Assembly: GCF_009914755.1 (NCBI RefSeq)
Contig: NC_060935.1
Source: the human T2T-CHM13v2.0 reference genome, Homo sapiens
DNA: 64,000 nucleotides
Direction: 5' to 3' (one strand)
Shown here: positions 1-64,000 of the stretch, piece by piece
How positions within the stretch are numbered: the first letter of the stretch is position 1
Layout of the letters: every line of letters begins with the position of its first letter
The notes under the pieces: generated by a model
Databases searched by the model: none
What the model saw: only the letters and a program-made list of their open reading frames with translations
Told to the model about the DNA's origin: nothing
Translations under genes and position numbers: made by a program

Positions 1-29
1 TTTAAAGGGTACTTTAGATAGAGAAAAAT

Positions 30-1140
30 GTTTCCTAGGGTGTGCCAACATTGAGGAGACAAAGAACTAGAAAAGGAGATAAAAAGTTTCCAGTGAAATA
101 GGGATAAAGACATAAGGTTGTGGTATCTTGGAATTACATAAAGACAATATTCAAAGGAAAAAGAAATAACTGTGTCATACACTCCTAATAGGTTTAATGT
201 AGCAAAAAATGGTCCTTAAACTTAGCAATATCTTGGTAATTTTTATCTTTAAAGAGAGACATTGTGGAATGATATAAGCAAGAGATCTTATAAAAGTTCA
301 AGGGAAGAAGGGGGGATAATAATTGAATACTTTTACCATATACAGCACTTCTAAGGAGTCTTGTTGTAATAAAAATCAGGTGAGAGAAATGATAAGGTCA
401 TGATAATTTTATTTAAAAGAGAACTTTTTATATAGTTATGAGAACATTCTAACAAGCATACAAAAAATTGATGCTGAAAGAGAGACAGAAGGAATCATCT
501 GGAGAGATGTCCTTGAACAGTGAAGATGGAATGGAATTCAACATACACAAATACAGGGATTGGCCTTTAAGAGATGTACAGACATCATTCATGTGACTCA
601 GCTCATATTAATGAAACAAGGCTGAGTGTATGCGTGTACAGGCAGATGGTGGGAGCATGTGAGGGACTGTCTCTTCTGATTGCCTCTATTTTCTTAATAA
701 AATAGAAAGCAGCACCATCAAGAAGGTCAGAAAGGTATGGGTTTGAGGAGAGAGGCTAAGATGTTAATTATCCATCCTGTATTATGGGAGAGTAAATGGA
801 CCAGGAAAATGAAGTAGTGTTTCTTGGAATCTCACAAAGCCCACTGGAAGTCAGTTATCACACATTGAGTTCTTTCAGCATGATACTGTATTCTTTGGCT
901 ACAGAGTGTGTCGACAGTTGGACTTAAATTAGCAGGGGAGAGAGTTAGCCTGGGAAAAAAAACAGTCCAGGGTGAAGAGCAGTGTGCCTGAAGGTGCATT
1001 GAAGGAATTGAGTAAGGTTACGAATTATGAACTTTAACCTGGAAATGGAGGGAGTTGAGGAAATGAGAGCAGGGTGAAAGAGAGTGAAAGAGTGTTAGGA
1101 TCAGTAGATTGTAGGTCTTGAAGTAGTTGAGATGCCAAAC
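30..1140 (-). mobile_element. Degenerate L2 fragments
   Basis: Purine-rich old LINE2-like texture. Boundaries are approximate. Confidence 0.45.
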
Positions 1141-1157
1141 AGAAAGAGATGAAATTA

Positions 1158-1539
1158 TGTATTAGTCTGTCTCCACCCTGCTATAGAGAACGTCTCCAAA
1201 CTGAGTGATTATAAGGGAGAGATTTAATTGACTCACAGCTCCATGTGGCTAGCGTGGCCTCAGGAAACTTACAATCATGATGGAAGGCAAAGGGGAGGCA
1301 GGCACCTTCTTCACAAGGTGGCAGTAGAGAGAATTGACTGAAGGTGGATCTTGACAAACACTTATAAAACCATCAGCTCTCATGAGAACTCACTATCACA
1401 AGAACAGCACGGGGGAAACTGCCCCCCTGACTCATTTACCTCCGTTTGGTTTCTGCCTTCACACCTGGGGATTATGAGGATTACGGAGATTATAATTCAA
1501 GATGGGATTTGGGTGGGGACACAAAGTCTAACCATATTA
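1158..1539 (-). mobile_element. THE1/MSTA-type MaLR solo LTR
   Basis: tgtattagtc start; gcctcaggaaacttacaatcatg, gagaactcactatcac and gatttgggtggggacaca...accatat motifs. Confidence 0.88.
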
Positions 1540-2199
1540 AATAATATAAGATGTACAGAAAAACACACTTAAATGTAGCAAGGGGATGCAGCTATATTCC
1601 ACCCTCAACAGATTTCTGCATTTGTTAATTTAATTTAGTCTCACAAAGTTGAGCGTTAGATAAAGTCCTATCAATGAAACAACATTTCCCACTTATTTAT
1701 GCTAATATATTTTCAGAGATGAGAATCCTCAGAACTAAGACTGAGGAGTGGGGAAACTCTGAGGATATGTCATAGAAAAGGGCTGGGCAGCTAAGAGGGC
1801 ACCAAGTTGGAGAGTTAAAAATATCCCTGAGAGAGGAGGAGACCCCACAATACTGTAAATCAGTTGCACTAAGACCATACAACTGATGAAAGCCACTTTC
1901 TAAGGACTGGGCTTATTTGTCAAATAGAATGGAAATGGTAATGCAGGGGGTTCCAGACCATGTCCAGATCTTGAAAAGGCCTCTTCATCCCTTATGTCTG
2001 AACTCACTTTTACTGAAATCTGTGTGCAGTGCCCTGTGTGGAGCAGGCAGGAAGCTATGATACTGCTGTGTGCACACCCTCTGCAGGACCATCTTCTCCA
2101 CACCTAATCCACTTGAATTGATTTAACAAAAGTGGGTCTCTGTTGAGGATGAAACATAACTGAATCCACTTTCTCTGTTGAAATTCAAGTATTGGCATT

Positions 2200-3619
2200 T
2201 CTGTCTATTTCATCTTATTATTCCATCTCTTTTTGTCTAGGATCCCAACTCCTTCAATACTTAAAATAGACTGATTTTAACACCCTTTCAGTTTCTGCGC
2301 CTTGCATCTATTTCTTCAATTCCCTCCCTCACCGGGTTAGAGTCCGTGGTCCATAACATTATTCACTTCCTTCAGTGAGCCTTCAACTACACTGCCCTTC
2401 ACCATCAATTATTTTAACAGACTAACCTCTCTAACCCCCAATTTAAATTCAACTATTAATAGACTATAGCTAGAGAACACTGATCTTCAAAACTATTGAA
2501 TGCTTCCTTGTCTGTATTGAAAGACTTTCGCTTCCTTTCACTTTGTGACATTCCACTTTCCTACTTTTTTCCTTCCCTTTCCAGATTCGAGTAGCTCTGC
2601 TTTTCTTCAAAAAAAATGCTAATGTTGGTCAAAATTCCATTTTCAACACCCTATTTCTTATTTCACATACTTCCTTGGCAAGCTTGTCTATTCTCAGTTT
2701 CAATAACCATCTATTTGGTTACCATTTCATAATCTCTCTGACGAACCTGCGTCTTCCTTACGTCTGCAGAATCTTAACATCAACATGAATGTCCTGGAGG
2801 CACCATAGGCTCTCCATGTGTCTAAAACTGAATTCATGAGCCTTTACCTCAAGCTCTTGCCTTTTCCTTCATTCTTACCTATCTTCTAGTGGAGGCAACC
2901 TTGCCTGATTTTTCACTTTTCTTTAGTGCCTCCAATCAAATAAACCAATAATCTTATTTACTATTCCCATACGTATTATCTCCCCATTTCTGACCAATCT
3001 TTGCCTATATTACAGCTTTAGACCCTTGAGTCATCTTTATTTGGTCTTGTTCAAATATGGCACTACAGCCAGAGTGATCTAGAACTTACGTTGCTCTCCT
3101 TTCAAAGCTGTACCAGTTTAACATGACATGCTAGACGTTTCATCATCGGCACCTTGTTTACTTATTCAGCCTTACATGTCCTCCCACCTCTCTCCCTCAT
3201 AATACCCTGCGCTCCTATTTTAATCCACCAAGCAGGCCATGGTGCCTTTACTTTCAAGGTTTTTATATATTTTCTTCCCTGTCTAGAGTATCTTTCTTTC
3301 CCTACTGAAGACTTGACTGAGCTAATCACTAATGAACTTTCAGGACTCAGTTTAGATAGAATATCCACTGGAAAGCATTTTCTGATGACTTAAAGCTGAA
3401 TGAGAGTTTTCTCTACCCATGCGGGGAGCCCATAGGTCCTTGAATTTACTTTTATATCACATGATACTAACATTGTATGAATACTGCCTTTTTTTCCCAC
3501 TAGATCGTAGCTCCTTGAGGGCTAGGGCAGGATTATTCACTTTTGTTTCCCTAGCATTTGGCACCTACTAAGTTGTTATCACATGTTTGTTGAATGAATG
3601 CTTGAATGAATGAATGAAT
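2200..3619 (+). mobile_element. L2 3' portion
   Basis: ctccttgagggctagggcagg...tttggcacctactaag...tgtttgttgaatgaatg(aatg)n is the characteristic L2 3' tail. Confidence 0.7.
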
Positions 3620-4644
3620 CAATTGCCACATTTCTAGTAACAGCTTTGCGTTCACATTAATTGATGAAAAGGGAATCTTTACTGCAACAGATAAAACTGA
3701 TTACATAACAAAGGAAGACCTGGCGTAGTGCGCTTAGCCAAATTAGCATTTGGCTCATCTCTGTATGGAGTGGCACAAGCCCATTTGTGTACCACTTAGT
3801 ATTTGGTTAAAATATGTATAAGATTTATAGCCACAATGATGTTCCTGGCCTTTTTAAACCTTACTATGGCCTTTCTACTTTTCAAGTTTTTCATTGATTA
3901 TTCTTATCTGGCTTTAAGAACTATAAACCACATTATCATACTTCACTGTAATTGTTAATACTAGTCTGGGATAGTTTTTTTTTTTTTTTTTTTTTTTTTT
4001 TTCCTTTATAAATGAGCAGGGCAGAGAGTTAAAACACAAAGCAATAGATTGCACTGAGAAATGAATACGTTCAGAAACTACAACTACAAACTACCTTAAA
4101 GGAAAACTCATTCACTTTTCATTACCTTACACCTCTAGGTGCCAAAACTTGCATTTAATTCCATGTTTTAAAGGAGACTTTATGTCTACCCATAATCTGT
4201 TCACATATAGTTTGCCCAAGGGAGGTTAACTCTTTTCAGTTAAAATTGATCCACCTTCATCAGACTTGTGGTTGACCAGCAAAGAGTCAAGGACATGAAT
4301 CTCTTAACACCTCCTGATGGTCTTGGGCTACACATATCATGCTCATTTTAAGTGTGGAAAACATCTAAAAATATACTTTTTAGAGTTTCAGAGAAATCAT
4401 ATTTACAGCTTCACAGAACAGAAAATATTAAACTTAATTTGATGCTTAACACCTAAAGTGTTATTTTCAAATCATAGAAAAATGCTTTTTGCATTCTAAA
4501 ATATCTCTGTAAGACAGCATAATTATTCTAAATAATTTTAATTAATTATGAGAAAGCTTACTTACAGTGATACTTTTTTTAATCAAAAATTTAGTTAGCA
4601 ATGATTATTAAGTTTAAAGGCCAGATACTCTGAACAAAACTACC

Positions 4645-4937
<293 letters not shown>

Positions 4938-5664
4938 ACAAACTGCCAGAGTCTTAGAAGTATTTCCAAGATCAGCAAATTGTCCAGCTTAATTGATACT
5001 GTACATATAAAAAATTTCCAATTCCTTATTTCTCTTTAGAGTTCATCATAATTAGTTTGTATTTTTAAAAATTTGATCCATATACTAAACTTATTGTTTC
5101 TTATGGACATAAAGGAAAGTTAGTTCAATCCATTTTAGGCAGGATGCTCAACCTTTCTAACCAAACACCTTAGGAATTAAAATATGAAATTTATCAATAA
5201 TCAATAAAAATGAAAATTTCATCATTGTTTCCCCACTTAATAGTATTAATCTGTACACATTAGATAATAAAACCTAGAAAATAAATTTCATTCATTTTTT
5301 TATGTACCAGAGTGAATTTGACTACTTTTCAAGAACATGAGGTATTACTTAGAGCCTAGTTAAAACACATGTGCTACATTGAACACACCTCATACTACAT
5401 AATAAATTTTAGTAAATGAAGTTCCTATCTATGTTTGTAGAATATAAGTGAAATGTTGGTTTCCTCACTGCATTTTAATAATAAGGAAAGAACTGATCTA
5501 TGTGAATGGGTATTGTAATATTAAGGTAAACTTTTAAAAGTTAATTTACAAATTTTCCTGACAAAGTATAAAGCTTGGGCTCTTGACTGTCTTCCCTTCT
5601 TTCCTACTTACCTCTCTCTCTCTACTTGCTTTCTTCCTTCCCTTCTGCCATCATTTTTCCTTTT

Positions 5665-6886
5665 CCCTCTCCTCTCCTCCCCTTCCCTCCCCTCTTCTCC
5701 CCTCCCCTCCCCTCCCCTCTTGTCCCCTCCTCTCTTCTCCCCTCCCCTCCCCTCCCCTCCCCTCTCCTCCCCTCCCCTCTCCTCCCCTCCCCTCTCCTCC
5801 CCTCTACTCCCCTCCCCTTTCCTCCCCTCCCCTCTCCTCTCCTCCCCTGTTCTCCCCTCCCCTCCCCTCCCCTCTCCTCTCCTCCCCTGTTCTCCCCTCC
5901 CCTCTCCTCCCCTGTTCTCCCCTCCTCTCCCCTCCCCTGTTCTCCCCTCCTCTCCCCTCTCCTCCCCTCCCCTCTCCTCTCCTCCCCTGTTCTCCCCTCC
6001 CCTCTCCTCCCCTGTTCTCCCCTCCCCTCCCCTCTTGTCCCCTCCCCTCTTCTCCCCTCCCCTCCCCTCCCCTCTTGTCCCCTCCCCTCCCCTCTTCTCC
6101 CCTCCCCTCCCGTCCCCTCCTCTCTTCTCCCCTCCCATCCCCTCCCCTCCCCTCTCCTCCCCTCCCCTCTCCTCCCCTCCCCTCTCCTCTCCACTCCTCC
6201 CCTCTCCTCTCCTCCCCTCCCCTCTTCTCCCCTCCCCTCCCCTCTTCTCCCCTCCCCTCCCCTCTTCTCCCCTCCCCTCCCGTCCCCTCCTCTCTTCTCC
6301 CCTCCCCTCCCCTCTTCTCCCCTCCCCTCCCGTCCCCTCCTCTCTTCTCCCCTCCCCTCCCCTCCCCTCCCCTCCCCTCTCCTCCCCTCCCCTCCCCTCC
6401 CCTCCCCTCTCCTCCCCTCTCCTCCCCTCTCCTCTCCACTCCTCCCCTCTCCTCTCCACTCCTCCCCTCTCCTCTCCTCCCCTCTCCTCCCCCTCCCCTC
6501 TCCTCCCCTCCCCTCCCCTCTCCTCCCCTCCCCTCCCCTCCCCTCTCCTCCCCTCCCCTCTCCTCTCCTCCCCTCCCCTCCCCTCCCCTCTCCTCCCCTC
6601 CCCTCCCCTCTCCTCCCCTCCCCTCTCCTCCCCTCCCCTCTCCTCCCCTCCCCTCCCCTCTCCTCCCCTCCCCTCCCCTCTCCTCCCCTCCCCTCCCCTC
6701 CCCTCCCCTCCCCTCTCCTCCCCTCCCCTCTCCTCCCCTCCCCTCCCCTCTCCTCCCCTCCCCTCCCCTCTCCTCCCCTCTCCTCCCCTCCCCTCCCCTC
6801 TCCTCCCCTCTCCTCCCCTCCCCTCTCTTCCCCTGTTCTCCCCTCCCCTCTCCTCCCCTCTCCTCCCCTCCCCTCCCCTCCCCTCC
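5665..6886. repeat. Polypyrimidine pentanucleotide array A, (CCCCT/CTCCT)n with variant units, about 1.2 kb
   Basis: Almost purely C/T on the + strand with 5-nt periodicity and interruptions cctgttct, cttgtc, ccgtc, ccac. Confidence 0.98.
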
Positions 6887-7300
6887 TTTCCTCAATATTA
6901 TAGCTAGTAGAATTTTCAGAAAATATTAAAAAATATAAAAGTAACATTTTTTCACACTCTCACTGTAATCTGAATTTGCTTGCAGCTCCAAAGAAGGTTT
7001 TTAGTAATGTCTTCAAAGAAACAATCTTCATAAGAAAAAAATAAACTAGTTTCCTCAAAATTCAGATTTTATTATATTTTTTCTCTTACAGAGTATTCAA
7101 AAGCTCTTCCTGGTCTCTCCACTTCATATGCTGCTTTGTTAAGAATTAAGAAGAGTTCATCTTCATCTCTCTTTGGTTCCAAAACCAGACCACGATACAG
7201 CAGCCCTTCATTAGGAACACTGAGTGCTTCTTCACCCAGCTGGCGAGGGGCAGCTCAGAATTATTATTCCCCCATCAGTCTTTATCATTCCTCAGATGCC
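6886..7300 (+). repeat. Direct repeat, copy 1 (unique portion); partner is 8596-9010
   Basis: Base-by-base comparison shows 4 substitutions in about 415 bp (6893, 7103, 7245, 7278). Confidence 0.97.
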
Positions 7301-7306
7301 AACTGA
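7092..7306 (+). pseudogene. CNTN5: Truncated duplicate of CNTN5 exon 4 (first 209 of 222 nt, donor lost) ending ...SDAN-stop
   Basis: 7092-7300 equals 8802-9010 (offset 1710) except 7103 g/t, 7245 g/t and 7278 g/a. The upstream acceptor region is identical. It is followed by AAC TGA (7301-7306) in frame. Confidence 0.95.
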
Positions 7307-7307
7307 G

Positions 7308-7685
7308 GAACCAGGCATTATTTTGTCGATAGATCCAAAATTGACAAAGGTAGACAACATCTAGAAAATGTTATTCAAACTATAAAGCCAATAGCTGTAG
7401 AGCAGTCTTTAATTTAACTGATATCTTAGTGTTGGATATATAGATTTTTTCTTATTTTCCATTCATAAGTAATGCTAAGTATATACTTATCTTTGCGTGC
7501 TCTCTTTATTATTTTCTTACACAGAATACACTTCCAGAAATAAAACCACTGGATTGAAGGATAGGTCTGTTTTATGTTTCCGATATTCACTGTCAAATTG
7601 GCCTTCCAAAAATGTCTATTTTTACTTTCATTCTACGAGAGTATTTAGTCTTAATCCTAAATTATAATTGGTATAGAGTGCAATT
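7308..7685 (-). repeat. 378-bp inverted copy of intron segment 9457-9834
   Basis: gaaccaggcattattttgtcgat...gtatagagtgcaatt is the reverse complement of aattgcactctatac...ataatgcctggttc. Only two mismatches were seen (7331, 7341). Confidence 0.97.
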
Positions 7686-7697
7686 CGAATAGAGTGC

Positions 7698-8596
7698 TCT
7701 CCTCCCCTCCCCTCCCCTCCCCTCCCCTCTCCTCCCCTCCCCTCCCCTCCCCTCCCCTCCCCTCCCCTCCCCTCCCCTCTCCTCCCCTGTTCTCCCCTCC
7801 TCTCCCCTCTCCTCCCCTCCCCTCTCCTCTCCTCCCCTGTTCTCCCCTCCCCTCTCCTCCCCTGTTCTCCCCTCCCCTCCCCTCTTGTCCCCTCCCCTCC
7901 CCTCTTGTCCCCTCCCCTCTTCTCCCCTCCCCTCCCCTCTTGTCCCCTCCCCTCTTCTCCCCTCCCCTCCCCTCTTCTCCCCTCCCCTCCCGTCCCCTCC
8001 CCTCCCCTCCCGTCCCCTCCTCTCTTCTCCCCTCCCCTCCCCTCCCCTCCCCTCTCCTCCCCTCCCCTCTCCTCCCCTCTCCTCCCCTCCCCTCCCCTCT
8101 CCTCCCCTCTCCTCCCCTCCCCTCTCCTCCCCTCCCCTCTCCTCCCCTCCCCTCTCCTCCCCTGTTCTCCCCTCCCCTCTCCTCCCCTGTTCTCCCCTCC
8201 CCTCTCCTCCCCTGTTCTCCCCTCCCCTCTCCTCCCCTGTTCTCCCCTCCCCTCTCCTCCCCTGTTCTCCCCCTCCCCTCTCCTCCCCTGTTCTCTCCTC
8301 CCCTCCCCTCTCCTCCCCTCCCCTCCCCTCTCTACTCCTCCCCTCTCCTCTCCTCCCCTCCCCTCTCCTCTCCTCCCCTGTTCTCCCCTCTCCTCCCCTG
8401 TTCTCCCCTCCCCTCTCCTCCCCTGTTCTCCCCTCCCCTCCCCTCTCCTCCCCTCCCCTCTCCTCCCCTCCCCTCCCCTCCCCTCCCCTCCCCTCTCCTC
8501 CCCTCCCCTCCCCTCTCCTCCCCTCCCCTCTCTTCCCCTGTTCTCCCCTCCCCTCTCCTCCCCTCTCCTCCCCTCCCCTCCCCTCCCCTCCCCTCC
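7698..8596. repeat. Polypyrimidine pentanucleotide array B, (CCCCT/CTCCT)n, about 0.9 kb
   Basis: Same units and the same terminal segment (tcttcccctgttctcccctc...ccctcctttcct) as array A. Confidence 0.98.
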
Positions 8597-8801
8597 TTTC
8601 CTTAATATTATAGCTAGTAGAATTTTCAGAAAATATTAAAAAATATAAAAGTAACATTTTTTCACACTCTCACTGTAATCTGAATTTGCTTGCAGCTCCA
8701 AAGAAGGTTTTTAGTAATGTCTTCAAAGAAACAATCTTCATAAGAAAAAAATAAACTAGTTTCCTCAAAATTCAGATTTTATTATATTTTTTCTCTTACA
8801 G

Positions 8802-9023
8802 AGTATTCAAAATCTCTTCCTGGTCTCTCCACTTCATATGCTGCTTTGTTAAGAATTAAGAAGAGTTCATCTTCATCTCTCTTTGGTTCCAAAACCAGAC
8901 CACGATACAGCAGCCCTTCATTAGGAACACTGAGTGCTTCTTCACCCAGCTGGCTAGGGGCAGCTCAGAATTATTATTCCCCCATCAATCTTTATCATTC
9001 CTCAGATGCCTTCAAACAAGATG
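8802..9023 (+). CDS. CNTN5: CNTN5 coding exon (exon 4), 222 nt, phase 1-1, encodes (E)[73 protein letters not shown] (residues 19-92)
   Basis: Acceptor ttttttctcttacag|AG at 8801/8802, donor GATG|gtaagt at 9023/9024. The translation matches the contactin-5 N-terminal extension after the signal peptide. Length is 74 codons and it splices in frame to the exon at 34088. Confidence 0.97.
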
Positions 9024-9028
9024 GTAAG

Positions 9029-9390
9029 TGTCAAAGGAAAATGGCTCCAGATAGAATAAAGGAGGCAAAGAAGACTTATTTAATACTGTTGCAACAGAGA
9101 TCAAGACTATTCCAGTAGGAGAGAGTGATTGAACTCAACTCTGCTAAAAATGAAAGCAGGAGAGTTTTTAAAGCTGGGGTGAGCTAGTAGAAAACTGGAG
9201 GATGTTAGGGGAGATACTGGTAAATGTGACTAGGCCATCTGTGTTTATTGATTGGTGCTTGTTGAAGTTAGGCTACTACCTTTTCATAGAGACTGGGAGA
9301 TAGAGAACCTGTTTCTTGATGGTTTCATTTCAAATGGAGAGCTCCCAGGCCTTGAGACAGACACTACTGGGTTATAAAAATGACAAGAGC
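9029..9390 (-). mobile_element. MER67-like (ERV1) LTR fragment abutting the exon-4 donor
   Basis: tgtcaaagg start; attgaactcaactc, ggggtgagctagt, taggccatctgtgttt, gaagttaggct and agagactgggagatag match my recall of the MER67C consensus. Confidence 0.65.
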
Positions 9391-9456
9391 CTGTGTTGGT
9401 TGTAAGTTAGTCTTCTTTTCTAAACATCTTTAAAGGATTTGTATGCATTATTATGT

Positions 9457-9834
9457 AATTGCACTCTATACCAATTATAATTTAGGATTAAGACTAAATA
9501 CTCTCGTAGAATGAAAGTAAAAATAGACATTTTTGGAAGGCCAATTTGACAGTGAATATCGGAAACATAAAACAGACCTATCCTTCAATCCAGTGGTTTT
9601 ATTTCTGGAAGTGTATTCTGTGTAAGAAAATAATAAAGAGAGCACGCAAAGATAAGTATATACTTAGCATTACTTATGAATGGAAAATAAGAAAAAATCT
9701 ATATATCCAACACTAAGATATCAGTTAAATTAAAGACTGCTCTACAGCTATTGGCTTTATAGTTTGAATAACATTTTCTAGATGTTGTCTACCTTTGTCA
9801 TTTTTGGATCCATCGACAAAATAATGCCTGGTTC
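9457..9834 (+). repeat. Source arm of the 378-bp inverted repeat; largely an old L1M/L1ME ORF2 3' fragment
   Basis: Reverse complement of 7308-7685. The stretch ggaaggccaatttgacagtgaatatc...cctatccttcaatccagtggttttatttctggaa resembles degenerate L1 ORF2 end sequence (subfamily uncertain). Confidence 0.85.
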
Positions 9835-11454
9835 ATTAACAGCAGGATGAACGGCACCTGTTATTACTAGTCTCTATCCAGTCTATTTTATATAGATATG
9901 CCATTCAGTTTTCTCAACACATATGTGAAGTAGATATTGTTACTGCCTTCTATAGAAATGAAAACTCTGGGACAGATAAGTATTTTTCACAAGGTCACAC
10001 TGCTAATAGGTATCATAGCTAATTTTCATTCACATCAACAATGATTTTAAGACTAGTACACTTAGGCTGCATTTCATTTATGACTGATGAAAGAATAAAC
10101 ATTCAAAGATACATCTCGAAGGAACTAAGATATTGGAAAGATTCTGGGAATGTCAATTATTAGGTTGTGGTGCCAGGTGCAGGCAAACTTATCCTTTGTG
10201 ATTATACCAATTGTTGCCATGTGCAGCATTGTCTCGTAGTGTTGGCATCTAAGTTGTATGTAAGCATGATGTTAGAACTCCAGAAATGTTTTATTTTCCA
10301 AAGTACTTACATTTAATATAAGTTTTTAACTTTCTATTACCTTAAGCCTAATATGAAACATATTTTCTTTAGGCATTATTATCTTGTGGAGTGGCATTAA
10401 GGTAGAAAATCAAGTGATCAGAACTGTGATCTACTTGTATAGTCGGTATAATTTTCAGCCAACTAGTGTTCTGCCTCTTTGTTCTCTTGTATCAAATGGA
10501 AGTTAAGGTAGTCACAATGGTCAATATAAGTATGAATTCAAATCCATGAAAATGATGAGAACAATAAATATTGGGACATAAGATGGAGCCAGCTGTGACA
10601 ACAATTCAAGGTGTCTACTATTAATGCTTGTACACCTACTGTGAGCTGATCCTATTTTGGGTAATTAGCAGACAGAAAAGAAAGAAAATCTGGTCAGTTA
10701 CATATTTCACAGTATTTCAAATATTAAAATGGAATTGTTATTCAGTAAAAGCACAACTCTCTGACACTTTGATTAGACAATTTTTTTTTTCTGGAAGATC
10801 ATCATTAGGAGTTTATTATTCGATATAATGGCAAGTGACCTGAACATTACTTTTACTGTACCCATAATAATGAGTTTCATCTGTTTCAATAAAGGCAGAT
10901 GAAACCCAAACAGAAACAACAAAATGAGAAGTAGTAATTCTCTAAAACTGTGCTCCTCAATCTTTACAGATAAAACCCTCATTAAAATAAGACCCCCCTT
11001 CAAAGATTGAGGTAGGGCAAGAGAATACCACTTACAAAAAGCTCCCAGGTGATGGTGATGGTGCTGATCTGTGGATGATACTTACTGAGTGGCAAGGCTC
11101 TAGGCTGGTAACCAATTTAATATCATTTGGTCCTCTGCTAATCTAGTTTAATCCATATTTTAGAGTATAAGGAAGAATGGATAATCTGAGTATTTTCCAA
11201 GTAATCTTCCATAACTACTGTTTTCTCTTCTGAGCATTTTATAAATCTTAGCTAGATGTGACTTTGAGTTCTTTTTCTCTGACAAGAGTCTGACGTATGG
11301 CTTTTGTCAGGTAATTCCCTTTAGCCTTAATAGAGAGTAAAGCTGAGGTTGACATGCTCTTACGAAAAATGAGAAAAGTAACAGAGCCTGAATAGAAAGT
11401 CATCCCACTCCTGTTCAGAGTTAAGCCAAGAAGTACCCCAGACAGAGCAAAGAT

Positions 11455-11970
11455 TTTTATGAAAAATATAAAGACTCAGCTTACAGAGCAATTTGGGGAA
11501 GCAATTCTACTTCCGGATATACAACTTGGAGAAACCTTCCCATACAAGTACGAGGAAATAAAACGCATCTTCACCACAATATGTTTAAGAGTAAAGGTTG
11601 GAAACAGATGTCCATCAGAAGGGGAATGGATACGTTGTATTATTTTTATTTAATGGAGAACTAAAACTGTTAAAGTGAATAGAAAGAAAATGGATAGACC
11701 TCAAAATAGAGAGTGAACATGGTAAGTTATGGAGTATTATATATAATATGATATCACTTATGTAAAACAATGGAAAAATATATCCTATTTATGGATACAC
11801 ATAAGTGGTATAATTTTAAAACATGAACTTGAGATAGCAGGTTGACTGCAGTGCTTACCACTGCGGACAAAGGGAGAATGAGAGCAGGAAATAAGTACCA
11901 GGAGAGGGTATATACATTATCTCAACTTACTGATACTTTATTTCTTGAAAGAAAAAATCTGAAATAAATA
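11455..11970 (+). mobile_element. Old L1M 3' fragment
   Basis: gcaattctacttcc...ttggaaacagatgtccatcagaaggggaatggata motifs. Confidence 0.6.
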
Positions 11971-11977
11971 TAACTCC

Positions 11978-12456
11978 TGTAGTGACTAGACACTAAAATG
12001 CCTCACAGTAATTCTCACTTGGCATTTACAATGTAATCTCTCACTTTATCTGTTGGCTATGGCTATTAACTTGCTTCTGGAGAATAGATTATAAATAAAG
12101 TAATGGGATATGACTCCCAACAATGGGTTACAAAAGCCACTGGCTTCCATCTTGTTTGTCTTTTTTGCTTTCTGGCTTGCTCATATTAATGGAAGTCAGC
12201 TCGTGCTGAGAGCTGTCCTATTGACAGGCCCACTGGGAGTGGCCTCTGGCCAACAGCCCAAGAGTAAGTGAAGGACTCAGTTCAACACCCCTAAGGAATT
12301 TGAATCCTATGAGTAGTCACGTGAGTGAGTTTACACGTGTATCCGTACCTATTCGAACATTGGGATGAGACAGCCTCCCACCTTTTGAAAGACACAGAGC
12401 AAGGGTTGAGCCACACCTGCTTCCCTGACCCACGAAGGCTGTGAGGTAATAAACAC
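11978..12456 (+). mobile_element. MLT1 MaLR LTR
   Basis: ggcctctggccaacagcc, ctcagttcaac, ttccctgacccacgaaggctgtgaggtaataaa motifs. Confidence 0.65.
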
Positions 12457-12869
12457 ATAATCTTTGTTCATTTTCTGGGTTTCCTTTCTACTATTTTAAC
12501 TGTAATTCTATATTTCTGCAGAAAATCATTCTCATAGTTTCATAGCTTTAAAGTTTCCTTTATATGTTTCATCTATTTTAAGTTGCTGTGTCATCTTGTG
12601 ATTATCTCAACAGGTTGGTATTCTTTTCTAGGAAGCCAGTTCCTATATTCAGCCCAGATTTGTTTATTCAGGTCTTGATTATGCATTCTTCTTTGTTCTC
12701 CTTTATATTTTCTACAAGGCCTACTTTTTAGTCCTGTTTGTTATATAAACAGATGCTACAGAGAAAATCTGAAAAAAAAAGGCAAATGCTGCAATTAGAA
12801 GAGATATAATTCCAATTGTCCTACTATTTTACGTGCTCATAGTTTATATTAAATGTATTATTCTTTATT

Positions 12870-15400
12870 CATTACATTAGAAATTGTCAAATATTGAAAA
12901 CATAAAGGAAATAATAATTTCATGAAAGTGTCTTGTGACTATATATTAAGTTTATTAAACTTTAATATTTTTCCAAATTTGTTTCAGTATTTTTTGACAT
13001 AAAATTAAATTTGAGAGTTCTTGAGTATTTTGCTTGGATTGTGTCTCACACTTTCTCCACTCTTAGAGGAATTACTATACTTATTTTGTCATTTACATGC
13101 ATATATTTATATTTCTATATGTGTGAAGCCTATAAAGTACATGTACTGTTCTTTAAAATTTTTGTGTCAATGATACTGTGTATATCAGTCATGATCCACC
13201 TTTTCTGGATCAACATTATATCCTAGAGATTCATGTATCTTGGTATCTTCAGTTCTAAGTTCATTTCATTTCCTGTAAAGCATACCACACTAGGACTCAA
13301 TTACAGTTTCTTTATTCATTCCCTTTTTGTAAATATTTAGGTTGTTTTAATTTTACATTGTTACATGTCAAATGGATTTTTTCATGCCTCATTGGTAATT
13401 GTATTATAAGTATTTTAGGAGTGCAATTTTTATATAAAAGCATTGTAACATTTCCAGATACTGTCAAATTGCTTTCCAAAGTGATTGACACTTCTACCAA
13501 CATTATTGTATAGGTGTTCGTATTTCTCCACATTGTCATCAACATAAAATTTTTTTGGCAATCTCTTGAGTATAGTATACCATTTTATTGTGGTTTAGTT
13601 TGCATTTTCTTGACTAGTGAGGTTGAAATTTCATGTAAATATTGGACATTCTGGTTTTTTCTAATGCATATTTCTTATTCATATATGTTGACTGTTATTT
13701 CTGTTAGAATATTTTACTTACATTTAACTGTAGGAAATTTACAAATCAGTTGGTCACTGGTTAAATGCATTGCGGATATATTTTCTCAGAATGTAACTTA
13801 ACTTTTTACTTTGTCAGTAGTACCTTTTGTTAAACAGAATTTTTTGATTTTGTGTAATGAGATATAGCAATATTTTCCTTTGTAGTCTGTGCTTTTCATG
13901 TCCTAAAAAAAACCCTTTTTACCTTAAATTTTTATTTCCTTCCAAATTTAAATTTTGATTTTCATATTTAGGTGTTTAAACCACATGAAATTATTTTTGT
14001 ATGTAATATGAAGTAATTACCTGATTTTATTTGTTTTCCATTTTTGGAGTGGTATGTATTAACCAATGTCAGTGATCTCCACTGATTTGTGAAACCACTC
14101 ACTTATATATGTTAAAAATATACTTTAAATCCTTCAGTAACATGGTTTAATTTTTTGGAAAACATTTTTCACATCTTTAAGCTTATTCCTAGATCTCATA
14201 CAGTTTTTGTCTCCTCGAAAATAATAATATAGTAAGAATAGCATAGTGTTTGTTAAGTTGGTATATAGAGCCCTATCAATCTGTTACTGTTGTCTGTTAT
14301 TTCTGTTAGTTCTTGCTCATATGGCGTTGTCTAATAGTATGTGTTAGATACTATATTTGGAAAAATTGCTTGTAAAAATAGTTTGTAAAAATTGCTTGTG
14401 TGCTTAGGAGGAAAACAGAAAAGGTTTGGTTAAAAGTAGCCAGTATCTGCCAGACTCTTTAATTTCTTTAGGATGTTTTCGCTTTTCCCTTGCTTTACAT
14501 TAGATAGACTGTTTTCTATATGTAATTCCTCTCTCTTGTATTTTTTTTGCATCATATGCCTATTTCTTTTGTGATTACCATTAACTTAGTCTATAGTGAT
14601 TATCACTAATGAAATTAAGAAATTTCTCAAGTATAACATTATTTGATAATTTTGTTGTTTCAAACATATGCGTCCTTTAGTGTTTTCTCTTTTACTAATT
14701 TTACCTTATTCACAAAAATATGTTTAAAAATCAATACTTAATTATATTTTCTGTAACATCACTATCTATAGTCATAATTTCTTATAATTTTTCTCTGTGT
14801 TCACTTTTTGGATGAAGCATATTTTGTGGTAAAAAGGATATCACTGTGACAAACTATCTTAGTCTTTATCTGTCTGAAAATATATTTTGCCATTACTCTT
14901 GAGTGATAGATGGTTTTGGAAAGTGTAAAATTTCTAGGTTGATAGTTATGTTCCCTTTGTACTTTAAGTATCTGCTGGCCTCTTTTGTAGCGGGCAAGTT
15001 TATCAATCTAGTTGTTATTTCCTTTGTTAATAGACTTCCCTGTGGAAGTTATTTTTTTCTAATGCTTGCCATTTTGTACCTTTACTATGTACTTTCTAAA
15101 AGTAAATTTATTTTTGCTTATTCACCCAGCACTTAAGAGACAATTCAAAAGAAAATATAATATAGAAATGTTATAATTTCAGAGAAAATACAACATCTTT
15201 CTTTTCAAATGTGCAAAATCCAGCTCTTTTTCTGATTCGTCTGTTCTTCATTTCTACACTTTTTTGTGTTATATATGCTTACTTAGTTTAAGGAAGTCCA
15301 TTCCTGAATTTGTACTTTGGAGTATCGTAAGCATATTTATTTTAAAGTCCTGATAGATATAAGTGTATTTTATCTGGGATAAGTTCTTATTCCTATTATT
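12870..15400 (-). mobile_element. Degenerate L1ME/HAL1-type fragments
   Basis: T-rich; gatactgtcaaattgctttccaaagtg, ttttattgtggtttagtttgcattttcttgactagtgaggttga. Confidence 0.6.
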
Positions 15401-16250
15401 GACTTTGGCTTTTTTTTGCAATATAGAATTTTTTATCTATGTTGTAATTTTTGGTTTTCTTTGCAAGTACATGTGGAAAGGAAGTATTTTTATTATGTCT
15501 TATAATGTCTTTAAAATGTCTTATAATGACATTTTGAGGCATTACAGTTCTGTTGGGGCTATTGAGATTCAGTCACTTTCCCTGGGAATAGCTTAACTAA
15601 GTTCACAGTCAAGAAGCTATATCTGCCTTCTTTCATCTTTGCAAGTCCACACCTTTCAATGTACTGTAGCCTCACATGCTCACAGAAACAGACACACATA
15701 CGTACACACAAAAGGCATCCAACCTGTTGTTATAGGTATCATGACAGAGGTACAGTATTATTTGGTAACATAGAATAGAGGCATCAAATTTAACCTGTGT
15801 TGTATGATCGGGTGAAGCAAAATTGAGGAAGTGATACTGGATCTAAAATATATTGCATGTGTAGAAGTACATTATAGATAAAAGAAATCATGTGTTCAAT
15901 GGCAAAGGGGTAAGAGAGAACACTCCTATGTTTAAGGAAACTGCACGTTATATATTATACTTGTAGCAAAGTATGAATGGCTGCAATGAAATTATAAATA
16001 GGCTTCTTATTAAGGAGTCTAAAAATTTTATCTGTGTTAACAGCAAGCCTCCATTAATCAGTGGAATCTTTTTAGCAGCAGTTGCCTGTGAGACCTCTGA
16101 GCATGCAGATTTAAAATAATAATAAAGTCTCTCTCATGGGAGGAAGGAAGTAAGGGGGGGATCAGAAAGATGCTTTCACATTTATAAAGGAAAAAACTGA
16201 TAATTATTTCAAGGAAAGCAGTAGTAGCAGAGATAAAGAGAAAATAATAG

Positions 16251-16743
<493 letters not shown>

Positions 16744-17532
16744 TAGAATTCCAACCATGTGGGACTAAATTAAAAGGTAAAATTTAAAACAAGACTAGAC
16801 TAAATTGTTAGAGTAAATTCCAGAAGAAACATGAGCAGCATATAGTGATAACACATATTTTTGTTAGGTCTGTTTTGGCCCAGAAACATTTTCATAGAGA
16901 CAAAGTGTATATCTGTAATAACTTACACATAGCTTTGTTTGCAATATTTTAACAAATATTTTTAGAGGCTTATTAACAGATTGGCTCTAAAAAGTAGCTT
17001 GAATGGCTCCTTTATACAATTACTTTACCTCTCTATAGTATAATGTTAACAGTAATCAGAATGCTTTCTGAATGTTTGTGACGCAAATTTTTACGCAGCT
17101 CTCTCGACTATTTTTCTTTGATCGGTCAATAACATATGTAGAATAGGATTACTACTGTGAACATAAAACACTATCTGTACAAGTTTATTAAACAGAGATG
17201 TACTTTTTACATTTTTTCTGTAGGAGATATTGGCCATCTACTGTGTGCAAGCTGTACATTAACTCATCACAAGAGTTATTGTTTTAATCTCTAAAGTTTT
17301 GAAAGTATTTGATAAGTATGATTGTATAGCACATTCATATGTATTATACTTTCTATTTGAAATAGAATAAAATAATAATAGTTATATAGATCTTCAGAGA
17401 TATGTACAATGATTTTGGTCAAGTACTAAATCAGTAATGTGAATAGCTCATTATAAGAGTAATTTGTGAAAAAAAACTTTATGAGCCTTTATATAATGGC
17501 TACTGCTTCTTTGTAAACTAATGATAGCATTC

Positions 17533-17845
17533 TGTCTTAGTCCATTTTGTGATTCTGTTACAGTATGCCACAGGCTGGGTAATTTAAAATGAACAGAAAT
17601 GTGTTGGCTCACAATTCTGGAGGCAGAGAAGTCTGATACAAAGTGCTAGAATCTGGTGGGGACATTCGTGCTGTGTCATCATATGGTGAAGATGGAAGGG
17701 CAGAGACAGTGAGAGCAAGAATGGATAATGCAATTGCAACAATAATGGCCTAACCACCTCTTAAAGTCCCACCTCTTAATGCTGTTACAATATCAATTAA
17801 CTTTTAATATAAATTTTAAAGGGAAGCACCTTGAAATCATAGCCG
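17533..17845 (-). mobile_element. MST/MLT1A-type MaLR LTR
   Basis: tgtcttagtccatttt...ctgggtaattta...ggctcacaattctggaggc...ccacctcttaatgctgttacaat. Confidence 0.75.
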
Positions 17846-20341
17846 ATACCCTATGCTATTTTATTAAATAGAAAGTTAATTATCAATGAATATGAAATAG
17901 TTTTTGTTTACACATGCATAATCATGGAAGCTTTTATCCAAATTTAAGTAAGATACATGGAAAACTGAAAGAACCTTTCATATATTATTTTACTACACTC
18001 AAGAGAATTTACATTATTAAAATCATGTATCTTTATCTTCAGTGGTCATGTTGATGATGTATTTTAGTCACAGATATTAAATTTGATTATAGTAGTTGTC
18101 TTAAACAATGACAAATCCCATCTAAATGTGAGCTTTTGTATAAAATATTCCCATATTCATGGAATGTATCTGTACTTGCTATATTCTATTTCCAGCGAGA
18201 ATTAGAAAACATCATGTCTGATTTCACTTTATTATTTATCATAGTAGTTAGATCATTTTAGCAACAAAAGCTATTCCATTTAGAGCAAATTTAGTGATTG
18301 TGTTGTGATGTTTAAAAAGTGTGATTTACAAAAAAAATAAGGAAGCTTTTGGTTATATTTTAATTAGCTCTGTTCTTTTGAAGATATTCCCTGGTGATAT
18401 ACTTAAAGAAGCATCAAAATTTTTAGTGATCTGAAATGATGAAAATACATATTCTAATCTACTTAAAAATATTTGGATAGAGGTTAATCTCATAATTTGC
18501 TATACATATGTCCACATTTAGGAAGTACAGAAAAAGGCTGCATTCAGAATTACTGTGTTTCATGACGATGAAAACATGGTTGTGAATATTGTGGACTGGT
18601 CCATACTAGGCAGAGAATTCACATCACATGTTATACTTTGGTCATCCCCAGGCTTTATGTTTGAAAATAATCAAGAAAGGCACAGTAGTCAGTCACTGAT
18701 ACTTGATTGAGGTGAAGAGATACACATAGTCAATGAATAAAAACTTCTGAGCTAGTCTCATAAAATAAAGAAGAGAAATGGAGCAGTACCTGGAAAGGTG
18801 AGTGCTGCTCATTGGCGTTGAGCAACCAGAAAAGTCCTCAGTATCTACTCTGTTTTCAACCCGATACTGTTATTTTGGATAATAGCTTTGATCTCTTGAA
18901 ATTGTGTCAATGCAAATGTTTCATAGACCTAAGAGGTATAATGTGGTTTAAAAAGGAACAACTGAGTTGTTAATAATTACTCTAAAGTAGTTATTTGAGT
19001 ACAAAGAGTGACATTTAAGTGATTTAAAAAATTGACCAAGGTTTAAAGTAAAAATATGCAAGGTAACATAGGTTAATTGAAAGCTCTTATGAGTTAACAC
19101 CTCAGACACATGCAGGATATATGCTTTCGGGGGACATAGGCAAGGATTATTAACCAGAGCTGACACTATACCTGTTCCTCCCTCTATAAATATAAACTGA
19201 TCCTTGATTTCATCTGTTTTTATTGTTGTTATGATTTTAGTAGGAGTAAACTTAATTAAGTGTAGGGTGCATTTCATTCTTCTATTTGTGATGAGATGGT
19301 TAGGTTAAGATATTTTATTTTTGCAGAGAGGCAGTCTGGATTAGGAGTGATTCAAATTAGATAGGTCAAACTTTTTTCGGGGGCGGGGAGCATGTTCTTC
19401 TGTTTGTCCTGATTCAGAGACTACAGTGCTGTTTTTGATGGCGGAAATGGTGGTCCTTAGAGGAAGCAAATTATTTTTCTACTAAGGCTAAGCACATAAT
19501 TTTGCTCTCTTTAATTCCCTCAATGGTAAACACAATCTGCACTTTATAAACCCTCTGTGTCTACGCAAGCTTTTAAAATTTTTAGCACTGTCTTCTGACA
19601 ATTGGATGATTCCTGCATTTACAAATTTGTGGCCTTATGTCTTCAGTACTTTTGGCTAAATTTTATCATGAACATGATTTATTAACAGATTTGACTTGGC
19701 ACATGGGCAATGGCATCCTGACTCAAAGCAACCCCTTTGGTGACAATTTTCTGTTGTTTCCTCAAAATACTCTTTGCTGATAAATTGTTTGAGAGACACA
19801 AGCACAAAATGTGATCTTTTATGAAAATAAGAATTCTCTCTTGGAGGGGGAAATTGTATTTTATTTGGATGACACACTTCTAAATAAAATACATCATGTC
19901 AGTTTCCCCAATTTAAAAATTGAGACCATATTCTAATAATAACTTTACAGTCTTATGACCATTCATCAAAACTTTATGACTTTATTCTGCTATTGTAGTC
20001 TTAATTTTAAAGCCATTTATTATTTTATACTTAAATGCTTTTTTACCAATTTAAGTATATGTGGTGTGAGCAAATACCATTTCATAGTCTCCTCTTTATT
20101 CTCTTTCAGCACTTACAGCAGTGCAAGGTTACTGGGAGCTTAACAAATATTAAATAAGCAGGAATCTATTTGAGGACTGCTTCATTTTTCTTGAAATCTA
20201 TAGGCTGAATTTCTATACCATGATAGTATATTTACTAAATATTTTTGAACACAATAGTGGATTTTGGATTATAAATGGAAAGGAGAAAGAATAATGTCCA
20301 CCTTCAACAAGATGACCTATTGGTTTGGCATCCTGTGAATC

Positions 20342-21590
20342 TTAGGTTGGTGTAAATGGAATTGAGGTTTCGGACCATGAATTTTAAATCATGATAACTA
20401 GGCTCCAATACATCTTTATTAATCAAAATAGGAACCCACACATTTTTGCTAATGAAAAATAAATTTGTTTATTCCTCTAACATAATAATCCATGCTTCAG
20501 GATTCAGCAAACTCTTGGAAAGCATTTTCTGCATCCTCCTGGTTGTGGAAGTGTTTTTCCTGCAAAAAGTTGTTGAGATGCTTAACGAAGTGGTAGTTGG
20601 TTGGCAAAAGGTCAGATGAATATAGAGAATGAGGCAAAATTTCATAGCTCAATTCGTTCAACTTTCGAAGTATTGCTTGTGTGACATGCAGTCAGGCATT
20701 GTGGTGGAGAAGAATTTGGCCCTTTCTGTTGACCAGTGCCGGCTGTTGGCGTTGCAGTTTTTGGTGCAGCTCATCCATTTGCTGAGCATACTTTTCAGAT
20801 GTAATGGTATCACCAAGATTCAGAAAGCTATAGCGGATCCAACTGGCAGCAGACTGCCAGTGACCATAACTTTTTTTTTTTGGTGCAAATTTGGCTTAAG
20901 GAAGTGCTTTGCAGCTTCTCTGTTCAACCACTAAGCTGGTCATCATCAGTTGTCTTATAAAATCCACTTCTCATTGCATGTCACAATGTGATCGAGAAGT
21001 GGTTGATTGTTGTTGCATAGAATAAGAGAATATGATACTTCAAAATGTTATTTTTTTTAATTTTGAGTCAGCTCATGAGGCACCTACCTACTAAGGTTTT
21101 TCACCTTTCCAATTTGCTTCAAATGCTAAATGACTAGAATGGTGGACATTGAGTTCTTCAGCAACTTCTCGTGTAGTCAGAAGAGGATCAGCTTTCATGA
21201 TTGCTCTCATTTGGTTGTTGTCAACTTCCAATGGCCAACCACTGAGTTCCTTATCTTCAAGTTCCTTGTCTCCTTTGCAAAACTTCTTGAACCACCACTG
21301 TGCTGTACATTCATTAGCAGTTACTGCACAAAATGTGTTGCTGATGTTATGAGTTGTCTCCGCTGCTTTATGACCCATTTTGGACTCGAGTAAGAAAACT
21401 GCTTGAATTTGCTTTTTGTCTAACATCATTTCCATAGTCTAAAAAAAAATCAAGTAATAAGTCATTAGCAAAAAAGCAAGAAATGCCCATTAAAATGATA
21501 TATAACATAACCACATTTAACAATGCATTCCAATATCCAATGGCAAATCCCAACGAGGCAAAAACTGTAATTACATTGGCATCAACCTAA
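20342..21590 (-). mobile_element. Near full-length HSMAR1 mariner transposon with a disabled transposase
   Basis: TIRs ttaggttggtgtaaatggaattg (20342) and caaaaactgtaattacattggcatcaacctaa (to 21590). ORF 21435-21091 (-) MEMMLDKKQIQAVFLLESKMGHKAAETT...QWWFKKFCKGD matches the HSMAR1 transposase N-terminus and then frameshifts. Confidence 0.95.
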
Positions 21591-22173
21591 CACATGGAGT
21601 TGGTGCACTTTGATTGTTATCATAAGTGATAATATTACTGCATCCTCTGACCTCTCTTTTATATCTGTACGAAAGTGACAAAAAACCTATTAGACTTTAA
21701 CTTATGTTGTGTGTACAACGAAATGCTACACTACCCATGAAACATTCATCAATATGCTTGTTAATAAATCGTTCTCTTCAATTCTTAGAAATCCTTGAAG
21801 GTTTTATAGTTTATACTTGTTTAAGTTTCATAAACTTCATTTCAATGTTGAAAGGCAACTTAAAGTTAAAAGAAGATTTGGACAATTTTTTTAAGAATTC
21901 ATCTAAGATACTTGGTGCAAAAATTTTTCTCACCTTGTAACTATGTCATCATAAAATATAATTTCTAGTTAACACTTCAAAATTTCTTGAAATTGTCACA
22001 TAAAGTATACTAATGATCATTAAAATGGCATTTCTTAAAATTTTATTGGGCATGATAGGCTGCTATTTCCTTTATATTATATTACTGAGACACTTAGTTT
22101 ACATTACATGAATAAGCTAGTCACAGACATAAATTACAGCTAACCAGCAGGCAGAACAGTTGCAGCCTGGCAT

Positions 22174-22253
22174 TAGATGTAATCCCTGAGAAAAATAAGC
22201 ACAGAAGTTGATGTAGATGTAATCCCTGAGAAAAATAAGCACAGAAGTTGATG
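22174..22253. repeat. Perfect 40-bp tandem duplication
   Basis: tagatgtaatccctgagaaaaataagcacagaagttgatg x2. Confidence 0.97.
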
Positions 22254-22570
22254 TTAAAAAGAGGATTTAAGCCTGAAAGGCAGATTTAGAATTGAGGGAG
22301 ACATGATAATGTTGGGTCATGATCCAATAAAACAATCGAAACAGTGATCCAAAACCAAAAAGCAATCCTTTCTGAGAACCTGGCTGCAGGAGTCTCAGAT
22401 GGATGATACTTAAAATGTCTTGATATGAAGGAAGTTATAAAGTTAGTATCTGGGTAGCCTATCAGTAAGTGGCAGAAGTTTCAGAAGGAGCTAGAGAGGA
22501 CCGGACACTAACTTGATCCTAGGACAGGACTCTATAAAGGAAACTATTGTCTCCATAACAAGATAATATA

Positions 22571-22936
22571 CAGACAATCCCTAATTTAAGGTAGTTTGAT
22601 TTAGAATTTTTTAACTTTATGATGGTGTGAAAGTGATATGCATTCAGTAGAAACCATACTCTGAGAACCCATACAACCAATCTGTTTCTTACTTTCAGTA
22701 GAGTGTTCAGTAAATTACATGAGATGATAAAACTATATTATAAAATAATCTTTGTGTTAGATGACTTTGCTTAACTGGAGACTAATGTGAGTGTTCTGAA
22801 CAACTTTAAAGTAGGCTAGGATAAACTCTGATGTTCAGTATATTAGTTGAATTAAATGCATTTTTGAATTATAATATTTTAAATTTAGGAATACGTTTGT
22901 TGAGGTGCAATCTTATTGTAAACTGAAGAGCATCTG
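22571..22936. mobile_element. Tigger3-type non-autonomous DNA transposon
   Basis: ta|cagacaatcc ... gagcatctg|ta termini with TA target duplication; internal tgcattcagtagaaaccatact motif. Confidence 0.8.
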
Positions 22937-23635
22937 TACTACTGCTCCTAGAAACTCCACTTGGAGATAGGTAGATGGGGCTTCCAGAGTCATAATTTAT
23001 AATAGAACTTGATCATCCTGTTCAAGACCCTCTTGTAGAAGACTCTTGCCAACACCAGGCTAACTTTAGGCAGCCATTGTCTCCTGTTTCTTGCTCTAGC
23101 TCAGTGATTCCCAGTTGCTGTGTCGCTTCCTTCTTCGTGTTTCAGACATTTGTGGGGGTAGTCTCAGTTATTCAAGGATGTAACTTTCATTTAGGTAGTA
23201 GAGACCAGGAATTCCAAATGTCCTATAATTGCAAAGCACAGGACTCTTAAGTGTCCTGACAGGCATTTTTGTGAGTGAAAATTCTCTTCATAGTTATCTG
23301 GTAAAATAATCTGACTGGATATTTCATTACCTATGTGGTATTTTTAAATATAGTGGATATTTTAATGCAAACACTGTATGAATTGCAAGATTACACTTAG
23401 TTTTGTTCAGAACTTAACCAGAGGTTGTTGTCCATTTAGAATACCTACTACCTAACACTGGTGCCTCTCATGACACTTGGGTCACCAATTGTAGACACCT
23501 GGATTAGTTTGCGTTTGTAGATGCTGCATTCACGGGGATTTTTATGAACAAAAACTCTTGATTGCTTCTTTATGTTGTCTATTATAATTCTGAAAACTTA
23601 CATATTGAAAATTTATTGAATTAAATATTGTTTTA

Positions 23636-23785
<150 letters not shown>

Positions 23786-25139
23786 ACCAAACCACAATTT
23801 TACAGCAAACGATTGCACTTTTATTTGTCCTTTTAAAATCATTTTTAAAAGAATTACCCGTAGGTAGTTAGAATATTCATTAATTTCATTTGACAATCAC
23901 AAAGGAAGAGCATAAAATAGTTATGATTTAAAAACTTTGAGAACTGCTAGATGGATGTAAGGTACTTTTTCTCCATTCCATATTGTTTTTCTCAACTTGC
24001 TGAGACTAAGATAGATGGGGTTACTACTAAGGCTCAGGGATAACAAAAGAGTAAGGGAAAAACAGGAATACATATATATGATTTTATAATTTACAAGTTT
24101 AGTTTAAACATCTCTGATTTATGCTACTCTAGATGACTGCCTCCACAGTCAAGACCATCTTGCCCTAGCCATTTATTTGATACCTTGTTTTCCTAATGTA
24201 AAGCTGAGAGAAAGCTATCCAGAGTAATTCAGGAGTTTCCCTTCTTATATGTCTACCTTCCATGTTTCAGTTAACTGTTTGAAGACCTATTGCTTCCATG
24301 ATGCAAACTCCTTTCAAAAAGTTTATGTTCCCCTCCAAGGAGACTCTGTCCTTTACCCAGATTATTGAGTCCTACTTTGCTGTACGTGGTTGCCCTGTGG
24401 CGGGTAAGATCAGTACCATCACTACCTAAAATTGGTTCAGATGCAGAAACTGATGATGACGCATATGTTCAAAAAGGGTATGAAGAGATTTATTCTTCGT
24501 AACATGAGGCTTTCTGAGAAGACACATTGGTATGAAAACAGCCTGAGTGAAAAAAGGAATGAATGACTTGGATTTTTAACTGTGGTTGTGAGGTAGGGTT
24601 GGGATGAGGGTTCCTATGTGGGCCAGGGTTTGTGTGGTGTAAACTTCTCCACTGGAGTCAGGGCAGGAGGTGCCCAACTTCTGACCTTGCCCAGAGGTGA
24701 GGCAATAGGGAAAAGGCAAATAATGTGGCTTGAAAGCTGTCAGCAGTCAAAGAGCTGACATAATGTCAGACTCTTAATTACATGAGTCTATAGTGAATGT
24801 CAGTCACTTTAAAATCCAAAACAAGAACCACAGCAGCACCCATACAACATAAATGTGTACGTAATAGCACTGGGCCTTCTAGAAGGGTTAACATAGGATT
24901 TAGGAATGAAAACCCATTTTCAGAATATGGCCATGTGAAGAAGGCTTGGAGCTCAAGAATTAAGTAGAAAGCTAATTTAAAAAACTGGAGCACTATAACT
25001 GGTCAAGCTAAATACATGGTTGACTGGTTAAATACCTCCTGTCATAGGCCCTAGGCCTGGAAATACATGCTAGCTAAGTAGTAAGCAATCAAGTGGTCTG
25101 AACTAGAGAAGATGGTTTATCAGCAAGACTATGTAATAT

Positions 25140-26439
25140 TGTTATAGGAAAGAGGTCCGGATACAGACCCCAAGAGAGGGTTGTTGGATCTTATGCAAGA
25201 AAGAATTTAGGGCAAGTCCGTAAAGTGAAAGCAAGTTTATTAAGAAAGTAAAGAAATAAAAGAATGGCTACTCCATAGACAGTCCAAAGGGCTGCTGGTT
25301 ACCCATTTTAATGGTTATTCCTTGATTATATGCTAAACAAGGGGTGGTTTGTTCATGCCTCCCCTTGTTTTTTTTTTTTTTAATTTTTCTTTTTTTTTAA
25401 TTATACTTTAAGTTCTAGGGTACATGTGCGCAACGTGCAGGTTTGTTACATATGTATACATGTGCCATGTTGGTGTGCTGCACCCATTAACTCGTCACTT
25501 ACATTAGGTATATCTCCTAATGCTATCCCTCCCCCCTCCCCCAACCCCCGACAGACCCTGGTGTGTGATGTTCCCCACCCTGTGTCGAAGTGTTCTCATT
25601 GTTCAATTCCTACCTATGAGTGAGAACATGCGGTGTGTGGTTTTTTGTCCTTGCGATAGTTTGCTGAGAATGATGGTTTCCAGCTTCATCCATGTCCCTA
25701 CAAAGGACATAAACTCATCCTTTTTTATGGCTGCACAGTATTCCATGGTGTATATGTGCCACATTTTCTTAATCCAGTCTATCATTGATGGACATTTGGG
25801 TTGGTTCCAAGTCTTTGCTATTGTGAATAGTGCCACAGTAAACATACGTGTGCATGTGTCTTTATAGCAGCATGATTTATAATCCTTTGGGTATATACCC
25901 AGTAATGGGATGGCTGGGTCAAATGGTATTTCTAGTTCTAGATCCTTGAGGAATCGCCACACTGTCTTCCACAATGGTTGAACTAGTTTACAGTCTCACC
26001 AACAGTGTAAAAGCATTCCTATTTCTCCACATCCTCTCCAGCACCTGTTGTTTCCTGACTTTTTAATGATTGCCATTCTAACTGGTGTGAGATGGTATCA
26101 CATTGTGGTTCATGACTCTCCTTTTTAGACCATATAGGGTAAATTCCTGACTTTGCCATGGAATTTGTAAAATGTCATGGTGCTGGTGGGAGTGTAGCAG
26201 TGAAGATGACCAGAGGTCACTCTCATGGCTGTTTTTGTTTTGGTGGATTTTGGCTGGCTGCTTTACTTTAGCCTGTTTTATCAGCAAGGTCTTTATGACT
26301 TGTATCTTGTGCTTACCTCCTGTCTTATTTGTGACTGAGAATGTCTTAACCATCTGGGAATGCAGCTCAGTAGGTCTCAGTCTCATTTTTCCCAGCCTCT
26401 GTTCACGATGGAGTTGCTCTGTTTCAAATGTTTCTGATG
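25140..26439 (-). mobile_element. MER41A solo LTR interrupted by an L1PA insertion
   Basis: tgttataggaaagaggtcc...cagaccccaagagaggg at one end and gatggagttgctctgtttcaaatgtttctga at the other. The halves join seamlessly across the L1. Confidence 0.85.
25367..26110 (-). mobile_element. 5'-truncated L1PA (about PA4-PA5) 3' end
   Basis: poly-T plus ttatactttaagttctagggtacatgtg; ORF 25974-25603 is the L1 ORF2 C-terminus; 16-bp TSD gttcatgcctcccctt / gttcatgactctcctt. Confidence 0.95.
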
Positions 26440-27699
26440 ATGATATACAGTTCAATGAACTTTGTTTCTTAATGAAATTACATCTTCTTTAATAGTTTAA
26501 AATGATTTTATTTTAATGTAATATTAGCCAACATCAGAAACTCTGGACACTATAACAAATTACTTCTTAACACATTAACATGTTTCTTTTGTATTCACAT
26601 CACATTCTGCTTAGTTGTTGAATGAAGTGCTCTCCATACAGAAAGTTTTGGAACCACTTTCAGTTGATCTAATATCTTTGATATCTTTTAAAGCCTTACT
26701 GGCATCTTCTGCTCCTTTACCTTTAGAAAACTGACAAATAGGAGAGGATAAAAGATTGTGCATGACTTTTTTTTGTATCTAGTCCTGTATTTTACATACA
26801 TTTCAGTCTAGAACTAAGTCACATGGCCCCATGTCAAACCTAAAAAAGGCCAAGAAAGTGTCCCAGTGTTCCTAGGAAAAGGAAATGGGATTAGGGAGCA
26901 TCTAGCCAGTACTTGCCACACATGAGTAAAAAAAAAAAAAAAAAAACCTATCAAATATCACATGTGATAATGATGACATTAAAATTACACTAATATAATT
27001 TTAACATCAAGAATAAAGTGGGCTCTTAGGAAATACTTTATTGAGTGATTATGATTAAAATTATTTAAGGTCAGTTCTATGGGTTATATAGAAACAGCTT
27101 TGTTTTAGTAAAAGCTAAAAGTAAAAAAACTTCATTTTTGTTAATTTCTCATTTTTCATAATATTTTATTAGAGGGACTTAGGGTATCCTTAGTAGAAAC
27201 TTCAAATTTTAATCTTAAAATATGAAGTTTATAAAATACAGAAAATATGTCAATTTCTATAAGTTAAATAGTTATATTAACATGCAGGTAAATGTAACTA
27301 CCAGAAAATCTTGAGTAAAGTATGTCTATTATGGAGTAGAATTGGGTAAAAAACTGTCCTCATCTAGGATACAAATTTACGGTTTTAATTTTAAGATGAA
27401 CTTTATCTTCAGACAATAATCTGTTATGACCTCATGTATTACTGGATGTAACCAAGCTAAGACTGGATATAGATCCCACAGATATTTTTGGAAATGATGC
27501 CTGAAATGAATCGTTCTTCTTCCAGTTCTGAAAGCTTATGGCCCTATGATAGCATAAAAATCAAACATCTATCAAGTATTTTTATTTTCTCCAGTATCAC
27601 TCTTTGTAAATGATACTTCTATCTCTTATTTTTTGTTTTTTCATCTTTTATTTTTAAAATAATTTTCTTACAATTAATATAGGGAGAGGAAAAATGGTT

Positions 27700-28230
27700 T
27701 ATTAGTTACCTATTCCTATATTTAAAAAATCCTCAAAACTTAGCAATTTAAAACAACAATCAAGCATTTTCTCTTCAAGTCTGAAATCTGAGTACCTTAG
27801 CTGGGAGGTTCTGGCTCTAGGTCTTTCATGAGGCTGCAGTCATGCTGTCAGTTATAGCTCCATTCTCATTTGAAAACTTTACAAAGGGAGGATCCACTTA
27901 ACAATTCACCTATGTGATAGTTGTTAGGCCTCAGTTTCTTGCTGCCTTTTGGCCAAGCCAGGTATTTCAGTTCCTTACCATGTCGGCCTCTCCACAGCCT
28001 GAAAAAATTTCCTTTGGATATGCAATGGTCTTCTTCTTGAGGGAGTGACCCACGAGGAAAGTGTACCCCAGAAGGAAGTTGCATTACTTAGTATTAGAAG
28101 TAATATAGTATGCCTTTTGCTTTTAGCTAGAAATAAGTCATTAAGTCAAGCTGACACTCACGGGGAAAGAAATTAAGCTCAACTCCTTGAAGGGAGGGTT
28201 ATCAAAAAAGTTGTGGACATATCTTTTAAA
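27700..28230 (-). mobile_element. MLT1 MaLR LTR (old)
   Basis: tattagttacctatt...caaaacttagcaatttaaaacaacaa...tcatgaggctgcagtca. Confidence 0.65.
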
Positions 28231-28236
28231 CTAACC

Positions 28237-28291
28237 CAAGTAGGTTTGGAAAAATTCTTCACAAGTAGGTTTGGAAAAATTCTTCACAAGT
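28237..28291. repeat. Perfect 25-bp tandem duplication
   Basis: caagtaggtttggaaaaattcttca x2 plus caagt. Confidence 0.95.
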
Positions 28292-28539
28292 TAATTGGTC
28301 TAAAGATGATATAAAAGGCATGTTTACTTTATATCATTATTTTGAAATACAATTAAAACAAACAAGATTAAAAAGGAGGCATGAAAAGGTTACTTTCATT
28401 GAAACAAGGAAAAAAGGCTTGAAAATAATGAGGAAAGAAATATCCGACAATTGCCTTTGTCGTCAGACTTCAAGACAAATATCAGTTTACCTAATGGTAA
28501 GTCACCAGCCCTTAAAAGAAATGTGTACTCAATTGTTCA

Positions 28540-29720
28540 TTAATAAAGGTAAAATAATCGGGTGAAGTCTGTGTGAAAGTGGACAAATGACTCAGGATAC
28601 TTCAGAACATATCGAAGGAGGCAGTGAAATAAGAACTACTATGACAAGCGTTTTATATATATATATTTTTTTCAATCTAAGTTTTTGTATGGGAGGACCA
28701 TTGAAGTTGAGGCAGAGGGAAGGAGGCAAGAGATTGAGAAACCGTCAGATTATAGTCAAACTCCTAACCTAAGGATTTTCCCTGTGAACCACGCAGATGT
28801 CCTTAAAAAGGAAATAGGGTTAATACAGACATATAACATCTATGCATTTAGATATTACTGATAATCACATTACTAAGAACAGTTAAAAGAAGCAATATAA
28901 GAAACCAAAGTAGATATAAGATAATAGAATATGATATGTAAGTTTTGGAGCTCGGGAAACAAATGGAAGAGAGAAAAAATGATTAAAGAGTTGAAACTCT
29001 TAGTAGTAGTAATATATTTGCACCTAATTAGATAGTAATACAGCAACCAAACTCAACAAAGTCAAACAAAAAAGAAGATAAACCATTACACAGTTTATGG
29101 AGAGAACTTTTTTTCTTTTTAAAGAAAAACAAGGTATGCCTAACTGGTATGAGGGGAATAGAGCAAATGAGAAATAAATTTTCCTGAAAAAGAAAGTCAT
29201 AAGACTGAAAGTTAAAAAGGCCAACTGAGTCACAGAAAAAAAAATCGTACAAGATGACTACACCAAGACATATCCCTCAAAATTATTGATATTCACGGGT
29301 GAGTAAAGAATCCTGTGGGTGTCCATGCATAAAATCTGGTCACTTAAAAATGATGACAGTTAGGCCGGAGTCAGACTACTTCACCATGGTAATGTCCATT
29401 GTTACCAGAGGGTGGAAAAATACACGCAAAATCATTAGTTAAATTAGTAGTGAACGTGTAATTTGATACCTGCCAAGTTGTCTCTTAATGATAAAGAAAG
29501 AATACATACATCTTAACTATGCAAAAAGGAATACAGCATACAAGAGCTTGTTTTTGGTAAAAAATAAGGAACTTAGAAATGGAAAAACCATGGGAAGATA
29601 CATAAGTATCTAGTCTCATAATAAGAACTATGAATAAGAAACTTTGTAAAATATGCTTATCAAACAATTGAGAAAATTTAAGAAGTATACTTGAGAAGTC
29701 CATCATTCTTCGTAGCAGAG
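28540..29720 (+). mobile_element. Degenerate L1M/HAL1 ORF1-region fragment
   Basis: A-rich; ataaattttcctgaa...acaccaagacatatcc...aaagaatcct resembles L1 ORF1. Confidence 0.5.
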
Positions 29721-30814
29721 AATAAACAGATTATTTCCAAATTGAAACAATTCTTTTCTAAGAAAAAAAAAAGCCTCTTGAGTATGACCCTGGCATTTCA
29801 CAGACAATAACCACTGACGTTGTATGTTCAGCCAACTACAGATACCTAGCAGTTTGTTAATAAGAGATCTGATAGAGGAAAAAAACACAGAAAACCATTG
29901 CTTTTATGAGACATTAACATTGTGTGTGATGACATCTGCCCATTACACAAATGTGTCGAAGGCTTCTACTTGGTTAAAGAGTTTAATTAATTGGCTATCA
30001 AGATCTTTGTGATAATTTGCTATTATACAGCATTTGAAGTGTTATCTCCAACAAGTTATAGATTCCATCAAGCAAAAGAGTGCAGAATGTAAGTATACGG
30101 ATTTAAACAGTGGATCATTATGACCAGAAGATAAAATTCACTGCTACAGCAGAATGAATAAAAAATGTATCTCAGTATATCTATAATCTCTTTACAGTAG
30201 AAACATCACTGATTATCTTTGCTGGGGACTGGGAAGCTGTACGTAGACATGTTTCTTTTCCCCCCCTTAACATGAATTTTACTTCTAAGATGAAAAAAGG
30301 AAGGGAAGGGAGCCACTGTTTAACTTGGCATTTGAAATACTTTCTTTTTCACATTTCTATTTACTGTCATTTATGTTGACGCACTGGCTTAACAGCAACA
30401 AAATAAATGATGGAGTCACTGAATAGGGCTAAGATGCTTTGGGAACTAACAATGAACAGCAAAGAGATGTCTCACAAAGTATGGGCAGTAATAATAAAAT
30501 ATATGTTCAGATTAGTCCCTTATTATTTAGCCTATAATTTACCAAATCTTACTTCTCTAGTTTTCCCCAGCCGGACCATATTTTATTTCTCTTGTCCTGT
30601 TTTCACAATTTTCAGAACATAAAATTTGGAACCAGAGAATCTTAAAATCAACTGTCTTCTTATACGGCTAACTTTGCAGGAGTCTCCTCTAAGAAGCTTG
30701 GAGTTTTCAGCTTGCAATTAGAAATGACTATGATACTGAGCTCAGATAATTAGATAATATATATACATATATAAAATCATGCTTTATAAATGTTAGCACA
30801 TAAGTATAATAAGA

Positions 30815-30950
30815 GTGAGAAAAAGGGGAGGAGGAGGAAAAGAAGCAGCAGAAGCAGCAGAAGCAGCATCAGCAGAAGAGGAGGAGGAGAATGAAGGAGA
30901 AGGAGAATGAAGAAGGAGGAAGAGAATGACAAGAATGAAAAATAAGAAGA
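30815..30950. repeat. Purine-rich (GGA/GCA/GAA)n low-complexity repeat
   Basis: Directly visible. Confidence 0.9.
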
Positions 30951-31000
30951 AATAATAGTCATGGTAGTAGTAAGCAGTTTCAAGAATTCAATAGCCTTAG

Positions 31001-31429
<429 letters not shown>

Positions 31430-32184
31430 TATTTCCTTTCTAGATTTAGCTAATTGTTTTCTGTCTCAGTTTTGTCATCTCTAAGATAAAAGGACTGATT
31501 ATTGCCAATGGTGATTGTGAGTGTTTCGTGATATTATGCATGAGAAGTATTCAGCATAATGTCTGGCATATAGTAATTATACTACAAGTAAATATTAGTT
31601 ATTAATCACAATTTATTCAGTGCTTGCAATATACAAGGTATTTGCAAATGTTAATAACAACTGATATTCCTACTAATACTGTAAAGTAGGCATTATTATC
31701 CACAAATAATACTTGAGTAGCAGATAATCAAAGATGTTTGGTTCATGGCTAAAAAATACTACTACTAGAATTTGAACTTACATGTGTCCAACTCTAAAGC
31801 TCAGGAGTTGTCTATAACACTTATTATATGTGAATTTTATGCAGCATAGCTATTTTTAATGTTTAAGTCATAGTTTTAATGTGTAAAGATCAGAAAGGGT
31901 TTTTTTTCCCACAGCGTAATTCTGCAAGTTAATTCTTAAAATTTGATTTATAAAAGTTGTGATTTATAAAAATTTATAGAAGTTTTCCAATTTTTTATAA
32001 ACTCATAATGCAACAACAAATACAAAATTTTGACAATTTTCTCTAGTTATTTATTAAATCATTTATTTTTCTTTTCCTTATTGAATAAAAGTTTTAATTG
32101 ACAGCAATATAATTTGGTACAGTGAGACATATTCTGGTTATTTTGGTGTAGTATTTTGCTCGTAGCTCAAAAAAAGTGCAGCTA

Positions 32185-32475
32185 GGCCAGTCGAGGTGGT
32201 TCACTTCTGCATTCCCAGCACTTTGGGAGGCCTAGGCGGGCGGATTACTTGAGGTTAGGAGTGTGAGACCAGCCTGGCCAACATGGCAAAAACCTGTCTC
32301 TACTAAAAATACAAAAATTAGCTAGGCATGGTGGCTGTAATTGCAGCTACTCAGGTGGCTGTGGCAGGATAATTGCTTGAACCTAGGAGGCAGAGGTTGC
32401 AGTGAGCCAAGATCGTGCCACTGCTCTCTAGACAGAGTGGGAGTGAGACTCTCTCAAAAACAAACAAACAAAAAA
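32185..32475 (+). mobile_element. AluS
   Basis: Full dimer; TSD remnant aaaagtgcagcta / aaacttgcatcta. Confidence 0.92.
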
Positions 32476-32833
32476 CTTGCATCTAGGTTATCTAGGATTC
32501 AAAGAAAATACTCGTCAGTACATGCTCATAGTGACTGCTCAATTTTTATTTGGTTTAGAATACTGTGAAAACTTTTGTTTTACTTCGCCAAGACAAAATA
32601 TTTAAAGAAATATATTTAAAGAAAGCAAATCATTTTACTCCAAATTTGTTCTTCTAAATATAAGGTGTACATCTTTTCCCAGAATTTTTTTTTAGCTCAA
32701 ATTTCCTGGAACATTTATTTTTATACTTTTTTTCTGAATATTTTCTTGTGATTATCTGCAAAAGATATAAACTTCTGTTTAATACATATATTGGAACTAT
32801 GTCTTTACTGAAATAATTTCTCTTTATCTGTAG

Positions 32834-33046
32834 CAGTAGTTTTTAACAAGGGTCATTTTGATCCTAGAGCACATATAACAATGTCTGGATACCTTTTTTA
32901 TTATTACACATTGGAGAGAGATGCTACTGGAATCTAGTGGGTAGAGGCCACGGATGCTGCTAACCATTCTACAATGCACAGGACAGCCCCGCCTCAACAG
33001 AAAGATCTGTCCCAAAACATCAATGGTACAGAGACTGAGAAACCTG
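32834..33046. mobile_element. MER20 (hAT-Charlie) DNA transposon
   Basis: gatgctactggaatctagtgggtagaggccacggatgctgctaaccattctacaatgcacaggacagcccc; cag...ctg termini. Confidence 0.9.
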
Positions 33047-34087
33047 ATCTAGGGCTATTATGTGATCAAATTCATGATCAATGAAAATTAAGCAAAAAAA
33101 GCTTTACTTTTTCACAAATTCACAATTCACTATGCTATAGATCTTAGATACGCACACGATGCTCTGAATGCTTACGTAACTGTGGGCTGACATAACTTGT
33201 ATTATCCTCTGTACATTTGCTCATCATTTCTCCAGCTGACTTGGTCTAAAACTCAAGTCCAAGTTGACATTTGAAGTCCATTTTTAGTTTCACTTTCTTC
33301 ATGAAATTTTCATTAGCTTCAAATTACTTTTATCACACACAGAATTTCTCTGAGTATTAGCTAACTAAAATAGAATCGAGTGTCTGGTATATAGTAGGCA
33401 ATAAATTTATGTGCTCTTCCCACTGGCCTCCACTTCCTTTTATGCCTTTTGTCTTCTGATCTTATTGACTATTTAGTTGTATAAAGTTTTGCCATTTTAA
33501 TTAAGTTGTCTTTTTTTGAAAGCATGTCTTATTTATTCCATGAAAATACCTTTATGCATGTTACATCATTTTTTTACACCCCAGAATTGTTAGCACTAAA
33601 TGTAGTGCTTCAGTGAATTAATGAAGAATATAAAAAAATGCAAGAGGACTAATATTTTCATACCTGTAGCACCTAAGTAGTGACACAATATTAATATATT
33701 ACTTTTGCGTGTGTATTATTTTTAACATTCTAAGAATTTTACAAACTTTCAGGTTTTTTAAGATATTGTTTATGCTTAATATTATTATCCTTCAGTCTGA
33801 TTTTGAAAAATGAAAACAAAGATATATATTTAAAATATAAATGTCTGAGGTTTGTTTTTTATGTATTACACGTTTAACAGCATTTTTAGTTGATTAAAAA
33901 TTATATTTGGTTCTTTACAATTTAATAAAACAATGCAGTTTTCTAGCTATTCCTTCTTTTGGGAATTTACCTGTTGATTACAAGAAAAGAGCAAGAATTT
34001 TGAATATAAGTAAGATGGAAAAGAAAAAAACACAAAATATCTTGCTAGTTTAAGGAAATTTAAAATGTGTCTGTTTTGTCTTTACAG

Positions 34088-34211
34088 AAAGTGTGGACTA
34101 TGGGCCAGTTTTTGTGCAAGAACCAGATGATATTATTTTTCCAACTGATTCTGATGAAAAGAAGGTAGCATTGAATTGTGAAGTTCGTGGCAATCCAGTT
34201 CCCAGTTACAG
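34088..34211 (+). CDS. CNTN5: CNTN5 coding exon (exon 5), 124 nt, first half of Ig1: (E)[40 protein letters not shown](R)
   Basis: Acceptor tgttttgtctttacag|AA, donor TACAG|gtagga. Contains the contactin Ig1 motif GPVFVQEP and the B-strand Cys (LNCEVRGNP). Confidence 0.98.
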
Positions 34212-34322
34212 GTAGGAATTCACTGTTAATCATTTTTCTTAAGCCTTAAAAACTTTCCATCAATGATATTCTGACACTCTCAGGGAGGATTATACATATT
34301 TGTCTTCTGATTTTTTCCTAAG

Positions 34323-34498
34323 ATGGCTTCGAAATGGAACAGAAATAGATCTGGAAAGTGATTATCGCTACAGTTTGATAGATGGCACCTTCATTATAAG
34401 CAATCCAAGTGAAGCAAAGGATTCTGGTCATTATCAGTGTTTAGCAACCAACACTGTGGGGAGTATTCTTAGTAGAGAAGCTACACTGCAGTTTGCCT
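34323..34498 (+). CDS. CNTN5: CNTN5 coding exon (exon 6), 176 nt, second half of Ig1: (R)[58 protein letters not shown]
   Basis: Acceptor ttttttcctaag|A, donor GCCT|gtgagt. Contains the Ig C-strand Trp and the DxGxYxC motif (DSGHYQC). Separated from the previous exon by a 111-bp intron. Confidence 0.98.
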
Positions 34499-34571
34499 GT
34501 GAGTAAAATATATGATTTTTCTATATATATGTATATAGTGTGTATATACAGTATGGATTTTTAAAATTTAG

Positions 34572-34908
<337 letters not shown>

Positions 34909-35365
34909 CTTCTTGGGATATTTTGAAATTTTCTAAAAGATTTGCTGTCCTCAAAATAAACTTGATAAACTAGCCTGACAGGTTGAAGTCCTTTTCATGA
35001 AAGTAGATAAAGTTTTAGAATTCATAACAGTCTATTTTGAAACCCACCACTTTTTATGTGTTATTTTCAAGTCTTTGAGTTCAAATTAAGCTTCCTATGA
35101 GAAAAAAAAATGATAATCCAAATTTCTTTTGAAATCGGATTCTCTCCATCTCCTTTTTAAGATATCTATAATTCTACTAACTACTATAGTCACCATTTGC
35201 TATGGATTTCTAAGAATATAAGATAGCATATTCTAAAACTTCTGCTTATAGCCAGGTAACAAAAAATACCTCTGAAATGCTAATATTTTAGATTTTGACT
35301 ATATCTCCTAGATGTCCCAGTTTTCGTATTGCAAAAAAGATATTGTATGTGGCTATACGGACATA

Positions 35366-35367
<2 letters not shown>

Positions 35368-35398
<31 letters not shown>
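35368..35398. repeat. (CA)n microsatellite
   Basis: Directly visible. Confidence 0.95.
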
Positions 35399-35400
<2 letters not shown>

Positions 35401-35437
35401 ATATAAACATTTCTAAAGTAGATAATACACCTGATTA

Positions 35438-35638
<201 letters not shown>

Positions 35639-37167
35639 CTAAATATGTTCTTAAAAACTCTTGAAATTATTTTACTTATAATGAGAGCTTACAATAAATT
35701 AAAAATAGGCTAATAGGTAAAACCTTTTATTATTATTCCTTAATAAGTAATCCTACTTGAAATTAAGTTCTTGAGGATAGAATCTCTAAAAAATACTGAG
35801 AAAGACTAGGAATCTTTATATTAATAATTAAAGTGTAATTGTAGTGGCTACATAAGAGATCATGAAATGATTTTTAAATTAAAGTTACACCTGGAAGAAT
35901 GTAATAATTGATATTTCTCTATGTAATCTTTCCCAGGTATCATTTCTAATTAACCCAGAATTCAGACACCCTATTAAAGAAGTGTGAAATAGAAAAGGAA
36001 AGAATAAAGAATTGATAATAAATACAGTTTGAAGAGTACCGAGATAGGTCCTAGAAAAATGTAAATATCATATTTTAAAGTAGATTTGCCTAAGGAATTC
36101 AGATAGGTACATTTACATAGGCCAAAGACACCAAGATAGCAGCCTAAATAGATTCTTTTTTATTTTGGAAAATATTATGTGGTGTATCACAGAACCTAAT
36201 ACTTTACATTATGCACAATTAATCAAGTAGCCTAATAAACTAAATAAATAACCCTCATAATAGCTCCTTTATTCAATAGTCTTTTCAAGATAGATGCAGA
36301 ATATCAAGAAAATATGCTATACAAATATTAGTGGCTTATACCTTACAGTTTGGTCTACAGTATTTGATACAAGGTATACCAGTTAGCTATAGCCTGTATG
36401 TCAGTTGTTTTTCCCTTTGTGGAAGCAAATCATGCCAACTTTTTTCTGCATGCGTTTAGAGCAGAAAGCTATTTATTTTACATATCCATATGACTGTCCT
36501 AGGTTTTCTGGAAAGACCAAACATAGTTGTCAAATACACTCATCTGAAGTGATGACTTTGGCAGCAGCGTTTACAATTCAATGACCAGGCATGGGAAATA
36601 CTGTTTATCTAAAGTATCTTACCTATTTAGCATGAAGCTGTCTTCAACTTGATTTAGAGCAATATCTGCTTATTTTTAACTTAAGCATTATGGGCTTACA
36701 TAGGTATTCAGTGGTAGCACCTTATGACTCTGCCCCTCTCTACTTTCCACCAAACTCAGGTCATTGGCTACATACGCATAAAAACCCACAAGGTACCTGG
36801 TTAAAGCAGACAGTTACCCAGGGAAGACCAATTCTGCCTCAAAATTGTTTCTCCACCTAGATGCCATTATGCTTATTCCTATGATATTGAAACAATGAAG
36901 TCCCATAGATGTAGTTTCATCTATTTTTCCAGTTTATCTTTGAAAATAAATGCAAATATGGGCAGTAGGGAGAAAAGATGAAGATTTGATTAACCTACCA
37001 GTATACCTGGATGGGAGTTTGGGTGCTATAGGATTCGGGGACTCAGAATCGTTCAAAGATTAGGGAGAGAAACTGAGGTAGGAAGTTGGGGAGAAAAAAG
37101 AAAAGGGGTTCCTGAAATGAAGTGAAAGAACACAAAGGCAAGGTGAAACTTGAAAAATTAGTCCGCA

Positions 37168-37471
37168 GGCTGGGCGCGGTGGCTCACGCCCATAACCCCA
37201 GCATTTTGGGCAGCCGAGGCGGGCGGATCACGAGTTCAGGAGTTCGAGACCATCCTGGCGAACACGGTGAAACCCATCTCTACTAAAAATACAAAAAATT
37301 AGCCGGGCCTGGTGGCACATGCCTGTAGTCCCAGCTACTAGGGAGACTGAGGCAGGAGATCGCTTGAACCCGGGAGGCGGAGCTTGCAGTGAGCCGAGAT
37401 CACACCACTGCACTCCAGCCTGGGCGACAAAGCGAGACTCCTTCTCAAAACAAAACAAAACAAACAAAAAA
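37168..37471 (+). mobile_element. AluSc/AluY with (CAAAA)n tail
   Basis: Full dimer; ggatcacgag and gagcttgcagtgagccgaga. Confidence 0.92.
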
Positions 37472-40400
37472 TTCGGTTGGCAACTTTCCTTTACATTGAG
37501 ATTTTCTGAAGACCAGGCTTGTAGGTCAATATATTTAATAGAATATACTCACTGTTGCTGGAGTGTTTAATGTCTGAAAGGATTTTTGTGGAGGAATGCT
37601 TATTACTTTTGTCACATTTTAAAGCTAAAATATTTTATATCTACCAGGCTTTATTTATCTAAAAATATAAATATTCATTATACAACTAATATTTCAAAAT
37701 TAATATATTTAATCGACTGAGATAATGATTAAAGCATATTTAATCCAATTTTGTTAAACATTTATTAAATATTGAATATGAGTCTTAAATTTATTAAATG
37801 TTTTAAAATCAGACTAAATTTATAAATCGTCAAAATGATTGCAAAACTTTTCACTGATACAGTACTTATAATTCCACTTTGTAGCTATTCTTGAGGCATA
37901 TTTGCATATGTTACTCAGTTTATAATAGTTTTATTGAATACTTATTTTTACCTTTTACACTTTAATTTTATCATATGTTGTAAAATACCTTTTTAGATTA
38001 TTTTTATGCTGGGCTAGTGCTATCAGGATCTTCTAAAGTCAAACATGAAGGAGGACTGTATTACCCAATTCAAAGTCTATTTTTGAGGTACCAACCAAAT
38101 GAGTTTTGATTGCCTCTTTCAAATTCGAGATCTGTTTAACAGACCAGTTCACTTTGGTGATTAACCATTATTATTGTTATATCAATGATACTTTCTAAAT
38201 CTTCACCTTTTACTTTTTGCCTTTTAAAATTTGACAACTTTGCTTGAAATTGTGTGATTCTATAACTTGTTGAACAGTGTTTAATAAACGTAGGATGGGG
38301 CTCTCCTAATTATATTCATAAAAAAGGTACTAATTTGTATTTTATAATAGGTATATACTTAATTGAAGAATTAAGTTATCCATATACTAACATAATATCA
38401 AATTATCCATATACTAACAATTATTATACATATTTATTGTGATAAGATAAATATTAAATATAATAAAATGTAAAGATATATCATCGAAGTTTTCTTTCTT
38501 TTGCATGAAAATTACATATTTTCAAAGAAAACTTTGATTTTTAGTATCATTAAAGTCACATGGCTTTTTGCAGATTCAACATATATATATATATGCATAA
38601 TTAGTATATATATACACATATGCATAATTAGTATACTGACACTCCCTTAATGCTAGGAGTACTCTTATTAACCAGAAATATATTTTAAAATGTTCTGCCT
38701 TTCCACTAATAACAGCTTGCCTTCCTGCTCCCAACCCCTTGTCAGGCATAGATTTACCTGCTTTTCAATGAGTGTAATGTCATAGAGACTAAAATCTAGG
38801 TGCTGCAGGTGCATATTAGATAGCACCAAATAAGTTCTGGTGGTAGGTAGGATAACATTATTGCTAAACCAGATAGTAAAAAATATTTTTTAAAAATAGG
38901 TTTTGAATGTCTCAAGCTCACATTGACAGCTTGTATTTACTGAATGCTTTTGTTGCAGACGATGCTCTGTTTCAAATACATTAACTCATTTTATCCTCAT
39001 AACCAACATACGATTTGTTCATGTTGTAAAATGTAAATTCATTTTTCAGATGATAACTCTAATTTAACCCTAATAGTACTCAATCTTTCCCTATTCCAGT
39101 ATAAATGTGTATTGGATTTCTTTTTTGACTTAGCCAATTTGACTTCAGAAGTTCTTTTTCTAAACTTTAATTAAATTGGAATCTTTTTAAAAATCTTACA
39201 TGCTTGCTTCCTCAGTCATCATTTTAGAATTTATTAACACCTATGTAACAAAAATTAATATTAGTAATGAAAATAAGCATGCAATCATAGTGTTCTGCAT
39301 TTCTTCTCATTGTTCAGATTTAGTTTAAAACCACTTATTTAATTTTCCTTACAGAAGTTTAACAGTTTAGGAGACATTGAGTTTCTTTCCAGATCTGGAA
39401 TTTTGGGCTTATAGTAATTTTGATGTGTAATCACTCTTTCTTACTAACATATTTTTTCTTTTAATAAAACCTTTTCCTCATAATTTATTTATTGAATAAC
39501 ATACAGTGAGGACCTAGAAAGCTACATTTTCTAAATGAATTTGAGACAGGACAAAGATAACTGCAGCTATTGTCAAAAGCTGATATCATCATAGGTCCTA
39601 GCTTTCGCAGAAAATGATGACAAGGAACTGAGTATTGACACCTTTTATTAATATCTGGTGATGTAGCAAAAATAAAATTATATATAGCATTTGGAAAAAT
39701 TAAGCAAGTATAAAGCAAATTAAATTGTTTTTAAAGTTTCATTTCTATTCATTTGTCACCCAATATATTTACAAATATGAAATAGCAAATGTATGCTTGT
39801 ATAATAATGTTACTTTATTAACATATTTAATGTTTACCTCTTTCGAAAGGTGATTTTTTTTTACTTGCTGTGTAAGATATATGCTCAAGATACATGTGTA
39901 ATAAAGTAAATATAGTCCTAGGAAAAAATGTACCTTATAACAGGTCAAGGTAGTACAGACCATAAAGTGAAACAAATATTTCCCTGGTGGTCAGAGCAAA
40001 AGAAAGAAAGAAAAACATGTAAAGGAATCTAACAGAATCTATTTCCCCTGCACACCCAACACTTCCTCAAAGAAACAAATCTACTCTTGACAAATTTTCA
40101 TAAAAATTTTTTGTTTGAGGCTTTTTATTGCAACCCCTACAGCATCCCTACTTCAATTCAATAGCAAGTTTAATTAGCTTGACATAAAGCCAAAAATTTC
40201 CTTAACCGGAACTAGAATTTAATCATGAAGCCATTCACTTTATTCACTGATTAATTTTTTTTTCTAATTTTGATTTGGACAACTAACAGATTTGAGCAGC
40301 TGCTCTGTAGTGGTTCATCCACCCCCAACCTGCCTCATGGGCTTAAATGTCTACCCATGAGGAACTTCATTTTAAATTCTCCCTAAATAAATATTTATAT

Positions 40401-41597
40401 ATAAACATGGTTCAGCTTAGTTAGTGTTAACACTTAGTTTAGCATTAATAAACCTAACCCTCACAAGGGTGTAGTAAAAATTAATGAGGTGGAGAAGCTG
40501 TGTTAGTGAACTGGTTTTTAAGGTTAAAATTAAAAACATAAGCACAAAGCTGGAGTGATTTCCTAGGGATGATTATTACTGATTATCAATGAGATTATTT
40601 TTGACAAAAGATATTTTATTCCTGAAGCTTATGTTTGTCATGAGGATAATTTCCTCAGCTACTGTAGTGATTTCTCTTCAGTGACAAGCAAGAATACACC
40701 ATATAAAACTTTGTCACTCTCACACTTTGCAAACATCCTTCAGAAATCCAAAGCTCGTAGCAGTTTCTCCACAGTTGGGATTTTTAGAAATAATTGATGC
40801 CAGAAAGTCAAACATATAATGAATCAGGAATAAAATCTCCTTATGCTGTCTCTTACTTCAAAAATACCTTTATATGCAATTCTTGGTAAATTGATAGTTC
40901 CTATCTAAATTTGAACATACTGCTTTTCAGCGCATTTAGTGATTTAGATCCAGAATATTCCATTAGTTTTCCTTGAAGCAGTTGATTAAAATAACCTACT
41001 TAACTCTTTGAGAGATTATATGACTTTTTAGGCTTTGGATTTAAGCCCTTTAATTTAACCTTTCATTTTCATATAAAACTCAAAAATTACTTCTCTGGCT
41101 TTTTTCATAACTTTTTCTCCTAAGGTAAAATTGACCTTAGAGTTTAAAGCCACATTTTACTAGTAGTGTTTAATACCTAATAAAATGATTTGAATAATCC
41201 CAAACTCCACAGTATATGCAAAGCTTTATTTCATTAGTCTCTGAGGCTTAGCCTATAATAACTTTATTAAATCATTTGAATATTAATCTGAATGAGTCAG
41301 ATTGACATGGATGAATTTACTAGTTGTAAAATTATTAGATGTTATTACAAAATAAATTAGTGTTTGTAACTTTATCTTCCATATACAAATGACTCTTTTT
41401 TTAAGGAAATCACAACTCACAATAAAATAATGTTTAAGTGTTTCTTTAAAAGTATAATTACTTTGGTCATAATAGATACAGTAACTGTGAGTGTGTAATC
41501 CCTTGGCAAAATACAGTATGGATTATTGGATTAAGTTCAGAGGAAACAATTTAAAAATCAAAAATACATAATTTTATGATTTACTTTAAAATACTGT

Positions 41598-41713
41598 ATA
41601 GATGGTGTCTAGCTATTTGCCCAGGCTGGTCTTGAGCTCGTGGTTTCAAGTGATCCTCTTGCCTCAATCTTCCAAAATGCTGGGATTAGAGGCATGAGCC
41701 AAGATACCCAGCC
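41598..41713 (-). mobile_element. FLAM Alu monomer
   Basis: ttgcccaggctggtcttgagctc...gctgggattagaggcatgagcc. Confidence 0.8.
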
Positions 41714-42611
41714 TAATTTTATACTTTTAAAGCAAATTATGAAGAGTGAATAAAAGTTGAAATCTGTTTTAGACTACCCTCACACTCTTATTTCTTTTAC
41801 ATAAATCATAAATTTGCAAGTTTTTTTAATTCAAGTACAACCAAACAGGTACTTTCATTATGTATGAAAATCATGAATAACTCTGTCTTTATGTGACAGA
41901 TGACCTGCAACAAAATGGTTCCATTTTCCTGGCTTGGCACAGGGTATATTTTATCATAGTGCTCTTTTGTTTTGCTTTTAGGAATTCACAAAGTCAGTTC
42001 TTCATTCAAGTTGTAAAGTAACAAGGATCAGGGACTGTATACATCTTCTGACCTTTAATGCTCAAGCACATTTACTTAATTAATTGTCCTTAATCCTTAG
42101 TAGAGTGTTTGTGGAGACCTTTCCCAAGCATAGGAGATTCCAAAGCACTAAAGAACAATAGACATTTTAAATTTCACTTAATTGTGTCAGGTTAACATGA
42201 TAAAATAGCAACATATCATGATAAAACAGCAAAATATCAGGATGACTTATGATCTTCTTGAGTATAAAGACACCAATATAGTACAAAAAAGTATCAACAA
42301 AGGGGCAGTATAAATAAAGGGGCAGATAGAGACTATTCTAAGATCATTTCATTCCACAGTAAAATATTTCACTGAGGGACAAGTCAGAACAGAATATGTA
42401 GTACCCCGGAGATCTTGCAGACTTAATTACACCTGAGTCAAAGAAACAACAATTATTATGCATTGACTTTATTCCACACCAAGTGCTAAATGTTGCTATG
42501 TTTCATGTGTAACGAATAGATAGACGGATAATTGATACTTACATAGATATACATAGAGCTATAGATGTGTGTGTGAATATATATATGTAGCAGGTATGTG
42601 TGTATATGTAA

Positions 42612-42915
<304 letters not shown>

Positions 42916-44263
42916 TTTATATATATTTTAAAATAACATGGTAATAGTAAAATTTATTGAACATTTAAATTGTAGGCCAACTGCTAAACATATTTGATGC
43001 ACCACCACCCCCTTTAATCCTCACATCAATTTGATGAAGGAAGTTCTATTATTGACCTAATGTATAAGTGGAGAAAAAAAAAATGAAGCTGAGGGAAGTC
43101 AAGGTATTTCTTCAGCCACACAGCTAGTAAGTAATAAAACAGTAGCTCCAAATCAAATCTAACATCAAACTTCCTACTTAAAATCTTTATAATACTGCCT
43201 TGTTCAACTCAAAACATACTTTGCATTACATTTTTGTTTTGCATGTCTGTAATTAATGTATGCATGTAGAATTTACTCATTATCTGATCCCTCTAGGACA
43301 TTGTTCTGGGTGTTAGCCTATAGTGAGCAATGGACATATTAATAGTGCTTGAGGCTAGCAAAATCAGTACAAACCATTCTATTTCATATAAATTTCCTTG
43401 CCTACCTGGAATACCTGACCACTTTTTCTATTTCCTAACATTTTTCTTCTTTACTCCAGCCCCACTATACTCCCTCTGTATTGCTTATTGGAATTATCTA
43501 TGCAAAACACAATTCTGACTAGGTTACCCCTACATAAATCTTTGATGGCTTACATTAATTGCATGGAAGTTTGTAATTTGCCCTACGGGTATACAGAGGA
43601 CACCAAAGAATAAGAATGTTGCCTTAGGAATATGTATCCAGAGAACTCTGTAGGGAAAGTCACATTAGGAGGTCATTTTAATATTCCAGGTAAAAAGGGC
43701 TTGAATTCTCCCTCTGTGGGAGGCTTGAAAATAAACGAGAATTTGTAAGTGAATGAATAGGTGGTGGTGGGAGTATAAAAACATATGGAGGAGTTAGAAT
43801 GACATCAAGATTCTGAGCTTGATCAATTCTATTGAACAATTTATAATGCCAGTACATAATCAAGTCACACAGATAAGGAATGTAGGTTTCTGGGAGAATA
43901 AGTAAGTTTAGTCTGAGATAGATTTATTCTGACTTTCAGGAGAAAATACCCAACATTTAAAAATATTTGTTGGTGCTCAGGAAAGGCAGATGGGAACTGG
44001 CCACAAAACATGTTGAGAGACTCAATAAAACCATGGAAATGTTTCACCAACGAGAATTTGTGCTAGGAAAAAAGACAACAGACCTAAACTTCAGGAATAT
44101 ATGTGTTTCTCTCACAGAGACAAAATAAAGGTAGAAAGAAAGAAGCTAGTGAAAGAGAGAAGAAAGGATGATGCAATAAAATAGAGTATAATACAAATGA
44201 TGTTCAAAGTTTAAAGTGGGGACTGATATCACATGCTAAAGTAACTCTCAAAAAAGACCTTTG

Positions 44264-44576
44264 GGCCAGGTGCTGTGGCTCACACCTCTAGTTGCAGCAC
44301 TTTGAGAGGCTGAGGCAGGAAGATCACTTGAGGCTAGGAGTTCAAGACCAGCCTGGGCAATATGGCAAGCCCTCATCTCTACCAAAAGTACAAAAATCAG
44401 CCAGACGTGGCAGTTTGTGACTATGGTCCCAGTTACTTGGGAGGCTAAGGTGGGATGATCTGTTGAGCCCGGGAGTACTAGGTGAGCTATGATCACTCTA
44501 CTGCACTGTAGCCTGTGCAGTAGAGTGAACTCTTTCTCAGAAAAACAAAAGCAAACAAACAACAACAACAACAAAA
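44264..44576 (+). mobile_element. AluJ with (CAA)n tail
   Basis: Diverged full dimer. Confidence 0.88.
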
Positions 44577-46224
44577 CTTTGGGTTTTGAGACCTTTAAAG
44601 GCCAAGTTCAGTATGATAGAAACAGAAATCATAATCCAAGGCAAACCATTTTCCAGCTTTCTCTGTAATTATGAGGCTATCCTAAACTCTATATAGTCCT
44701 CAAATTAAAGTACTAGGTATCATAATGAATATTGATTTTGGCCATAACAGGAATGAAGATGTGAACAACACAGCTTCATGGACATGACATGAGACTGAAA
44801 CCATGGTGGTCTTTAGTAGTAGAAAGAAGAGAGTCCATCTAGAGGATGAGGCTGAAATTAGAAAACAGAGTCTAATTAGTGAAATGAATTTCTCCTTTCC
44901 AAGTAAGGTATCTAGATCCTCTAGATTTTCTTCTTCCAGGGAAATATTCTGCCATATGGAATATAGTCAGCATTGTAAATATTATGTCAAACTAGAAAAA
45001 TTTAGAGTCTGCACTCTCACATCTTGACCTATAAGCTTAAACTAAGTAAACCATTTTTATATCAGCCAGGAAGGTATACAATTTCTAGAAATATTTTCTT
45101 CATTCTTTAGAACTAATTTTCATTTCATATCCTTAGAATTTTTTTCAATAAAATACAACTATTATCATAATAAAACTAGAAACCAATATACTCTTTCCAT
45201 AATTCTCTAACATCCAGTGAAAAAGTCTCATGATGGTTAGGCTAAACTGATAATTTTCCCATTTTAAAAAATGCAGAGAGAAGTAAGAGGATAACAATTC
45301 TTTCTAAGAAGGCTCACTAATTACCTACGTGTTGTGCAGAAGGGCTTTAGCACCTGTGAATTCATGGCCTCAGTTCCTAGGTGAGCTTTCTGCAGTGTTC
45401 TGTTTTGTTTTTGTTTTGAGTCTAATTCAGTATTTTGGGCAATTTCTAGGGCTACAGCTGGAATTTCTCCCGGTAAATTCTAACAAGTCATCTTCTGCTT
45501 TTTACAGAGCTTTTTTAAAGTTCAAGTCCTCTTCAGCTAACTGCAGTGTCAGCCTTGGTTCAAATTATAAATGATGCTGTATGAGTCTGTGTAGAGAGGC
45601 TCAGATTAGATACACCTTATCTTTCACAACTTTCTTAGAATACCCTCAGACAGTGGACTTTCAATCTATTCTACAAGAAGTTGTTTAAAATGGTACCCCT
45701 GGAAGTTATGTTTGTGGTGCCTATAGTCTAAGTGTAGCCTCAGATGTGATCAGAGTAACTTCTGTATGCCAGAGAGATGTTCTGCTCATTCCATGGGACT
45801 TAAGGGGCAAGTATGGAGTAGCACTGTGCACTTTATTCTTGAATCTGTTGGAAGACTAAATAGTTTGAGAACACATTGATCACATAGTGTTCTTTGGGTA
45901 GGAAAAGCTAAAACAATGAAAAATATTAGCTCTTTGTCTAAATCTATTCATATCCATAGGGACAGGGTTAATGGCTTATGAAATGGTTACCATACCCCAA
46001 TAAAGTTCACACTCCTACAAATGGCCTCAAGACCATTTATTATTTGGACTCTGTCATTTTTCCAGATTTCTCTATAATTATTAGGCTGTCGTAAACTATA
46101 TATATAGTCCTAAAAGTATTTCATGCTCATTTATGATATCATGTCTTTATATCATGTTTTCTCTGCCTGCTGGGCAACTGTTCAATAACCCACGTCTCTC
46201 TGACTGTCTTCCTCTCCCTGTTAC

Positions 46225-46360
46225 TCCCTCCCTCCTTCCCTCCTTCCCTCTCTCTCTATCTATCTCTATCTCCCTCTCTCTCTCCCTCCCTCCCTCTCTC
46301 CCTCCCTCCCTCTCTTCCTCTCTCTCTGTCTCTGTCTTTCTGTCTGTCTCTCCCTTTGTC
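46225..46360. repeat. CT-rich simple repeat
   Basis: Directly visible. Confidence 0.9.
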
Positions 46361-48589
46361 TCATATGATTCCTTTATTTATTTCTGGTGACATTTCATTA
46401 CAACTATTTAAAACAATGGCTGAAGCCATTCCAAGCACACCACTGACTTTATTAGACTATAAACTCATTGAGGGCAGATTTCATGTCTTTTTTATTTCTT
46501 TATTTTAGTTTAATAACCTACCTCTAACATGTAAGATCATAGTCAACACTTGGTGAATGCTGGCGTGATAAGTGAATTAATAAAATATCCTCCAGTACCA
46601 CAGTAGCCACTACCCTCAAAAAGAATTCCCTTATGACACCTATGAGAAGAATGATTTCTTAGGAGGAACATACAGAGCCATCTTTAACAATTGCAATAGA
46701 GAATCAAATCATACAATTTATGCAGAAATACTTCATCGATTATAAGGCCCCCAAATAGATGATAGTCAAATAATTGCTACATTGAAAATGAATATTAATA
46801 ACTATGTTGAATAGAATTAATGTTAATATCAATACAAATGTTAATAACCATTTTAATGCAGTAATAATATTTGTACTCATAATTTTGCATACTATTGGTA
46901 ATATCTTACATATCATATTCGATGTCTGAAGCAAACTAAGATACCCCCGAAAAATATAGGAAAGTTACCTTTTTAAAAAAACTGATTTTAGATGTGATCC
47001 TAAGTGCAGAGAGAAGAAAACTCTCTGACTTTCCTTTTTAAATATAGTTCTATAATTCTAGCAATATCTCTTTATTGATCTCCGTGGCAATAAAAGTTTC
47101 CTGTCCGTTTCATAGTGTCATTGGGTTGTAAACTTAGGATATAGTGACAGAATTTATCAAACCAAGCAACAAAACGTGTTAAGTTTTTTGAAAATGTATG
47201 TGCAAATGTTATTCTGTTTGAATTGCCAGTGCTTAAAGTGTCTACCCAGTGCCACTGCCATAATTCATGTCAAAATATCCAGAAAAAAAAAAGTTACCTC
47301 TTTCAGTCAGTTTTTTAAAGATCTTGTTTTCCAGGCAATTATAAGAAAAAAATGAAAGTGTTTATGTCACGCCTCTTAATAGGTGGATGAATTTAGAGAA
47401 TTGTCTTTCCTAGCTCACAGGAAATTAAATAGCATTTTCAAAGGATCACATCTGTCACAACAGAATAACCAAAAATGTGTCTATAAACTGTCAGTAAAGA
47501 GCATCACGAGGTCATTTATATCAATTCTGTTTTCATAAACATAGTAAATCATCCACCTAAGAAATCACAACCATTACAGACTTATTTAAATTATAATTCA
47601 TGGAATTTTTGAACAGTCATTAAATTACCAAAATAAAAAATTGTATAATGTCTGGTATGGAACTAGGATGTTTATTAAACAAAATCTCTATGTCTCTGTG
47701 CACCAATATGCAAGCAGGCCTAGTAACTTGACCTCTATTTTCTAAATTCCATTATAAGAATACTAACAGTTGAAAAAGCTATCAATGTTTCCCTATCCTC
47801 CATTTATTTAAAACCCTCATGAAAAATAGAATAAATGTGCTTGCCTTTAGAAAGTATTCTGTGGCAGAAGTTTTATTCATCTAATTTAGTGATATTTTGT
47901 TTTCTAGAGTTTTTTTGAAGTTATTTCTTAAGATGTTATAAAAATATTTTAATTGATTTACCTCATTTTAGAAATGAAAAAAAAAGGCTTTGCTCATAAA
48001 ATAGAAGCTACAATAAAATATTATTACCAACTTGCACAATTTTTAAAAATGTCAGACATTTAGATTAAATTTAAACATTAATGACAATGCTAATAATAAT
48101 TGCTAAGATTTATTAAGTGATTATTATGTTCTAGACACTCAGGTGAATGTTTTGCATTTACCTTCATTTTGAACTTCAAAAAATCCTACAAATTAGGCAT
48201 TATTTACATTTCTAAACATTTTGAACATTAGGAAACTGTGCCTGAAGGAGGTAACCAACTTGCTCAAAGTAGCATAGTTAAATGGAGATGAAACAAACAT
48301 TTATCTTTCTTTACCTGACTCTGTGTCTAGATCTCTTAAGAAACTAAAAGATAAAATCTCCTAATGTTTGTAGATGTTATGCATGTGATTGATCTCTAAA
48401 TCATCTGAACCATCCTGAGATTATGCTTAGTATTCTCACAATCTCTAATTTTGAGATCAGACTATTGAACTGAAAAGGATCATATATCCTCTTTATGGTC
48501 ACACGGCTCAGATTACTGAACTTAACTTATGTAATATATCTGATGTACATATGCACATTTAGGCCATCCTTTTTTATTTTCAATTGATT

Positions 48590-50605
48590 ATTTTTATTTT
48601 CTCCCAACTCTTATTTTAGATTCAGTGGTTTATGTGCAGGTTTGTTACCTGGGTACATTGCATGATGCTGAGGTTTGGGTTACGGGTGGTCCCATCACCC
48701 AGTTACTTAGCATGGAACCCAGTAGTTAGTTTCTCAGCCTTCCCCCCAACCCCACTTAATAGTTTCTAGTTTCTGTTTTTGCCCTCTTTGTATCCACATG
48801 TACCCATTATTTATCTCGTACTTACAGGTGAGAACGTGTGGTATTTGATTTTCTGTTCCTGCATTAATTTGCTTAGGATAATGGCCTCCAGCTGCATCCA
48901 TGTTGCTTCAAAGACATCTTTCATTCTTTTTTATAGTTATGTAGTATTCCATAGTATATGTGTACCATATTTCTTTATCCACTCCACTGTTGATGGGCAC
49001 CTAGGTTGATTCCACGTCTTTGCTATTGTGAATAGTGCTTCAGTGAACATGTGAGTGCATGGGTCTTTTTGGTAGAACTGTTTGTTTTATTTTGGTTATA
49101 TACCCAGTAATGAGATTGCTGGGTAGAATGGTAATTCTAAGTTCTTTGAGAAATCTCTAAACTACTTTCCTCAGTGGCTGAATGGATTTACATTCCCATC
49201 AACAGTGTACAAGTTGTTTTCTTTTCTCAAAAGTCTCGCCAACATCTGTTGTTTTTGATATTTTAGTAATAGCCATTCTGACTGGTGTGAGATGGTATTT
49301 CATTGTGATTTTGATTTGCATTTCTCTGATGATTAGTGATGTGGAGTACTTCTTCCATATGTTTATTGGCTGCTTGTTTGTATTCTTTTGAGAAATGTCT
49401 GTTCATGTATTTCACTCATTTTTAATGGGGTTATAGATTCTGAATATTAGGCCTTTGTCTGAGGTGTAGTATACAGATATTTTCTCTGACTCTGTAGGTT
49501 TTCTACTCTTTTGACAGTTTCTTTTTTTTTGTTGAGGATTTTTAGTTTAGTTAGGTGTAACTTGTCAATTTTAGCTTATGTTGCATTTGCTTTTGAGGAC
49601 TTAATCATAAATTCTTTCCTGAGGACAGTGTCCAGAATGGTGTTTCATAGGTTTTCTTTTAGGATTCTTATAGCTATAGGTCTTACATTTAAGTCTTTAA
49701 TCTTTCTTGAGTTGTTGTTTGTATATGGTGAAATGTAGAGGTCCAATTTCATTCTTCTGCCTATAGCTAGACAGTTATCCCAGCATCATTTATTGGTTAG
49801 TAAATCCTTTCCTCATTGCTTAATTTTGTCAACTTTGTTGAAGATCTGATGGCTGTGGATGTGCAGCTTTATTTCTGTGTTCTCTATTCTGTTCCATTGG
49901 TCTGATTTTGTACCAGTACCATGCTGTTTGGTTACCATAGCCTTATAGTGTAGTTTGAAGTCAAGTACTGTGATACCTCCAGCTTTGTTATTTTTGCTCA
50001 GGATTGCTTCGGCTATTTGAATGTTTTTCTTGTTGTTGTTACATATGAATTTTAGAATTTTTTTTTAGTTATGTGAAAAATGATACCAATAGTTTGATAG
50101 GAATAGTGTTGAATCTGTAGATTACTTTGGGCAGTGTGGGCATTTTAATGATATTGATTCTTCTATTCCATTAACATGGAATATGTCTTCATTTTTTTTT
50201 TTTTTTTTTTTTTTGAGACGGAGTCTCGCTCTGTCGCCCAGGCTGGAGTGCAGTGGCGCAATCTCATCTCACTGCAAACTGCGCCTCCCAGGTTCACGCC
50301 ATTCTCTGGCCTCAGCCTCCTGAGTAGGTAGGACTACAGGTGCCAACCACCAAGCCTGGCTAATTTTTTTTGCATTTTTAGTACAGACAGGGTTCCACTG
50401 TATTAGCCAGGATGGTCTCAATCTCCTGACCTCGTGATCCGCCAGCCTCAGCCTCCCAAAGTGTTGGGATTACAGGCGTGAGCCACCACACCTGGCCCTT
50501 CATTTGTTTATGTCATCTGGAGATTTCTATCAGCAGTGTTGCATAGTTCTCCTTGGAGAGATCTTTCACCTTCTTGGTTAGATGTATTCCGAAGTATTTT
50601 TTGTA
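48590..50605 (-). mobile_element. L1PA15/16-like 3' fragment interrupted by an AluY
   Basis: ttattttagattcag...gtgcaggtttgttac...gatgctgaggtttggg 3'UTR, followed by antisense ORF2 sequence. Confidence 0.9.
50192..50497 (-). mobile_element. AluY inserted in L1
   Basis: ggttcacgccattctc and gacctcgtgatcc; TSD cttcattt at 50187-50194 and 50498-50505. Confidence 0.93.
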
Positions 50606-50911
50606 GGTCATGCTTTCTTAAAATCTATTCAACAGTGTATTCACACAAGGCTGGTGGTAAACTTAAGCACACTGATTATGCCGATACAATGATACAAAGA
50701 GAAGATGCATGCCAACTTTCATGCATGACTTTCATTTGAATTTTTTTTTCCAATAATTCAAGCAATATGTAGTTTCATATTATGTTGAGGACTTCATATT
50801 GGTTTTATTATGTGTAGGTAAAACTCAAAATAGTCCTAATTACAGGTGATATAAAATAAATAGAATTCATGTAATTTGACTATAAATATTATCAGGTCAT
50901 ACATGATTAAG

Positions 50912-51243
50912 GGGAACATCAAGACTGTGGAAGTCTCAGTAATGAAGTCGCAGTAATGTAATTTAACTTGGTTTTAGCTTCTAAAATAAGCACAATCCAG
51001 CCTATTGTGATTGTTGTACTCACCTTAAAAGAAGGCTTACCTTTAGAAATTAGGGATATTCAAATATTCTACTTTACTTCAAACTATTTTCTAGCATCAA
51101 AAATTTATACCTACTGTTGTTGTGAGCATAAACTAAAATAAATTGAATACCTAGTAATAAGTATTTTTCTAATTTCACAGTTAAAGTTTAGAAGCCAAGC
51201 TTTAACTGTAATTCAAACTTTATTATCTGAGCTTTCAAAATTT
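50912..51243 (+). repeat. Dispersed direct repeat of about 330 bp, copy 1 (partner 52762-53093)
   Basis: Both copies begin gggaacatcaagactgtg, share acctttagaaattagggatattcaaatattctacttta, and end atctgagctttcaaaa. Confidence 0.95.
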
Positions 51244-52761
51244 AGGAATACTAGAAATATAAAATTTATAATCTTAATCTAATTACATACAATATTTTTT
51301 CCAGCATAACTTGTATGCTATAGTAAATATGGATAAGACTAAATGAATATTTAAATACAAAACATACAAATTAACTGTCAACCTAACCATGTTTACAACC
51401 CTGGCATCTCTGCATCATATTTAATATGATACTTCCTTTCATGTTGCTAAATACATTTCAGCATGACAACTAGCTAAGGGCAAATAAAATTTAATAATAC
51501 ATTCACTTTTACATGATCTTTTGAACTTGAAACTTTGTCCTTGCCCAGGGTCCATTGAAACTCTTCGGCCACAAAGCGATATCCTTCATCTTCGCTTATA
51601 ACAGATGTTTTTTTTCCCTGGATTCTGACATGGAGACAAATTACCATCTTCCTATATAACTATAAAACAGAATTGCTTTTCTCATTCATGGATTATGTGG
51701 ACTTTGTAGGCCTGTCTCATTTCCAAAATGCACAGTATTGTACAAAGGAGTAGAAAAAACAACAAAACAGCCATGTATGCTGTACTAACTCCTATACTAA
51801 AATCTGACTTTGTTGTCTATTTCTTATAAAATTCAATTAAAATATATTTTTTATTTAGTTTATAAAGTAATTACTGATTAATTATTAATTATATCTAATT
51901 TTTCAAATGGTAAATCACTGGTAAACAATGACAGGAAAAACACAAGGCCAACCAGTGATTCATCATTTACATTTGAAAGGATCTTAGTAAGAGAAAAGCA
52001 GCTCATTGGATATTTAATTCTTGCATAAATATAATAGCTCATTAGAGAAACTTTCACCTACTAAAACCTCATTTAATAAATGAGATGATTTTTCTCAATG
52101 GCTTAATAAAGGCATGTAACCTTCATTAATTTACATTAATGATGATAAATTGTGAGAAGTCGATCTGGGGAAGTGTATATATATGTGTGTGTTTGGTTGA
52201 GAGGTGGCTTTGATTACACTAAAAAGTATAAATAGCAATCTAGGTCATCAACTTGTATTGCTTTATTATAAAATATTAATCATAATAAACTTTAGAAATT
52301 AACATTAGCTCAAGCAAAAACTGAGGATTAGTTTGCTGTTGGCCTTCTGTTGTGTTAGAGAAAATAATATCTATCCTATTTATGGCCTCTCTCCTAGTGA
52401 AGAGTAAAATAGAAAATACGTGAGTTGCTCTTTCTTCCGTCAAACTGGAGCCCAATATAATGAAAGAGATGGAAAAAAGCAGATGCTTTTCTCTCCATAG
52501 AAGGACAAAGTCAATGAGAGATAATATAGAATGGGAAGTAGACAAACTGGTTAGTATAGTCGTAGGACACAATGGAGTAGAGATTTTCAGGTAGGAGGAT
52601 TTGCCAGTCACGTCAAATTCAGCTAATTTGCAGGGAAAAGGGATAAAGGAGCAACATTTGTCAATTAATAGAGCACGGTTGTATATAAAAGTAGCACTTC
52701 CATTACAGGAATGAGGTAGAAGTATCTAGGATGTGAGGAAGTGAATATATAGTAAGAAACC

Positions 52762-53093
52762 GGGAACATCAAGACTGTGAAAGTCTCAGTAATGTCATTT
52801 ACCTGGGTTTTGGCTTCCAAAATAAGAACAATTCAGCCTATTGTAATTAATTGTTGTACTCATCTTAAAAGAAGGCCTACCTTTAGAAATTAGGGATATT
52901 CAAATATTCTACTTTAGTTCAAACTATTTTCTAGCACCTAAAATTTATAGCTACTATTGCTGTTGTTAGCCTAAACTAAAATAAGTTGAATACCTAGCAA
53001 TATTAAGAAGCGTTTTCCTACTTTCACAGTTAATGTTTAGAAAGCAAGCTTTAATTGCAATTCAAATTGTATGATCTGAGCTTTCAAAAATTT
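52762..53093 (+). repeat. Dispersed direct repeat of about 330 bp, copy 2
   Basis: Collinear with 50912-51243, with scattered substitutions and small indels. Confidence 0.95.
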
Positions 53094-53580
53094 GCTTCTT
53101 TGGAAGTTAGGCAACAGATGGATAGTGGAATTTACAGTAATAAGTCAAGGGGGTATGAAGGTACACAGAGTGAATCTTGGGCAGGTTGTTTTCTTATCCG
53201 TAATTGAGGAATGAAAGTAATATTTATGTCATAAGAAATATATGGGGAAAGACATGTGAGTCTAATGCTTGATCCCTGAGTCTGGGATCCGGACTTCGCT
53301 CACGGATGTATCTCAAGTGCTTTATATGGTGTCTGGTGCATATTGTTAATGCATGATATATAATAGTATGAAAATGTTAATATTACTGAAGTTAATGTTA
53401 TTAATCTTAAGAATATTATAGTCACTTATATACTTGTTTTTTTGTCTTCTACTAGTGAAAGAAATCCATTTATCCTTCTACCAGATATTAACTGAACACT
53501 TAGAATGAAAGAGATACTATCCTGTAGTAATACTAACAGTAATACTAACAGATTACTACTCCCTTTCTGTGCCTTCTCTT

Positions 53581-53635
53581 CCTGCCACTCACTCTCTGCT
53601 ATCGTCCTGCCACTCACTCTCTGCTATCGTCCTGC
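53581..53635. repeat. Perfect 25-bp tandem duplication
   Basis: cctgccactcactctctgctatcgt x2 plus cctgc. Confidence 0.95.
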
Positions 53636-56587
53636 AGGTTTTTGGCACGTAATATTCTAACCTTAACCCTCTCCATATCTTATTTGTGCACCCTTTTTAG
53701 ATGATGTTTTTACCCTTGGCTGCCACCTTGGACTTGCTATAGCACTGTAGTCTTCCCTCGATTCCACAAACCCACTTGCCCATTAGGGTCTTGTTTTCTC
53801 AGCTACCTGGCATGCTGATTCCTTGGATCTTCCTATGTTTCCCTCTTTCAACTCAGGATCTCGGCTCTGATACCATTTTCCTCAAAGAGCCCCTCCCTGA
53901 ACTCCCTAAGTAATTCATTTTAAAAATCGACTTCTTTTGATAGGTGTCATAGTGAAATTATTTGCCTCGGAGTTTTTGGGGATTTGATATTGCATTAATG
54001 CATTAGCAAACCGATGGAAAAAGCAATAAAATATTTTCTGTGTTTATAATCACTCACATAAATACATGAAAGTGTACATTCTTCTCTTGAAGCAGTTTTC
54101 ATATACCACGATTACTGTTTGTTTCCACTAAAAGGTATAAAAGCTTCAAATACTGAGATAATATTTGTGAACTGTTAAGAATAAAAACAATCATTGGCAT
54201 ATAATAAAATGCATTAAATTAATAAGTGGATATCAGTTACATGAAGAGGAATCAGTTGCCTCTGCCTTAATCTATGTAACAAATATTAACAAAACACCTA
54301 TTTTGTGACAGGTACTGGAGTAAGCATCTTCCATCTCTTTGTCTTGAGACCTTGTATTCATTCAAGGTTTGCATCAAATGTCAACTTTTCTTTTGCATCC
54401 TCTCTATAACCTCCTTCCTTCTGTGCTTCAATAGCATCATACCTTGTTATATTGTAGCAATTTTTATGCAGAAAATTTTCATATGTCTTCATAAGAATAT
54501 AAATGTCTGAAAGTTTGGGACGAGATCTTTGAATTCTCAAGAATAAAGAACAGTCACTGGGACACAATAAATGTATATCAGATTAACAAAAAAAATGCCA
54601 GGAATCAGAAGAGGAATTCAAATATATGTGTAATATTATCTATTTTTAAAATACTATGAAAATTATAATACTATAGATTTTAATCAATTTTTTTTATTTT
54701 ACCAGGAAAAAATCATGGCTTATAAAATTATTAACAAAATATATATATTGAAATGAATATGTTATGATATAAAATAACTGCCAAATGATATATAAATTAA
54801 TGATATAACTACTTGAGAAATATATTTTAAGTAATCTAAACAATTACTTACAATGAAGGGAAAATATCAGAATTTTTAGATAAAAGTGGCTGAGATAAAT
54901 TATATTTATCTCATACTTACTGAAAATGTTTCTTCTAAAGTATAAACTAAAAAGTGTTATTGCCTAAGCCACATGCAACTCTTTTACAGGCCATTAATTA
55001 ATAGTAATGTGTGATTTGTTAAGTTTATTGCATTTTCCACAACTCATTAAATTTAGGCTTATAAGTAGCTGTAACCTGGTTTGGTTTCACTTGTTTTAAT
55101 TATTTTTTGATGATTTAAGACACTAGCCATATGGATTCAAGTTTTTTAGTTTTTATTTTCCTACACCATACCATAGTAGAACTATTACTGTTGTTATTTA
55201 TATTTTTTAAAAAATTCACTTGTTTTTCTCGAGAATTTGTGACTGATTTTTATGTTATACTGCATAATTCAGTAATTTCACACATTAACAACATCCAGGG
55301 TCATGTGAGGATGAGTTTTCTAGCTTCTGAAATGTTCTGAGGATGTAATTTTTTAATAAGAGGAAATGTGATCTCACAGACTATTTGGGTGTTTTCCAAG
55401 TGACTTGTCACGAATGGTTTTGCTCTCTAGTGCACTTCTGAGTACAGAAAACCAATAACCCAAACTTTTTTCCCCCAGCACTCAGAGAATTTGGGGAATG
55501 ACACAACTCAGTAGTTATTTTGAACATTTTCTAAGGTACAGAATAGTGGTAACTTCTCCTGGGTATTTAGTATTTTTTTTCCATTTAAAATAAAAGCTTT
55601 TCTTTTATTAATTACTTACCTTGTGCTTGGAACATTATTAGATACTTATATATTTTAATTTGCAATACAATCTGCAAGAAAGCCATTTTTATTGTAATTT
55701 GCTGCTGAGAAAACTGAGGCTGAAAGAAGTCCAGGTTCTTTTTCATGGTGTGGCTAAAGTCTTCTCAAAACTCAGGGTATCTGCTATGCATGGTAGATTT
55801 AAGTTTTTGGGACACTTGGTACTAAAATATGCATCTTGTGACTCCAAGCCACTTAATAACATCTTTAGAGCTGAAGTTTAGGAACTAGTGCTAAAATGAG
55901 TCAAGTAAAATTCTACTGTTGTATGAATCTGACTCAGGATTACTTATTTGCTATTGTGACCATTGTGAGGAAGTGTTGCAGGGTGCTGGCACCTGCTGGC
56001 TTAGCCCATGGGCGCTAAGGTCAGACTACATTTCAGCACCTTGGGCACTCCTCCCTTGTGGTCATTTCTCTTCACTGAGAGGCACATTATAGTCAGTACT
56101 TACCAATCCCTCTTCACCCTTCCCACAACATCTTTGTATAGATAGGTGGTCACCTGAGAGACAGACATGCTTGGGTTATTTGGAATTGTATAGATAGTTG
56201 GAGGTTTTTACAATTTTAGGTGTGTGGAAACTATATAAGTTAATGCAGCTGTTCACATAGACTATATTGAAGAAGTCTTCAATCCCAAAGCATTGTCCAG
56301 TTATTTAGAAGTAAACCTGGAATTCCAGTCTTGATCTGAGTGACTTCAAAGCTTGTGTCCTTTCAACTAATGCTCTTGTAAAGAAAGAGCAATAAACATG
56401 TTGCATCTTGCAGTCAAGATCACTGTTGTCCAGATTTAAGACCTATCTTTCCCACCCTTCATATTGTTTTCTTCTTTTCACATAGGAAAGAAGCAGCATA
56501 AGGATTTGTTCTTAAGTAAACATGTATTTATTGAGTACCTACTATGCGCCAGTACCATGCTGGATTCTATCATAAGAACCAGAGTGC

Positions 56588-57090
56588 ATGAGGTTTCTTT
56601 GGCTGTTGTGACAGATTATCACAAACGTAGAGGCTTAAACAAGAGCAAATGTATTATCTTAAAATTTTGTTTGTCATTCCAATACGGGTCTTGCAGAGCA
56701 AAAGCAAGGTGTTGGTGGGACTGCATTCCATTATGGAGGCTCCAGGAGAAAATCAATGTTCTTAGATTTTCCAGTTTCTGGCTGCTGCCCACATTTCTTA
56801 GCTTCTGATCTTTTTCTTCCATCTTAAAAGCTAGAACCATAGCATCTCTCTGACTTTGCTCCCATCATCACATCTGTCCTGACTCTTCTGCCTCCCCCTT
56901 CTACTTTTGAGGGCCCTTATAATTACATTGGCTTCACTTGTATAATCCAGTAGAATCTCTCTATTATAAGGTCAGGTGATTAACAGACTTAGTTACATAT
57001 TCAATGTTAATTCCTTTTTCCATGTAGCCTAACATAGTCAAAGATTTGAGGATTCAGATGTGGACAACGTTGAATTGTTTTGCCTACTAC
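56588..57090 (-). mobile_element. MLT1D/E-type MaLR LTR
   Basis: ggctgttgtgacagattatcacaaac...ggcttaaacaa...ttccagtttctggctgctgccc...taattacattgg. Confidence 0.75.
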
Positions 57091-57171
57091 CTGGAAAAAC
57101 AGGAAATTGCCCAGGTTGTGCCAGATATGGTATACAAGAGACAAAAGGCAAGAAGTGTTCTACATAAAACT

Positions 57172-57477
<306 letters not shown>

Positions 57478-60400
57478 TTGTATTCTACATAAAACAATCA
57501 GAGAACAAAGCATTGTATAAGAAAATATGCAACAACAATAACAATAATTGTAAACAGAGCTTAAGCCAACATTTGTTGAAAATTTGTTGTATGCCAGTTA
57601 CTGTGCTTATTGCTTTGTATACAATAGTTGTTTTAATTTTCAAAACAACTTGTAAAGATAAGCCATCCTCATTTTGTGTTGATAAAGATAAATAGGCTAA
57701 GGCTTGGCCAAGGTTTCCTGGGTAACAAGTAGGAAAATGAGATTTAAACTTAGGTTTCTGATTTCAAAGACTGTGCTCCATTTCGCAAACTATTCATATA
57801 GTAAAACAGGGTTTAGAACAAAATGATTTCAAGTTGGTTCCCAACTTTGAAGAGTGCATCCAGCATGTTGTCAACAGGAATATGCTGAAAGAGGCGAAAA
57901 GGGAGTGAATGGAAGTAGGAAGTGGTAAACAGCATGGTGTGTAGTAAGGAAGATTGACTGTTGGAGAGTGTTGGAGTTTGTGCTGGGAAGTCAGGGAGAT
58001 AAATACTATTAGGAAAAATGAGGGCGTTTTAGCTGGTCTTTAATCTCTTGAGTCTGCACATTCATCAGCAAATAAGAGGGGACACGTATAGGTTTTTAAA
58101 TGATGAAACCATGTTTTAGGTACATTAGTCTGACAGCAGTGGGAAGAATGGGAAAGAAAAGAAGTAGAACAAGTTTTAAAATGCTGACAGGCAATAGCAG
58201 TGATTTCAAACACCAATTAAGTTGGAACGTTCAGACCCAAGCTCCTGTGACTGGTAATCACCCCTACAGTGTCTTCTGATTCAGCCCCACTTATTATATT
58301 TATCAACGTCTCAAAACTTAATCTTTTTAAAAAATAAAACTCGTTTTACCTAATAAAACATTATGTTTCAGATAACTTTAAAAGGATCATTTCCTCCGTA
58401 GATTTTTGTTAGGTTTAGGTCTTTGAATGTTTATAAAGTGTTCTCACATACATTTTCATACCTGGGCCTGTGAATTTGGTGAAGCACATAGACTCACATG
58501 GGATACACAGAGGAAATTAAAACTCCAAGAAATTGTGAATTGTCAAAATCAAGAGTAACAATTTCAATCCAGAACTCATCTCAAAGATATGGCCCTTTGT
58601 GTTATAGATTGTTGGGTAGTAGATAAATATATATAAAATTTAACATTTTGAATATATCTTACATTAAAGAGACCCTAACTTTTGTTTATTTTTATGAAAC
58701 TGGTATAATTTTAAACTGAGATTACTTAAGAATTTTAGCAAACATGCAAATGACCTCTTCAACTATCCACTGCCTAAATGTCCTTTCCATCACCCAAACG
58801 GCAATCATAGTCACTTCTACTTCCGCTGTATATTGTAAATATATAGCAGAAACATACTCATTTCTTCAGATTACACACCAAAAAACACAGTCACCAGCTG
58901 CAACTTTCTGACAGGCCAAAATATGAAGAATTGTTAATATATGATCAATTGATCTGGATCGAGCAGAGTGCAGCTTACTGTATGACATGTTGCTTTTCAT
59001 AGACGTTATCTCTGTTCAATTTGCTTCTGCATTTAAGATATTAAATTCAGATCTATGTGGCAAAGATGATTAGAAAAAGGTAACTCCTCCCTTAGGGATC
59101 TATTTTAAAATGTCAAAATTAAAATTTTCCAGAAAGTTTTGAGCAGTTTTAGCCTCCTGGCTGATGCAATATATTGAGTAGCACTGTTAGCTTAAGGATG
59201 CTGTCTGGAAATGGAAATGCTGATTTACCCTTCCCCCCTGCCATGCCACCTAATTAAAAGGCACCACTCTCAGTGGTAGGCACACTAATACATGATTTTG
59301 CTAGTGGAACTGGGAATAGCATAATAAATGTGTTGTGATTGAGGATATATGCTGTGCCTATATTTGGAAAGAGGAAAATGTTTAATTGCTCTTTAAACAA
59401 ATTTGATTGCACAAATGTAGCATGAAGAAGAAGAAAGACGTGATTTTTTTTTAACTGAAGGCAAAAGGTATACTCATTTTACCTCCAGGTTGATAATTCT
59501 CCTGTGACAGTGTGAAGGTAATTTTGTCCAAGGAAAAAACAATGGTTTCCAAACAGCCACTGTCACTTCACTCTTCCACTCCTTACACGTTCCAACCCCA
59601 CTTTACCATCAATATATTTGACAATAATATAATCTAAATAATAGCAAGGAAGCTTTTCTGTTAGAGTAGGCCATGTATGGATATAAATGTCATTTTTATG
59701 TCATAACTAGACATGATAAAATATAAATAAACTGATATAGTATTTAAACATAATGACAAGGTCACAAATACATCTTTTTTTACTGTGTAAGCCAACCAAA
59801 CTAACAATTTCAATTATAAGTTTAGTCAGAAGTAAACATTCTACCATCAATGGTAGACATAGACCTCTGGGTCAGAAAATTAAATTTACATTTAAAATAG
59901 CAATGTTTTCCCTAGCTTTTCTTTGTAATTACGGACAATTTGAAAGCTGCCTTAGGAATTAAAAAGGCAGTGATCTCACCAAAACCTTCATCATATTTCC
60001 CCTCTCCTTAAAGGATGAAAACAGAAGTGAGTTATATGTTAATCTCATATACCTTTGGAAGAGGTTCAATGATTTTGTTACATTTGAGAGGTTTTGTCTG
60101 ATTTCTCAGACTTTTGAGTTTCATAGCAATAACATACATTGAAAGCGAATATATTTATAGCCATTATTTAGGTTCCATATGGCCGATTGTATTTCTTGGG
60201 AGGCGTGACCTAACTATAGTTAGAGCTAGCATATATTGCCTTAAAAACATGGGAACACTGGGTAAAATGCCTAATTTATTTGTAAGTAGCAATTTACTAA
60301 TAATAGAATCAAACCAATCTTAGTTATTGAATTTAAGAAACTACAAAATTTCACAGTTACATGTTATTACTATTGTTGATCCCCTGAGAGTAGAACTAAG

Positions 60401-62534
60401 GGAAATATAATCACTAAGCCCTAGGTAATAAAATCAGTTCTTGTAGAAAATATGACCACAAAAGAGAATTTTCAGTGTATAGAAAAATATTAAGCTAAAA
60501 TTATAAACTAGTAGACATTTAAATAATCAGAGCTCTACAATTTTTTAATGAGCAATGAAGATTGATTAAAATACAGACCCTGGTTAATATAATCATTATT
60601 CAGATGATCTTAACATTAGTGAGCCTAATCTGGATTGTTTAAATTGCAAATAATTGCTGCCTTAATTGCTATTAACTTGGAAAAAATGATTTTCTTCTTT
60701 CAAGATTAATCATCAGGCTGGTGTTAACAGCTGTAATTTGGATCATGATGATAACAAACACAAAGGCAGTTCTCTTGAAACTCCAACTATCCAGCATGTG
60801 TTTAATGTCAGGTACTGGGAAAACGTGATTTATATACATTTATGGCTTAGAAAACAACAAAAGGACATAAAGTTGAAGGGAGGAAAAATATGATGAATAT
60901 TTTTGTGGATCCATTGTCTTTTTTCTAGCACAGCTTTTGATTTGTCCACAAATTTTAAAAAAGCTGGAAAAAATCCTGCTGAAATGTAAAGTTGATTTTG
61001 TCACCAAGAAGTCTATGTTTAAATGCCTGATGGTACAATGTTTACTTCTGATTAAATCTAGTGATTGAAATTATTAGTTTGGTTGGTTTACACAGTAACA
61101 TAATAGATATAGTTCTGATCTAGCCATGATGCATATTGGCTATATGCATTCTTTATATATTTATATATAAATATAATATTGTAACAAATGCCACATTAAT
61201 ATTGTTAAATTTATTAAAGAAAAACATAGCCCTTAGAGAAAAATAAATGGAAACAATGGTTATGCACAGTAAAACAAAACAACTTTTTTAAAGGACATAT
61301 TTATGAGCACTGTATTCTTTATTGACCATTGCCTGTCATCTGCGGGTCACAATAGTAGCAATACTTTTGAAATATATCAAACAAAACATTTTGTTGTATC
61401 CAAAGTGTCCACCTGTTTTTATAACAAGTGATTCTAGGATTCATCACAAAATTAACACATTAATACACTATGAAATGAAAAAAAATTTGAAATTGGCTTT
61501 TGTTTCTTTGCTTTACTGGAAATATATTTTGTGGTGAATTCATCTGAGTTATTTTTTACTTCCAGAAAGATGATTACCATATGTATTTTATTTATAAATT
61601 TCGGTTCTGATTCCAAAAACACAATATTTAATGAAAATGCATAGAACAAAGCCTTGAGATGAAAAGTCTTTAATATTAAAATATTAAACACCTATGTGGA
61701 AGGAAGTTTCTTGCCTCATTCCCTAAGGACAGCAGTTGGCTAAACAAGTATAAGTGAAAGAATTACAATTGAAGATACCCTGCAGAAGAGAAAAGAAAAG
61801 TCCTGCCACCCGGTACTCTGAAGACAAAAATCTGTATCTGCTAGCAGGAGACTTTGTTTGCAAGACAGCAGAGGTGATTCCTAGAAGCCGGACTTTCTGG
61901 TGGAAATCATGATTTTTGGTTTCATCTAGTCTTCCAATAACAAGCAGGTTGAGTCCTGAAAAAGCATAAGCACAAGATGGCATTATATGAGTAACATGTA
62001 CCAGTTTCTCAAAACATTTCATTTAAAGATATCTTTACTTTTATGTCTGACATACTGTCCTTAATAGCAATCTTAACACTTCTGAATTTTAAATTGTTAC
62101 ATATTTGAGATTATATTTTCATAAATCATCTAAAAAATAAGAATAACTCTATATAGCTAACCAACCGTATACTAATGAACAATGTGGCTGAGACTAATAA
62201 CATATTTTGGTAACAGGCTGTGTCCACTTGATGTTTATTTCATTTTTACCCTTATAAATGTAATACAAGCAAAACAGACCACAACAATTTTTATTTTTTA
62301 ATGAATCACTATTACAAACACTTTTGTAACTGCCACCCAGGGCAGGAGCTAGAATTTCGGCGATAGTTTCAGTAGCTGTGCCACATCCCAATCTCAGACC
62401 TCTCTCACTAACCATACATAACCATGTTCCTGAATTTAAATTGTTACTTCCTTGAGTTAACTTAGTTTGTATTACCCATGAGTTCATTCCTAAAGTTTGA
62501 TTTTGCACATTAAAAAAAAAATACGCCTTTTTAA

Positions 62535-63460
62535 ATGGGAGAAAATATTTGAAAATGATGCCTCAGGATAAATAATTAGTATTCAGAATCTATAAGAACT
62601 CAACAAGAAAAAAACTAACAACCCCATTAGAAACTGGTCAAAAGACATGACTACACATTTCACACACAAAAAAAGGAATAAAGCAGCCAACCGATAATAA
62701 AATTCTCAATATCACTAAGCATCAAAGAAATGCAAATTAAAACCACACTGTGATATCATCTTAACACCAGTCAGAATGGCTTTTATTAAGAGGTCAACAA
62801 ACAACAGATATTGGCATGGATGCAGAAAAAACGGAACACTCATACACTGTTGGTAGGAATGTAAATTCAATCTTTATGGAAAACAGTATGGAGATACCTC
62901 AAAGAACTAAAAATAGAACTACCATTCAATCTAGCAGTCCCACTACTGGCTATCTACTTAAAAGAAACGAAATTATTATATTAAAAATATATCTGCACTC
63001 ATGTTTATCATAGCACTGTTTACAATAGCAAAATCTTGTAGCTAACCTATATGTCTATCAAAGGTTGAATGGACAAAGCAAAGGTGATACATACATATCA
63101 GCATGGAACACAATGCAGCCATAAAAAAAGAATGATATCATATCCTTTGCAGCAACATGAATGGAGTTGGAGGCCATTATCCTAAGTGAACTAACTCTGA
63201 AGTAGCAAATCAAATATTGCACATTCTCACTTATAAGTGGGAGCTAAACAATGGGTAAACATGGACGTGAAGATAGAAAGAATAGGCTCTGGGAACTCTG
63301 AAAGAGGGAGGAAGGAATGGGGATTTGAAAAATTACCTACCAGGTATAATGTTCACTGGGTAATGGATACACTAGAAGCCCAATACCTACCATTTCACAA
63401 TACATCCATGTGACAAACAAGCACATGTAGCCCCCGAAGCTAAAATTAAAATAAAAAAGA
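62535..63460 (+). mobile_element. L1PB-like 3' end
   Basis: gaaatgcaaattaaaaccaca, ttctcacttataagtgggagctaaac, 3'UTR and A-rich tail. Confidence 0.88.
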
Positions 63461-63469
63461 TATGTCTGT

Positions 63470-64000
63470 TTAATTCCTATTAATCTGCAGGGTCTTCCTC
63501 CGTTCCTTTCCTTTTCTTAAACTCATCTGTTGAAAACTTAAGTTATTTGACTGAAGAAATCCCCACAGTCTGGACTAGGATTTTTCTGATTAGACACACA
63601 TGGTTTAGAGCTCAACATGTTGCCAGAATTGGTGTATTTCCCACACATTGGCAGCTGGATCCAGAGGCTTGAGCAGACTCAGGTTGGAGCCCTTTGATGA
63701 TGGTGATGAATTCTTTCCTCAGGAGGGAATATCTAGTTGTGTTTCTTTTTGTGTTGTTAGTAGCTATTGACGGATAATACCTACATCCATTAACACATTA
63801 GGTTTGCAAGTTGGTGATATTCTAATCTATCATTTATCTTTTTATTTGTTAGTTGGAATACTTTTAAAAGGAAATACATCTTCGTAATCTGCTATTAAAC
63901 TACCTAATGGTAGATGCCATAAAGAAAAGATATATGCTTGATTCATCCCCTTTGTCAGTTCCAAGTCAACAAATTGAATTATTTGAAGATGAACAATTTA
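63470..64000 (-). mobile_element. L1MC-type 3' fragment
   Basis: ggatccagaggcttgagcagactcaggtt and ggtgatattctaatctatcatt motifs. Confidence 0.55.

What the first reader, a model, noticed from the sequence alone, without database searches (positions are those of the whole stretch)
7103..7306. The three exonic differences between copies are S23A, L70R and N81S: catalogued CNTN5 missense 'SNPs' may be paralogous variants
Seen directly: copy 1 versus copy 2 gives GCT/TCT (7103/8813), CGA/CTA (7245/8955) and AGT/AAT (7278/8988). With E19 as the first residue these are S23A, L70R and N81S, all non-synonymous and all changes to G. From memory (unverified), these same three changes are listed as common natural variants of human CNTN5. 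Inference: reads from the decoy copy collapsing onto a single-copy reference would produce these calls, plus a false stop-gain insertion after c.264 beginning AACTGAGGAACC, even though the functional exon here is S23/L70/N81. This matters for variant interpretation in a neurodevelopmental candidate gene.
Basis: partly seen in the sequence, partly recalled or inferred. Interest (0 to 1): 0.8.

Follow-up and report, generated by a model that had tools for sequence, protein, structure and literature searches.

The report
Truncated relic copy of CNTN5 exon 4
Just upstream of a coding exon of the brain gene CNTN5, this human genome carries an old, broken extra copy of that exon that still holds two ancestral amino acids, and it probably makes some missense and stop variants appear in short-read databases that are not in the working gene.

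Summary
Window 6881-7300 repeats 8591-9010 (offset 1710, 416 of 420 bases identical). Three of the four differences lie in exon 4: S23A, L70R and N81S. The copy breaks after c.264 and reads N, then stop.

The structure is a complex duplication. The truncated exon copy is followed by 7 filler bases, an inverted copy of intron 9457-9834, a short templated filler, and a second polypyrimidine repeat. This points to template switching.

A23 and R70 are ancestral in mammals, so the relic keeps the old residues and the working exon changed (G to T, twice). Only S81 is new in the relic.

The paralogous-variant idea is partly supported.
- S23A is catalogued as rs10790978. Sanger sequencing specific to the working exon in 302 Japanese patients gave a frequency of 0.146.
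- A 60,000-genome short-read panel gives 0.405 for S23A and flags it as failing filters.
- L70R and N81S were absent from the working exon in those 302 people.
- Swedish genomes show 4 CNTN5 loss-of-function calls on GRCh37 and GRCh38, and 0 on CHM13.

So S23A is real but inflated. I could not inspect GRCh38 or confirm that L70R and N81S are catalogued.

The parts
5587..6895 (.). Polypyrimidine (CCCCT/CCTCT)n repeat tract 1, upstream of the relic exon copy
   Evidence: TRF array 5665-6886, periods 15/20/25. 98.5% pyrimidine on the + strand. Masked as repeat in the hub table.
6896..7091 (+). Copy of the intron end and 3' splice region of exon 4 (matches 8606-8801)
   Evidence: Offset-1710 identity, with no mismatch in 6896-7091; the intronic mismatch 6893 C/T lies 3 bases upstream, at the end of the repeat-masked tract. 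AG acceptor at 7090-7091.
7092..7300 (+). Truncated relic copy of CNTN5 exon 4, c.56 to c.264
   Evidence: It differs from 8802-9010 at three bases only.
7103..7105 (+). Codon 23: GCT (Ala) in the relic, TCT (Ser) at 8813-8815. The relic allele is ancestral.
   Evidence: A in 38 of 45 mammalian proteins. This is rs10790978.
7244..7246 (+). Codon 70: CGA (Arg) in the relic, CTA (Leu) at 8954-8956. The relic allele is ancestral.
   Evidence: R in 40 of 45 proteins and L in 0 of 45. R in chimpanzee, macaque, mouse, rat, chicken, frog and dog in Table S3 of PMC11781355.
7277..7279 (+). Codon 81: AGT (Ser) in the relic, AAT (Asn) at 8987-8989. The relic allele is derived.
   Evidence: N in 40 of 45 proteins, S in 4, gap in 1.
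7301..7307 (+). Junction 1: 7-nt filler AACTGAG matching neither parent. It creates Asn89 then TGA at 7304-7306.
7308..7685 (-). Inverted copy of intron segment 9457-9834
   Evidence: BLAST minus-strand match, 378 nt, 99.47%. The 2 mismatches are at 7331 and 7341. Not masked as repeat in the hub table.
7686..7697 (+). Junction 2: filler CGA followed by a second copy (7689-7697) of ATAGAGTGC, first seen at 7673-7681. Its last base, 7697, is also the first base of repeat tract 2.
   Evidence: junction print.
7697..8604 (.). Polypyrimidine repeat tract 2 (duplicated part of the tract)
   Evidence: TRF 7697-8596. 97.9% pyrimidine. 21-47 of 50 bases match tract 1 at offset 1710, which is not decisive in such a repeat.
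8802..9023 (+). Working CNTN5 exon 4 (c.56-c.277; S23, L70, N81), with donor GTAAGT at 9024
   Evidence: Hub annotation NM_014361.4. The donor matches 8 of 9 consensus positions.
9457..9834 (+). Intron segment that served as template for the inverted copy

Best explanation
CHM13 carries a 1.71-kb complex duplication immediately upstream of CNTN5 exon 4. Its order is: polypyrimidine repeat, intron end with splice acceptor, exon 4 up to c.264, 7 filler bases, an inverted copy of a 378-nt intron piece that normally lies 447-824 nt downstream of the break, a short filler that re-copies 9 nearby bases, and then the repeat and the intact exon. This layout is best explained by two template switches during replication (FoSTeS/MMBIR type), or by related templated end joining. 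The left breakpoint lies inside an H-DNA-prone polypyrimidine tract. This mechanism is inferred.

The truncated copy is a non-coding relic: it has no usable splice donor and a stop follows the break at once. The relic is old (6 differences in 798 nt). It preserves the ancestral Ala23 and Arg70, which the working human exon has since replaced by Ser and Leu. It gained Ser81 itself.

GRCh37 and GRCh38 probably lack the relic; this is inferred and was not inspected. On such a reference, short reads from the relic pile onto exon 4. They would imitate S23A, L70R and N81S with falling allele fraction, and produce clipped reads or a stop-gain insertion after c.264. S23A is in addition a true polymorphism of the working exon. 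L70R and N81S appear not to be, at least in Japanese.
For: Structure:
- Searches show the direct copy, the inverted copy and both junction fillers.

Relic status:
- The stop comes right after the junction.
- No GT in 7092-7700 matches at least 7 of 9 positions of MAG|GTRAGT, against 8 of 9 for the true donor.

Age:
- 6 of 798 bases differ, 0.75% with Poisson 95% interval 0.28-1.64%.

Polarity:
- One search gives A23 in 38 of 45, R70 in 40 of 45 (L in 0) and N81 in 40 of 45 mammalian proteins.
- (Table S3 of PMC11781355) shows R70 in 7 of 8 non-human vertebrates, including chimpanzee.

Contamination of variant calls:
- The Sanger forward primer matches both copies, but the reverse primer matches only 9091-9113, so Sanger reads the working exon alone.
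- Sanger S23A frequency is 0.146. ToMMo 60KJPN gives 0.405 and marks it filter-failed. The ratio is 2.78 (binomial p about 1e-43).
- I530V, S1079T and K349N in the same table differ by factors of 1.05, 1.13 and 0.74.
- L70R and N81S are absent from the 12 variants found in 302 patients.
- SweGen loss-of-function counts for CNTN5 are 0 on T2T-CHM13, 4 on GRCh37 and 4 on GRCh38.
- Of 150-nt reads from the relic covering c.67, c.209 and c.242, 150, 56 and 23 of 150 lie wholly inside the homology.

Known phenomenon:
- Passages of bioRxiv 10.1101/2021.07.12.452063 and PMC9942314 describe false variants from paralogs missing in GRCh38.
Against: - I could not read GRCh38, so the absence of the relic there is inferred only from the inflated frequency and the loss-of-function counts.
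- The positions of the four Swedish loss-of-function calls are not given. Many other genes with 0 on CHM13 in that table are renamed symbols or known duplicated families.
- No source seen here shows that L70R, N81S or a c.264 insertion are catalogued at all.
- S23A is real in the intact exon, so it is not simply a phantom.
- The panel frequency of 0.405 is below the 0.5 or more expected if every chromosome carried the relic. So the relic must be polymorphic (about 0.39-0.54 in a simple model) or genotype calling is partial.
- The comparison is between patients and a population panel.
- The Sanger genotypes themselves show a heterozygote excess (215/86/1, exact p 0.0096) that I cannot explain.
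Confidence: 0.7

Rival explanations
1. All three differences are ordinary polymorphisms of the intact exon (ancestral alleles still segregating). The relic plays no part in what databases list.
For: A23 and R70 are ancestral, so retained ancestral alleles are plausible. S23A is seen by Sanger sequencing specific to the working exon in 87 of 302 patients.
Against: L70R and N81S were seen in 0 of 302 patients by the same amplicon. The S23A panel frequency is 2.78 times the Sanger value and failed filters, while three control variants agree. S81 is not ancestral.
Confidence: 0.1
2. GRCh38 also contains the relic. The filter failure and odd frequency of S23A come from ambiguous mapping between two near-identical copies, not from a collapsed reference.
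For: The copies differ at only 4 of 420 bases, so many reads would have low mapping quality on any reference. An old duplication could well be in the reference clone.
Against: With both copies present, relic reads match the relic perfectly, so the exon frequency should fall or stay level rather than rise 2.78 fold. CNTN5 loss-of-function calls differ between GRCh38 (4) and CHM13 (0).
Confidence: 0.15
3. The real S23A polymorphism of the working exon was created by sequence exchange with the relic. This could be gene conversion, or unequal crossing-over between c.67 and c.209 that deletes the relic and leaves a hybrid A23-L70-N81 exon.
For: The copies share about 420 unique bases plus about 900 bases of repeat in direct orientation. 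The only relic allele seen in the working exon is the leftmost one, as a single crossover would give.
Against: A23 is ancestral, so simple incomplete fixation of Ser23 explains the same data with no exchange. There are no haplotype data.
Confidence: 0.15
4. The relic acts in splicing. Its intact acceptor works as a decoy or poison exon and lowers or modulates inclusion of exon 4, which is itself an alternative cassette exon.
For: The 196 bases upstream of the relic acceptor (6896-7091) are identical to those of the true exon. A stop follows the break. Exon 4 (74 residues) is skipped in NM_175566.2 according to PMC11781355.
Against: No donor-like site with at least 7 of 9 consensus matches exists in 7092-7700. 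The selected RefSeq transcript has no exon there (hub table). I saw no expression data.
Confidence: 0.07
5. The duplication is an assembly error of CHM13.
For: It borders a 1-kb low-complexity repeat, a kind of place where assemblies can fail.
Against: The copies differ by 6 substitutions. The repeat tracts differ in length (1222 against 900 nt). The junction carries an inverted segment and fillers. Two relic alleles match the ancestral state, which an error would not produce. CHM13 is effectively haploid; that point is from recall.
Confidence: 0.02

Closest known systems
Paralogous sequence variants from duplications missing ('collapsed') in GRCh38, such as KCNJ18/KCNJ12, GPRIN2, MAP2K3 and FANCD2
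   Same: Reads from a copy absent from the reference map onto the retained copy and appear as heterozygous variants with excess heterozygosity and depth. Mapping to T2T-CHM13 removes them. Passages read in bioRxiv 10.1101/2021.07.12.452063 and PMC9942314.
   Different: The extra copy here is only 1.7 kb, holds part of one exon, lies in tandem inside the same gene, and is probably polymorphic rather than a reference assembly error. CNTN5 is not named in the main text of either paper; I did not see their supplementary lists.
Complex duplications with an inverted segment made by replicative template switching (FoSTeS/MMBIR; names and concept recalled, no paper read here)
   Same: A direct duplication is joined through an inverted copy of nearby sequence. 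Both junctions have short insertions, one of them re-copied from 16 nt away. One breakpoint lies in a structure-prone polypurine/polypyrimidine tract.
   Different: It is very small (under 2 kb) and old. No microhomology is visible at junction 1, where 7 untemplated bases sit. Theta-mediated end joining after breaks would give similar junctions.
Poison or decoy exons that introduce premature stops
   Same: An intact acceptor is followed by an in-frame stop, upstream of an alternatively used exon.
   Different: There is no credible donor and no transcript evidence, so membership is not shown.

Membership tests
Paralogous-sequence-variant artefact from a copy missing in the reference | A second near-identical copy exists in real genomes | tested here: met
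   416 of 420 bases identical at offset 1710 in CHM13.
Paralogous-sequence-variant artefact from a copy missing in the reference | The copy is absent from the reference used for calling (GRCh37/GRCh38) | not testable with these tools
   No GRCh38 sequence is available here. The only evidence is indirect: the 2.78-fold inflated frequency and loss-of-function counts of 4, 4 and 0.
Paralogous-sequence-variant artefact from a copy missing in the reference | The catalogued alternate alleles equal the paralog's bases | tested here: inconclusive
   Met for S23A (rs10790978 T>G matches relic G at 7103). For L70R and N81S I found no catalogue entry or paper.
Paralogous-sequence-variant artefact from a copy missing in the reference | Excess heterozygosity, filter failure or inflated frequency in short-read data, compared with a copy-specific assay | tested here: met
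   ToMMo gives 0.405 and marks it as failing filters; Sanger gives 0.146. Control variants agree. This was shown for S23A only.
Paralogous-sequence-variant artefact from a copy missing in the reference | The variant is absent from the true locus when assayed specifically | tested here: inconclusive
   Met for L70R and N81S (0 of 302). Not met for S23A (87 of 302 carry G). One population only.
Template-switch (FoSTeS/MMBIR-type) complex duplication | Direct duplication joined to an inverted copy of nearby sequence | tested here: met
   7308-7685 is the reverse complement of 9457-9834.
Template-switch (FoSTeS/MMBIR-type) complex duplication | Microhomology or short templated insertions at junctions | tested here: inconclusive
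   Junction 2 has a 9-nt local re-copy. Junction 1 has 7 bases of unknown origin and no microhomology.
Poison or decoy exon | Both splice sites usable, and inclusion seen in RNA | tested here: not met
   The acceptor is intact, but there is no donor with at least 7 of 9 consensus matches. RNA evidence cannot be tested here.

The most novel reading that the evidence does not exclude
An old structural polymorphism of the human lineage, absent from GRCh37 and GRCh38, sits 1.7 kb upstream of CNTN5 exon 4 at intermediate frequency. It would have three effects. It would seed phantom L70R, N81S and stop-gain calls and inflate S23A in every short-read database. It would exchange sequence with the working exon, so that the real S23A polymorphism is a conversion or crossover product of the relic. 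Through its intact acceptor, it would shift inclusion of the alternatively spliced N-terminal exon of a neurodevelopmental adhesion gene.
Probability: 0.12. Interest if true: 0.65.

Novelty: new member of a known kind. Interest (0 to 1): 0.45.

Why it matters
CNTN5 is screened in autism and hyperacusis studies, and exon 4 encodes its unique N-terminal extension.

If GRCh38 lacks the relic, exon 4 missense frequencies and some CNTN5 loss-of-function calls in short-read resources are unreliable. That affects constraint scores, burden tests and clinical filtering. One published study already met a filter-failed S23A and a poorly performing assay in this exon without knowing why.

The relic also dates and polarises two human-lineage amino-acid changes. 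One is R70L, at a site conserved from frog to chimpanzee.

Mapping to T2T-CHM13, or adding the 1.7-kb segment as a decoy, would be a simple remedy.

Tried and rejected
No paper pairs CNTN5 with L70R, N81S, Leu70Arg, Asn81Ser or the reverse names. rs10790978 occurs in one paper only. Guessed neighbouring rs numbers gave nothing. No paper pairs CNTN5 with CHM13; the word-start rule may miss 'T2T-CHM13' written as one word. A search on archaic humans listed nothing that names CNTN5.
- Mercati et al. (PMC5378808): neither the main text nor the three held supplements list these variants.
- The published Science version of the T2T variation paper is not held under the two ids I tried, so I could not see its table of putative collapsed regions.
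- A search with the relic's stop-to-stop reading frame (7034-7303), looking for the relic in other people's data, returned 10 proteins. The best was 91% identical and none was human-identical, so it gave no information on frequency.
- Aligning the two repeat tracts to place the left breakpoint was not decisive, because the sequence is low-complexity.
- Error-prone repair synthesis as the source of the three 'to G' changes is rejected for c.67 and c.209, because the relic alleles there are ancestral.
- Selection inferred from three of three non-synonymous differences is rejected as uninformative. My estimate, not computed here, is that roughly 0.4 of random triplets would be all non-synonymous.

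Full report
**Observation**

Reading 6800-9300, comparing at a fixed offset and running BLAST all show the same thing. Window 6881-7300 repeats 8591-9010 at an offset of 1710 bases, without gaps, with 416 of 420 bases identical (99.05%). These are the only two copies in the 64-kb window.

The mismatches in unique sequence are:
- 6893 C/T, in the intron;
- 7103 G / 8813 T;
- 7245 G / 8955 T;
- 7278 G / 8988 A.

The annotated exon (8802-9023) starts with the second base of codon 19. Translations therefore give Ser23, Leu70 and Asn81 in the annotated exon, and Ala23, Arg70 and Ser81 in the upstream copy. A gibbon-cluster contactin-5 aligns to residues 20-92, which confirms the numbering.

Homology ends after 7300/9010, which is c.264 (Ala88). 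The upstream copy then reads AAC TGA.

**What the structure is**

The 393 bases after the break are not random. Bases 7308-7685 are the reverse complement of intron 9457-9834 (378 nt, 2 mismatches). That segment normally lies 447-824 nt downstream of the break point.

The junctions look like this:
- Between the exon copy and the inverted piece lie 7 bases (AACTGAG) that match neither parent.
- After the inverted piece come CGA and a second copy of ATAGAGTGC, first seen 16 nt earlier.
- The sequence then enters a second polypyrimidine repeat (7697-8596), which leads into the intact exon.

The first repeat tract (5665-6886) is 1222 nt and the second is 900 nt. They are 98.5% and 97.9% pyrimidine on the + strand.

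The layout is therefore: repeat, acceptor plus exon to c.264, filler, inverted intron piece, templated filler, repeat, intact exon. I read this as two template switches during replication, first to the opposite strand a few hundred bases ahead and then back into the repeat. The repeat is a likely fork-stalling site. This mechanism is inferred from the anatomy. Templated end joining after breaks would leave similar junctions.

An assembly error is very unlikely. The copies differ by substitutions, tract length and an inverted insert, and two of the relic's alleles match the ancestral state.

**Is the upstream copy functional?**

It has the same acceptor region as the true exon: 6896-7091 is identical. 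A stop follows the break at once. No GT between 7092 and 7700 matches at least 7 of 9 positions of the donor consensus, whereas the true donor matches 8 of 9. I therefore treat it as a relic and not as an exon.

A role as a splicing decoy cannot be excluded. Exon 4 is itself skipped in one isoform (NM_175566.2, as stated in PMC11781355; passage).

**Direction of the changes**

A search with the exon peptide returned 45 non-human mammalian proteins or fragments. These are cluster representatives and some species appear twice. Aligned:

| Position | Majority residue | Others |
|---|---|---|
| 23 | Ala in 38 of 45 | Ser 1, Thr 3, Val 3 |
| 70 | Arg in 40 of 45 | Gln 4, Pro 1, Leu 0 |
| 81 | Asn in 40 of 45 | Ser 4, gap 1 |

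Supplementary Table 3 of PMC11781355 (read) shows WRGAA in chimpanzee, macaque, mouse, rat, chicken and dog, WRERA in frog, and WLGAA in human.

So the relic keeps the ancestral Ala23 and Arg70, and the working human exon changed G to T twice. Only Ser81 arose in the relic. It also rules out error-prone repair synthesis as the source of those two differences.

Six differences in 798 unique bases (0.75%, interval 0.28-1.64%) mark the duplication as old. It is not a private event of CHM13.

**Are the variants catalogued, and are they artefacts?**

Only one paper in the library bears on this: Hadi et al. 2025 (PMC11781355). I read its Methods, Results, Supplementary Tables 1-5 and passages of the Discussion.

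What that paper reports:
- It Sanger-sequenced all coding exons in 302 Japanese patients.
- Its exon-4 forward primer matches both copies (6969 and 8679). Its reverse primer matches only 9091-9113, beside the intact exon. The normal 435-bp product therefore reads the working exon alone.
- It lists S23A as rs10790978 (GRCh38 chr11:99,819,555 T/G) with genotypes 215/86/1.

My calculations on those numbers:
- The Sanger frequency of S23A is 0.146, so the panel value is 2.78 times higher (binomial p about 1e-43).
- Three other variants in the same table differ between Sanger and panel by factors of 1.05 (I530V), 1.13 (S1079T) and 0.74 (K349N).
- L70R and N81S are not among the 12 variants found.

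Two conclusions follow. S23A is a genuine polymorphism of the intact exon, and the ancestral allele survives there. Its short-read frequency is inflated in the way expected if G-bearing relic reads are added. In Japanese, Arg70 and Ser81 do not occur in the intact exon at detectable frequency. I could not confirm that they are listed.

I also fitted a simple model. It assumes a reference without the relic and a heterozygous call whenever both bases are present. It reproduces 0.405 if about 46% of haplotypes carry no G anywhere. That puts the relic at roughly 0.39-0.54 frequency, and predicts 77% apparent heterozygotes against 48% under Hardy-Weinberg, which would fail a filter. This is an inference and not a measurement.

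**A second, independent hint**

Supplemental Table S4 of the SweGen re-mapping study (PMC12581843) has columns T2T-CHM13, GRCh37 and GRCh38. It lists CNTN5 with 0, 4 and 4 loss-of-function variants. This runs against the paper's overall trend of more such calls on CHM13 (passages).

In the block of genes with 0 on CHM13 shown, most have 1-3 on the older references. CNTN5 is one of roughly fifty with 4 or more on both; this is my hand count and was not scripted. Many of the others are known duplicated families or renamed symbols.

This fits relic-junction reads being called as truncating variants on references that lack the relic. The positions are not given, so it remains suggestive.

**Predictions from geometry**

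Of the 150-nt reads from the relic that cover c.67, all 150 of 150 lie inside the homology. For c.209 the figure is 56 of 150, and for c.242 it is 23 of 150. The phantom allele fraction should therefore fall from S23A to N81S, with clipping that begins AACTGAGGAACC.

**Comparison with what is known**

False variants from paralogs missing in GRCh38 are well described (passages). CNTN5 is not named in the main text of either paper, and I could not see their supplementary region lists.

This case is smaller than those, lies within the gene, and is probably a polymorphism rather than a reference error. It is a new member of a known kind.

**Open points**

- Whether GRCh38 has the relic.
- Whether L70R and N81S are catalogued.
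- The unexplained heterozygote excess in the Sanger genotypes (exact p 0.0096).
- Whether the A23 allele of the working exon is retained from the ancestor or came from the relic by exchange.
- Whether the relic's acceptor affects splicing.

**Verdict**

The find is useful for variant interpretation in CNTN5 exon 4 and of moderate general interest.

Noticed in passing
window 5665-6886 and 7697-8596: Two polypyrimidine (CCCCT/CCTCT)n tracts, 98.5% and 97.9% C+T on the + strand. The longest uninterrupted pyrimidine run is 376 nt. They end about 200 nt upstream of the exon 4 acceptor and of its relic. This is a likely H-DNA-forming, length-variable tract, and the left breakpoint of the duplication lies inside it.
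   Followed up: partly
window 8954-8956 (codon 70) and 8813-8815 (codon 23): The working human exon carries Leu70 where chimpanzee, macaque, rodents, dog, chicken and frog have Arg. It carries Ser23 where most mammals have Ala. These are two amino-acid changes on the human lineage in a 74-residue exon, and one of them (S23) is still polymorphic.
   Followed up: partly
window 7203-7308 and 8913-9018: The published TaqMan assay for W69G (PMC11781355, Table S2) has a forward primer and VIC probe that match both copies perfectly. Its reverse primer has 6 mismatches on the relic, all on its 5' side. The authors report a low call rate (90.5% in controls) that they could not explain.
   Followed up: partly
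PMC11781355 Table 2 (exon at window 8802-9023): Sanger genotypes for S23A (215/86/1) show a heterozygote excess: 6.4 homozygotes expected, exact p 0.0096. No explanation was found.
   Followed up: partly
PMC12581843 Supplemental Table S4: CNTN5 has 0 loss-of-function variants when 1000 Swedish genomes are mapped to T2T-CHM13, but 4 on GRCh37 and 4 on GRCh38. Positions are not given.
   Followed up: partly
window 4635-4940: An Alu-like element in reverse orientation (poly-T head, then GAGACAGGGTCTTGCC...) lies upstream of the repeat tract. It appears unrelated to the duplication.
   Followed up: no
proteins P0003, P0008, P0039, P0044, P0046-P0051: Short unnamed reading frames from metagenome or read-archive contigs are really mammalian CNTN5 exon 4 with flanking intron read through, that is, host DNA. 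None is human-identical.
   Followed up: no

What the first reader, a model, noticed from the sequence alone, without database searches (positions are those of the whole stretch)
7092..7585. The truncated exon copy looks like a complete new terminal exon encoding a secreted 89-aa CNTN5 peptide
Seen directly: the acceptor and about 200 bp of upstream intron (branch point and polypyrimidine tract) are identical to those of the real exon and come first in the pre-mRNA. The frame runs ...HSSDA-N-TGA (7304-7306). The inverted segment then supplies, on the sense strand, AATAAA at 7539-7544 followed about 20 nt later by a GU/U-rich tract (ggtctgttttatgtttcc, 7564-7581), the canonical poly(A)-site layout. 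The strong donor that would recruit U1 and suppress cleavage is missing. Inference: exon 3 spliced to 7092 with polyadenylation near 7560 gives an NMD-immune mRNA encoding signal peptide (1-18) plus a 71-aa Ser-rich peptide with no Ig/FnIII domains or GPI anchor. This would also divert transcripts from full-length CNTN5 in an allele-specific way.
Basis: partly seen in the sequence, partly recalled or inferred. Interest (0 to 1): 0.85.

Follow-up and report, generated by a model that had tools for sequence, protein, structure and literature searches.

The report
Decoy CNTN5 exon with poly(A) signal
An old rearrangement in an intron of the human brain gene CNTN5 left a truncated exon copy with everything the sequence needs to end the message early, but nothing yet shows that cells use it.

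Summary
Every sequence statement in the finding holds. 6894-7300 repeats 8604-9010 (198 nt of intron plus the first 209 nt of CNTN5 exon 4) with three mismatches. A 7-nt filler (7301-7307) supplies an in-frame TGA. An inverted copy of downstream intron (7308-7685 = reverse complement of 9457-9834) puts AATAAA (7539) and a GU/U-rich tract on the sense strand. No good donor follows. Exon 3, located in the same genome, gives 18 codons plus one base, so the product would be 89 aa.

New here:
- The structure looks like a template-switch duplication/inverted duplication anchored in (CCCCT)n tracts.
- The copy keeps two ancestral residues (A23, R70) that the working exon has lost. L70 is absent from chimpanzee and macaque. 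The copy is therefore old, not a fresh private event.
- A published Japanese data set suggests the copy is common and missing from GRCh38.
- The inverted arm holding the poly(A) signal can pair over 378 nt with the intron beyond the real exon 4. That could mask the signal and favour exon-4 skipping or circularisation.

No RNA evidence could be reached. Use as a terminal exon is plausible but unproven, and I judge it most likely a minor product.

The parts
5587..6895 (+). First (CCCCT)n-type pyrimidine tract (about 1.3 kb) upstream of the copy
   Evidence: hub repeat mask; 803 of 890 aligned columns match the second tract. The sequence is low-complexity, so collinearity is not established.
6894..7091 (+). 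Copy of the last 198 nt of intron 3 (branch-point region, pyrimidine tract, acceptor AG)
   Evidence: 0 mismatches to 8604-8801
7092..7300 (+). Copy of the first 209 nt of the 222-nt exon 4. It lacks the last 13 nt (9011-9023) and the donor.
   Evidence: 3 mismatches (7103, 7245, 7278), all non-synonymous: real to copy S23A, L70R, N81S
7301..7307 (+). 7-nt junction filler AACTGAG, found in neither parent at that place; holds the in-frame stop TGA at 7304-7306
7308..7685 (+). Inverted copy of intron 4 sequence 9457-9834
   Evidence: 378 nt, 2 mismatches (7331, 7341); duplex -639.0 kcal/mol with 376 of 378 nt paired
7347..7355 (+). Best donor-like site after the copy, AAG|GTAGAC (GT at 7350); weak
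   Evidence: 5 of 9 consensus matches, U1 duplex -6.5 kcal/mol, rank 136 of 3225 GT sites
7539..7544 (+). AATAAA hexamer, 447 nt after the acceptor and 233 nt after the stop
7562..7581 (+). GU/U-rich downstream tract
   Evidence: best 18-mer has 15 G+T, 11 of them T; 6 of 93 AATAAA sites in the window do as well
7686..7693 (+). Second junction. The filler and the first base of the pyrimidine tract (7685-7694) repeat the arm's TATAGAGTGC (7673-7682); after them the tract runs on.
7694..8604 (+). Second (CCCCT)n-type tract (0.9 kb) between the copy and the real exon
8802..9023 (+). Working CNTN5 exon 4 (74 codons' worth; a known cassette exon), donor ATG|GTAAGT at 9024
   Evidence: hub annotation; exon skipped in NM_175566 according to PMC11781355
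9457..9834 (+). Parent of the inverted arm. It starts 434 nt after the real donor, and the partner of the AATAAA lies at 9598-9603.

Best explanation
What it is. The stretch is the inner part of an old complex rearrangement of about 1.7 kb in CNTN5 intron 3. It is a direct duplication of the intron 3/exon 4 boundary, joined by short fillers to an inverted duplication of intron 4 sequence, and it returns into a (CCCCT)n tract. The most likely origin is serial template switching of a stalled replication fork at that structure-prone tract.

What it leaves behind. Upstream of the real exon 4 there is now a decoy: an acceptor of the same intrinsic strength, a truncated exon with a stop, no donor, and a well-formed but accidental AAUAAA/GU-rich site.

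How I think it behaves (inferred). Most transcripts ignore it, for three reasons. Nothing defines the downstream edge of the decoy as firmly as the strong donor defines the real exon. The poly(A) site lacks UGUA enhancers. The site can also be buried in a 378-bp duplex with the downstream intron. A minority of transcripts may splice exon 3 to 7092. Those would end either at about 7560, giving the 89-aa reading frame, or as stop-containing RNAs that are degraded.

Status of the claims. Shown: the anatomy, the ancestry of the copy's residues and the 89-aa arithmetic. Inferred: the mechanism of origin, the age, the population frequency and all RNA behaviour.
For: Anatomy.

Junction signatures: a 7-nt filler at the first junction; at the second, bases 7685-7694 repeat the arm's TATAGAGTGC before the repeat tract runs on.

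Not an assembly artefact and not recent:
- The two copies differ at 5 of 785 positions, or 0.64% (95% interval 0.21-1.49%). The chance of 5 or more at a typical human diversity of 0.1% is 0.0013.
- At two of the three exon differences it is the copy that carries the ancestral residue. A occurs in 38 of 45 and R in 40 of 45 mammalian contactin-5 sequences, gibbon included. Chimpanzee and macaque have R where human has L (PMC11781355 Table S3).
- No R70 was among the 12 variants found by Sanger sequencing of 302 people. Those primers amplify only the real exon: the reverse primer has one site, at 9091.

Probably common and absent from GRCh38: rs10790978 G is 0.146 by Sanger but 0.405 and filter-failed in a short-read panel. 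This is what mis-mapped reads from the copy would produce.

For low use:
- weak best donor;
- 0 UGUA in 7400-7560, against 4 within 130 nt upstream of the true CNTN5 3' end;
- the arm containing the poly(A) signal pairs with 9457-9834 at -639 kcal/mol;
- exon 4 itself is a cassette exon.
Against: The acceptor context is identical to the real one over 198 nt and is transcribed first, at the end of a 264-kb intron.

By my crude measure the downstream element (15 of 18 G+T) is at least as good as that of the gene's true poly(A) site (13 of 18).

The partner arm is transcribed only about 1.9 kb later, so cleavage could come before pairing.

No expression data of any kind were available, so 'minor' is a judgement and not a result.

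That GRCh38 lacks the copy is inferred from one paper's table, not seen.
Confidence: 0.55

Rival explanations
1. The copy is a working alternative last exon. Exon 3 splices to 7092, cleavage and polyadenylation follow the AAUAAA at 7539, and the stable mRNA yields an 89-aa precursor. That precursor is a signal peptide plus a 71-aa serine-rich peptide, which is secreted. The process also lowers full-length CNTN5 output from that allele.
For: All the required sequence elements are present. The frame and length are confirmed with exon 3. There is no strong U1 site between acceptor and hexamer. The downstream element ranks among the best 6 of 93 AATAAA sites in the window and is no worse than that of the true 3' end. 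The would-be 3' UTR is short, about 250 nt.
Against: No RNA or protein evidence is available. There is no UGUA upstream. The poly(A) site lies in a 378-nt arm with a near-perfect partner downstream. The allele is old and probably common, which argues against a strong loss of CNTN5 output, though it does not exclude a tolerated one. The peptide matches no Pfam family (0 families), has no N-glycosylation sequon and is 20 of 70 serine; it looks like a disordered linker, not a folded ligand. Eight full-text literature searches found no report of such an isoform.
Confidence: 0.2
2. A decoy or poison exon. The acceptor at 7092 is used, but the RNA is not cleaved at 7560. It is spliced onward from the weak donor at 7350, or it runs on to the real donor at 9024. 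Either way an internal exon with a premature stop results and the RNA is removed by nonsense-mediated decay. The effect would be a lowering of CNTN5 output that leaves little trace in steady-state RNA.
For: There is an in-frame stop at 7304-7306. AAG|GTAGAC at 7350 is the best donor-like site in 7092-8801. The acceptor is identical to the real one.
Against: The donor is weak: 5 of 9 matches, -6.5 against -11.0 kcal/mol, rank 136 of 3225. An exon running from 7092 to 9023 would be 1.9 kb and would contain 0.9 kb of pyrimidine repeat, which is unusual for an internal exon.
Confidence: 0.1
3. The main consequence is the RNA hairpin, not the decoy exon. The arms 7308-7685 and 9457-9834 bracket the real exon 4 and pair in the pre-mRNA. 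Pairing would loop the exon out (more of the known exon-4-less isoform), promote back-splicing of exon 4 into a 222-nt circular RNA, and create a long duplex open to adenosine deamination. This can hold together with any of the other readings.
For: 378 nt, 376 paired, -639 kcal/mol. The left arm ends 1117 nt before the real acceptor and the right arm starts 434 nt after the real donor. Exon 4 is already a cassette exon of 74 codons, so skipping it keeps the frame. That flanking inverted repeats promote circularisation and skipping is established knowledge (recalled, not looked up here).
Against: There are no RNA data. A search for CNTN5 circular RNAs in the paper library found none. Helicases, editing and co-transcriptional splicing may prevent or dissolve the duplex.
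Confidence: 0.2
4. An assembly artefact in a low-complexity region, so that no such haplotype exists.
For: The structure is flanked by long (CCCCT)n tracts, which are hard to sequence.
Against: The copies differ at 5 sites, and two of these are ancestral states in the copy. A false duplication would not create such differences. The junctions are clean and unique. An independent population data set shows the anomaly expected from an extra copy carrying G at the rs10790978 position.
Confidence: 0.02

Closest known systems
Intronic polyadenylation / alternative last exons that give truncated soluble forms of membrane proteins (for example soluble FLT1 and other receptor decoys; recalled, not looked up here)
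   Same: A 3' splice site followed by a stop and a poly(A) site inside an intron would yield a signal-peptide-bearing product without the membrane anchor.
   Different: Here the exon was created by a structural rearrangement, not by an evolved regulated site. The product would contain no folded domain at all. No transcript evidence exists.
Complex duplication / inverted-duplication rearrangements attributed to replication template switching (FoSTeS/MMBIR; recalled)
   Same: A direct duplication sits next to an inverted duplication of nearby sequence. Short fillers and a stutter lie at the junctions, and one breakpoint lies in a structure-prone repeat.
   Different: It is very small (about 1.7 kb) and old. 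It is probably a common polymorphism and not a disease-causing new event. No clear microhomology is seen at the first junction.
Exons flanked by inverted repeats (usually Alu pairs) that promote circular RNA formation and exon skipping (recalled)
   Same: Complementary sequences lie in both introns flanking a single exon, within about 1.1 kb and 0.4 kb of it.
   Different: The arms are unique sequence and not transposons. They are far closer to perfect (376 of 378) than typical Alu pairs. They are present only on the haplotype with the rearrangement.
CNTN5 isoform without exon 4 (NM_175566, as described in PMC11781355)
   Same: It concerns the same 74-codon exon, whose inclusion is already variable.
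   Different: That isoform skips the exon and keeps the rest of the protein. The product proposed here keeps most of the exon and loses everything else.

Membership tests
Alternative last exon / intronic polyadenylation isoform | A competent 3' splice site | tested here: met
   198 nt of intron and the first 11 nt of the exon are identical to those of the annotated exon 4. Competence is inferred from that identity.
Alternative last exon / intronic polyadenylation isoform | Poly(A) signal hexamer with a downstream GU/U-rich element at the right spacing | tested here: met
   AATAAA at 7539-7544; 18-mer with 15 G+T from 7562; comparable to the true CNTN5 3' end. UGUA enhancers are absent.
Alternative last exon / intronic polyadenylation isoform | No competing strong 5' splice site between acceptor and poly(A) site | tested here: met
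   Best site at 7350, -6.5 kcal/mol, against -11.0 for the real donor
Alternative last exon / intronic polyadenylation isoform | Transcripts that splice into the exon and end in poly(A) there | not testable with these tools
   No human RNA data were within reach. Searches of the paper library found none.
Template-switch complex rearrangement (duplication plus inverted duplication) | Direct and inverted duplicated segments of nearby origin joined in one block | tested here: met
   6894-7300 is direct and 7308-7685 is inverted; the parents lie 1.3 to 2.5 kb downstream.
Template-switch complex rearrangement (duplication plus inverted duplication) | Junctions with microhomology or short templated insertions | tested here: inconclusive
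   Junction 1 has a 7-nt filler without evident microhomology. At junction 2, bases 7685-7694 repeat the 10 nt at 7673-7682.
Template-switch complex rearrangement (duplication plus inverted duplication) | An unrearranged allele exists (other humans or an outgroup) | not testable with these tools
   Only indirect evidence: the anomaly at rs10790978. No other human or ape genome was available.
Inverted-repeat-flanked exon (circular RNA / skipping) | Complementary sequences in both flanking introns | tested here: met
   The arms bracket 8802-9023; 376 of 378 nt paired, -639 kcal/mol.
Inverted-repeat-flanked exon (circular RNA / skipping) | Back-splice junction or genotype-dependent skipping observed | not testable with these tools
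   No RNA data; the literature search came back empty.
Poison (NMD) exon | An internal exon with both splice sites and a premature stop | tested here: not met
   A stop is present, but only a weak donor-like site exists.

The most novel reading that the evidence does not exclude
An ancient and still-segregating human-lineage rearrangement makes the output of the autism-linked gene CNTN5 depend on genotype in two coupled ways. First, a decoy exon 4 ends a share of transcripts early and yields a secreted 89-aa peptide. That peptide preserves the pre-human residues A23 and R70. Second, a near-perfect 378-bp inverted repeat around the real exon 4 sets how often the poly(A) site is hidden and how often exon 4 is skipped or circularised.
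Probability: 0.1. Interest if true: 0.7.

Novelty: new member of a known kind. Interest (0 to 1): 0.42.

Why it matters
CNTN5 is a neuronal adhesion gene studied in autism and hyperacusis. If the copy is common, three things follow.

1. It is a ready-made natural experiment. Existing brain RNA-seq with matched genomes can show whether a rearrangement-born exon, poly(A) site and RNA hairpin change isoform output.

2. It distorts genotyping of exon 4 on references that lack it. The anomaly at rs10790978 shows this. I predict the same at the positions 142 and 175 nt downstream, where reads from the copy would mimic L70R and N81S.

3. The copy is a small molecular fossil. It keeps the residue (R70) that the working human exon replaced after the split from the chimpanzee.

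If the copy is unused, it is one more neutral intronic rearrangement.

Tried and rejected
- Error-prone repair synthesis as the source of the mismatches. Rejected for two of the three exon differences, because there the real exon carries the derived state, not the copy.

- A recent event copied from a contemporary second haplotype. Unlikely: 5 differences in 785 nt (P = 0.0013 at 0.1% diversity), and no R70 among 302 people sequenced at the real exon.

- Looking for the copy's reading frame in proteins predicted from public metagenomes, as a way to see it in other human-derived DNA. 10 hits, the best 91% identical and monkey-like, none human. This says nothing either way.

- Collinearity of the two (CCCCT)n tracts, to place the second breakpoint. 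803 of 890 aligned columns match, but the sequence is too repetitive to decide.

- Pfam scan of the copy-encoded and exon-encoded peptides: 0 families each.

- Literature. Full-text searches for CNTN5 with the following terms found nothing on this structure or isoform: structural variant/T2T, intronic polyadenylation (13), truncated/secreted isoform (14), pangenome/insertion (30), Neanderthal/amino acid (27) and circular RNA (24). Only PMC11781355 bears on it, and only indirectly.

- The low call rate of the published W69G TaqMan assay. Its forward primer and the 3' 17 nt of its reverse primer match the copy, but the probes do not cover a difference between the copies. I draw no conclusion from it.

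- The heterozygote excess at rs10790978 in the Sanger data (215/86/1, chi-square 6.26, P = 0.012). Noted, but too weak to interpret.

Full report
**What is there**

The window is human chromosome 11 (T2T-CHM13), inside CNTN5. Reading 6700-9300 and comparing at a fixed offset of 1710 nt shows that 6894-7300 repeats 8604-9010. That segment is the last 198 nt of intron 3 plus the first 209 nt of the 222-nt exon 4 (8802-9023). The intron part is identical. The exon part differs at 7103, 7245 and 7278.

The copy stops 13 nt short of the exon's end (9010 of 9023), so it has no donor. Seven bases that match neither parent (7301-7307) follow, and they contain an in-frame TGA at 7304-7306. Next comes 7308-7685, the reverse complement of 9457-9834: 378 nt with two mismatches. 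At the far end, bases 7685-7694 repeat the arm's TATAGAGTGC (7673-7682). The sequence then runs on through a (CCCCT)n-type tract (7694-8604) that resembles the tract before the copy (5587-6895).

A search of the whole assembly found only these pieces, plus a 60-nt, 83% match on another chromosome.

All of them hold.
- AATAAA is at 7539-7544 and is the only AATAAA or ATTAAA between 7092 and 7700.
- The downstream 18-mer has 15 G+T. Only 6 of the 93 AATAAA on the + strand of the window do as well.
- As a control I fetched the annotated 3' end of CNTN5. Its AATAAA lies 29 nt before the end and its best downstream 18-mer has 13 G+T. By this crude measure the candidate is no worse.
- The true site has four UGUA within 130 nt upstream. 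The candidate has none in 7400-7560.
- Between 7092 and 8801 the best donor-like site is AAG|GTAGAC at 7350. It has 5 of 9 consensus matches and a U1 duplex of -6.5 kcal/mol, rank 136 of 3225 GT sites. The real donor at 9024 scores -11.0 and ranks 6.

I located exon 3 with a published primer. It has an ATG, 18 codons and a final G before CAG|GTAAAA, about 264 kb upstream. The G plus the AG at 7092-7093 makes codon 19, and 70 codons follow.

The 70 copy-encoded residues include 20 serines, no N-glycosylation sequon and one KK pair. They match no Pfam family.

**Age and origin**

All three exon differences change the protein: S23A, L70R and N81S, written real to copy. I aligned 45 mammalian contactin-5 sequences from the protein database.

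| Site | Commonest residue | Count | Others | Copy | Real exon |
|---|---|---|---|---|---|
| 23 | A | 38 of 45 | T 3, V 3, S 1 | A | S |
| 70 | R | 40 of 45 | Q 4, P 1 | R | L |
| 81 | N | 40 of 45 | S 4, one gap | S | N |

The gibbon has A, R and N. The copy is therefore ancestral at two sites and derived at one, and the working exon is the reverse.

A Japanese resequencing paper adds more (PMC11781355). I read passages, its Results section and its supplementary file.
- Chimpanzee and macaque have R where human has L.
- Among 302 people, Sanger sequencing of exon 4 found S23A (rs10790978; genotype counts 215/86/1) but no change at 70 or 81.
- The reverse primer of that assay has a single site, at 9091, so it reads only the real exon.

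So L70 arose on the human lineage and is at or near fixation, and the copy was made from an exon that still had R70.

Together with the two differences in the inverted arm, the copies differ at 5 of 785 positions. That is 0.64%, with a 95% interval of 0.21-1.49%. It is about half the human-chimpanzee distance, a figure I recall and did not compute. It is improbable for two present-day haplotypes (P = 0.0013 at 0.1% diversity).

Error-prone repair synthesis cannot explain differences in which the copy is the ancestral one. These same points make an assembly artefact very unlikely.

The layout is a direct duplication, a filler, an inverted duplication, a stuttered filler and a return into a structure-prone repeat. 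This is what replication template switching produces. The mechanism is an inference.

**Is it a polymorphism?**

No other human genome was within reach. Indirect evidence comes from the same paper. The G allele of rs10790978 is 0.146 by Sanger sequencing, but 0.405 in the 60KJPN short-read panel, where it is flagged as having failed filtering. The copy carries G at exactly that position (7103).

If GRCh38 lacked the copy, reads from it would pile onto the real exon and make carriers look heterozygous. That raises the apparent frequency towards 0.5 and breaks Hardy-Weinberg proportions. If GRCh38 had the copy, I would expect the apparent frequency to fall, not rise.

I therefore think it likely, about three in four, that the copy is absent from GRCh38 and present on a large share of Japanese haplotypes. 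This is an inference from one table.

**What it probably does**

Nothing here measures RNA.

- The acceptor has the same intrinsic strength as the real one and is transcribed first.
- No strong U1 site follows it.
- The poly(A) layout is good.
- The stop lies in what would be the last exon.

Against a major role:
- The strong donor defines the real exon, while only a poly(A) site without UGUA defines the copy.
- The real exon 4 is itself a cassette exon, skipped in NM_175566 according to the paper.
- The allele is old and probably common.
- The arm that carries the poly(A) signal can pair with 9457-9834 over 376 of 378 nt, at -639 kcal/mol. The hexamer's partner lies at 9598-9603, about 2 kb downstream. 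Whether cleavage or pairing wins is a kinetic question that I cannot settle.

The same two arms bracket the real exon 4. The left arm ends 1117 nt before its acceptor and the right arm starts 434 nt after its donor. From general knowledge, this geometry favours exon skipping, back-splicing and adenosine deamination. I list this as a rival or companion mechanism. A search for CNTN5 circular RNAs found nothing.

**Verdict**

My odds for the main fate of the copy:

| Outcome | Odds |
|---|---|
| Mostly skipped decoy, with at most a minor truncated product | about 0.55 |
| A real, readily detectable terminal exon | about 0.2 |
| A stop-containing exon removed by decay | about 0.1 |
| Assembly artefact | about 0.02 |

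The remainder is left open. Separately, I give about 0.2 to the hairpin being the dominant effect, which is compatible with any of the first three outcomes.

Eight full-text searches found no description of the rearrangement or the isoform. Structural-variant catalogues and their supplements, which I could not search, may well list it as an insertion relative to GRCh38.

As a kind of thing, it is a new instance of known classes: a template-switch rearrangement and a candidate intronic polyadenylation exon.

Noticed in passing
window 7308-7685 and 9457-9834: The rearrangement puts a 378-nt near-perfect inverted repeat around the working exon 4 (376 of 378 nt paired, -639 kcal/mol). This predicts haplotype-specific exon-4 skipping, a 222-nt circular RNA and heavy A-to-I editing of the intron.
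   Followed up: partly
window 8955 (real exon) vs 7245 (copy): Human L70, next to the conserved W69, is a human-lineage change. Chimpanzee, macaque, gibbon and 40 of 45 mammals have R. The decoy copy still encodes R.
   Followed up: partly
window 8813 / 7103; GRCh38 chr11:99,819,555: rs10790978 (S23A) coincides with a difference between the copies. It is 0.146 by exon-specific Sanger sequencing but 0.405 and filter-failed in a short-read panel. The G allele at the real exon is the ancestral state. It could be an old polymorphism, or the result of exchange with the copy.
   Followed up: partly
window 6969 and 8679; 7203 and 8913; 7284 and 8994: Published CNTN5 exon-4 assay primers have second sites in the copy: the Sanger forward primer, the TaqMan forward primer and the 3' 17 nt of the TaqMan reverse primer. 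Short amplicons in this exon may co-amplify the copy in carriers. That TaqMan assay had a 90.5% call rate in controls.
   Followed up: partly
window 5587-6895 and 7694-8604: There are two long (CCCCT)n-type tracts, 1.3 and 0.9 kb, each ending 198 nt before an exon-4 acceptor. The RNA would carry kilobase C/U-rich tracts and the template strand is G-rich. The tracts are a likely cause of the replication accident, and they are possible binding platforms for pyrimidine-tract proteins near both acceptors. They also give long open frames in all six frames, which are not genes.
   Followed up: no
window 9055-9060: An AATAAA lies only 32 nt after the real exon-4 donor. It illustrates how common unused hexamers are in this AT-rich intron: 93 AATAAA on the + strand in 64 kb.
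   Followed up: no
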